A stretch of 42,696 nt of DNA from an uncultured bacterium (GTDB taxonomy: Bacteria > Gemmatimonadota > Gemmatimonadetes > Longimicrobiales > RSA9). The notes below the pieces were generated by a model. The model was not told where the DNA came from. It saw only the letters and a program-made list of their open reading frames with translations, and made no database searches. Made by a program: the position numbers and the translations under genes. Location of the stretch: contig CALKIP010000187.1 in the NCBI GenBank assembly GCA_937995995.1, forward strand, positions 1 through 42,696, written 5' to 3'. Position 1 is the first letter of the stretch. Each line of letters begins with the position of its first letter. This document shows positions 1 through 42,696 of this stretch, piece by piece.

Positions 1-417
1 ATCAGCAGCAGCTACGCGGTGGCGGCGTGCATACCGGCGGCGAGGTCGGACCGGGGCGGGAAAATCGTCCGGCTCCTGACAGTCTCCGTGGGACTCGGGA
101 TCCTGTTCCTGGTGCTCAAGGGTGTGGAATACACGATCCACTTCCGTGACGGCATCTTCCCGGGCGTATACTACCGTTTCGCCGAGCTCACCACACCCGG
201 CGCCCCGACCTTCTTCACGCTCTACTACTTCATGACCGGGCTGCACGCGCTCCACGTGATCGGCGGAATCGGCCTCCTCTCCTGGCTCGGGTGGAAGGCG
301 CACCGCGGCGCGTGGAGCTCGACCTATCACACGCCGCTGGAATTGGGAGGGATGTACTGGCACTTCGTGGACGTCGTCTGGATCTTCCTCTGGCCGCTCT
401 TCTACCTGCTACGGTGA
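1..417 (+). CDS. ctaE: cytochrome c oxidase subunit III (aa3/caa3-type heme-copper oxidase), 5' end cut by window edge
   Basis: Frame 1 is open from base 1. The translation contains FFTLYYFMTGLHALHVIGG and GGMYWHFVDVVWIFLWPLFYLL, typical COX III C-terminal helices. A subunit IV-like gene follows 7 nt downstream. Confidence 0.9.
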   Translation: MSSSYAVAACIPAARSDRGGKIVRLLTVSVGLGILFLVLKGVEYTIHFRDGIFPGVYYRFAELTTPGAPTFFTLYYFMTGLHALHVIGGIGLLSWLGWKAHRGAWSSTYHTPLELGGMYWHFVDVVWIFLWPLFYLLR

Positions 418-424
418 GGCCGCC

Positions 425-730
425 ATGCTCGAGCGACGAATCACGGGACGTAGCTACCTGTTCACCTGGCTCGCACTCCTCGCGTTCTCGATCCTCACCC
501 TCGTGCTCTCTTTCGCGCCGCTGGGGCGCTTCCACGTGCCGGTGGCCATCATAATCGCGGGCATCAAGGGCACGTTGATCATCCTGGTCTTCATGCACCT
601 GGCCGAGCAGCAGAGCGTGAACCGCGTCGTCCTCCTTTTCTGGCTGCTTCTCCTCGGGATCCTGATCGCACTCACGGCAGGCGACGTCGCCACGCGCTAC
701 ATTACGCAACGGCCTCCCATCACGGGGTGA
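425..730 (+). CDS. ctaF: prokaryotic cytochrome c oxidase subunit IV family protein
   Basis: 101 aa with three hydrophobic helices. The motif IKGTLIILVFMHL matches the K-x-LV-x3-FMHL signature of bacterial COX IV. It lies directly after ctaE, with GGTGAGG upstream of the ATG. Confidence 0.8.
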   Translation: MLERRITGRSYLFTWLALLAFSILTLVLSFAPLGRFHVPVAIIIAGIKGTLIILVFMHLAEQQSVNRVVLLFWLLLLGILIALTAGDVATRYITQRPPITG

Positions 731-761
731 TGTGCAATGGCCAGGGGTATGAACGACGATC

Positions 762-787
762 GGGCCCGCTGCGAGTGCAGCGGGCCC
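762..787. terminator. GC-rich hairpin between convergent ctaF and the S8 protease gene (possible bidirectional terminator, no clear U-tract)
   Basis: gggcccgctgc-gagt-gcagcgggccc forms a perfect 11-bp stem with a 4-nt loop. No T-run follows on either strand. Confidence 0.35.
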
Positions 788-836
788 GAGTGCATCAGGA
801 GGCGTCAAGCCGGGAGCCGAGTATCAGCTCCCCTGA

Positions 837-2312
837 TCACTTCGTCGCGCCGACCGCCCTGGCAACGTTGATCCGGCCCTTGCCGTAGTACGGCGAGTTG
901 CCGCCGTGGCCAGGGATGCGGTCCGCCGAATTGCGGATGTAGGCTCGGACCTGTGCGACATTGCGGCCCACGTCCTCGACGGCGAGCGCCGCGAGACCGG
1001 CCACGTGGGGCGTGGCCTGGCTGGTGCCGGCAACGCCGAGGGTGTAGTAGCCGTCCTCGCAGAAGAAGGCCAGGCTGGTCTGCGGGCAGAGCGAGTACAC
1101 CCATTCTCCGCTGACACCACCGGGCGCGGCCACATCGATCGCCGAGCGGCCGTAGTTGGTGTAGTTCGCCGGTTCATCGTCGATACGCGTCGCGGACACG
1201 CAGATCACATGCGTCGCGTCGCAGAACGTGGCGAAGAAGGACGGGACGTGGATCCGTTCGACGATTTCGCCCGTTACCGGATCCCTGATCCCGATGTTCT
1301 TGTGCGTGTCCAGGTCGTTGCCGTCGTTCCCCGCGGCGACCACGATCGTGACGCCCTGCTGCTTCGCGTAGTTCATGATCGCGTTGTAGGCGGAAACCAT
1401 ACCCGGGTACGCCGACTTCGCGAACCACCCGCCGAGGCTCATGTTGATGACGTCCGCGCCGTTGTCGATGGCGTAGAGAATTCCCTCGATGACACCCGAG
1501 CAGCCACCGAGGAAGCTGCACACCTTGACCGACATGAGCGTGGTACGGGACGTCACGCCAGCGAACGCCCATGCGTTGCTCGCGACCTGCGTGGCCACGT
1601 TGGTGCCGTGGTAATGCAGGTCGGTGCTCGGGTGACGATCGGGGTAGAAGATCGCCCCGAAGAGGTCATCGAGTGGCTCGAAGGAGACCGAGCGGTCCAG
1701 GTCGACCCGGCCCTGTAGATCCGGGAGCATGTAGTCGATCCCGGTGTCCAGAATCGCGACGGTGACGTTCGGACTCCCCAGCCGGCCCGCCGCCCACGCG
1801 GCGTCCGCCTGGACGTGGCGCAGATTCCACTGCTCCTCGAAGAGGAGCGCTTGGCTAGGGTCGTCCGCGCTCGCCGGGGTGAAGGCCGCGGGCACCGTCG
1901 CACCTGCCAACCGGGCGCGGATCGGGCTGGCCACTGCCGCAGGCTCGATGAGCTGGAACTGCGGGGTCGCCTCGACGTACTGGGCCTTCACGCTCGTCTT
2001 GAGTGCGTCCGCGGCCTCACCATCGAGGTCCTCCACGAGGGCGATGCCGATCGGGTGGTTCATCACCACCCTGCCGCCCAGTTCCGCGACCTGGGTCTCG
2101 AAGTCGTTGGGGGCCTGGCCCTTGAAGACTACCAGGTGCCGAGTGGGCGCCTCGTAGCCGGCCAGGATGTCGTCGACCGTGGCGAAAGAGGGCCTGAGGA
2201 CGTTCGCGTCCTCTTCCGGTGCCACGGCCGTCGGCGCATCCGCACACGCGGCGATCACGACGGACACGGCAAGGAGTGGCAGGTACGGCAGGAACGGGGT
2301 GCGACGGCGCAT
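837..2312 (-). CDS. subtilisin-like serine protease (peptidase S8), predicted lipoprotein with an N-terminal propeptide region
   Basis: 491 aa. Catalytic triad contexts are AILDTGID (Asp), HYHGTNVATQ (His) and GTSQATPHVAGLAAL (Ser). The N-terminus MRRRTPFLPYLPLLAVSVVIAAC has a lipobox-like IAAC. AAAGGAG lies 5 nt upstream of the ATG. Confidence 0.9.
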   Translation of the reverse strand: MRRRTPFLPYLPLLAVSVVIAACADAPTAVAPEEDANVLRPSFATVDDILAGYEAPTRHLVVFKGQAPNDFETQVAELGGRVVMNHPIGIALVEDLDGEAADALKTSVKAQYVEATPQFQLIEPAAVASPIRARLAGATVPAAFTPASADDPSQALLFEEQWNLRHVQADAAWAAGRLGSPNVTVAILDTGIDYMLPDLQGRVDLDRSVSFEPLDDLFGAIFYPDRHPSTDLHYHGTNVATQVASNAWAFAGVTSRTTLMSVKVCSFLGGCSGVIEGILYAIDNGADVINMSLGGWFAKSAYPGMVSAYNAIMNYAKQQGVTIVVAAGNDGNDLDTHKNIGIRDPVTGEIVERIHVPSFFATFCDATHVICVSATRIDDEPANYTNYGRSAIDVAAPGGVSGEWVYSLCPQTSLAFFCEDGYYTLGVAGTSQATPHVAGLAALAVEDVGRNVAQVRAYIRNSADRIPGHGGNSPYYGKGRINVARAVGATK

Positions 2313-2452
2313 TGTGACTCCTTTGCGAAGGGGTGGAAAGGAGTGCCACTAGGGAGATAGTGGGCTGCTGCCGATCGGGAACTCGACCGCGCACCCATGG
2401 ATGGGTGGGTCAGATCGGAAATGCAAGGATGATCTTGGCCACTTCTGCGGGC

Positions 2453-2980
2453 TCACGTACCGGAGTCTTCGTCGCCGTTTTGGTCGTCGTCTTCTTCCGC
2501 GGCCTGTTCGGTGACTTTGAACGTGCTCATGATGTCCGGGATCGGCGAGCCTTTGTCGAGCCTGGCGGCCACGTCGAGGTAGACTTGGTACGTCGCTTCC
2601 TCGAAGGGGGTGTCGTCGTCGTGTACGGTAGCGATGGACCAGTGTTGGGCGAGCGTATCACCCGGCTCGAGGGTCAGCGGAGAGGAGAGCGTCCAGCACG
2701 CTGGAGGATCCGACTGGAACGTCTGCTCCTCCTCATCGCGAAAGAGGGAGATCGTGGCAAAGCACTCGGCCTCGGTCACGAGTGTGGCGGCAAAGTGGCC
2801 TTGGTTGACCACCCGTGCCTCGGCTCGAAGCGTGTCGCCCGGCGCCACGGAATCCGGAGCCAGGTCCAGGTGCGCCGTAAGCCGTGTGACCTCGGGCACG
2901 CCGGTCGATTCGATGATGTTGCAGCCGAGCACGCCGACGACGAGTGGCCCGGCGAACCATACGATGAAGCGGCGGAGCAT
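2453..2980 (-). CDS. hypothetical lipoprotein with a beta-rich (Ig-like) core and an acidic C-terminal tail
   Basis: 175 aa. The N-terminus MLRRFIVWFAGPLVVGVLGC carries a signal peptide and lipobox. The core has alternating beta-type patterns (RAEARVVNQGHFAATLV, TLEPGDTLAQHW). The tail is EQAAEEDDDQNGDEDSGT. It is co-directional with, and 140 nt upstream of, the S8 protease. Confidence 0.6.
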   Translation of the reverse strand: MLRRFIVWFAGPLVVGVLGCNIIESTGVPEVTRLTAHLDLAPDSVAPGDTLRAEARVVNQGHFAATLVTEAECFATISLFRDEEEQTFQSDPPACWTLSSPLTLEPGDTLAQHWSIATVHDDDTPFEEATYQVYLDVAARLDKGSPIPDIMSTFKVTEQAAEEDDDQNGDEDSGT

Positions 2981-3324
2981 GCGTTCACCCCGAAGAAGGT
3001 TCCGACGGATTCGAAGGGACCTTGTAAACGTGTTGGGCGTGGAAGTTCGGACGGTTCCGGCCGGCCGGCAAGGGCGGGCGGAGTTGACGCTGGGCGATCG
3101 GCGCCCGATTATACGCCGCCCGGAGACGCTCCAGACGGCTCGATCGTCGCCACTCGCCCGTATCGGGCACCTTTGCCCGAGGTGGGGTATAAAGTCCAGT
3201 TCGTTGCTGCCGACGGAACGGTCCGCTTGTTGACATCAGTACGTCGCTGCGCGAATTTATCGTGCTCGGGTCCCGCAGCGGGCCCGCTTCTTGATTATCC
3301 GACAACGACTTGGAGAGACGCTCG

Positions 3325-4911
3325 ATGTTCGGCACCTTGAAAGGCCGAATCCTCGTGATTCTCGCGGTCCTGGCCACCGCCGGCTGGTACGTGTATTCGA
3401 ACGGCCTCAAACTGGGCCTGGACCTCCAGGGCGGGATGCACCTGGCTCTCGAGGTCGCCGACCCCGAGGGCACGCTCACGCCCGAGGCACGCGCCGATGC
3501 GACGGATCGTGCGCTGCGGATCATTCGTACGCGCATCGACGAGTTCGGTGTTGAGGAGCCGTTGATCCAGAAGGTCGGCAACGACCGGATCATCGTCGAA
3601 CTCGCCGGAATCCAGGACGAGGAGCGGGCCAAGGACATCGTCCAGCAGACGGCCTACCTCGAATTCCGGCTCGTGACCGGCGCCTCGCGGATCATCGAGG
3701 CACTGCCGCGGATCGATCGAGCGATTGTACAGGCACTGGGCGAGGAAGCGCTGTCCGAACGGGCGACGCAGGACCGTCCGCGCCAGGCCGTCGAGGAACT
3801 GCTCTTCGGCGGTAGCGACACGGCCGGGACGGAGGAGGGATCTGACGCCGCTGAGTCGGATCCGGCCAATGCCCGGCCGCTTACCGCGCTCCTGCTCGAT
3901 GGTGGTGGCGGTGACTTCCTGGTCGCCGAAGCGGATGTGCCGACGGTCGAGCGCTACCTGGCCCTTCCGGATGTTCAGCGCGTGCTCCCGCGCGGTGTCG
4001 AACTCCGCTGGCACTACGAGCCCGAGGCTCAGGGTGCGCAGCTCTACCGCCGGCTCTATGCGCTCTCGAACAGTGCGTTCATGACGGGCGAGGCGCTGGA
4101 GACGGCGGCTGCGGGACGGGATCCGCAGTTCAACCAGACGATCGTCTCTTTCGAGTTGAACCGGGCCGGTGGTCGCACTTTCGGCAGGGTGACCGGCGAG
4201 CACATCGGTGAGCGGATCGCGATCATCCTGGAGGTCTACAGCGCTCCGGTGGTGCAAAGCCAGATTCGCGACCGCGGCCAGATCCAGATGGGCCAGGCCT
4301 CACTCGAAGAGGCGAACGACCTCGCGCTCGTGCTGCGGGCGGGTGCGCTGCCCGCGCCACTCGAGATCATCGAGGAGCGTGTGGTCGGGCCGTCGCTCGG
4401 TGCCGATTCGGTTGCGAAGGGGCAGATCGCCGGCATCGTCGGCGTGCTCCTGGTCGTGGCGATCATGATCGGCTACTACCGCCTGTCCGGGGCCCTCGCC
4501 ATCCTCGCGCTCGGCGTCTTCACGATGATCGTGCTCGGTGGGCTGGCAGCGCTCAACGCCACGCTGACCGCACCGGGGATCGCTGGCCTGATCCTTACAC
4601 TCGGGATGGCGGTGGACGCGAACGTCCTGATCTTCGAGCGGATCCGAGAGGAACTCGCCGCCGGTCGCACCGTTCGCACGGCAGTCGACGAGGGGTTCAG
4701 CAACGCGATGTCGGCGATCGTGGACTCGAACATCACGACGCTCCTGACCGCGCTGATCCTGTTCCAGTTCGGGACGGGGCCCGTGCGCGGATTCGCGGTG
4801 ACGCTCTCGATCGGTATCGTCGCCTCGTTCTTCTCGGCGGTTTACGTGACGCGCACGTTCTTCCTGCTCTACCTGAACAGGAAGCGTGCCCTGGAAGTCC
4901 TCAGCATCTGA
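3325..4911 (+). CDS. secD: protein translocase subunit SecD
   Basis: LGLDLQGGMHL near the N-terminus and a C-terminal 6-TM region (IAGIVGVLLVVAIMIGYY, DANVLIFERIREE). The ATG at 3325 has GGAGAG 7 nt upstream. The ORF-track start at 3310 is a TTG and remains an alternative. Confidence 0.92.
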   Translation: MFGTLKGRILVILAVLATAGWYVYSNGLKLGLDLQGGMHLALEVADPEGTLTPEARADATDRALRIIRTRIDEFGVEEPLIQKVGNDRIIVELAGIQDEERAKDIVQQTAYLEFRLVTGASRIIEALPRIDRAIVQALGEEALSERATQDRPRQAVEELLFGGSDTAGTEEGSDAAESDPANARPLTALLLDGGGGDFLVAEADVPTVERYLALPDVQRVLPRGVELRWHYEPEAQGAQLYRRLYALSNSAFMTGEALETAAAGRDPQFNQTIVSFELNRAGGRTFGRVTGEHIGERIAIILEVYSAPVVQSQIRDRGQIQMGQASLEEANDLALVLRAGALPAPLEIIEERVVGPSLGADSVAKGQIAGIVGVLLVVAIMIGYYRLSGALAILALGVFTMIVLGGLAALNATLTAPGIAGLILTLGMAVDANVLIFERIREELAAGRTVRTAVDEGFSNAMSAIVDSNITTLLTALILFQFGTGPVRGFAVTLSIGIVASFFSAVYVTRTFFLLYLNRKRALEVLSI

Positions 4912-4929
4912 CGCGGAGCCAGAATCGGC

Positions 4930-5892
4930 ATGCGACTATTCGCGAACGCCAACTACGACTTCATCAGCCGGCGGCGCCTCGGTTTTTCGATCAGTGGTGC
5001 CTTCCTGATCATCGCGCTCGTGGCCGCACTGATCGGGCAGTTCACCCAGGGGTCCTGGCTGAACTACGGCGTCGATTTCACCGGCGGAACGATCGTCCAG
5101 GTGGAGTTCGAGCAGCCCACGACGGTGGCCGATCTGCGTAGCATCGTCGAGCCGGTCGCGGCGGGCTCGGAGATCACGCGCTTCGGCGGGGAGAACGAGT
5201 TCCTGATCCGTGCGCCGGGCTTCTCGGAGGACGGCGTCAACGTCGGCGAACAGATCACGGCCGCCTTCGAGGCGGAGTACGGCGCGGACCAGTTCAACGT
5301 GGTGCGAATCGAGGCCGTCGGTCCGAAGATCGGTAGTGAGCTGCAGACCAAGGCCGCGCTCGCGATCCTGATCTCGTTCGCGATCACGCTGATCTACCTC
5401 GCCTTCCGATTCGAGTGGTATTACGGCGTGGCGGCCGTGGTGGCGGTCATGCACGACGTCGCGTTCACGCTCGGCCTGCTCACGCTTTTCCGGCTCGAAG
5501 TCTCGCTGACCACGGTGGCCGCGGTGCTGACGATCGTGGGGTACTCGCTGAACGACACCATCGTCATCTTCGACCGGGCACGCGAGAACCTGAAGAAGAT
5601 CGGGCGACGCGCCGAAATGGGCGAGGTGCTGAACCGCTCGATCAATGAGACGCTGCCGCGTACGGTGCTGACGAGCGGCACCACGCTGGCCACGCTCTTC
5701 GCGCTCTTCGTGCTGGGGGGTGAGACGATCCGCGAGTTCGCGCTGATCCTCCTCTTCGGCGTGCTGGTCGGGACGTACTCCTCGATCTTCATCGCCTCGC
5801 CCGCAATGCTCGAGATCGCGAAGCGCTCGAAGTCGAAGGCGGCAGCGAAGTCGAAGGGCCGTCCGGCGGCGCGTGCGGGTGCCGTAGTCTGA
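4930..5892 (+). CDS. secF: protein translocase subunit SecF
   Basis: 320 aa with YDFISRRR, LNYGVDFTGGT and GYSLNDTIVIFDRARE motifs. It follows secD directly. Confidence 0.92.
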   Translation: MRLFANANYDFISRRRLGFSISGAFLIIALVAALIGQFTQGSWLNYGVDFTGGTIVQVEFEQPTTVADLRSIVEPVAAGSEITRFGGENEFLIRAPGFSEDGVNVGEQITAAFEAEYGADQFNVVRIEAVGPKIGSELQTKAALAILISFAITLIYLAFRFEWYYGVAAVVAVMHDVAFTLGLLTLFRLEVSLTTVAAVLTIVGYSLNDTIVIFDRARENLKKIGRRAEMGEVLNRSINETLPRTVLTSGTTLATLFALFVLGGETIREFALILLFGVLVGTYSSIFIASPAMLEIAKRSKSKAAAKSKGRPAARAGAVV

Positions 5893-6138
5893 GGCGGCGC
5901 GCGCACGGAGTCTGATCGGCGCAGGCCGGGGTGATTCGAACGCCGGCGGAGTCGGGGGGTGAAGACCACGACTGCACAATGCGCGGATCTCGGGAACACT
6001 TCGTGGCCATTCGGGCAACGCGTCCTGAAACGAGAACTGGGGCCAGGGACCTGAGGACATTGGGCTCCCTGGCCCTCGTCGTGTCCTGGCGCCACGGGAC
6101 TTCTCGAGCCTCCCGATACGGATAACCACTGCACCACC

Positions 6139-6909
6139 ATGCTATTCGACTCCCATTGTCATCTGACCGACGAGCGCCTGATCGAGGACGCTGACGAAGT
6201 CGTTGCCCGAGCCCACGAAGGCGGGGTCACGCGCATGGTGACGATCGGCGCCGAGCCCGAGGGTTGGGACGACGTCGTGGCGTTGGCGGCCCGGTTGGCC
6301 GGCGTATGGGCGGCCATCGGCGTGCACCCGCATGTGGCCGATCTCACGGACGATGCGGTTCTCGAGCGGGCGGAGGAGTTGGCCGCACGCGAAGAGGTGG
6401 TCGCAATCGGCGAGACGGGGCTCGATTACTACTACGAAAACGCCCCGCGCGACGCGCAGCGGCGTTCGTTCCTGCGTCACATCGAGTTGGCCGGACGACT
6501 GGGCTTGCCCGTCATCGTGCATTCGCGCTCGGCCGATGCGGATACGGCCGCCGTGCTCAGGGACGTGGGCCGCTCGGTCCGGGGCGTGCTCCACTGCTTC
6601 GACGGCGGGCGCGACCTGCTGGATGCCGGACTCGATGCCGGGTGGTACATCTCCTTCTCTGGGCTCGTGACCTTCAAGAACTACGAAGGCGCGGAACTGG
6701 TTCGTGCGGTACCGGCCGACCGGCTGCTGATCGAGACCGACAGCCCCTATCTGGCGCCGGTCCCGAAGCGGGGACGCCGGAATGAGCCCGCACTCGTGCG
6801 GCACGTGGCCGAGGGGGTTGCCCGCCTCAGGGGCGAGTCGTTCGAAGAAATCGCGGCCGTCACGGCCAGTAACGCCTCCTGCTTCTACGACTTGCCGGCC
6901 CCCACCTGA
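6139..6909 (+). CDS. TatD-family metal-dependent hydrolase (DNase)
   Basis: MLFDSHCHL start, GETGLDYYY, VIVHSR and ETDSPYLAPVPKRGRRNEP, which are the classic TatD/YchF-like motifs. Confidence 0.88.
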   Translation: MLFDSHCHLTDERLIEDADEVVARAHEGGVTRMVTIGAEPEGWDDVVALAARLAGVWAAIGVHPHVADLTDDAVLERAEELAAREEVVAIGETGLDYYYENAPRDAQRRSFLRHIELAGRLGLPVIVHSRSADADTAAVLRDVGRSVRGVLHCFDGGRDLLDAGLDAGWYISFSGLVTFKNYEGAELVRAVPADRLLIETDSPYLAPVPKRGRRNEPALVRHVAEGVARLRGESFEEIAAVTASNASCFYDLPAPT

Positions 6910-6910
6910 G

Positions 6911-6935
6911 CCCCGTCGCAACGGGGTGCTTTTCT
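6911..6935 (+). terminator. candidate intrinsic terminator after tatD
   Basis: ccccgt-cgca-acgggg (6-bp stem) followed by tgcttttctcc, beginning 2 nt after the tatD stop codon. Confidence 0.45.
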
Positions 6936-7009
6936 CCCCGCGGGTCCTTATCTTTCCGGCTTGCTGTACGGGCGCCGGAGGCGCCGGGACAACGGGCCGA
7001 GCGAAGCAC

Positions 7010-8884
7010 ATGCCACGTCGTATCCAGATACTTCCGGACAACCTGGCCAATCAGATCGCCGCGGGGGAGGTCGTCGAGCGCCCCGCCTCGGTGGTCAAGG
7101 AGCTTGTCGAAAATGCGCTGGACGCTGCCGCGACCCGCGTGGATGTGGCCGTCCAGAACGGTGGCAAGACCGAGATCCGCGTGGCCGACGACGGCTGCGG
7201 GATGAGCCGCGAGGACGCGCTCCTGGCACTCGATCGCCACGCCACCAGCAAGATCGCCAGCCAGCGGGATCTGCAGCAGGTCCAGACCTTCGGCTTTCGG
7301 GGGGAAGCGCTGCCCTCGATCGCGTCGGTATCACGACTGGTCGTCGAGACGGCAGAGCCTGGCGGCGTCGGCACGCGCGTGCGGGTAGCGGGCGGCAGGA
7401 TTCACGGGATCGAAGAGTGCGCGCGGCAGGGCGGCACGACCGTCGTCGCCCGCAACCTCTTCTTCAACGTGCCGGCGCGGGCCAAGTTCTTGCGCAGCGC
7501 CGCCGCCGAGACGCGGGCGGTGGCGGACGCACTCACCACCCTCGCCCTGGCCAACCTGTCTGCCGCGTTCCGGTTGGAATCCAACGGTCGTGTCCTCCTC
7601 GAACTGCCGCCAGCGCCCGATCTGGTCTCGCGCGTGGCCGCGATCTGGGACGACGAGACTGCCGGGCGGCTGATCCCCGTCGCCTACGAATCCGAAGGGA
7701 TCTCGATCGCGGGGCTGGTGGAGCGCCCGGACGCTGCGCAGACCGGGCCACGGCGCGTCCACCTCTTCGTGGGTGGCCGGCCGTTCCGGGATCGCGACCT
7801 CGTGCGAGCCGCCGAGCGCGCCTATCGGACCACAGTGCCATATGGTGTGAAGCCGTCGCTCTTTCTCTATCTCGACCTTCCCGGCGGCGGCGTGGACGTC
7901 AATGTGCACCCGACCAAGGCGGAGGTGCGGTTCCGGGACCGCAACGGCGTAGGGGATGCCGTGGAGCGCGCCATCCGCGAGGCGCTGAGCTCACTCGAGA
8001 GTTCGGCCACGCTGGACCACACACCCACGATGCCCCAGCTTCGGCGGCCAGTCCGCCCCCCGGAGCCGGAGAAGGAGAGCGAGGCAGGGCAGTTCGCCTT
8101 CTTCGTCTCGGCGGACCCGGGTGAGGAGCGGTCCGCTGGAGGCGTGGATTCAGGCGATCGCAGTGCAAAGGGGGACGGCGCCGAAGGTGTCGGGTCCGAA
8201 GGCCGTGGGGCGGCCGCGGTCTCGACTGGGCGTGCTTTTCCGAGCGGCGCTGAAGGAACGCAGTCGCTGGCGACGTCACCGGGCTCGATCCCTGCGAGCG
8301 ATGGCCACCGACCGGTGCTCTGGCAGATCCACGAGACCTACATCCTCGCCGAGACCCGGAGCGGCCTGCTGATCATCGACCAGCACTCGGCCCACGAGCG
8401 TATCCTCTTCGAGGAACTGATGCAAAAGTTCTCGAACGGTGGCCAGACGAGCCAGCGGCTCCTTTTCCCGCTCACGCTCCGCCTATCGCCTGCGGAGTAC
8501 GCGGTGGTGGAGGACAACGGCTCGCTCTTCGATGCGGCCGGCTTCGAGGTCGAGCCGTTCGGCGGTAGGACGGTGATCGTGCATGCGGCACCGGCGCCGC
8601 ACCCCTACTTCGATGCCGAGCGGTGCCTTCGCGAGATGATCGCAGAGCTCGCCGAGGGGAGCGAGCTGACGCGTGCGGCCCGCAATCAGCACGAACGGAT
8701 CGCCATGACCTTCGCGTGCAAGGGCGCGATCAAAGCGGGGCAGCGTCTGTCGCAAGCGGAGATGGCCGAGCTCTTCGACCGACTCTTCGCGACCGAGTTG
8801 CCGTCGCACGACGTGCATGGCCGGCCGACCGTGGTGCGCCTCTCGCTCCAGGAGCTGGAGCGCCGCTTCGGACGCCATGGATAG
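7010..8884 (+). CDS. mutL: DNA mismatch repair protein MutL (endonuclease-type C-terminal domain)
   Basis: The ATG at 7010 gives MPRRIQILPDNLANQIAAGEVVERPASVVKELVENALDA, a canonical MutL N-terminus (GHKL ATPase). The C-terminal domain has DQHSAHERILFEE, FACKGAIKAG and VHGRPT. The ORF-track start at 6782 adds a non-homologous, Arg/Pro-rich 76 aa. Confidence 0.93.
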   Translation: MPRRIQILPDNLANQIAAGEVVERPASVVKELVENALDAAATRVDVAVQNGGKTEIRVADDGCGMSREDALLALDRHATSKIASQRDLQQVQTFGFRGEALPSIASVSRLVVETAEPGGVGTRVRVAGGRIHGIEECARQGGTTVVARNLFFNVPARAKFLRSAAAETRAVADALTTLALANLSAAFRLESNGRVLLELPPAPDLVSRVAAIWDDETAGRLIPVAYESEGISIAGLVERPDAAQTGPRRVHLFVGGRPFRDRDLVRAAERAYRTTVPYGVKPSLFLYLDLPGGGVDVNVHPTKAEVRFRDRNGVGDAVERAIREALSSLESSATLDHTPTMPQLRRPVRPPEPEKESEAGQFAFFVSADPGEERSAGGVDSGDRSAKGDGAEGVGSEGRGAAAVSTGRAFPSGAEGTQSLATSPGSIPASDGHRPVLWQIHETYILAETRSGLLIIDQHSAHERILFEELMQKFSNGGQTSQRLLFPLTLRLSPAEYAVVEDNGSLFDAAGFEVEPFGGRTVIVHAAPAPHPYFDAERCLREMIAELAEGSELTRAARNQHERIAMTFACKGAIKAGQRLSQAEMAELFDRLFATELPSHDVHGRPTVVRLSLQELERRFGRHG

Positions 8885-9911
8885 CGACCCCAGGGCCCAG
8901 GTGGAACCGGCCGCGGAAAGGGCCGACCGGCGCCCCTCCGATGCGGGGAGTCCAGATGCACGCGGTGGAGGTTCGCGACGCGACGCCCTCGTGATCACCG
9001 GCCCCACCGCCACGGGCAAGACCGCGCTCTCGATCGAGGTCGCCGAGCGGCTCGATGGCGAAATCATCTCGATGGACTCCCGGCAGGTCTACCGCGGTAT
9101 GGACATCGGTACCGCCAAGGCGACGAATGAAGAGCGGGCACGTGTGCCGCATCACGGCCTCGACCTCGTGGACCCGGACGAGCGTTACAGCGCGGGCCGC
9201 TACGCTCGGGACGCGCGTCGGTGGATCACGGAGATCCGCGAGCGCGGCCGAGTGCCGATCCTGGTCGGCGGGACGGGGTTCTTCCTGCGCTCGCTGACGC
9301 ATCCGCTCTTTCGCGAGCCGGAAATGCCGGAGTCGGCCAGGGAGAGGCTGAAACGCTGGCTCGATCGCCAGCCGATCGAAGAGCTCAGACGCTGGCTCCA
9401 CCGGCTGGACCCGGTGACGGCCGGGTCACTCGCGGCACGCGGTGGGCGCCAGCGTGTGGCTCGCGCACTCGAGGTAGCGCTCCTCAGCGGCAAGCCGCTC
9501 TCGTGGTGGCACCGCGAGGCGCCAACCGAGGCACCGGCGCTTTCGCTCCTCATCTTCGTCCTCTCGCTGCCGCGCGAGATGCTCTACCGGCGGATCAACG
9601 AGCGCGTCGTCGAGATGGTCGAGGCCGGGCTCGTCGACGAGGTGCGCGGACTCCTCGAGCGCGGGTACGATGTGGACGATCCCGGGATGAGTGGCACGGC
9701 CTACCCGGAGATGAGCGCGTATCTCAAGGGCGAGTGGTCGCTCGACGAGGCGATCGACGCCACACAGCGGGCAACCCGGCGCTACGCGCGGCGGCAGTTG
9801 ACGTGGTTCCGCCATCAGTTGCCCGAAGACGCGGTCTGGTTGGATGCGACGCGACCACGCGATGAACTCGTTTCGACGATCGTCGAGACCTGGAGGCGAG
9901 GCGAAGGATGA
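8877..9911 (+). CDS. miaA: tRNA dimethylallyltransferase MiaA
   Basis: ITGPTATGKTALSIEVAERLDGEIISMDSRQVYRGMDIGTAK. The ATG at 8877 overlaps the mutL stop by 8 nt (ATGGATAG). Confidence 0.9.
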   Translation: MDSDPRAQVEPAAERADRRPSDAGSPDARGGGSRRDALVITGPTATGKTALSIEVAERLDGEIISMDSRQVYRGMDIGTAKATNEERARVPHHGLDLVDPDERYSAGRYARDARRWITEIRERGRVPILVGGTGFFLRSLTHPLFREPEMPESARERLKRWLDRQPIEELRRWLHRLDPVTAGSLAARGGRQRVARALEVALLSGKPLSWWHREAPTEAPALSLLIFVLSLPREMLYRRINERVVEMVEAGLVDEVRGLLERGYDVDDPGMSGTAYPEMSAYLKGEWSLDEAIDATQRATRRYARRQLTWFRHQLPEDAVWLDATRPRDELVSTIVETWRRGEG

Positions 9912-11029
9912 AGATCGGGATAACGTGCTATCCGGTCTACGGTGGGTCGGGCGTCGTGGCCACGGAGTTGGGCCTCGAGCTCGCACGGCGTGGTCACGAG
10001 GTCCATTTCATCACCTACGCTCAGCCGTTCCGGCTTCCGTACTTCGTGGAGCGCGTCTACTACCACGAGGTCGAGATGCCATCCTACCCGCTCTTCGACC
10101 ATCCGCCATACTCGCTCGCACTCGCCGTGGCGATGCACGCCACCGCTCGCCGCCGGGGGCTCGACCTGCTCCACGTCCACTACGCGATCCCACACGCCAC
10201 ATCCGCGTGGATCGCCCGGGAGATGCTCGGCCGCGACGATTTCCGCGTGATCACCACGTTGCACGGCACGGACATCACGTTGGTCGGGCAGGACCCTTCG
10301 TTCAGGCCGATCACTGAATTCTCGCTCGCGCGCTCGGATGGGGTCACGGCGGTCAGCGAGTTTCTGCGCCGCGAAACGACCGAGCACTTCGGCATGGCCG
10401 AGGATTCGGTGCGTGTGATCCCGAACTTCGTCGACCTCGACCTCTACCGTCGCGACCGCTACCCGTGCCACCGCAGCGCCTTCGCGGAAGAGGGCGAGTG
10501 CATCGTGATGCACGTCTCCAACTTCCGGCCCGTGAAACGGGTGGAAGATGTGGTGCGCATCTTCGCACGAATCGCACGCGAGGTTCCCTCCCGCCTCCTC
10601 CTCGTGGGCGATGGTCCCGACCGTGGCAAGGCGGAGTGGATGGCGGAGGAGGAGGGCGTCTCCTCGCGGGTCTACTTCCTCGGCAAGCAGGAATCGGTGG
10701 CCGAACTGCTCGCGTGTGCGAACCTGCTGCTCCTGCCCAGCGAGACGGAGGCGTTCGGCCTCGCGGCGCTCGAGGCCATGGCCTGCGGCGTGCCGGTCGT
10801 CGCCTCCGATGTCGGCGGCATTCCCGAGGTCGTGACGCACGGCGAGGACGGGTTTCTCGCGCCGGTCGGCGCGATCGATGAAATGGCGGATTACGGTACG
10901 CGGATCCTGGCCGATCTCGAAGGGTGGCGACGCTACAGCGCGGCGGCCCGGGCGAGCGCCGAGCGCTTCAGTGCCGACCGTGTCGTTACGCTTTACGAAG
11001 AATACTACGAAGAGGTAGCATCCAGGTGA
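9908..11029 (+). CDS. bshA: GT4 glycosyltransferase, most likely N-acetyl-alpha-D-glucosaminyl L-malate synthase BshA (bacillithiol pathway)
   Basis: MKIGITCYPVYGGSGVVATELGLELARRGHEVHFITYAQPFRL, HVHYAIPHA and TTLHGTDITLVG closely mirror my recollection of the B. subtilis BshA N-terminal half. The C-terminal half has the GT4 E-x7-E region (PSETEAFGLAALEAMACGVPVV). ATGA overlap with miaA. Confidence 0.75.
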   Translation: MKIGITCYPVYGGSGVVATELGLELARRGHEVHFITYAQPFRLPYFVERVYYHEVEMPSYPLFDHPPYSLALAVAMHATARRRGLDLLHVHYAIPHATSAWIAREMLGRDDFRVITTLHGTDITLVGQDPSFRPITEFSLARSDGVTAVSEFLRRETTEHFGMAEDSVRVIPNFVDLDLYRRDRYPCHRSAFAEEGECIVMHVSNFRPVKRVEDVVRIFARIAREVPSRLLLVGDGPDRGKAEWMAEEEGVSSRVYFLGKQESVAELLACANLLLLPSETEAFGLAALEAMACGVPVVASDVGGIPEVVTHGEDGFLAPVGAIDEMADYGTRILADLEGWRRYSAAARASAERFSADRVVTLYEEYYEEVASR

Positions 11030-11811
11030 ATCTGATTGAAGCCATCTTTCTGGGCCTCGTACAGGGCTTGACCGAGTTCCTCCCCGTATCGAGCTCCGGG
11101 CACCTCGTGATCGCGCAGACACTCATGGATGTGCCGACGCCGGGCGTGTTCGTCGAAGTCGCACTCCACCTGGCGACACTCCTCTCGGTGCTCATCGTCT
11201 ACCACAAGCGCGTGGCCGATCTCGGCATCGGTGCGGTGCGTGGAGAGCGTGAGGCATGGCGCTACATCGGGCTGCTTCTCCTGGCCTCCGTGCCCGCGGG
11301 GATCGTAGGCGTATTCTTCAAGGATGCCATCGAGGCGGTCTTCGACATGCCCTGGGTGACCGGCGTCATGCTCATCGTGACCGGCTTCGTGTTGTGGTCG
11401 ACGAAACGGGTCGGCCAGCGCCGCTGGAAGGAGGAGCCCGACATCGGGAGTGCAACCGCCATGGGGTTGGCACAAGCCTTCGCGATCCTGCCGGGCATCT
11501 CCCGGTCGGGGTCGACGATCACCGCAGGTCTGTGGGGTAGCCTGGATGGTGACCGCGCCGCGGAATTCTCCTTCCTCATGTCCGTGATCGCGATCGCCGG
11601 TGCGGTCGTACTCCAGATTGGCGACATCGGCTCCTCGGTCCAGCAGGTGGGCGCCGGGGCCCTCCTCGGCGGCTTCATCGCCGCACTGGTCTCCGGTGTT
11701 TTCGCCATTCGATTCCTGGTGTGGCTCCTCCAGAGGAGGGCGTTTCACGCCTTTGCGTACTACGTCTGGATCGCGGGTGGGCTCTTCCTGCTCTACCTCG
11801 GAGTGAAATGA
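11026..11811 (+). CDS. uppP: undecaprenyl-diphosphate phosphatase
   Basis: The GTG at 11026 (GTGA overlap with the bshA stop) gives VNLIEAIFLGLVQGLTEFLPVSSSGHL, plus a later PGISRSGSTI motif, both BacA/UppP signatures. The ORF-track start at 10924 lies inside bshA. Confidence 0.9.
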   Translation: MNLIEAIFLGLVQGLTEFLPVSSSGHLVIAQTLMDVPTPGVFVEVALHLATLLSVLIVYHKRVADLGIGAVRGEREAWRYIGLLLLASVPAGIVGVFFKDAIEAVFDMPWVTGVMLIVTGFVLWSTKRVGQRRWKEEPDIGSATAMGLAQAFAILPGISRSGSTITAGLWGSLDGDRAAEFSFLMSVIAIAGAVVLQIGDIGSSVQQVGAGALLGGFIAALVSGVFAIRFLVWLLQRRAFHAFAYYVWIAGGLFLLYLGVK

Positions 11812-12647
11812 CGGCGGCCGAGCGCCTCTATATCTGGGAAGGCGAGCCGCTCGAGCACTGGCGTCGGGCCTGGGGCTTGCCCGAGCTCCACATCTTCGAA
11901 GCCGTCGGATCGACGAACGACGTGCTCCGCGCCCTGGCGCTTTCCGGGGCGCCGGCCGGAACCACCGTGCTGGCCGAGGTGCAGACGGCGGGACGGGGAA
12001 GGGGAGGGCGCACGTGGCACGCCCCCGAGCGCTCGTCGCTCCTCATGTCGATCCTGCTCAGACCGAGCGTCATTGCGGAGGGTGGGCTCGCTCCCGGCAG
12101 TATCCCACTGCGGCTGGGGCTGGCGATCGCGAGGGCCGTGGAGCCGTTCGTGGAACGGCCGATCGGCGTCAAGTGGCCGAACGACGTCGTGGCACCGGGT
12201 GCGGGCAAGATCGCCGGAATTTTATGTGAGGGCTCGATCGTCGGCCGTGACGCCTACCTCGTCGCGGGGATCGGCGTCAACGTGAACCAGCGGAAGACGG
12301 ATTTCCCCCCGGAGGTCAGGGACATCGCTACGTCACTGGCGAGTCTCACGAGGCGAGGGGTCTCGCGCGCGGCGGTCGCAGGTGCCATTCTACGCGCCAT
12401 CCAGAGCTCGGTGCTTACACGGGGAGGGCCACTCCAGGAGGATGAGTTGATGGAGATCGGAAGACGCGACGTACTCCGATCACACGACGTGACCGTGGAT
12501 GGCGAGCCGTACGGCACGGCAGTCTCTATCGCGCCCGATGGCGCTCTCTGCGTTCGGATGCCGGACGGCCGGATCGTGCCTGTCTACAGCGGCACCGTTC
12601 GGATTGGCGGACGCAAGGATTCCCATAGGCGGGAAACGTACCCATGA
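11808..12647 (+). CDS. birA: biotin--[acetyl-CoA-carboxylase] ligase, class I (no N-terminal HTH domain)
   Basis: The ATG at 11808 makes an ATGA overlap with uppP. The GRGRGGRTW biotin-binding loop and KWPNDV motif are present. At about 279 aa there is no wHTH region. Confidence 0.88.
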   Translation: MTAAERLYIWEGEPLEHWRRAWGLPELHIFEAVGSTNDVLRALALSGAPAGTTVLAEVQTAGRGRGGRTWHAPERSSLLMSILLRPSVIAEGGLAPGSIPLRLGLAIARAVEPFVERPIGVKWPNDVVAPGAGKIAGILCEGSIVGRDAYLVAGIGVNVNQRKTDFPPEVRDIATSLASLTRRGVSRAAVAGAILRAIQSSVLTRGGPLQEDELMEIGRRDVLRSHDVTVDGEPYGTAVSIAPDGALCVRMPDGRIVPVYSGTVRIGGRKDSHRRETYP

Positions 12648-13480
12648 ATCTGACCTTCGACATCGGCAACACCGAGACACTCATCGGAATGTTCAAGGCC
12701 GGCGAACTCGTCGAGCATTGGCGGATCGCGACGCAGACGGAGCGATCCGTGGATGAGCTCGGCCTACTCGTTCGCTCCCTGATCCGGGAATCCGGGTTCA
12801 ACGTCGACCGCGTGCGTGCCGCCACGATCGGCTCCGTCGTGCCACCGGTCACCGCCTCGATGCTCGACATGTGCGAGCGGCACATCGGTGTGCCTGCGGC
12901 CGCGATCGATGCGCGCACGCCGCTGCCGATCCGGCTCGATGTGGAAGAGCCGCTCAGCGTCGGCGCCGACCGCATCGTCAACACGCTCGCCTCAGCGCAG
13001 CTCTTCCGCACCGACACCATCGTCGTGGATCTGGGGACCGCGACGACCTTCGACTGTATCTCCGGAGATGGCGTGTTCATCGGCGGCATCATCGCCGCCG
13101 GCGTGAGGACGGGCGCCGAGATGCTCGTGCGGCGCACGGCCAAACTGCCGCGCATCGACCTCGAGCCGCCGCCCGCCGTGATCGGCCGTCGCACCGAGAC
13201 GTCGCTCAATAGCGGAATCTTCTTTGGCGCCGTCGACGCGATCGACGGGATCGTACGACGCATCAGAGAGGAGTGGGCACGCCCCGACGCACTCGTCGTG
13301 GCAACGGGTGGGCTGGCACCGATGATCGGGCCACACTGTCGCACCGTCGATCGCATCGAGCCGCTCCTCACGCTCTACGGCCTCGACCTGGCACATCGCT
13401 TTCTAGAGGAAAAACGGTCCGGCACCCGTATCGCCACCGTCAAGCGGTCGCGACCGCGATCCCGGCAGTACCGTCCATGA
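12644..13480 (+). CDS. coaX: type III pantothenate kinase
   Basis: MNLTFDIGNTETLIGMF, VDLGTATTFD and the ATGG region. ATGA overlap with birA. birA-coaX adjacency is a widespread conserved pairing. Confidence 0.9.
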   Translation: MNLTFDIGNTETLIGMFKAGELVEHWRIATQTERSVDELGLLVRSLIRESGFNVDRVRAATIGSVVPPVTASMLDMCERHIGVPAAAIDARTPLPIRLDVEEPLSVGADRIVNTLASAQLFRTDTIVVDLGTATTFDCISGDGVFIGGIIAAGVRTGAEMLVRRTAKLPRIDLEPPPAVIGRRTETSLNSGIFFGAVDAIDGIVRRIREEWARPDALVVATGGLAPMIGPHCRTVDRIEPLLTLYGLDLAHRFLEEKRSGTRIATVKRSRPRSRQYRP

Positions 13481-14424
13481 GCACCACACGGACTCGCCCC
13501 GCGGAGAGCACGTCGCGGACACTCAACGTTACGCGACGCATCGGCTACCGCATCCTGCCGGGTGACGCATTCAGCTACATCCTGCACATGCGCCCCAGCG
13601 AGTGGCCCATCATGGCGGCCCACACGCTGGTCGGCGTACTCCTGGCCACCGGCTGGGACGTGGAAGCCCTAGCCGCGGGGTGGAAGCTCACGGCCTTCGG
13701 CCTGGCCGTCTGGGTGGTCGCGCTCAATGGCGGCACGCTGGCCGTCAATTCCGCCTTCGATGACGACGAAGGCGACATCGCCTACCTCCACGCACCGCCC
13801 AAAGCGCCCCGATACCTGGCCGCCTTCTCGATCGGGCTTATGCTCCTCGGGCAGATCCTGGCGCTGTGGCTGCCGACGACCTTCGCCGTCGCCTACGCCA
13901 CCTGCTTCGTGATGTCCATCCTCTACTCGGTCCCGCCCTTCCGCTGGAAGGCCGTGGCCGGAGCGGACTGGGTCATCAACATGTGGGGCTTCGGCACCCT
14001 CACCGCACTCGCCGGGTGGGCCATCACGGGACGCCCACTCGAACCGTGGGCCGTCCTCGTGCTCCTGGCATTCTGCCCACTTTTCGCCGCGCTTTACCCG
14101 CTCACGCAACTGTATCAGTTCGAGGAGGACCGTGAGCGTGGCGATCGGACCCTCGCCCTCGTCCTCGGCATGCGACGCTCGCTCCAGATCGCCATCGGTG
14201 CCACGCTCATCGCCTTCCTCCTCTTCGGCGCCGCCGTCGCGATCGGCCCGGCCCGCCGACTCTGGCCCGGCCTCGCCGTCGCACTCGCCGCATGGATCGC
14301 GGTACTCCTCCCCTGGCTGCGCCGGCACGATCGAATGACCCCGGCAGAGCACCAGCGCGGTATGTACGCGGCGCTCCGCGCATGGGCCATCACCGACCTG
14401 GCGGTGCTCCTCGCATTCGCGTGA
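13477..14424 (+). CDS. UbiA-family membrane prenyltransferase, substrate unknown
   Basis: The ATG at 13477 makes an ATGA overlap with coaX. About 315 aa with 8-9 predicted TM helices. The first Asp-rich motif is NSAFDDDEGD. The second region is QLYQFEEDRERGDRTLALVLG, resembling D-x3-D-x2-G-x2-T-L. Confidence 0.75.
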   Translation: MSTTRTRPAESTSRTLNVTRRIGYRILPGDAFSYILHMRPSEWPIMAAHTLVGVLLATGWDVEALAAGWKLTAFGLAVWVVALNGGTLAVNSAFDDDEGDIAYLHAPPKAPRYLAAFSIGLMLLGQILALWLPTTFAVAYATCFVMSILYSVPPFRWKAVAGADWVINMWGFGTLTALAGWAITGRPLEPWAVLVLLAFCPLFAALYPLTQLYQFEEDRERGDRTLALVLGMRRSLQIAIGATLIAFLLFGAAVAIGPARRLWPGLAVALAAWIAVLLPWLRRHDRMTPAEHQRGMYAALRAWAITDLAVLLAFA

Positions 14425-14465
14425 ATGCAGCGGTAGGCAGAATATCTGCATTTGCCGGCAAACTC

Positions 14466-14495
14466 TGGACAGCACGCCAATGCACGTGTTAGATT
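14466..14495 (+). promoter_or_regulatory. candidate sigma70-type promoter for rpsU
   Basis: TGGACA (14466-14471), an 18-nt spacer, then TAGATT (14490-14495). This implies a leader of roughly 100 nt before the rpsU ATG. Confidence 0.35.
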
Positions 14496-14603
14496 AAAGG
14501 GTTGCCTGGGAATGCGCCCGGGCACGTGCTGAGTGGGTGCGGGTGCCGGACAGCCGAAACGGGCCCGCATATGTACCGTTTCGTTCCCGGGGAGGGGATC
14601 TGC

Positions 14604-14798
14604 ATGATCGAGGTGACGCTCGGTGAAGGCGATCGGCTGGATTGGGCGTTGAAGCAGTTTCGTCGCAAGCTCATCCGTGCCGGGCTCTTCAAGGAGCTCA
14701 AGAAGGGCCGCTACTACGAGAAGCCCAGTGAGGCGAAGAAGCGGAAGGCTGCGGCTGCGCGTCGTCGTAACGCCCGCGCTCGCCGCAACGCTCGTTAG
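14604..14798 (+). CDS. rpsU: 30S ribosomal protein S21
   Basis: MIEVTLGEGDRLDWALKQFRRKLIRAGLFKELKKGRYYEKPSEAKKRKAAAARRR. GGAGGGG lies 7-8 nt upstream of the ATG at 14604. The ORF-track start at 14502 adds non-homologous residues. Confidence 0.93.
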   Translation: MIEVTLGEGDRLDWALKQFRRKLIRAGLFKELKKGRYYEKPSEAKKRKAAAARRRNARARRNAR

Positions 14799-14824
14799 CC
14801 GCCCGACAGGGCCCCGCCCCATGA

Positions 14825-14852
14825 GCCGCACCTGTGAGGGTGCGGCTTTTTG
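14825..14852 (+). terminator. rho-independent terminator of rpsU
   Basis: gccgcacc-tgtgag-ggtgcggc (8-bp stem) followed by tttttg. Confidence 0.8.
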
Positions 14853-14976
14853 TTGTCCTGAATCCTCGCCTCGGGAGTCGGGTTCGCCATCAACGTGCTT
14901 CGCCAGCGCCAGTCGCAATTCACGTCAAGAAGGCCGCCGTGCTCCTCCTCCGTGCTTCGCTGTGTCTCTGTGTGGT

Positions 14977-15297
14977 TCAAATCGTCGCTCCATCCTCCTC
15001 GGGATGGAGGACGGCAGATTCTTCATCACTCTCTTCGTCGACCGGTTCGACCTCCGGGCTCACCTGAATGAAGCGTGCCCAATCGCGCTCCAGAGGGATG
15101 GTCCGGCCCGACGCGGTTTCAAGGAGGAGGTGGGAGGGAGTGCCGGCACGGCATCGGACGACGTCGCCTTCACGCAGGCCGAGAGCGGTGCAGAACGAGC
15201 GAAGGGCGCCGAAGAGGATGCGGCGAATGAGGACGGCTTCGCCCGTTCGGGTGGCCGCGAGACTGCGGACGTGGTCCGGTGCGTGAGGGGTGGCCAT
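14977..15297 (-). CDS. FeoA-like (SH3-like) small protein with an acidic C-terminal tail
   Basis: LAATRTGEAVLIRRILFGALRSFCTALGLREGDVVRCRAGTPSHLLLETASGRTIPLERDWARFIQV fits the FeoA domain pattern (G-x-a-x-I ... L-x2-lGl-x-G-x-v ... A-x2-I-x-V). The tail is PEVEPVDEESDEES. The ATG at 15297 is preferred because the longer ORF (15369) would read through a canonical terminator hairpin. Confidence 0.5.
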   Translation of the reverse strand: MATPHAPDHVRSLAATRTGEAVLIRRILFGALRSFCTALGLREGDVVRCRAGTPSHLLLETASGRTIPLERDWARFIQVSPEVEPVDEESDEESAVLHPEEDGATI

Positions 15298-15322
15298 CGG
15301 GAGCGCTCCTGCGGGAGGGGGC

Positions 15323-15350
15323 AATAAAAAAGGCGCCGGAATCGGCGCCT
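15323..15350 (-). terminator. rho-independent terminator ending the ECF-sigma operon
   Basis: The minus strand reads aggcgccg-attc-cggcgcct followed by tttttatt: an 8-bp GC-rich stem, a 4-nt loop and a T-run. Confidence 0.8.
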
Positions 15351-15446
15351 TCACATCCCTGACCCTCATGCAACAATTATGCCGGGAACGCCCCTAACTG
15401 GGGTAGAATCCGCCATCCCTGGAAGTACCTTGGGCGGTGGACCCTA

Positions 15447-16238
15447 TCAACCGATGCCGGGAGACGCGCTCGGCGGAAGCGGTAGCGGGCTCATCAATCC
15501 GTTGGGTCGTCCCTTGGGCGGACCTTTGCGCTTGCCCTTGCCTCCGGTGTCCTTGCGGCCCTTGCCCTGTCCGGGTGGAGTGAGTCCCGGGGGCCCATCG
15601 GTGGGGATCCCCTTGCCGCCGCGGACCGAGGAGGCGACGGCTGCTGCCGCTTCGGCCGGCAGAATGCCGCCACGTATCAGGCGTTCTACCGCGACGGGGA
15701 GGCTGCGGAGTTCCTCGGGGCGCGCGCCGCGGGCATTCCACGCACCGAGTACATCGAGCGCATGATCCACGGGAACGCCTCGATCGAGGAGGTCCGCGAG
15801 GGTGTGCACGGAAAGCGCGATCGACTGTCCTGGCGCCTTGCTCCGTAGGGAGCGTACGGCATCTTCCGGAACGCCACGGCGGAGCGCCTCGGCAACGGCC
15901 ACGATGTCCGTGGACGGGGCCGTGCCCTCGAGTGCCACCAGATCCCGCGCGCGGCCGAGTTGGCCGACGAGATCACGAACGACCAGGAGGACCTGATCGG
16001 CGGCGACGCCCTTCGCCGAGCCCTCGAGGGCCTTGTCGACGAGGGGCGAGATGGGCAGTCCGAGGGCCTGGGCGTCGGCGATCGCCCGTTCGAGATCGCG
16101 GGCGGTCGAAGCGGGCATCGTCGCCATCGCCTGTGTCAGGCGTGTGTCCTGCCATGCATCCGCGCTGCGCACCAGTGCCGGCGACCATCCGGCCGCCAGG
16201 ATCAGGAGTAAGGCAGCGGGAAAAGCGGATCGACTCAT
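15447..16238 (-). CDS. secreted hypothetical protein: alpha-helical G(V/L)P repeats plus a Gly/Lys/Pro-rich basic tail
   Basis: The ATG at 16238 has GGGAG 5 nt upstream and yields the signal peptide MSRSAFPAALLLILAAGWSPALVRSADA. A GTG at 16298 (GTGA overlap with the upstream gene) is an alternative start. The tail is GQGKGRKDTGGKGKRKGPPKGRPNG. Confidence 0.6.
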   Translation of the reverse strand: MSRSAFPAALLLILAAGWSPALVRSADAWQDTRLTQAMATMPASTARDLERAIADAQALGLPISPLVDKALEGSAKGVAADQVLLVVRDLVGQLGRARDLVALEGTAPSTDIVAVAEALRRGVPEDAVRSLRSKAPGQSIALSVHTLADLLDRGVPVDHALDVLGAWNARGARPEELRSLPVAVERLIRGGILPAEAAAAVASSVRGGKGIPTDGPPGLTPPGQGKGRKDTGGKGKRKGPPKGRPNGLMSPLPLPPSASPGIG

Positions 16239-16294
16239 AGAGACTCCCGAAAGGGTGTCATCCTTTCCAAAGGACGCGCGGGGCCTCACGATGG

Positions 16295-17449
16295 TCACTC
16301 CTGCTCGACCACGAGGCTCGCGTTTTGGCGGCCCCAGCCGTCATCGACGACGCCCGGGGCATTGTCCGGTACGTACCAGTGTTCGCTATCCAGTACGAAC
16401 ACGAAGTGGTGTAGTCCGGGTTCCAGGACGAGGTCCAGGACCCAGTGATCCCCCGAACGGTCCATCGGCCGAGGAGCCCAGTCGGTGAACGTTCCCGTAA
16501 GGGCGACGCGTTCCGCATCGCCGGCGGGCAGTCGGAAGTGGACCATGCGTCCGCCGTCGACGGCCTTGCCCACCTCCACGACCGGGACCGACGCCGTGAG
16601 GCTGCGGCGCATCATGCGCCAGCTCATACCGAGGCTGGCCGTCACACTCCCCGGACTGGCGTAGAGTGGGTCGGTCGCCGTCTTTTCGACCACGGCATAG
16701 GCCAGAACCCTGTCGGAAAGCTCCAGACTCACACTCCCACTCGCCCCGATCTCGCCCCCTACGGGCGTCGACCAGTGAGAGAGGCCGAGCCGGACGCCGG
16801 CCCCGCCGATCGTGAAGGTGGTTGCGGCGCCGAGCGCAGCATACGTGCCGTCCCGCTCGTCATTGCGGGAGTGGTACGCCTGGCCCGTCGCCTCCACCCA
16901 TACTGGCCCGACGTAGCGGCCGAGCGTCAGCGCCGCGCCCTCCACCGCGAGCGGGCCATCCGTCTCCACATTGAGCGGCAGCGGCACTGGGCGCGACGAG
17001 TCCGGCGGGAGATCGTTCATGAGCGACCAGTGACCGCGGGTCAACTTGCCCCGGAGCACGGCGGTCACGGGGCCGACTCTCCTCATGAGTTCCGGCTCCA
17101 GGACGAAGCCGTAGGCGCTGTAGGAGAGCGGGTGCCGGAAGTCGAGACCGAAGAGCTCGATGCGACTCGCGGCGAGGGAGGAGCCGATTCGGTGCGTGGT
17201 CTCCAAACCGAGGGTGCCGTTGAACCAGCTGCCCCCGCGCGATTGCGCACTTCGCCCGCCGTACGCTGCGGCATCGAAGGCGAACGGCCCCACATCGTCG
17301 ATTTGGAGCCGACCACCGAGCCAGCCGAGCACGGAGGCGTCCAGTGCCGTGGCGCCTGCCGGCGGACGGGCGTTCGCCACGGCCGCATCGAGCCACACGT
17401 CGGCGGACTGGGCATGGAGTTCGGCGCCCGAATTCGCTGCGCCGAACAT
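16295..17449 (-). CDS. putative outer-membrane beta-barrel protein with a C-terminal AMPK-beta/CBM48-like (glycogen-binding type) domain
   Basis: The N-terminal ~270 aa show about 14 amphipathic beta-strand-like segments. The C-terminal ~85 aa are VHFRLPAGDAERVALTGTFTDWAP...LEPGLHHFVFVLDSEHWYVPDNAPGVVDDGWGRQNASLVV. Coordinates use the conservative ATG; a CTG at 17497 probably extends the protein by a signal peptide (see findings). Confidence 0.65.
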   Translation of the reverse strand: MFGAANSGAELHAQSADVWLDAAVANARPPAGATALDASVLGWLGGRLQIDDVGPFAFDAAAYGGRSAQSRGGSWFNGTLGLETTHRIGSSLAASRIELFGLDFRHPLSYSAYGFVLEPELMRRVGPVTAVLRGKLTRGHWSLMNDLPPDSSRPVPLPLNVETDGPLAVEGAALTLGRYVGPVWVEATGQAYHSRNDERDGTYAALGAATTFTIGGAGVRLGLSHWSTPVGGEIGASGSVSLELSDRVLAYAVVEKTATDPLYASPGSVTASLGMSWRMMRRSLTASVPVVEVGKAVDGGRMVHFRLPAGDAERVALTGTFTDWAPRPMDRSGDHWVLDLVLEPGLHHFVFVLDSEHWYVPDNAPGVVDDGWGRQNASLVVEQE

Positions 17450-17493
17450 CAGGAGGAGTCCGCCGGCGACTGACGGAAGCAGCCTACGTCGCC

Positions 17494-18177
17494 TCAGGAC
17501 GTCCTCCCTTCGGGGAGCGCGACATTGATGATCGCATTCCTCATCCCGAAGCCGTCGTCCACGTAGCGCTCTGCCCTGGGATCGGTTTCCCAGCGCTCTC
17601 CGTCGATGAGGAACATGTACTTGTGTAGACCCGGCGGGAGCGGGAAGAGCCCGGTCCAGACGCCATCGCCGTCGGGGTCGCGCAGGTGGAACAGCTCGGG
17701 GTTCCAGTCGTTGAAGTCGCCGGCGACAGCGACTGTACGCGCCTCTTCGCTCGTGAAGACGAACTGGACGTAGACCGCCGGTGTGCCGGTGTCTGTGGTC
17801 GTCGTCGTGGGTGTGGTCGTCGTGGTCGTGGACACCGACGGCTCGGCGGGCGGCTCGAGGCCCGGGATGACCACCAGAAGGAATGCTGCGACGGCAGCGG
17901 CCACGGCCACAGCCGGGCGGACACGCACCGAGTGCGCCTCGACGAACCAGCGAAGAACGCGGCGGGGACGCCTGAACCCGGATGTCCAGGCCGCCGACCG
18001 GTCCGGGAGCGCCTCCATGACCCGGTCCTCTAGCCCGATGGGTGCTTGCTCCCGACGCAGCTCTGCAAAATCGTCCAGGACGGAATCCCAGACCTCGGCT
18101 TCCGAACGCAGCTCGTGCGGCAGCGCATCGCGTGGGATATCGCCGTCCAGATAGCGGTGTAGATCGGGGTGCATCAT
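17494..18177 (-). CDS. single-pass anti-sigma factor with an extracytoplasmic AMPK-beta/CBM48-like domain
   Basis: ATGA overlap with the ECF sigma gene. The N-terminal HPDLHRYLDGDIPRDALP resembles an anti-sigma N-domain. One TM helix (AVAVAAAVAAFLLVVIPG) is followed by a Thr-rich linker (TTTTTPTTTTTDTGTP). Then comes VQFVFTSEEARTVAVAGDFNDWNPE...PPGLHKYMFLIDGERWETDPRAERYVDDGFGMRNAIINV. Confidence 0.75.
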   Translation of the reverse strand: MMHPDLHRYLDGDIPRDALPHELRSEAEVWDSVLDDFAELRREQAPIGLEDRVMEALPDRSAAWTSGFRRPRRVLRWFVEAHSVRVRPAVAVAAAVAAFLLVVIPGLEPPAEPSVSTTTTTTPTTTTTDTGTPAVYVQFVFTSEEARTVAVAGDFNDWNPELFHLRDPDGDGVWTGLFPLPPGLHKYMFLIDGERWETDPRAERYVDDGFGMRNAIINVALPEGRTS

Positions 18178-18731
18178 AGGACCTCCTCCAGCTCGGCCCT
18201 GAGCGCCTCTCGGGCCCGTAGGACCCGCATCTTCAGTGCGGGTACGGATACGTCCAGCATCTCCGAAATCTCATCGTACGATCGTCCCTCCACGTGTTTG
18301 AGAAGGAACGCCTCCCGCTGGATCTCCGGCAACTTCCGGAGTGCCGCCTCGATGAGTCTCCGTAGCTCGTGCCGTTCGGTGTCGAGCGCCGGGTCTTCGT
18401 TCGAGCGGGCCGGCGGGATCGAATCGGAATCCAGACTCACGTCCCGGCGGCGGCGACTCTTGAGGTGGTCCTTGCAGCGGTTTGCCAGGATACGAAAGAG
18501 CCAGGCCCCGAAACGCTCCGGATCACGGCACCGGTCGATATGCGTGTACGCCTTGGCCCGCGCACTCTGGACCAGGTCGGCCGCGACATCGGCGGCACCG
18601 GTCATCCGGAGGGCGTGGCGGTAAAGGACATCCTGGTACCGTCGCACCAGGATCCGATACGCGTCTCGGTCTCCGGCCCGTACACGGGCCACAACGTTGC
18701 CATCCGTCGGTTCCGTGGGTTGCTGCTCCAT
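18174..18731 (-). CDS. ECF-type RNA polymerase sigma factor (sigma-70 family, regions 2 and 4)
   Basis: 185 aa. Region 2 is YRILVRRYQDVLYRHALRMTG...AADLVQSARAKAY...FGAWLFRILANRCKDHLK. Region 4 is LPEIQREAFLLKHVEGRSYDEISEMLDVSVPALKMRVLRAREAL. Confidence 0.9.
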   Translation of the reverse strand: MEQQPTEPTDGNVVARVRAGDRDAYRILVRRYQDVLYRHALRMTGAADVAADLVQSARAKAYTHIDRCRDPERFGAWLFRILANRCKDHLKSRRRRDVSLDSDSIPPARSNEDPALDTERHELRRLIEAALRKLPEIQREAFLLKHVEGRSYDEISEMLDVSVPALKMRVLRAREALRAELEEVL

Positions 18732-18800
18732 ACGGAACGCCTCACTTCCATTGACGCACAGGGGCGGAAAACGTCACCATCATCGGCACCCAGTGCGCTC

Positions 18801-18829
18801 TTGCATCGGTACAGACGGCCGGTTATACT
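18801..18829 (+). promoter_or_regulatory. candidate sigma70-type promoter for citrate synthase
   Basis: TTGCAT (18801-18806), a 17-nt spacer, then TATACT (18824-18829). This is the best consensus match I saw in the window. Confidence 0.45.
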
Positions 18830-18975
18830 CGCCACCGGCCGAGGTTACGCCCCAGCGAGAACGGGGCTGGCTTCCCCGCCGTTGGTGGGGGCAGTCGGCC
18901 CCGTTCTCTTTGGGGCGGGTCGACCACCTGCTAGTGCAGACCAGCCACGCATATTATCGCCCCGGAGGATAGGGT

Positions 18976-20109
18976 ATGTCGAGTCGAGGGTTGGAGGGCG
19001 TCGTCATCGCTGAATCGCGTCTCAGCAAAATCTATGGTGAACAGGGGCGCCTCATCTATAGCGGTTACGAAATCGAGGATCTCGCTGAAAATACAAGCTT
19101 TGAAGAAGTCTGCCACCTTCTGTGGTACGGCGAGCTTCCGAATCGCTCTCAGTTGGACGAGTTGAGCGGCCAACTCGCACGCCATCGGGCCGTGCACCCG
19201 GACCTTATTCAACTTCTTCGCATGCTTCCCGCCGATACGCACCCGATGGCGGCACTGCGCACGGCGGCATCCGCACTCGCCTCGTATGATGAGGAGTCCG
19301 AGGACAACTCGGACGATGCCAATCTGCGCAAGGCGATCCGCATCACCGCGAAGCTGGCCACGCTGACGACCGCCTTCGACCGACTGCGCAACGGCAAGGA
19401 GCCGGTCGAGCCGCGTGAAGACCTGTCTCACGCGGCCAACTTCCTGTACATGCTGCACGGCGAGGAGCCGGGCGAACTGGAGGCGCGGATCATCGACGCC
19501 GCGCTGATCCTGCACGCCGAGCACGGGATGAATGCGTCCACCTTCTCCGCACGGGTGACGGTGGCCACGCTCTCGGACATGCACTCCGGGCTCACGTCGG
19601 CAATCGGTACGCTCAAGGGACCGCTGCACGGCGGCGCGAACGAGCAGGTCATGCGCATGCTCCAGGACATCGGCACGGTGGAGAACGTCGATGACTGGAT
19701 CAAGGGCGCGCTCGACCGCAGGGAACGAATCATGGGCTTCGGGCACCGTGTCTACCGGGCGCTCGACCCCCGTGCGCCGATCCTCAAGCGTCTCGCCGAG
19801 GATCTCGTGGGGCGTGGCGGCAACACCCAATGGCTCGAGATCTCCGAGCGTATCCAGACCGTCATGGCCGAGGAGATGGAGGCGCGCGGGAAGAAGATCT
19901 ACCCGAACGTCGACTTCTTCAGTGCGTCGGTCTACTACACTCTAGGGATCCCGCTCGACCTGTTCACCAATGTCTTCGCCTGTGCGCGCGCGTCCGGGTG
20001 GACGGCACACATGATCGAGCAGTACAAGGACAACCGTCTGATTCGTCCGAAGGCGGAGTACATCGGGCCGGAGGGCCTCAAGGTCCGTCCGATCGACGAG
20101 CGGAGCTGA
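18976..20109 (+). CDS. gltA: citrate synthase (short, ~377-aa type)
   Basis: [48 protein letters not shown] and NVDFFSA motifs. GGAGG precedes the ATG. Confidence 0.92.
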
Positions 20110-20125
20110 GGGGGGAAGGGAAGAC

Positions 20126-21355
20126 ATGAGTGACGGATACAGGTTTGCACAGGTCCCGGACACCGGCGAGACGATCCGGATCGAGCGCGACTCGCTTGTG
20201 GTGCCGGATCGCCCGATCATCCCGTTCATCGAGGGCGACGGCACCGGCCCGGACATCTGGCGCGCGACACGCCGGGTCCTCGAAGCCGCGGTCGAGAAGG
20301 CCTACGGTGGGGAGCGCGCCATCCAGTGGATGGAGATCTACGCCGGTGAGAAGGCGGTAGAGGTCACTGGAGAATGGCTGCCGGAGGAGACGCTCCAGGC
20401 ACTGCGCGAGTTCAAGGTCGGGATCAAGGGGCCGCTCACCACGCCGGTCGGTGGCGGGATCCGCTCACTGAACGTGACGTTGCGTCAGGTCCTCGACCTC
20501 TACGCCTGCATCCGCCCCGTGCGCTACTTCGACGGCACGCCCTCGCCGATGAAGGAGCCGCAGAAGTTGGATGTGGTGATCTTCCGCGAGAACATCGAGG
20601 ACGTCTACGCCGGAATCGAGTGGGCGGCGGGAAGCGAGGAGGCCACGAAGGTCCGCGACTTCCTGGTCGACGAAATGGGCGCCGATATCCGTGAGCAGAG
20701 CGCGATCGGGATCAAGCCGATGAGCGAGTTCGGCTCGAAGCGGCTCGTGGCCGCGGCGATCCGCTACGCGATCCAGCGTGGGCGGTCCTCGGTGACGCTC
20801 GTCCACAAGGGCAACATCATGAAGTTCACCGAGGGCGCCTTCCGTGACTGGGGCTACGAAATCGCACGGGAGCAGTTCGGCCGTCAGACGGTGCCCGAGG
20901 CGGAGGCGACCGAAGGCGACGACCGCATCGTGATCAAGGACCGGATCGCGGATGCGATGTTCCAGCAGCTTCTCCTGCGTCCGGCCGAGTACTCGGTGCT
21001 CGCGATGCCGAACCTGAACGGCGACTACATGTCCGATGCGGCCGCGGCTCAGGTGGGCGGCCTCGGGATGGCGCCCGGTGCCAATATCGGCGACGAGGTG
21101 GCGCTCTTCGAGGCGACGCACGGCACCGCGCCGAAGTACGCGGGTCAGGACAAGGTCAATCCGGGCTCGCTGATCCTGTCCGGAGTGATGATGCTCGAGC
21201 ACCTGGGCTGGTTCGAGGCGGCCGAGCTCGTGGTCAAGGGTCTGGAGCGGGCGATCCAGCAGAAGACGGTCACCTACGATCTCGCCCGGCAGATGGAGGG
21301 CGCAACCAAGGTCTCGACCTCCGGGTTCGGCGAGGCGATCGTCGAGAACATGTAG
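20126..21355 (+). CDS. icd: NADP-dependent isocitrate dehydrogenase (homodimeric prokaryotic type)
   Basis: [61 protein letters not shown] and [12 protein letters not shown]. Confidence 0.93.
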
Positions 21356-21392
21356 GAGATCGGGGCGGCCACCCCGACAAATGCTGGGCGGC

Positions 21393-21430
21393 GGGGCGAG
21401 CGGTTTCGAATCGCTCGCCCCGCTCTTTCA
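21393..21430 (+). terminator. candidate intrinsic terminator after icd
   Basis: ggggcgagcg-gtttcgaat-cgctcgcccc (10-bp stem) followed by gctctttcatatt, a weak U-tract. Confidence 0.5.
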
Positions 21431-21530
21431 TATTGCGGGCGAAGCGCGATCGGCGAGCGCGCCGGGCACGTTCGATCGCGGATCTTTCGCGCGACGGGCA
21501 CTGTAGAACGGGCGGAGACAGGGTAGGCGT

Positions 21531-23060
21531 ATGGCGAATCTCGACATCAAGGTCATCGAAGCGAAGGCGGCGGACGTCGCGGCATCGCTCTTCATCCTCC
21601 CCGCCGTGGAGGGCGAGGCGGAGGTGCGGGGCGCTGCGGCCGAAGTCGATGCGCGGACGGGCGGCCAGATCGCACGCGTGCTGGGCGGTGGCGACTTCCG
21701 CGGCAGGAAGGACGAGTCGCTGCTCCTCTACCCCCGTGAGGGCGAGCTCGCGGCCGAGCGCATCCTCCTCGTGGGAGTGGGAAAGCGTGACGAGCTGTCT
21801 GCAGAGCGTGTGCGGCGTGCACTCGGCACGGCCGTGCGCACGGCAGAACGCGTGGGCGCAGCCCGTCTCGCTCTCGCTATCGATTCCCTGGTGGGCGCGG
21901 GCGACGGGCTCGACGCCCGCGCCGTCGCACGGGCGGCCGCCGAGGGCGCGGAGCTCGCCGCGTGGGAGTTCGGCGAGTTCAAGACCCAGCGCTCCGACGG
22001 TGCGCCGCGGACGGAGATCGCGTCTCTCACCGTGGTCGCCGGGACAGCCGAAGAGGCGGAGGCGTGTGAGGCGGGGGCGCGCTACGGCGCCGTCGTCGCC
22101 CGGGGCGAGAACCTCGCACGCGAGCTCGCGTCCCGGCCCGGAAACGTTGCCACCCCGACGCACCTGGCGGAGGTGGCGGAGCGGATCGCCCGGGAGCGCG
22201 GCCTCGACATCACCGTGCTGGACCGGGAGGCAATGCAGCGCGAAGGGATGGGCGCGCTCCTCTCCGTGGCCGCGGGGAGTGAGCAAGAGCCGCGCTTCAT
22301 CGTGCTGGAGTACAAGGGTGCTGAGTCCGACGACGGCCCACTCGTCCTGGTCGGCAAGGGCGTGACCTTCGATACGGGCGGGATCTCGATCAAGCCGGCA
22401 GGCGGGATGGAGGACATGAAGTTCGACATGTCCGGCGCCGCCGGCGTGCTCGGCGCGATGCAGGCGATCGCCGAACTGGGGCTCAGGGAGCACGTGGTGG
22501 CCTTGATCCCGACGACCGAGAACATGCCTTCGGGGCGTGCGACGAAGCCGGGGGACATCGTGCGGAGCCTCTCGGGGAAGACGATCGAGGTCATCAACAC
22601 CGATGCCGAGGGGCGTCTGATCCTGGCCGACGCACTGGCGTACGCCCAACGCTACAAGCCGCGTGCGATCGTGGACGCCGCGACGTTGACCGGTGCATGC
22701 GTGATCGCACTCGGGCACCACGCCGTCGGGCTCATGGGCAACGACGAGGCGCTGATCGAAGAGGTACGGGCCGCAGGCGAACGGACGGGCGAGCGCTGCT
22801 GGCCACTCCCGCTATGGGACGAATACCGATCTCAGCTCGATAGCGAGTACGCCGACCTGAAGAACACGGGCGGCCGGCCGGCGGGCACGATCACCGCCGG
22901 CTGGTTCCTGCGCGAGTTCGTGGGCGATGTGCCGTGGGCGCATCTAGACATCGCGGGCACGGCGTACGGTGACAGCCCCCCTCCATACCTTCGCAAGGGG
23001 TCGACCGGCGTGCCGACCCGACTTTTCGTGGACTGGGTGAGGGCACGGGCCGAAGGGTGA
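21531..23060 (+). CDS. pepA: leucyl aminopeptidase (peptidase M17)
   Basis: VGKGVTFDTGGISIKP, MKFDMSGAA and NTDAEGRLILADAL, which are M17 signatures. Confidence 0.92.
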   Translation: MANLDIKVIEAKAADVAASLFILPAVEGEAEVRGAAAEVDARTGGQIARVLGGGDFRGRKDESLLLYPREGELAAERILLVGVGKRDELSAERVRRALGTAVRTAERVGAARLALAIDSLVGAGDGLDARAVARAAAEGAELAAWEFGEFKTQRSDGAPRTEIASLTVVAGTAEEAEACEAGARYGAVVARGENLARELASRPGNVATPTHLAEVAERIARERGLDITVLDREAMQREGMGALLSVAAGSEQEPRFIVLEYKGAESDDGPLVLVGKGVTFDTGGISIKPAGGMEDMKFDMSGAAGVLGAMQAIAELGLREHVVALIPTTENMPSGRATKPGDIVRSLSGKTIEVINTDAEGRLILADALAYAQRYKPRAIVDAATLTGACVIALGHHAVGLMGNDEALIEEVRAAGERTGERCWPLPLWDEYRSQLDSEYADLKNTGGRPAGTITAGWFLREFVGDVPWAHLDIAGTAYGDSPPPYLRKGSTGVPTRLFVDWVRARAEG

Positions 23061-24961
23061 AGTCGTTTCAATCCGGCGGCTTCCGATTCCGGTCGGAAGT
23101 CGCCCTGCTCGGGCTGGCGATGGCCCTGACCTTCGCCGGCGATGCGTGGGCCCAGGATCCGCAGCGCCCACCCGACCCGTCCGCAGATACGGTTCCGGCG
23201 GCGGACACGGCCCCGGTGGTTGCGGACTCGCTCGACGTCGAGATTCCCCGGGAGGCCGCTGCGGATACGCTCGAGCCGATCGAGGTGGTGCCCCGGATGT
23301 CCGGAGGCGCGGAGCCGTCATGGCGAGCCGGAATCTGGGAGTGGGACCGCGATGCGCTCCAGGCGAGCGGCGCGATCACGCTCACCGACCTGCTCGAGCG
23401 GATCCCGGGTGTGCAGGCGATACGTTACGGCCTATTTGGACAGCCGGAGGGCGTGAGCGCATGGGGGCTCGCCGGCGGGGGCACCGAGGTGATCCTCGAT
23501 GGCTTCGTACTCGATCCACTTGATGCCGGCACGCATGACCTTTCACGGATCGAGTTGGCCGAGCTCGAGCGCGTCCGCGTGGAGCGCACAGCCGGCCGAA
23601 TGCGTGTGGAGCTCGAGACGATCTCGCCGAGCGATCCCCGGCCGTTCTCGATGATCGAGGCGGGGATGGGCCAGCCGGACAAGTCCAAGATGATCCGGGG
23701 CATCTTCCAGACGCCGCGATTCCTGGGCGGGCCGTTCTCTGTGGCACTGGACCGGGTCGACTCCGAGGGATTCAACCGCGGCGAGCCGGCCAACACCTTT
23801 GCGGGCTGGCTCAAATGGGGCCGCGTGTCCGGGAGTACGGCGCTTCAGTTCGAGTATCGTCAGCACAACCTCGAGCGTGCCCTGCCAGACGGCACCCTCG
23901 GGGACGGCTCGAGACGTGACTGGGTGCTACGCGCGCGTGGAACGCCACTCAAAGGGCTGACCACGGAAGCGTATTTCGGCATGTCCAGCCTCGACGAGCA
24001 GTTGGGTGCGGACCGGACGGCCATGGCCGATGGAACGGCAGCCGGTGACGATGACGACTCGGATGCCGGGCCGGAGCGCATGGAGATCCAGAGCGCCCAG
24101 GCCGGGTTGCGCGCTGCCTACTGGAGCGAGCTGGGGTGGAGTCGGGCCTCGGTCCGGCTGCGAAATCAGCAGGGTCTGCCCGCGGTCGAGACGGAGTTGA
24201 GCGGCGGCCTCACAGCGCTTGGACCACTACATCTGAGCGGGACCGTCGGCTGGAGCGACTGGCGAGATGGCGCGAGCGCCGTCGCCTGGGGCGCCAAAGC
24301 CGAACTCGGCTCCCTCTTCGGCTTCCGACCGTTCGCCGAATTGAGCGGTGGACGGCGCGGCGTGCCGTTCCTCCAAGATTCGACCGGCGCAGCGGTCCTG
24401 ACCGATCGTGCTTCGCTCCGCATCGGTAGCGACTTCCAGTGGAAGGGTCTGCACCTCGGCGGCGCGTTCGTCGCCCAGTATGCGGATTCGGTGGCGGCGT
24501 TCGGCCTTCCGTTCGACCATACGGTAGGCCTCGTTCCGGGCGGCGACATGCGTGGCTGGGAGTTCACGGGCCGTATCCCTCTCCTCTGGGAGCCGCTTTC
24601 GCTCGAAGGCTCCTACGTCCGGTGGATCAGCCCTGCACCCTGGCTTTATACGCCGAAGAAGAGGCTGCGCGCGGCACTGGTCTACTCCCATAGCCCGTTG
24701 CCGAGTGGCAACCTCGAGATCCTCGCCAGGGTCGAGGGGCGGCACCAGGGCGCAATGACGGCGCCGACGCTCGAGGGGACTACCTCACTCGTGGAGCCCT
24801 ACACCGCGTTCGATGCGTACCTCCACCTTCGCATCCTGGATGTCCGTATCTTCGTCCATTGGGAAAACCTCCTGATGACGCCGGACATTCAATACCTGCC
24901 GGAGCGTGCGTTCCCGCGCCAGAGGGTGTTCTACGGCGTGAAATGGCACTTCTGGAACTAG
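23057..24961 (+). CDS. TonB-dependent-receptor-like outer-membrane protein (plug domain plus beta-barrel)
   Basis: The GTG start overlaps the pepA stop (GTGA). The signal peptide is ALLGLAMALTFAGDAWAQ. Plug-like region: ITLTDLLERIPGVQAIRYG...VILDGFVLDP...ELERVRVER. The rest is a long beta-rich C-terminal part ending in aromatic-rich YGVKWHFWN. Confidence 0.6.
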   Translation: MKSFQSGGFRFRSEVALLGLAMALTFAGDAWAQDPQRPPDPSADTVPAADTAPVVADSLDVEIPREAAADTLEPIEVVPRMSGGAEPSWRAGIWEWDRDALQASGAITLTDLLERIPGVQAIRYGLFGQPEGVSAWGLAGGGTEVILDGFVLDPLDAGTHDLSRIELAELERVRVERTAGRMRVELETISPSDPRPFSMIEAGMGQPDKSKMIRGIFQTPRFLGGPFSVALDRVDSEGFNRGEPANTFAGWLKWGRVSGSTALQFEYRQHNLERALPDGTLGDGSRRDWVLRARGTPLKGLTTEAYFGMSSLDEQLGADRTAMADGTAAGDDDDSDAGPERMEIQSAQAGLRAAYWSELGWSRASVRLRNQQGLPAVETELSGGLTALGPLHLSGTVGWSDWRDGASAVAWGAKAELGSLFGFRPFAELSGGRRGVPFLQDSTGAAVLTDRASLRIGSDFQWKGLHLGGAFVAQYADSVAAFGLPFDHTVGLVPGGDMRGWEFTGRIPLLWEPLSLEGSYVRWISPAPWLYTPKKRLRAALVYSHSPLPSGNLEILARVEGRHQGAMTAPTLEGTTSLVEPYTAFDAYLHLRILDVRIFVHWENLLMTPDIQYLPERAFPRQRVFYGVKWHFWN

Positions 24962-25000
24962 GGCGAGTGGCGACTCGGTCCACGAACCGCGTACGCGAGC

Positions 25001-25028
25001 CCGGCGTCGATCTCCACTCCGACGCCGG
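25001..25028 (+). terminator. GC-rich hairpin downstream of the outer-membrane protein gene (possible terminator, no U-tract)
   Basis: ccggcgtcg-(10-nt loop)-cgacgccgg, a 9-bp stem. Confidence 0.3.
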
Positions 25029-25085
25029 TCGCTTCGGACCCGCTACCGGCGTCGCAGCCGGATTGGGGTTTCGGCCGTCTTCACG

Positions 25086-25114
25086 TTGACCGAACCCTGT
25101 CAGCGCCGTACCTT
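25086..25114 (+). promoter_or_regulatory. candidate promoter for the yicC-gmk-rpoZ-coaBC-udg chain
   Basis: TTGACC, a 17-nt spacer, then TACCTT. GGAGG lies 4-5 nt before the ATG at 25138. Confidence 0.35.
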
Positions 25115-25137
25115 ACGCCGACTTTTCCGGAGGCGCG

Positions 25138-26025
25138 ATGATTCGGAGCATGACCGGATTCGGTACGGCGGAACGGGATACGAACGCCGGCCGGTTGCGG
25201 GTAGAGATCAAGACCGTCAATCACGACACGTTTCGTCCCAGCATTCGGCTGCCTTCGGCACTGGATTCCGCCGAAACGCAGATCCGCGAGTGGCTGAGGG
25301 CGTTCCTGGCCCGCGGCCATGTCAACTACACGCTGCGGCTCGAGGAGCCGGAGGGTGAGTCCGCGCAGACGCTACGGCTCGACGAGGCGAAGGCACGCGA
25401 ATACCTGACGCTGCTTTCCACCCTCAAGGAGAGTCTGGGACTCCCCGGCGAGATCGATGTGGCACTGCTGAGCCGTTACGGCGACATCCTCGTCCGAAAG
25501 GATGACGAGGAACAGCCGCCGGTTTCGCTCGACGACGTGCGGGCGGTGACCGAGGAGGCGGCGGCAGCGGTCGTGCGAATGCGCGAGGAAGAGGGCGAGC
25601 GGCTGCAGCTCGACCTCGAGGAGCGGCTCCGGGCGATCGAGGATTCGCTCGCAGTGATCGAGGAACGCGCGCCGGTTCGCCTTCTTGCGGAGCGGGACCG
25701 CCTGCGCGCTGCAGTTGCCGAACTCGCCGGCGAGGTCGGTGTCGATGAGGAGCGCCTGGCCCGCGAAGTCGCCTACCTGGCTGAGAAGTGGGACATCAGC
25801 GAGGAACTGGTGCGGCTGCGCTCGCACATCATGCTCTTTCGTGAGACGCTGGGGCTGGAGGCCGCCGAGCCGGTCGGCAAGCGACTGCGCTTCGTCAGCC
25901 AGGAGATGCTCCGCGAGGCGAATACGATCGGCTCCAAGGCGAACGATGTCGAGATCCAGCACCGGGTGATCGCGATGAAGAACGAGATCGACCGGTTGCG
26001 CGAGCAGATCGAGAACGTCGAATGA
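25138..26025 (+). CDS. yicC: YicC/YloC-family stress-induced protein (endoribonuclease family)
   Basis: MIRSMTGFG start. The C-terminal region EELVRLRSHIMLFRETL...GKRLRFVSQEMLREANTIGSKAND matches the conserved YicC C-terminal domain. Confidence 0.9.
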   Translation: MIRSMTGFGTAERDTNAGRLRVEIKTVNHDTFRPSIRLPSALDSAETQIREWLRAFLARGHVNYTLRLEEPEGESAQTLRLDEAKAREYLTLLSTLKESLGLPGEIDVALLSRYGDILVRKDDEEQPPVSLDDVRAVTEEAAAAVVRMREEEGERLQLDLEERLRAIEDSLAVIEERAPVRLLAERDRLRAAVAELAGEVGVDEERLAREVAYLAEKWDISEELVRLRSHIMLFRETLGLEAAEPVGKRLRFVSQEMLREANTIGSKANDVEIQHRVIAMKNEIDRLREQIENVE

Positions 26026-26672
26026 CTGGGCGCGGTCGGGCGTTTCCCCTGGTGATCGCCGCGCCGAGCGGCGCGGGCAAGACGAGTCTGGCCCACGCCC
26101 TCGTGCAGCGCCGTTCGGACGTCGTCTTCTCGACCTCGGCGACGACGCGTCCGAAGCGCGAGCGCGAGAAGCCGGGCAAGGACTACTTCTTCGTGAGCGA
26201 CGCCGAGTTCGATCAGATGATCGAAGATGGCGAGCTCCTCGAATGGGCCACGGTTCACGGCCGGCGCTACGGGACGCCGCGCCACGGCGTCGAGCAGGCA
26301 CTGGCACAGGACCACGTGGTCGTGCTGGATATCGATATCCAGGGTGCGCGGCAGGTCCGGGAGCTTTTCCCGGATGCGGTGCTGGTCTTCATCTTGCCCC
26401 CGTCCGCGGCCGAGCTCGAGAGGCGGCTGATGGGGCGAGGGAGTGAGGAGAGCGGGGAGGTGCACCGCCGCCTGACGGGCGCCCGTCGAGAGCTCCCGCT
26501 AGCCCTGGAATTCGATTACGTTATCGTCAACGATGAGTTCGAACGAGCGGTCCGGGCGTTGGAATCGATCGTGACCGCGGAGCGCCATCGTCGCTCGCGC
26601 AGCGCCGACCTCGAGCGCGCGCTCGAGCGTCTGGACTCCGAACTGGCAGAGATCCTCGACAGGAGGGGGTAA
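26022..26672 (+). CDS. gmk: guanylate kinase
   Basis: VIAAPSGAGKTSL P-loop, STSATTRPKREREKPGKDYFFVS and VHGRRYGTP. ATGA overlap with yicC. Confidence 0.92.
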   Translation: MTGRGRAFPLVIAAPSGAGKTSLAHALVQRRSDVVFSTSATTRPKREREKPGKDYFFVSDAEFDQMIEDGELLEWATVHGRRYGTPRHGVEQALAQDHVVVLDIDIQGARQVRELFPDAVLVFILPPSAAELERRLMGRGSEESGEVHRRLTGARRELPLALEFDYVIVNDEFERAVRALESIVTAERHRRSRSADLERALERLDSELAEILDRRG

Positions 26673-26674
26673 AG

Positions 26675-26890
26675 ATGCAGGTCTTCACGCCCAAGGAAAT
26701 TGCGAAGCACGCGGGGAGCAAGTACCTCGGTGTTCTGGTGGCCGCGCGGTACGCCCGTGAGCTGAACGCGCTGCCGCGGGAGGCGGTTCCCGCCGGGCTC
26801 GAGAAGAAGCTGACGACGCGGGCTGCCGAGGCGCTGGTCGCGGGCAACATCGAGTTCCGGCTGATCAAGCGCCGCAAGAAGTCTCTCTAG
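26675..26890 (+). CDS. rpoZ: DNA-directed RNA polymerase subunit omega
   Basis: 71 aa. SKYLGVLVAARYARELN matches the omega core helix. The yicC-gmk-rpoZ-coaBC order is the same as Bacillus yloC-gmk-rpoZ-coaBC. GGAGGGGG precedes the ATG. Confidence 0.8.
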   Translation: MQVFTPKEIAKHAGSKYLGVLVAARYARELNALPREAVPAGLEKKLTTRAAEALVAGNIEFRLIKRRKKSL

Positions 26891-26897
26891 CCGAATC

Positions 26898-28130
26898 ATG
26901 GCCGAGGCGATGACGCCGCGGCGTCCGTGGGAAGGGCGCCGGGTCGTGCTCGGGGTCACGGGTGGTATCGCGGCCTACAAGGCCGTGCAGGTCGCCCGTG
27001 ACCTCACACAGCTCGGCGCAGCTGTGGACGTGGTCCTCACGCGCTCGGCCGAAGCCTTCGTCGGTCCCGTCACCTTCGAAGCCCTCACCGGCCGGCCGGT
27101 CCACCGCGAGTTGGTGGCGCCCGGCCACGCCCTCGAGCATATCCGCCTGGCCCGCGAGGCCGATGTGGCCTGCGTTGCACCGGCAACGGCGGACCTCATG
27201 GCGAGAGCGGCGTCCGGCCGCTCGGACGACCTCATCACGGCGATCCTGCTCGCCACCCGTGCCCCGGTCCTCATCTGTCCGGCGATGAACGACCGGATGT
27301 GGGACCATCCCCAGACGCAGCGGAACGCGCGCCACCTGCGCGACGCGTGCGGCTACACGCTGGTGGGACCCGCCGTCGGGCCACTGGCCTACGGGGAAGG
27401 CTCCGGCGCCGGGCGGATGGAGGAGCCCGGCGTCATCGTGGAGCATGTCGGGCGTGCGTTGGAGGAAGATACCCCGCTGCGTGGGCGGACCGTCGTGGTC
27501 ACGGCGGGCCCTACACGCGAACCGGTGGATCCTGTGCGCGTCCTGAGCAACCGATCATCGGGGCGCATGGGCTTCGCACTGGCACAGGCCGCCTGGCGGC
27601 GCGGCGCGGAGGTCGTACTCATCGCCGGGCCGACGAGCATCGAGCCACCGATCGGCCCCGAACTGGTCCGGGTCGAGACCGCCGAGGAGATGCTGCGCGC
27701 GGTCCGTGATTCGCTTTCGGAAGCCGATGCCCTGATCATGGCGGCGGCCGTCGCGGACTTTCTGCCATCCGGCGCGGCCTCGCAGAAGATCAAGAAAGCG
27801 GAAGCACCCACTGCAATCGAGCTGGAGCCGGCTCCCGACATCCTCCGCGAGACCCGGGACGCGCGTCCGGAGCGGATGGTCACGGTGGGCTTCGCGCTCG
27901 AGACGGAGAAGGCAAGGGAGCACGCACGCGGGAAGCTGGAATCCAAGGGGCTCGACCTGATCGTGCTGAATGAACTGGGCGAGCCAGGCGTCGGTTTCGA
28001 GGTCGAGACGAACCGGGTGGTGATCCTGGACACCCGTGGCGGGGCCGAAGAGCTTCCACTCATGAGCAAGCACGACGTGGCGGAGGCGATCCTCGACCGG
28101 GTCGTGCCACTGGTCGCTGAGCGATCGTGA
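26898..28130 (+). CDS. coaBC: bifunctional phosphopantothenoylcysteine decarboxylase / phosphopantothenate-cysteine ligase
   Basis: GVTGGIAAYKAVQVARDL, PAMNDRMW, VTAGPTREPVDPVRVLSNRSSGRMG and AAAVADF. Confidence 0.92.
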   Translation: MAEAMTPRRPWEGRRVVLGVTGGIAAYKAVQVARDLTQLGAAVDVVLTRSAEAFVGPVTFEALTGRPVHRELVAPGHALEHIRLAREADVACVAPATADLMARAASGRSDDLITAILLATRAPVLICPAMNDRMWDHPQTQRNARHLRDACGYTLVGPAVGPLAYGEGSGAGRMEEPGVIVEHVGRALEEDTPLRGRTVVVTAGPTREPVDPVRVLSNRSSGRMGFALAQAAWRRGAEVVLIAGPTSIEPPIGPELVRVETAEEMLRAVRDSLSEADALIMAAAVADFLPSGAASQKIKKAEAPTAIELEPAPDILRETRDARPERMVTVGFALETEKAREHARGKLESKGLDLIVLNELGEPGVGFEVETNRVVILDTRGGAEELPLMSKHDVAEAILDRVVPLVAERS

Positions 28131-28152
28131 GCCGGGGGGCGCTGCCTTGAGC

Positions 28153-28941
28153 ATGGATCGCGACCTCCTGATCCGCTACCTGCGCCAGCGAGCCCAGCTC
28201 GGTGAGCGAGAAGTGTTCCTGGACGGGCTCACGGCGGCAGAGGCAATACAGATCCTTCGGACGCCGCCCACGCCGCAGATCCGCGAAAGAACAGACCGCG
28301 CGGCCCAGGTGGCGATGCCCCCGACGGAGCTCGCGGGCACTGGCGCTCCACCGCTGACCGGCACAGACGCTCCAACGATGGAACGGGGGGCGGGCGAAGG
28401 ACTGCGCATCCTCGGGGCCGAAGCGGCCGGGTGCACACGCTGCCGCCTGCACGAGGGCCGGCGCAACGTGGTCTTCGGAGTCGGCAATCCCCGTGCGGAA
28501 CTTGTCGTCGTCGGTGAGGCGCCGGGAGCCGAGGAGGATCGGACGGGGCAGCCCTTCGTGGGGCCGGCCGGAAGGCTGCTCGACCTGATGCTGCTCAGCA
28601 TCGGTCTTCCGCGCGCTGCCGTCTACATCTGCAACGTCCTCAAGTGTCGCCCGCCGCAGAACCGCGACCCACAACGCGACGAGGTGGAGACGTGCTCGGC
28701 CTACCTCCACCGTCAACTCGACCTGATCGCGCCGCGCGTGCTCCTGGCGGTGGGTAGGTTCGCGGCGCAGATGCTCACCGGATCCGATGCCAGCATCGGC
28801 AAGATTCGCGGGCGCGTGCACGAGTATCGTGGCACACCTCTCGTCGCCACCTACCACCCGGCGTTCCTCTTGCGCAGTCCGCACTGGACGCGCGCTGCAT
28901 GGCAAGATCTGCAGCTCGTGCGGGAAGTGCTGGACGCCTGA
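28153..28941 (+). CDS. uracil-DNA glycosylase, family 4 (4Fe-4S type) with an N-terminal extension
   Basis: CTRCRLHEGRRNVVFGVGNPRAELVVVGEAPGAEEDRTGQPFVGPAGRLLD and ATYHPAFLLR motifs. ATG at 28153; the ORF-track start at 28147 is a TTG. Confidence 0.88.
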   Translation: MDRDLLIRYLRQRAQLGEREVFLDGLTAAEAIQILRTPPTPQIRERTDRAAQVAMPPTELAGTGAPPLTGTDAPTMERGAGEGLRILGAEAAGCTRCRLHEGRRNVVFGVGNPRAELVVVGEAPGAEEDRTGQPFVGPAGRLLDLMLLSIGLPRAAVYICNVLKCRPPQNRDPQRDEVETCSAYLHRQLDLIAPRVLLAVGRFAAQMLTGSDASIGKIRGRVHEYRGTPLVATYHPAFLLRSPHWTRAAWQDLQLVREVLDA

Positions 28942-29058
28942 GCCGCGAAGCGTCGAACTACGGCGACGGTGCCACCCGATCTGGTGAATTGCTGCAATGT
29001 GTACGAGCGATCCGTAATCCGGGTCCTCGGACCGTAGCGGCCCGCGCGCCGCCTCGTT

Positions 29059-29712
29059 TCATTCCTTCGACGCCTCGAATCCGCGCTCCAACCAGGTCAC
29101 CGCATCCCGCAGCTCCGTCGGGTCGATCCAATGGCCGATCGGGTAGTCACGGGCTTCGAGGTCGGCGCCGGCCTCCCGCAGTTTCGCCCGGCCTCGCTCC
29201 GCGAGGTCGAAGGGTATCGCCGGATCGGATGTGCCGTGGCCCCAGAAGAATCGCGTGCCGACAACGGACTCCGACGTGACGCGAACATCGGGGTGTGTCG
29301 CCACGAAGCCGCTGAAGTTCAGCACGAGCGGCACTCGCCCGGGGCGTGTGAGCGCGTAGGCGGTGCTCAGCGTCCCACCTTGGGAGAAGCCGCCGAGTGC
29401 GATCGGCCCGGGCTTGAAGCCGAGGCGCGCGGGCAGTGCCTCGAGGAGCCGATCGATCTCGCGCAGGCTCGCCGAGAAGCTCTCCGGCTCCGGACGATCC
29501 TCGCCCAGGTAGCGGTACCACGCCCACCCAGGACCGTATCCCCATGGCGCACCGGGATAGGGGGCACGCGGCAGCACGAGCGCGATCCCGGGCGGGAGAT
29601 GAGGGTGCAGCCCGAGCAGGTCACGCTCATTCGCGCCACGACCGTGCAGCAGGACGAGTACCGGGGTGCCATCGGCGTGATTCTCGGGAAGGCGAAGCTC
29701 GAATTCCAGCAT
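29059..29712 (-). CDS. phospholipase/carboxylesterase-family alpha/beta hydrolase (MhqD-like)
   Basis: The ATG at 29712 gives MLEFELRLPENHADGTPVLVLLHGRGANE. The nucleophile elbow is GGFSQGG, with a C-terminal GHW. It begins 4 nt after the dioxygenase stop. Confidence 0.8.
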   Translation of the reverse strand: MLEFELRLPENHADGTPVLVLLHGRGANERDLLGLHPHLPPGIALVLPRAPYPGAPWGYGPGWAWYRYLGEDRPEPESFSASLREIDRLLEALPARLGFKPGPIALGGFSQGGTLSTAYALTRPGRVPLVLNFSGFVATHPDVRVTSESVVGTRFFWGHGTSDPAIPFDLAERGRAKLREAGADLEARDYPIGHWIDPTELRDAVTWLERGFEASKE

Positions 29713-29716
29713 CTTT

Positions 29717-30805
29717 CTACTCCGTGATCGGGGCCTGGTCGAGTGGAGTGAGCGACCTCTCGATCGTCCCACGGGACTGCTCCAGCCACGCTGGCAGCAT
29801 CAGATGGCTTCCGAGCTCCTCCACGCTCTCATCCGCTTCGAATCCTGGACCGTCGGTCGCGATCTCGAAAAGCATGCCGTCCGGCGCACGGAAATAGATG
29901 CTCCGGAAATAGGTGCGCTCCATGACGGGGCTCACGTCGATGCCCAGCGAGAGCAGGTGCTCCCGCCACTCCAGCTGTTCCTCCGCGTCCGCCGCGCGGA
30001 ACGCGACGTGGTGCGTCTGGCCGACGCCGCCGCGGGCATGGTATGTCGAGCCGGGCCAGCCGAACAGCGTATACGCACTCCCCGGCGTCACCTGGCCGCC
30101 TTCATAGTGCGCCCAGAAGTAGTGGAGCGTGCGACCATCATCCTGATTGTACGTCTTCTTCACCAGCTGCAGGCCAAGGGCATCCGTCAGGAACGCCCCA
30201 GCTCGGTCGAGGTCGCCCGTGATCCCACTCACGTGATGGATCCCCTCGATGCGCATGTCGTCCGTGATCACCGGGACCGGATCCGGATGGATCTGCTCTC
30301 GGATCGCCTCCTCGTCCCGGTGGCCGCGGAGTCGCTCGTTCGGCGGCTGGACCAACTCCCGGCCAAGGGCGTTCGCCGGCTCGTCGATCGCGTATCCGGG
30401 TCCGTGCGTGGCCAGCTCCAGGATCTGCCCGTCCGGGTCACTGAAGTAGAGGCTCGTGAAATACCCACGGTCGTACGGCCCGGAAACGCCGACGCCGTGG
30501 TCCACGAGCCGACGCTTCCAGCGTAGGAGCGCATCCACATCGGCCACGCCGAGGGCGACGTGATGCACACCACCCACGCCCCAACCGCCCCGTGGCGCGT
30601 GCGACCACTCGAAGAAGGTGAGAATCGTTCCCGGCCGCCCCGTTCGGTCACCGAAGTACAGGTGGTAGGCACCCGGATCGTCGTAATTCACGGTGCGCTT
30701 CACCAGACGCAGCCCGAGCAGGTCGCGGTAGAAGGCCAAAGTTCGCCGCGCGTCGGACGAAACCATCGTCACATGGTGGAACCCAAGCGTGCGTGGCATG
30801 CCCAT
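29717..30805 (-). CDS. ring-cleaving (extradiol-type) dioxygenase of the VOC/glyoxalase superfamily, MhqA/E/O-like
   Basis: 362 aa with four beta-alpha-beta3 modules, each carrying an HHV motif (GFHHVTMV, GVHHVALGV, GIHHVSGIT, QTHHVAFRA). The N-terminal region LAFYRDLLGLRLVKRTVNYDDPGAYHLYFGD is present. AGGAGAGG RBS. Confidence 0.8.
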   Translation of the reverse strand: MGMPRTLGFHHVTMVSSDARRTLAFYRDLLGLRLVKRTVNYDDPGAYHLYFGDRTGRPGTILTFFEWSHAPRGGWGVGGVHHVALGVADVDALLRWKRRLVDHGVGVSGPYDRGYFTSLYFSDPDGQILELATHGPGYAIDEPANALGRELVQPPNERLRGHRDEEAIREQIHPDPVPVITDDMRIEGIHHVSGITGDLDRAGAFLTDALGLQLVKKTYNQDDGRTLHYFWAHYEGGQVTPGSAYTLFGWPGSTYHARGGVGQTHHVAFRAADAEEQLEWREHLLSLGIDVSPVMERTYFRSIYFRAPDGMLFEIATDGPGFEADESVEELGSHLMLPAWLEQSRGTIERSLTPLDQAPITE

Positions 30806-30882
30806 GGTGCCTCTCCTTTCGTTCTATCCCACGTTCCCATGCCGCATCGAGCACGGCCCGAGGTCGAGTGTGAACATAAATC

Positions 30883-30900
30883 TCATTACTAAGATAATGA
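30883..30900. promoter_or_regulatory. AT-rich inverted repeat (candidate operator) upstream of the dioxygenase gene
   Basis: TCATTA-ctaaga-TAATGA sits within a locally AT-rich patch (30870-30900) of an otherwise GC-rich spacer, 78-95 nt upstream of the ATG at 30805. Confidence 0.3.
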
Positions 30901-31077
30901 CGGTGGTCGGTGGAGACAAGGTCGGTGAGGCGGGGTTGACGAGGGGTGCCGGTCGGCGTACCCTCTAGCGTTCCAGCCGGGGCAATCGAGCCCGCAATCC
31001 GCGGCGGCCGTGCGTCGTCCCGTCCACGCTGACGGGAGGTCGCGTGGTCCGCGGCGGACCTTAGCATTTCTTGCAGC

Positions 31078-32508
31078 GTGTCTGTGTCGTCCATGGAATC
31101 GAGACCAGTGAATAGGCGTGACTCCCGCGAGCCGGGCGGAGTGGCGACGCTGCCCGTCGCGGACCGTCAGCCGCCGTATGCGCCTGAAGCGGAGATCTCC
31201 GTGCTCGGCGGGATGCTGATCGATGGCAACGCAGTGTCGAAGGCGGTGGAAATCGTCGACGACTCGATGTTCTATCGGGAGGCGAATCGCCGGATTTTCC
31301 GGGCGATGGCACGTCTGTTCCAGCAGGGCCAGGTCGTCGACCCGGTTACGGTCAGCGAGGAGCTGAAGAAGACCGACGAGCTGGAGGCGGCCGGGGGGAT
31401 GGCGTACCTGGCCGAGCTCCTGGATGCGGTGCCGACGGCAGCGAACCTGGAGTATCACGCGCGGATCGTGCGCGAGCGGGCGCTTCTGCGCCGTCTGATC
31501 GATGCGTCGTCTCATATCATCCGAGAGTCGTACGAGATCGGAGAGAAGACGGTCGAGCAGATCCTGGATGAGGCGGAACAACGGATCTTCCACGTTGCGC
31601 AGTCGCACGACCGCGAGGGTTTCGTCTGGATCAAGAAGATCCTCTACCCGACCTTCGAGCGGATCGAGCAGCTGCAGGCGGCGAAGGGCGGGATCACGGG
31701 CGTACCGAGTGGATTCACCGATCTGGACGAGATGACGGGCGGATTCCAGGAGGGCGACCTGGTGATCCTCGCTGCGCGTCCGTCGATGGGGAAGACGTCG
31801 ATCGTGGTCGGTATGGCGCTGCACGCGGCGATCGCGCAGCAGACGCCGGTCGCGATCTTCTCTCTCGAGATGTCGAAGGAGCAGATCGTTCAGCGGATGC
31901 TGTGCCACGAGGGGATCGTGGACCTGGGCCGTCTGCTCCGAGGGCGCCTGTCCGACGACGATTACGTGCGACTGGCGCAGGCGGCTGCGCACCTGAACAC
32001 GGCGCCGATCTGGATCGACGACACCGGCTCGCTCAGTGTCATGGAGATGCGGGCCAAGGCGCGGCGTCTAAAGGCCGACCAGCCGAACCTCGGTCTGATC
32101 ATCCTGGACTACATCCAGCTCATGGGCGGGAGCGGCGGGAACGCGGAGAACCGGCAGCAGGAGGTCAGCCAGATCAGTCGAGGAATCAAGACGTTGGCGA
32201 AGGAGTTGGGCGTTCCGGTCATCGCGCTCTCCCAGCTCTCGCGCGCACCGGAGCAGCGGACGGACCACCGACCGCAGTTGTCGGATCTGCGCGAATCGGG
32301 CGCACTCGAGCAGGACGCGGACCTGGTCATGTTCCTCTACCGCCCGGAGCGATACATGACGCCGCAGGAGGCGGAGGAGAAGGGGATGGTCGGCAAATCC
32401 GAGCTGATCATCGCCAAGCAGCGCAACGGCCCGACCGGGATCGTCGAGCTGTTCTTCCGCAAGGAGAGCACCCGCTTCGAGAACTTCACGGCCCGAGAGG
32501 GGCCGTAA
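31078..32508 (+). CDS. dnaB: replicative DNA helicase DnaB
   Basis: PPYAPEAEISVLGGML, GFTDLDEMTGGFQEGDLVILAARPSMGKTS (Walker A), IILDYIQLM, LSQLSRAPEQR and IIAKQRNGPTG. No intein-sized insertion. The start may be the GTG at 31078 or the ATG at 31093. Confidence 0.93.
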   Translation: MSVSSMESRPVNRRDSREPGGVATLPVADRQPPYAPEAEISVLGGMLIDGNAVSKAVEIVDDSMFYREANRRIFRAMARLFQQGQVVDPVTVSEELKKTDELEAAGGMAYLAELLDAVPTAANLEYHARIVRERALLRRLIDASSHIIRESYEIGEKTVEQILDEAEQRIFHVAQSHDREGFVWIKKILYPTFERIEQLQAAKGGITGVPSGFTDLDEMTGGFQEGDLVILAARPSMGKTSIVVGMALHAAIAQQTPVAIFSLEMSKEQIVQRMLCHEGIVDLGRLLRGRLSDDDYVRLAQAAAHLNTAPIWIDDTGSLSVMEMRAKARRLKADQPNLGLIILDYIQLMGGSGGNAENRQQEVSQISRGIKTLAKELGVPVIALSQLSRAPEQRTDHRPQLSDLRESGALEQDADLVMFLYRPERYMTPQEAEEKGMVGKSELIIAKQRNGPTGIVELFFRKESTRFENFTAREGP

Positions 32509-32538
32509 CCGCACCCGACCTGCGGGGTACCACACCTC

Positions 32539-33933
32539 ATGTCGAAGGTCAAGACGGTATTCTTCTGTACGGAGTGTGGCAACGAGTCGCCGCGCTGGGC
32601 GGGGCAGTGTCCCGCGTGTCGGGCGTGGAACACGCTGGTCGAGGAGCCCGTGGCGCGTCGTCGTCGGGGCACCTCGAAGGCGACGCCGTCGGCTGCGCGT
32701 CCGATCGGCGGGGGCGCCTCGCCCGCGCGATTGGCCGAGGTCGAGGGCAGCGACACGGCGCGCTGGACGACGGGACTCGACGAGTTCGACTTCGTCCTCG
32801 GCGGCGGCGTGGTCCCGGGCTCACTCGTGCTGGTCGGCGGCGAGCCGGGGATCGGGAAGAGCACGATCCTGCTCCAGGTCGCGGCACGGCTCGAGGCGGC
32901 GGGGCAACCCACGCTCTACGTCTCGGGTGAGGAATCGGCCGCACAGGTGCGGCTGCGTGCGGACCGTCTGGGTGAGGGTGCCGGCGACGTCCTCTTCCTC
33001 GGTGAGACCGAACTCGAGGCGATCCTGCAGCGTGCGGAGGAGCACAAGCCTGCAGTCCTCTTCGTCGACTCGATCCAGACGGTGTTCACGCCGGAGCTGG
33101 AGGGCGCGCCGGGGAACGTGAGCCAGGTACGCGAATGCGCCGCGCGACTGCAGCGGTACGCCAAGGAGGGTGGTGCCGCGGTCTTCCTGGTCGGTCACGT
33201 GACCAAGGGGGGGACGGTGGCCGGGCCCAAGACGCTCGAGCACATCGTGGACACCGTCCTCTACTTCGAGGGCGCTGGAAGTCTGGATCACCGCGTGCTG
33301 CGCGCGAACAAGAACCGCTTCGGCGGCGTGGATGAGATCGGCGTCTTTCGCATGACGGCGCAGGGGCTCGCTCCGGTGGCGAACCCATCGGAGCTCTTCC
33401 TGCGCGAGCGCACGAGAGGGGTGAGCGGTGCAGCGGTCGTGGCCACTATGGAAGGGACGCGCCCGCTCCTGGTCGAGGTCCAGGGGCTCTGCACGAAGGC
33501 GAGCTACGGAGCGCCGCAGCGGGTGAGCACGGGCTTCGATCGCCAGCGGCTCGCGCTCCTTCTCGCGGTCCTCGAGAAGCGAGCGGGGATCGCCTTCGGC
33601 CAGCTAGACGTTTTCCTGAACGTCGTAGGCGGCGTGCGGCTGGTCGAGACGGCCGGGGATCTTGCGGTTGCGGCGGCGCTCGCCTCGAGCGTTTTCGACC
33701 GCGAGGTGCCTGGTGATGCGGTGTTTCTTGGCGAGGTCGGGTTGGGTGGAGAACTGAGGGCGGTGGGGCAGGTCGAGCGCCGGCTCCAGGAGGCGGCGCG
33801 CATGGGCTTCGGCCGCGCCTATCTTCCGAGTCGAGCTGTGCCGACCGGGTGGCGCAAGGCCGAGGAGGCCGGCCGCCTGGAGCTGGTGCCGGTCGATACG
33901 CTGGGCGAGCTGATGGAGCGACTGTTCAAGTGA
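32539..33933 (+). CDS. radA: DNA repair protein RadA (Sms)
   Basis: N-terminal zinc ribbon FFCTECGNESPRWAGQCPACRAWNT, Walker A GGEPGIGKST, the KNRFG motif and a Lon-like C-terminal domain. Confidence 0.93.
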   Translation: MSKVKTVFFCTECGNESPRWAGQCPACRAWNTLVEEPVARRRRGTSKATPSAARPIGGGASPARLAEVEGSDTARWTTGLDEFDFVLGGGVVPGSLVLVGGEPGIGKSTILLQVAARLEAAGQPTLYVSGEESAAQVRLRADRLGEGAGDVLFLGETELEAILQRAEEHKPAVLFVDSIQTVFTPELEGAPGNVSQVRECAARLQRYAKEGGAAVFLVGHVTKGGTVAGPKTLEHIVDTVLYFEGAGSLDHRVLRANKNRFGGVDEIGVFRMTAQGLAPVANPSELFLRERTRGVSGAAVVATMEGTRPLLVEVQGLCTKASYGAPQRVSTGFDRQRLALLLAVLEKRAGIAFGQLDVFLNVVGGVRLVETAGDLAVAAALASSVFDREVPGDAVFLGEVGLGGELRAVGQVERRLQEAARMGFGRAYLPSRAVPTGWRKAEEAGRLELVPVDTLGELMERLFK

Positions 33934-34622
33934 GAGCGGCGGTGGTCATCGCGGCCGGTGGGTCGGGGCGGCGGATGGGAGGAATCAGAAAGCAGTTTGC
34001 CGAGCTTCTCGGCGAGCCGATCCTGCTGCATTCTCTCCGGCCGTTTCTCGCCCACCCGATGCTGGAGAGGGCTGTCGTCGCGCTTCCGGCAGAAGATGCG
34101 GCGGACCCGCCATCGTGGCTCACGCGGCTGGATGACCGCGTCCACGTGGTCGCCGGGGGCGCCGAGCGGGGGGAGTCGGTGCACCGCGGGCTCGAGGCCG
34201 TGCCGGAGACCGTCGACATCGTACTCGTGCATGATGCCGCCCGTCCACTCGTCACGGTCGAGGTGATCGACCGTGCGATCGACGTCGCGGCGGAGGGCGT
34301 GGGCGCGGTCGTCGCCATCCCTGCTTCAGACACGCTCAAGGAGGTCGCTGCCGACGGGCGCATCGTCGGCACGCCGGACCGTTCGCGGCTATGGGCCGCG
34401 CAGACGCCACAGGCATTTCCACGGGCACAGCTCCTGGACGCCTATCGGCGTGCGGCCCGCGAGGGCGTCCAGGCGACGGACGATGCGGCACTCGTCGAGC
34501 GTTTCGGCGGGACGGTGAAGGTGGTCGAAGGATCTGCGGAGAACCTGAAGGTGACGCGCCCCACCGATCTGATCGTGGCGGAGGCGCTTCTTCGCGCCAG
34601 GGCGGCAACGGCGCGGGGGTGA
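33930..34622 (+). CDS. ispD: 2-C-methyl-D-erythritol 4-phosphate cytidylyltransferase
   Basis: The GTG at 33930 (GTGA overlap with radA) gives VRAAVVIAAGGSGRRMGG..KQF. VHDAARP and TPQAF motifs are present. Confidence 0.88.
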   Translation: MRAAVVIAAGGSGRRMGGIRKQFAELLGEPILLHSLRPFLAHPMLERAVVALPAEDAADPPSWLTRLDDRVHVVAGGAERGESVHRGLEAVPETVDIVLVHDAARPLVTVEVIDRAIDVAAEGVGAVVAIPASDTLKEVAADGRIVGTPDRSRLWAAQTPQAFPRAQLLDAYRRAAREGVQATDDAALVERFGGTVKVVEGSAENLKVTRPTDLIVAEALLRARAATARG

Positions 34623-35263
34623 TCGTCGTTCCGTTCCGTACGCCGGAAGACCATGCCCGAGCAGTGCCGGGCGTGGCCGAGCACCTTCGCTCCGGCGGCC
34701 TGATCGCTTACCCGACCGAGACCGTCTACGGCCTCGGTTGCATGCTCGATCCCTCCGCGCTCGATCGCCTCGCGGAGATGAAGGGGCGGGAGGGCGTCAA
34801 GCCTTTCCTGCTCCTGGTCTCCGACCGCGCCCCTGCAGAGGGGCTGGAGTGGAACGGGGCGGCACGGCGGTTGGCTGAGGCCTTCTGGCCGGGGCCATTG
34901 ACGCTGGTGCTTCGTGCCGAGCGGCCGTACCCCGAACGCGTACGGGCCGCGAGTGGCACGGTGGCGGTGCGGGCCACGTCGCATCCGGGGGTGCGCACAC
35001 TCCTCGACACGGTGGGTGAGCCGATCACCTCGACCAGTGTGAACCTCCCGGGCGAGCCACCCGCATCCACCCTGGAACAGGTGGTGCAAGTAATCGAGTC
35101 ACTCGGCGCGCCCGTGGAGCCATGGGTACTCGATGGCGGGCCGTTGCCGGCGTCGGCACCGTCGACGATCGTGGACTGCAGCGTGATCCCGCCGCGGATC
35201 CTGCGGACCGGCGCCATCTCACGCGAAACGCTGCGCAGTGTACTGGGCGAGATCAATGACTGA
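34619..35263 (+). CDS. tsaC: L-threonylcarbamoyladenylate synthase (TsaC/YrdC type, single domain)
   Basis: The GTG at 34619 (GTGA overlap with ispD). Motifs GGLIAYPTETVYGLGC, KGREGVKPFLLL, WPGPLTLVL and TSTSVNLPGEPP. Confidence 0.85.
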   Translation: MIVVPFRTPEDHARAVPGVAEHLRSGGLIAYPTETVYGLGCMLDPSALDRLAEMKGREGVKPFLLLVSDRAPAEGLEWNGAARRLAEAFWPGPLTLVLRAERPYPERVRAASGTVAVRATSHPGVRTLLDTVGEPITSTSVNLPGEPPASTLEQVVQVIESLGAPVEPWVLDGGPLPASAPSTIVDCSVIPPRILRTGAISRETLRSVLGEIND

Positions 35264-35762
35264 GCGGAAGCAAGACGCCGAACAGGCTCGGCCAACGACG
35301 TACAACCTTCTCTTCGTGTGCACGGGCAACACGTGCCGTAGCCCCATGGCCGAGGTCATCGCGCGCCACAAGGTGAGCCAGCGCGGCTGGTCGCACGTGG
35401 CGGTGCAGTCGGCGGGGATCGCTGCCGCCCCCGGAGCACCGGCCGCGGCACATGCCGTGGCCATCGCCGCCGAGCACGGCCTCGACCTCTCCGATCACCG
35501 CTCGCAACCGCTGACGCCGGAACTGGTCGACTGGGCGGACCTGATCCTGGCCATGGGTCCGTCCCATCTTGCGGCACTGGGCGACGCGGGCACGCCGGAG
35601 AAGGCAGCCATCGTCACGGAGTTCTCGGAGGGTGAAGACCGCGGGTTGGGGGTTCCCGACCCATTCGGTGGAAGCGCCGAGATGTACCGTCGCACGTTCC
35701 GTGAGCTGGAGCGTGCCGTGGAAGGACTGATGGGCCGGATCGAGCCGATCCTCTCGCCCTGA
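35256..35762 (+). CDS. low-molecular-weight protein phosphatase (Tyr/Arg phosphatase, YwlE-like)
   Basis: LLFVCTGNTCRSPMAE (the C-x5-R-S P-loop) and a DPFGG region. The start overlaps tsaC by 8 nt (ATGACTGA). tsaC-ywlE adjacency also occurs in Bacillus (ywlC-ywlE). Confidence 0.85.
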   Translation: MTERKQDAEQARPTTYNLLFVCTGNTCRSPMAEVIARHKVSQRGWSHVAVQSAGIAAAPGAPAAAHAVAIAAEHGLDLSDHRSQPLTPELVDWADLILAMGPSHLAALGDAGTPEKAAIVTEFSEGEDRGLGVPDPFGGSAEMYRRTFRELERAVEGLMGRIEPILSP

Positions 35763-35770
35763 AGCCGAGC

Positions 35771-36616
35771 ATGCCCGCGCTTACTTCTGCCACGCGCCTC
35801 GTGGCTCTGCTCGGCGATCCTGTCGCTCACTCCCTCTCGCCTCGCTTCCAGAATGCAGCGTTCGAGGCCGCGGGCGTGGATGGCGTGTACGTAGCCCTCC
35901 GCTGCGACGCCGCCGCGTTTCCGGGGCTGTTCGCCGGCATCGCACACTCTGGTGGGGCGGGCAACGTGACCATCCCGCACAAGACGTTGGCGGCAGAGTG
36001 CATCGATGTAGCCACGCCGGCCGTGAGACGTACGGGCGCCTGCAACACCTTCTGGCTCGAGGACGGGCGCATCCACGGCGACAACACGGATGTGGCGGGG
36101 GTGCGCGCTGCGGTGCGTGCACTGGTAAGTGCGCCCGCCGGGGCGCGAGTCCTCCTCCTGGGCGCGGGCGGCGCGGCGAGCGCCGCGCTCTGTGCACTGC
36201 TGGACGAGGGTGTCGACTCGGTCATCGTGAGCAACCGCTCTCCCGAGCGCGCCCGCGCCCTCGCGGCCCGAGTCGGCGGCGATCCACGGATTCACGTGGC
36301 CGAGTCCTCCGGGGTGATCGGCGGTGAGCGGTTCGATCTCGTGGTCAACGCGACGCCGCTCGGGCTGCACGCGGGTGATCCACTCCCCCTCGACCTGGAC
36401 GGGCCGGCCCGTGTCGGCGCCGTGCTGGACCTGGTCTACTCTCCCGGCGAGACGACGTGGGTGCATGACGCGAGGCGTCGAGGCATCCCCGCGGCGGACG
36501 GGCGCGAGATGCTCCTGGCACAGGGTGCCGCTGCATTCGAGCGGTGGTGGAATCGGCGCGCGCCGCTCGAGGTCATGCGCCGAGCGTTGCAGGAGGCGGC
36601 CCGGCGCGCCGATTGA
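35771..36616 (+). CDS. aroE: shikimate dehydrogenase
   Basis: LLGDPVAHSLSPRFQNAAF, GNVTIPHK, GDNTD, LLGAGGAASA and NATPLG. Confidence 0.9.
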   Translation: MPALTSATRLVALLGDPVAHSLSPRFQNAAFEAAGVDGVYVALRCDAAAFPGLFAGIAHSGGAGNVTIPHKTLAAECIDVATPAVRRTGACNTFWLEDGRIHGDNTDVAGVRAAVRALVSAPAGARVLLLGAGGAASAALCALLDEGVDSVIVSNRSPERARALAARVGGDPRIHVAESSGVIGGERFDLVVNATPLGLHAGDPLPLDLDGPARVGAVLDLVYSPGETTWVHDARRRGIPAADGREMLLAQGAAAFERWWNRRAPLEVMRRALQEAARRAD

Positions 36617-36657
36617 ACTGGACCGGGCCGGGCCGCGTCACGACCGCCGAGACCGAA

Positions 36658-38418
36658 TCAGGTATCTTGCCCACCGGCGATCACGGCATCACCCCGAACG
36701 TCCTTCGACTCCACTTCGACCCCCAGGTACGCCCGAGCCCGATTCAACGCAGCATCGATGTGGTCGAAGACATTCTCTTCGCCCACCTCCTCGATGAGCC
36801 CGGAGCGTGCAAGCGCCTCTCTCGGTTGGGGCTGCACGCCCGAAAGCACCACCAGGACGCCATCCTTGCGACAACTACGCATCAACTCGCGTAGCGCGTG
36901 AATGCCCGTGGAATCGATGGCCGGGACACGCCGCATGCGCAGGACGAGGACACGTGGCCGGTCGTCGATTCGGCCGACGGTGTCCTTGAACATTTCGGCC
37001 GCGCCGAAGAAGAACGGCCCGTTGATCTCGTAGACCAGAGCACCCTTGGGCACCTCGAGAGCGAGCAGACCGTGGGGGTCGGGAACGTCGATGTCCGTCT
37101 CGCTGAACTCGCGCGTGAACACATTCACGTTGGCGACCTCGACCATGCGCCGCATGAAGAGGAACGCCGCGAGCACCATCCCCACCTCGATCGCCACTAC
37201 GAGGTCGAAGACGACGGTCAGGGTGAAGGTCGAGAGCAGTACGATGACATCGCTGCGCGGCGCGCGTAGCTCCGCCCGGAAGGTGCGCCAGTCGCTCATG
37301 TGGTAAGCGACGATGACCAGGATCGCGGCCAGCGTCGCCAGCGGAATCATCGCGGCCCAGCGCCCGAAGAAGAGCGTGATGAGCAGGAGCGTGAGGGCAT
37401 GGACGACTCCCGCGACCGGAGTGCGACCGCCGTTCTTGACGTTCGTCGCCGTGCGCGCGATCGCGCCGGTGGCCGGAATCCCGCCGAAGAGCGGCGAGGC
37501 GATGTTGGCCACGCCCTGGGCGACGAGCTCTATGTTGGAGCGGTGCCGCCCACCGATCATCCCGTCCGCCACGACGGCCGAGAGGAGTGACTCGATCGCG
37601 GCGAGCATCGCGATGGCGAAGGCAGGGCCGATCAGTACGCCCACCTGCGCGAGGGAGACATGGGGAAGCGACGGTCGTGGTAGCCCCGCCTGGATCTCAC
37701 CGAAACGGTCACCAATCGTCTCCACCGGAAGATTGAAGAGGTGCACGGCCGCCGTCGTCACGACGAGGGCGACGAACGGTCCGGGGATGCGGCGACTCAC
37801 CCGAGGCCACAGCAGGAGAATCGCCAGTGCTACGGCGGAGACGCCAATGGTCACTGGATCCACTGCGCCGAGGTGGCCGGCGTATGCACGCCACTGCGCG
37901 ACGAACTGCGCCGGGACCGCATCCATCTCCAGACCGAGCAGGTCCTTTACCTGCCCGGAGAAGATGATCACCGCAATGCCGCTCGTGAAGCCGACCACGA
38001 CCGGGTAGGGGATGAACTTGATCGCCCCTCCCAGACGGGCCACGCCCAGGCCGATCAGCATTACACCGGCCATGAGCGTGGCGATCATCAGACCCTCGAG
38101 GCCGTGGGTCTGGACGATGCCGTATACGATGACGATGAACGCGCCGGTCGGGCCACCGATCTGCACGCGCGACCCACCGAGCACCGAGATGAGGAGACCG
38201 GCGATGATCGCCGTGTACAGGCCCCGTTCCGGGCCCACGCCACTCGCGATCGCGAAGGCGATGGCCAGAGGAAGGGCGACGATGCCAACGACGACGCCGG
38301 CCGTCAGATCCGCCGCGAACTGATGGCGATCGTACGTCCTCAGCGTCGTCCACAACTTTGGGATGAGCACGAAAGCCTCCACGCCACCCTGACCGGGCGG
38401 CGGACCAACGGGTGACAC
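36658..38418 (-). CDS. SulP-family anion (sulfate/bicarbonate) permease with a C-terminal STAS domain
   Basis: About 11 TM segments. Motifs [25 protein letters not shown] and [13 protein letters not shown]. The C-terminal STAS-like region is [23 protein letters not shown]. The start is uncertain: GTG at 38418, or GTG at 38370, which has GGAGG 5 nt upstream. Confidence 0.88.
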
Positions 38419-38428
38419 TCAGCCCAAT

Positions 38429-38457
38429 ATGCTAACCTGCTTGCATTTCGGGGTCAA
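38429..38457 (-). promoter_or_regulatory. candidate promoter for the SulP permease gene
   Basis: The minus strand reads TTGACC (38457-38452), a 17-nt spacer, then TAGCAT (38434-38429). The -10 element ends 10 nt before the GTG at 38418. Confidence 0.35.
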
Positions 38458-38688
38458 TCCGGGCACACGCGTCCGCTTGCCCCAGGAACGAACTCACGAC
38501 TCCGGGCGGGGCTCACGGCGGTCGTGTGGGGTTGGGGACGACCCGTAGTGGGACAAGCTGCGCCGAGTGGCCGAAGCTGCTCGGTGGATACGGAAAGGGC
38601 GAGCCGGTCGTGGAATTCGTCCAGTTCCGCCATGGCTGCGCCCCGAGAGGTTCCCCATGGTGTGGACCTCTTCCCCGAGGGAGATTCC

Positions 38689-40466
<1,778 letters not shown>

Positions 40467-40487
40467 CGTAGATGCACCACCATAGGG

Positions 40488-40593
40488 CGCGAGCGCTCAT
40501 GTCGTTTCGAGCGCTCGCGTACCATCGAACCGGCGTCCGTCCACACGCGGACGCCAGCAGTCGGCCCCCGGTGCCCAGCACCGGGGGCCGACT
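40488..40593 (+). other. three consecutive GC-rich hairpins downstream of gap (terminator cluster, structured RNA or REP-like element)
   Basis: Hairpin 1 (40488-40519) has an 11-bp stem, cgcgagcgctc/gagcgctcgcg. Hairpin 2 (40532-40555) has an 8-bp stem, ggcgtccg/cggacgcc. Hairpin 3 (40559-40593) has a perfect 16-bp stem, agtcggcccccggtgc/gcaccgggggccgact, with a 3-nt loop. None has a strong U-tract. Confidence 0.5.
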
Positions 40594-40661
40594 TCGTCGC
40601 ATGGCATGCATCTGGCACATCGAACTCGTTCGGACCTTCTCCCCGGCGATGGAGGTGTGCA

Positions 40662-40862
40662 ATGCCCCAGTTGGGCCAGGAGCACCACGGGACTTATCGC
40701 TGTCCCGTATGCCGTCACAGAGATTTGGCCGTCATCGAGCGTGGACAGGAGCGCGCGGTGGTGGAGTGCAGCTACTGCGAAACGCTACTCGTGGTGTATC
40801 CACGCGGGGCAGACTCGGTGCACCTTTCCGTCCAGGTGGCGGACGTCCACGTCCGCCGCTAA
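40662..40862 (+). CDS. small zinc-ribbon protein (66 aa), hypothetical
   Basis: CPVC-x18-CSYC cysteine pairs. GGAGGTG lies about 5 nt upstream of the ATG. Third-position GC is high, as in the neighbouring genes. Confidence 0.5.
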   Translation: MPQLGQEHHGTYRCPVCRHRDLAVIERGQERAVVECSYCETLLVVYPRGADSVHLSVQVADVHVRR

Positions 40863-40954
40863 CGACCTGTCATATTCGAGCCGGGCGATGTCGAGCCGGG
40901 CGGCCACGGGACCGCGAATCCGTGGCCGCATTGCGTTGAGGCGGAAGGGGAGGG

Positions 40955-41878
40955 ATGAAGAAGACCGTCGTCGATTCCAACCGGCGCGCCGTGGAGAAGG
41001 CCATGCGAGACTTGCTCCTGGTCGCCGGGGTGGATGCCGACTCTCGGTGGTTGGAGTTGGAGGGGCGGCGCTTCCATTATCTGGAGGTGGGCCGCGGCCC
41101 GGCCGTCATTCTGATCCATGGTGCCGGAGGCGGCGCCGCGAACTGGTACGGAATACTCGGTCGGCTCTCCGAGGGGAGGCGGGTATTGGTACCCGACCTG
41201 CCAGGGTTCGGCCTCTCGGGTCCAGTGGAGGCCCGGCGTCCACTGGGTATGCAGGTGGCGGACATCCTCGATGCCTGGCTGCAGCGCCTCGGCATAGAGA
41301 AGTGCGGCGTTGCGGGAACGTCGTTCGGCGGACTCGTGGCGTTGCGGATGGCTCAGCGCCGGGAATCACGGGTCGAGCGCCTCGCCCTGATCGACTCGGC
41401 AGGGCTGGGGCGTGAGATGCCCATGGCCGTGCGTGCGATCGGGCTTCGGGTTCTCGGGCCCCTGATTCTGCGTCCGAGCCGCAGGGGCACACGCTTCGCC
41501 CTGCGTCGCTTCCTCACTGCGGGCCAGCCACTCGATCCTGCGGTGGAGCCGGCACTCGTGGAGTATCTGCACCGCTCCGCAGTGGCTTCGGATCCCTCGA
41601 TCCTCGCCCGTGCGCACCGCGTATTCGCCGGAATTCGGGGCCAACGAGAATGGTTGAGCGATACCGAGCTCGTCTCGCTGTGCCAACCCACGCTCGTCGT
41701 GTGGGGGCGCAGAGATGCCTTCTTCCCTGCGGCGCACGCGGAGCGTGCGAGCCGGCTCATCCCACAGGTTCGCGTTCGGTGGATCGAGGCGGCCGGCCAC
41801 TCACCCAACTGGGAGGCACCGGGCGAGGTCGCCGAGGCGCTCGACGACTTCTTCCCGCCGTTCCGGGACGAGTCTTGA
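40955..41878 (+). CDS. alpha/beta-fold hydrolase (meta-cleavage-product hydrolase / epoxide-hydrolase-like)
   Basis: ILIHGAGGGAANW, VPDLPGFGLS, the nucleophile elbow GTSFGG and C-terminal GHSPNWE. Confidence 0.8.
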   Translation: MKKTVVDSNRRAVEKAMRDLLLVAGVDADSRWLELEGRRFHYLEVGRGPAVILIHGAGGGAANWYGILGRLSEGRRVLVPDLPGFGLSGPVEARRPLGMQVADILDAWLQRLGIEKCGVAGTSFGGLVALRMAQRRESRVERLALIDSAGLGREMPMAVRAIGLRVLGPLILRPSRRGTRFALRRFLTAGQPLDPAVEPALVEYLHRSAVASDPSILARAHRVFAGIRGQREWLSDTELVSLCQPTLVVWGRRDAFFPAAHAERASRLIPQVRVRWIEAAGHSPNWEAPGEVAEALDDFFPPFRDES

Positions 41879-41981
41879 TCCTGGTCGTGCGGCTCCGCTA
41901 CGTTACGCGCCGCATGCGGCCGGGCCGACCCGGCAAGAGCGATTTCGCGGCATGGGCGCCGCAGTCACGGATGATTGCCAG

Positions 41982-42696
41982 ATGAATACGAAGACGCTGA
42001 AGGATCTGCCGGACTCCACGCTCCGGGGCAAGCGGGTTCTGGTGCGTGTCGACTACAACGTGCCGCTCGACGACGGGCGGGTCACGGATGACACCCGGAT
42101 CCGTGCGACACTCCCCACGTTGTCCTACCTCCTCGAGCGAGAGGCCCGTGTGGTCCTCGTCTCGCACCTTGGGCGTCCGAAGGGCCAGTGGAAGGACGAG
42201 TACTCGCTCGAGCCCGCGGTGCAGCGCCTGACGGAACTCGTGAACGTGCCCGTCCACTTCGTGAAGGACGTGGTCGGCCCCGAAGCACACCGTGCGGCGG
42301 ACACGCTCGGGGCGGGCCAGATCCTGATCCTCGAGAACATTCGCTTTCTGCCGGGCGAGGAGACGAACGACGAGGAGTTGAGCGAGGCGCTCGCAGGCCT
42401 GGCCGATGTCTACGTGAACGACGCCTTCGGCGCGGCGCACCGTGCACATGCCTCGACGTGCGGTGTCGCGGAAGTCATGCGTGAAGAGGGCCGCCCCGCG
42501 GTGGCCGGCCTCCTCATGGAGCGCGAGCTGCGCTTCCTCGGCCAGACGCTCGAATCGCCGGAGCGCCCCTTCGTGGCCATCCTCGGCGGCGCCAAGATCT
42601 CCGGCAAGATCGACGTCATCGAGAACCTGCGCCCGCGCGTCGAACGGCTCCTGATCGGCGGCGCCATGGCGAACACCTGCTTCGGTGCGCACGGCC
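41982..42696 (+). CDS. pgk: phosphoglycerate kinase, 3' end cut by window edge (absent from the ORF track because no stop is reached)
   Basis: My own translation from the ATG at 41982 is [46 protein letters not shown]...[11 protein letters not shown]...[12 protein letters not shown]...[16 protein letters not shown]...[14 protein letters not shown]. The frame stays open to base 42696. Confidence 0.93.

Follow-up and report, generated by a model that had tools for sequence, protein, structure and literature searches.

In Clostridium thermocellum, the extracytoplasmic carbohydrate-binding module (CBM) of the anti-sigma factor RsgI acts as a sensor whose signal is relayed by proteolysis of the anti-sigma protein (PMC10328401, PMC6852018). 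The operon analysed here, located in a 42,696-nucleotide stretch of Gemmatimonadota DNA (the window), resembles SigI/RsgI in that a membrane anti-sigma factor ends extracytoplasmically in a carbohydrate-binding module. It differs in that the sigma factor is a classical RpoE/SigW-type ECF sigma factor rather than SigI; the module is of the CBM48/AMPK1_CBM type, whereas those of RsgI proteins are CBM3, CBM42, PA14 or GH domains; it resides in a diderm periplasm as opposed to the outside of a monoderm wall; and additional partners are encoded, namely a tethered paralogous module and the helical-repeat protein p4. Neither the RsgI N-terminal domain nor a SEAL-type domain was detected by Pfam in the operon proteins. 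The E. coli rpoE-rseA-rseB-rseC operon shares with this locus an autoregulated sigma factor, a single-pass anti-sigma factor and a periplasmic co-regulator tied to outer-membrane status, autoregulation and the co-regulator being predicted here. Searches of Pfam and NCBIfam found no RseA, RseB or RseC domain in the operon proteins, and the two systems differ in the CBM-type sensor, in the presence of an outer-membrane protein gene within the operon, and in that RseB is beta-rich whereas p4 is all-helical.

Other parallels are more partial. As in FecI/FecR/FecA, genes for an ECF sigma factor, a regulator in the inner membrane and a barrel in the outer membrane lie together; however, as originally predicted, there is neither a FecR domain nor a TonB-dependent transducer, the barrel having 14 strands without a plug or an N-terminal signalling extension. 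In OmpA-type proteins an N-terminal outer-membrane barrel holds a periplasmic domain, as is predicted for p3 (a lipid anchor does so in one variant of the operon), and in RcsF/IgaA outer-membrane-tethered and inner-membrane-tethered parts face each other in the periplasm, as proposed here. Neither shows sequence or fold kinship with the present proteins; the barrel has 14 strands instead of 8, and signalling ends in an ECF sigma factor instead of a phosphorelay.

Four ORFs in the same orientation on the minus strand make up the locus: the first specifies an ECF sigma factor and the second a single-pass anti-sigma factor, followed by the genes for p3, an outer-membrane protein, and p4, a helical-repeat protein that is secreted [Table 1]. 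All four ORFs of the single unit that had been proposed are present at the positions given for them, and the terminator placed at its end corresponds to a terminator-like hairpin followed by a T-run. The sigma factor matches Sigma70_r2 (2.7e-16) and Sigma70_r4_2 (5.2e-17) in Pfam and TIGR02937 in NCBIfam (104.7 bits; cutoff 42.9), with no NCBIfam equivalog model above cutoff; the closest solved structures are those of E. coli sigmaE (1or7, 2.4e-24) and SigW. An ATGA at 18177-18174 overlaps the sigma stop with the anti-sigma start, and the two genes are predicted to be translationally coupled. The N-terminal domain of the anti-sigma factor matches the RsiW anti-sigma domain at the profile level (5wuq_C), a weak match (E 0.0023) that is the sole plausible one in the PDB; Pfam found no anti-sigma domain, zf-HC2 included. 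The likeness to B. subtilis SigW/RsiW extends to both proteins, but RsiW differs in its extracytoplasmic domain and in possessing a zinc-binding motif, the anti-sigma factor here being devoid of a Cys motif. A positively charged segment precedes the transmembrane helix, in line with the proposed topology, and the expected Thr-rich linker is found in the translation (STTTTTTPTTTTTDTGTP), where a tether of about 27 residues joins the module to the inner membrane. The anti-sigma family comprises 587 matches.

Table 1. Features of the operon (window coordinates; residues are numbered within each protein).
Feature	Position	Strand	Basis or remark
Intrinsic-terminator-like hairpin	15329..15352	-	closes the unit; 10-pair stem (7 G-C), loop of 4, then TTTTATT
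p4, secreted all-helical repeat protein, 263 aa	15447..16238	-	AlphaFold2; Sec signal peptide, lipobox absent
p4 helical repeat	about residues 27-206	-	AlphaFold2
p4 disordered Gly/Pro/Ala/Arg-Lys-rich C-terminal tail	about residues 207-263	-	low AlphaFold2 confidence
P2, predicted internal sigma-dependent promoter for p4, GTGACC-N17-CGTC	16273..16298	-	conserved motif position
p3, 400 aa counted from CTG start	16295..17497	-	AlphaFold2, Foldseek, Pfam
p3 signal peptide	about residues 1-25	-	
p3 predicted 14-strand outer-membrane beta-barrel	residues 29-299; 16601-17413	-	AlphaFold2, Foldseek
p3 periplasmic CBM48-like module (beta-sandwich)	residues 307-397; 16307-16579	-	AlphaFold2, Pfam AMPK1_CBM; preceded by 7-aa linker
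Single-pass anti-sigma factor, 227 aa	17494..18177	-	ATGA overlap, Pfam module, RsiW profile match
Anti-sigma cytoplasmic anti-sigma domain	about residues 1-80	-	profile match to RsiW domain
Anti-sigma TM helix	about residues 86-108; 17854-17922	-	single-pass
Anti-sigma periplasmic CBM48/AMPK1_CBM module	residues 137-220; 17518-17769	-	Pfam
ECF (group 4) sigma-70 family sigma factor, RpoE/SigW-like, 185 aa	18174..18731	-	Pfam, NCBIfam, structure matches
P1, predicted sigma-dependent (autoregulatory) promoter, GTGACG-N16-CGTC	18753..18777	-	22 nt upstream of sigma ATG

The presence of CBM48/AMPK-beta-type modules on both the anti-sigma factor and p3, the central claim of the original prediction, is borne out by Pfam. 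AMPK1_CBM is matched above its cutoff of 26.8 bits by the anti-sigma module (residues 141-220; 6.6e-10, 39.5 bits), which also exceeds the cutoff for CBM_48 (3.5e-7), and by the C-terminus of p3 (6.7e-9, 36.3 bits). The two modules share 39% identity (BLASTP 2e-15), in agreement with their presumed paralogy, and match the CBMs of AMPK beta2 (2f15, E 4.9e-6; anti-sigma) and AMPK beta1 (1z0n, E 2.8e-6; p3). The residues W100, W133 and N150 of AMPK beta1, which are critical to its sugar platform (PMC4032982), correspond to W158, W196 and N214 in the anti-sigma factor and to W340, W374 and N392 in p3. The modules here differ from AMPK beta and other CBM48 domains in the replacement of K126 (by Met in the anti-sigma factor and Val in p3) and in belonging to periplasmic signalling proteins instead of kinases or GH13 enzymes; their glycan binding is putative. 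Within the anti-sigma factor, the module is far better conserved than the remainder of the protein.

The AlphaFold2 model of p3, built on 11 sequences (pLDDT 79.4), comprises 14 strands followed by a beta-sandwich, consistent with the barrel of 12-14 strands that had been proposed. Foldseek matched it to the 14-strand outer-membrane barrels TodX, FadL, CymD, OmpG and CymA (E about 1e-7), with a best target-normalised TM-score of 0.68 (OmpG, 2f1c). The strand number is even and 2-residue turns alternate with longer loops; this barrel topology would place the C-terminus, and with it the module, in the periplasm. The stop codon of the anti-sigma gene (TGA, 17496-17494) shares bases with an in-frame CTG at 17497-17495, forming a CTGA overlap that is conserved in 21 of 24 non-redundant loci (ATGA is found there in 2). 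Because of this conservation, the start of p3 is most likely a weak CTG codon overlapping the anti-sigma stop.

These features raise the possibility, unlikely in our estimation, that the system serves alpha-glucan sensing and uptake, with p3 acting as an OmpG/CymA-type glucan or maltodextrin channel whose module takes hold of the sugar as it enters; the anti-sigma module would bind this glucan too, and glucan utilisation genes would be induced by the sigma factor. Both modules retain the two stacking tryptophans and the Asn, a plant relative in which just the two Trp are conserved still binds starch in vitro (PMC4032982), the p3 model resembles substrate channels that include OmpG and the cyclodextrin channel CymA, and RsgI is a precedent for a polysaccharide-sensing, CBM-bearing anti-sigma factor. 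However, the K126 equivalent is lost, the Foldseek likeness is generic among 14-strand barrels (TM 0.4-0.68), and neither GH13 nor other glucan-utilisation genes are conserved beside the operon among the neighbourhoods examined. One clade has citrate synthase, isocitrate dehydrogenase and an M17 peptidase as its neighbours, another ppk, ppx, phoU and pst, and the only genes found to carry the sigma-type motif described below recurrently are the operon, p4 and a DUF4382 lipoprotein gene. A role as a channel is further at odds with the finding that one variant has a lipid anchor in place of the barrel and that the barrel is absent from about 40% of loci.

We surveyed 80 Gemmatimonadota genome loci, 73 of which extend past the anti-sigma gene. 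The anti-sigma gene adjoins the sigma gene in every one of the 80, and every one of the 73 that are long enough has sigma, anti-sigma and p4 together; the gene set recurs in dozens of further genomes, which indicates that the arrangement is not due to chance. The three points on which the original prediction had staked itself beforehand, namely profile detection of the modules, the barrel fold of p3 and conservation of the gene set, all held. The invariant set is nevertheless smaller than the four genes first proposed: p3 is present in 43 of the 73 loci (about 60%), plus 5 contigs ending inside or just after it, whereas 30 of the 80, equal to about 40% of the 73, lack it within +-6 kb, many of these being related Palauibacter genomes, so that independent losses are fewer. 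Since it can be missing, p3 cannot be essential for signalling. In other lineages the second module lies downstream of p4 on a divergent p3 homologue (hhalign probability 99.7%, E 1.3e-26) that has lost the N150 equivalent, and in a Nitrospirota-type variant it is a lipoprotein of 117-125 aa with Ala at position +2. The recurrence of a second tethered CBM in three forms (on the barrel preceding p4, on the divergent homologue of the barrel that follows p4, or as a small lipoprotein) favours the two tethered modules working together, and the lipoprotein variant suggests that the p3 barrel serves mainly as an outer-membrane anchor.

The same recurrence across lineages, together with the CTGA coupling of p3 to the anti-sigma gene, which fits a stoichiometric complex, is compatible with a direct relay by mutual binding of the two modules across the periplasm, in which losing or gaining the contact (for example upon failed outer-membrane assembly) would release the sigma factor in a manner reminiscent of RcsF/IgaA. 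We consider this distinctly improbable: a second module is missing from the +-6 kb surroundings of about 40% of the Gemmatimonadota loci, in which the anti-sigma module is still highly conserved, and the short tethers (7 aa in p3, some 27 aa in the anti-sigma factor) make contact geometrically doubtful without an adaptor.

The original prediction had assigned p4 a peripheral role, which does not agree with its presence, as a universal third component, in every sufficiently long locus and with the separate copy it has of the motif preceding the sigma gene. Its AlphaFold2 model (pLDDT 85.8) has 12 helices and a basic tail of low confidence; a PDB fold search returned no natural fold, only designed helical repeats (E >= 0.06), and p4 matches no Pfam family and nothing meaningful in NCBIfam. 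The family numbers 2982 clusters at E <= 1e-3, the names seen all being "hypothetical protein". Of 80 related loci, 61 have the motif, GTGAC-N15-18-CGTC, in the 200 nt preceding the sigma gene, against about 1.6 expected from a background of 0.1 per kb per strand; only 2 of 39 distant-clade loci have it. The motif precedes p4 in 28 of the 45 loci carrying both p3 and p4, and in 26 of these 28 its TGA is exactly the p3 stop codon, as in the present locus (16297-16295). The significance of the motif lies in this positional conservation across genomes, which are mutually related, and not in window-wide enrichment (4 matches versus 4.47 expected). From its placement, we infer that P1 and P2 act as promoters. 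A DUF4382 lipoprotein gene adjoining the operon bears the motif in 7 loci.

ECF operons often contain target genes, and the motif copies of p4 and of the adjoining DUF4382 lipoprotein gene could accordingly mean that p3 and p4 are the main regulon members, envelope proteins made upon sigma activation rather than signalling parts, with the anti-sigma module sensing something unrelated. This we regard as very unlikely, as it leaves unexplained both the paralogue of the sensor module on a co-transcribed protein in three independent architectures and the linkage of p4 to the anti-sigma factor in every locus of at least two phyla.

On balance, we lean towards the whole being an apparently autoregulated ECF sigma/anti-sigma envelope-signalling module with a periplasmic CBM-type sensor and p4 as co-regulator. 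At rest, the sigma factor would be held at the membrane by the anti-sigma factor, whose periplasmic module would be the sensor. Changed occupancy of its conserved two-tryptophan platform, by a periplasmic or envelope glycan or by the partner protein p4, may open the anti-sigma factor to regulated proteolysis, as in RsiW and RseA, and thereby free the sigma factor. The latter would then transcribe its own operon from P1 and raise p4 from P2, which would make p4 an inducible, RseB-like periplasmic co-regulator or feedback component. The outer-membrane-tethered second module, whose synthesis is probably matched to that of the anti-sigma factor by coupling at the weak start codon, may bind the same ligand and report or titrate it from the outer-membrane side.

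The anatomy first proposed, an ECF sigma/anti-sigma operon with CBM48/AMPK-beta-type modules on the anti-sigma factor and the barrel protein, was thus correct. Our literature search found no paper describing this operon. Novelty lies in the type of module, the setting in a diderm and the partners, although the concept of a CBM-bearing anti-sigma factor is not wholly new, given the RsgI/SigI precedent. We rate the operon as a variant form of ECF signalling, new to the literature as far as we found, the common design of which combines a module tethered to the inner membrane, p4 and, usually, another tethered module carried by an outer-membrane barrel or a lipoprotein.

The four co-oriented genes encode an ECF sigma factor, an anti-sigma factor, p3 (a barrel protein with a C-terminal module) and p4 (a secreted helical-repeat protein), and end at a terminator-like element [Table]. 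The gene anatomy originally predicted for this locus, a sigma/anti-sigma operon with a barrel partner, was borne out by Pfam, AlphaFold2 and a survey of related loci. Housekeeping genes flank the unit: a FeoA-like small gene, rpsU, ubiA and coaX on one side, and a divergent citrate synthase, isocitrate dehydrogenase, an M17 aminopeptidase and a TonB-dependent receptor on the other. Searches of the whole window gave no Rfam family and no tRNA.

Features of the operon and its surroundings
Feature	Position	Strand	Remark
TonB-dependent receptor (Plug domain)	22973-24961	+	syntenic in several relatives at a distance of ~4 kb, including the ends of L001 and L004
Sigma-70-like match, TCGACA-18-GATAAT	18953-18982	-	10/12 positions; upstream of P1; overlaps the 5' end of the divergent citrate synthase gene (start 18976)
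P1, predicted promoter motif copy	18777-18753	-	22 nt before the sigma ATG
Four-gene unit with flanking elements	15329-18777	-	co-oriented ORFs
Sigma gene	18174-18731	-	ORF; ATGA overlap with the anti-sigma gene
Anti-sigma gene	17494-18177	-	TGA stop (17496-17494) overlaps an in-frame CTG of p3
CTGA overlap	17494-17497	-	also in L001, L003, L010, L011, L015, L017-L019, L023, L028, L031, L093, L094 (labels of single related loci)
P2, predicted promoter motif copy	16298-16273	-	precedes p4
p3 stop TGA	16297-16295	-	reading frame
p4 gene	ATG 16238, end 15447	-	GGGAG ribosome-binding site before the ATG
Terminator-like hairpin and T-run	15352-15329	-	3' of p4
FeoA-domain protein gene (~106 aa)	14977-15297	-	just past the terminator; Pfam FeoA 3.3e-5

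A gene of ~97-100 aa occupies the position of the FeoA-domain gene in four related loci (L001, L003, L004, L006), and no adjoining feoB was seen. We note that third-position GC is 0.76 in the sigma gene and 0.75 in p4, as against 0.81 in the anti-sigma gene, 0.82 in p3 and 0.81 in citrate synthase; in the other long ORFs of the window passing the coding filter it ranges from 0.79 to 0.89, above the sigma gene and p4.

Protein 1 (185 aa) contains the Pfam domains Sigma70_r2 and Sigma70_r4_2 only and scores 104.7 bits against NCBIfam TIGR02937 (cutoff 42.9); by its domain content it is an ECF (group 4) sigma-70 factor made of regions sigma2 and sigma4 alone. None of the NCBIfam equivalogs reached its cutoff, the best being SigW (112 vs 209 bits), and among solved structures E. 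coli sigmaE (2.4e-24) and SigW are closest. Protein 2 opens with a short helical domain on the cytoplasmic side, which starts with an HxxLxRYLDGEL pattern, followed by an Arg-rich stretch, one hydrophobic helix (approximately residues 86-108), a Thr-rich linker and the C-terminal module. The Pfam anti-sigma domains zf-HC2 and RskA had no match in this protein, the NCBIfam anti-sigma model NF052375 reached 22.5 bits (cutoff 100), and the family alignment shows no Cys motif of the zinc-binding H-x3-C-x2-C (ZAS) type in the N-terminal domain. A profile of the 80 N-terminal residues found one plausible match in the PDB, the RsiW anti-sigma domain, at a weak E value of 0.0023. Given this match, the ATGA coupling and the invariant adjacency of the two genes (80/80 related loci), we infer that protein 2 is a class I-like, zinc-free anti-sigma factor. 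The operon's architecture is not mentioned in the main text of the ASDI paper or of the ECF reclassification paper, and a literature search returned no paper on an anti-sigma factor with an AMPK1_CBM, a CBM_48, a glycogen-binding domain or a glycogen recognition site.

To our knowledge, domains of the CBM48/AMPK1_CBM type are otherwise known from AMPK and from starch or glycogen enzymes. The expectation that such a module would be found on both the anti-sigma factor and p3 held: AMPK1_CBM scored 39.5 bits on the former and 36.3 bits on the C-terminus of the latter (cutoff 26.8), and the anti-sigma module also matched CBM_48 (30.9 bits, cutoff 22.4) and aligned with the AMPK beta2 CBM structure 2f15 (E 4.9e-6). 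The two modules share 39% identity (BLASTP 2e-15) and are each nearer to the other than to AMPK. Sugar binding by rat AMPK beta1 is reported to depend critically on W100, K126, W133 and N150 (PMC4032982); W100 and W133 correspond to W158 and W196 of the anti-sigma factor and to W340 and W374 of p3 (400-aa numbering), N150 to N214 and N392, and K126 to M188 and V366. Both Trp are invariant across all forms of the module found, and the Lys equivalent is retained in none. Since a plant relative with the two Trp alone is reported still to bind starch (PMC4032982), it is plausible that the modules may bind a glycan. Among the anti-sigma homologues, conservation of the module far exceeds that of the cytoplasmic domain and of the linker, which points to a conserved ligand.

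The second copy of the module is predicted to reach the outer membrane on p3. ATG 17449 was rejected as the start of this protein: from there the signal peptide is lost, and relatives show CTGA or ATGA upstream. Read from CTG 17497, p3 begins with RRRR and the hydrophobic core of a signal peptide, and no canonical start (ATG, GTG or TTG) lies upstream in frame in the window. Among 24 non-redundant related loci, 21 share a CTGA at the anti-sigma stop whose CTG is in frame with p3, 14 of these 21 having no canonical start anywhere before the signal-peptide core; ATGA is found exactly at this position in two of the 24. The conservation of the overlap argues that p3 probably starts at the CTG, a weak start codon by which its translation would be coupled to that of the anti-sigma gene. 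Pfam had no match in the first 300 residues of p3 and no outer-membrane-protein family. The AlphaFold2 model (11-sequence alignment, pLDDT 79.4) has 14 strands over residues 29-299, consistent with the barrel of 12-14 strands anticipated earlier, and a beta-sandwich at 307-397. Foldseek returned 312 PDB matches at E <= 0.001; the 50 listed were nearly all outer-membrane barrels or porin-derived, the best among them being the 14-strand TodX, FadL, CymD, OmpG and CymA, with a target-normalised TM of up to 0.68 (OmpG). The signal peptide from the CTG, the even strand number and the fold match are those of an outer-membrane barrel. Because the strand number is even and two-residue turns alternate with longer, variable loops, the C-terminal module, which follows a 7-residue linker, is predicted to lie on the periplasmic side.

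The fourth protein carries a signal peptide of the Sec type with no lipobox, and AlphaFold2 models it as an all-helical repeat body, predicted with high confidence (pLDDT 85.8), with a disordered tail rich in Gly, Pro, Ala and Arg/Lys. It belongs to no Pfam or NCBIfam family, and Foldseek matched it in the PDB to designed helical repeats only and to no natural fold. The p4 family is large and comprises 2982 clusters (50% identity) at E <= 1e-3 and 1602 at E <= 1e-10, and the names seen for it in the public collection are all 'hypothetical protein'. A PPxPPG sequence in the tail was dropped as a candidate conserved docking peptide, being present in only 44 of 182 family members; conservation of the tail is limited to composition.

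When one genome per species was scanned, relatives turned up in 208 stretches, the best 80 of which all belong to Gemmatimonadota (including Longimicrobiales, Palauibacter and Kutchimonas) or to unclassified MAGs; a word-indexed search found 587 anti-sigma homologues, those named coming from Longimicrobiales or Gemmatimonadetes MAGs. When six-frame ORFs of the 80 loci were searched with profiles of all four proteins, 43 loci contained all four, 30 contained sigma, anti-sigma and p4 without p3, and in seven the contig was too short to tell. Many of the 30 loci without p3 are related Palauibacter genomes and are thus not independent. A divergent p3 hidden after p4 was sought in these loci and rejected, the profile of the divergent form matching only the anti-sigma module within +-6 kb. 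The proposed co-occurrence of the four genes therefore stands for sigma, anti-sigma and p4, present together in 73/73 loci extending far enough, but for p3 in only 43.

A metagenome scan seeded with p3 recovered further arrangements. Twenty contigs, plus partial ones, carry sigma, anti-sigma, p4 and a protein of ~330-440 aa with a C-terminal module, a full-length divergent homologue of p3 (hhalign probability 99.7%, E 1.3e-26, 348 columns). Four complete and three partial contigs (L111, L121, L125, L133, L139, L160 and L165) have instead, between anti-sigma and p4, a gene for a module-only protein of 117-125 aa with a signal peptide and a lipobox Cys followed by Ala. By the +2 residue rule for lipoprotein targeting, established in E. 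coli, this small lipoprotein would be directed to the outer membrane. One of these proteins shares a 90% cluster with MEW6246508.1, a protein whose annotation places it in a Nitrospirota MAG; the module thus extends beyond Gemmatimonadota. Gemmatimonadaceae-type contigs, whose p4 is most similar to that of a Gemmatimonadaceae MAG, encode, in this order, ppk, sigma, anti-sigma (159-174 aa, with the module), p4 and a 363-366-aa protein, with ppx, phoU and pst genes adjoining. In L090-L092 the operon lies between ppk and ppx/phoU/pst, and there is a 4-nt overlap between the end of ppk and the sigma gene, suggestive of co-transcription with polyphosphate metabolism genes. The recurring design is an inner-membrane-tethered module on the anti-sigma factor, usually a second module tethered by a barrel or a lipid, and p4. 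The emphasis first placed on a two-module relay moves to a three-part design, of which p4 is the invariant partner, the second module being frequent but optional. Direct contact between the modules appears improbable.

In 61 of the 80 loci the 200 nt before the sigma gene contain a motif, GTGAC(C/G)-N16/17-(T)CGTCT; a background of 0.10 per kb per strand would give ~1.6 such cases. It also precedes p4 in 28 of 45 loci having p3 and p4, and in 26 of these 28 the TGA within GTGAC is the p3 stop codon; in the remaining loci p3 and p4 are tightly coupled and have no motif between them. The motif is clade-specific, since control loci from a distant clade have it upstream of the sigma gene in only 2/39 cases. 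The bare pattern is not enriched over the whole window (4 found vs 4.47 expected), so that its designation as a putative sigma-dependent promoter (P1 before the sigma gene, P2 before p4) rests on positional conservation among related genomes. A regulon prediction from the window scan was rejected for the same chance-level counts. Across loci, the recurrent motif-bearing genes are the operon itself, p4 and a DUF4382 lipoprotein gene; other recurrent matches were discarded as spurious Arg-rich ORFs or as confined to closely related genomes. The lipoprotein (323-395 aa, with a lipobox and a CPSC motif) is encoded directly upstream of the sigma gene, ~1.3-2 kb away on the same strand, and its gene has the motif in seven loci (L025, L029, L035, L043, L058, L060 and L075); it may be a further regulon member, and no DUF4382 gene occurs in the window. 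Ten closely related genomes (L036-L051 and other Palauibacter loci) have an opposite-strand copy upstream of sigma at about position 4950, which points away from the sigma gene; that strand also carries another ECF-like sigma ORF at a distance of ~4.5 kb. The copy may mark a divergent target, or it may be a chance match preserved because the genomes are related. Separately, the sigma-70-like match upstream of P1 could provide basal transcription of the operon.

From the protein identities, topology, co-occurrence and motif positions established from sequence and models, we read the operon, with modest confidence, as an ECF sigma/anti-sigma envelope-signalling module with p4 as a co-regulator and a second tethered module. 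The sigma factor would be held by the anti-sigma factor and freed by regulated proteolysis once the state of the periplasmic module changes; released sigma would then read P1 and P2, increasing expression of its own operon and separately raising p4. The coupled weak start suggests that synthesis of p3 tracks that of the anti-sigma factor and that p3 is a stoichiometric partner of the sensor, and the predicted independent inducibility of p4 suggests that it may act in feedback or as a co-regulator, much like RseB. That p3 and p4 are merely regulon members would agree with the motif before p4; set beside the constancy of p4 and the module on p3, we regard it as very unlikely. The porin-like fold of p3 and the paired Trp of the modules could also be reconciled with a glucan uptake and sensing system. 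We consider this unlikely too, if less so than direct module contact. In the reading we favour, the barrel would chiefly anchor the second module in the outer membrane and would not primarily be a channel, since a small CBM lipoprotein takes its place in one variant and some loci have no second module. The ligand shared by the modules would be a glycan or p4. More tentatively, and with rather more doubt than belief, the signalling module we favour may be a previously unrecognised trans-envelope sensor, in which the inner-membrane anti-sigma module and its outer-membrane-tethered paralogue (on a barrel or lipoprotein) are bridged by p4 or by a shared envelope glycan, in Gemmatimonadota and in a Nitrospirota-type variant.

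The operon would work much as the envelope-stress modules sigmaE/RseA/RseB and SigW/RsiW do, whose defining domains are absent here. Among the four proteins, Pfam and NCBIfam gave no match to RseA, RseB/MucB or RseC of the RpoE system, and p4 is all-helical. The claim that the operon departs from FecI/FecR/FecA signalling was confirmed, Pfam finding no FecR, Plug or STN domain in the four proteins and the barrel having 14 strands and no signalling extension. The neighbouring TonB-dependent receptor is likewise unlike a FecA-type transducer because no STN signalling domain was detected at its N-terminus. The closest conceptual precedent is RsgI/SigI of C. thermocellum, which also places a carbohydrate-binding module on an anti-sigma factor. 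This is the sole resemblance: the sigma factor here matches ECF models, Pfam gave no RsgI domain, and the two systems differ in the type of sigma factor and of module, in the cell-envelope setting and in the partners.

Bacteria sense their envelope to a large extent through ECF sigma/anti-sigma pairs, and for most ECF groups we know of no identified signal. The operon described here is a single-copy, syntenic and strongly conserved module of Gemmatimonadota that brings in two families of uncharacterised proteins (the p3 barrel and p4), and its predicted promoter motif on the p3 stop codon and conserved CTG start offer concrete, testable regulatory features. Were the trans-envelope sensor to prove true, sigma activity would report the physical or chemical integrity of the inter-membrane space, making the operon a functional analogue of Rcs/sigmaE built from glycogen-binding-type domains. 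Glycan binding by the modules would make the operon a periplasmic glycan-sensing ECF system of diderms; binding to p4 or to one another would mean that a carbohydrate-binding fold now serves to dock proteins within a trans-envelope relay. In both cases a function would be defined for the p3 barrel and p4 families.
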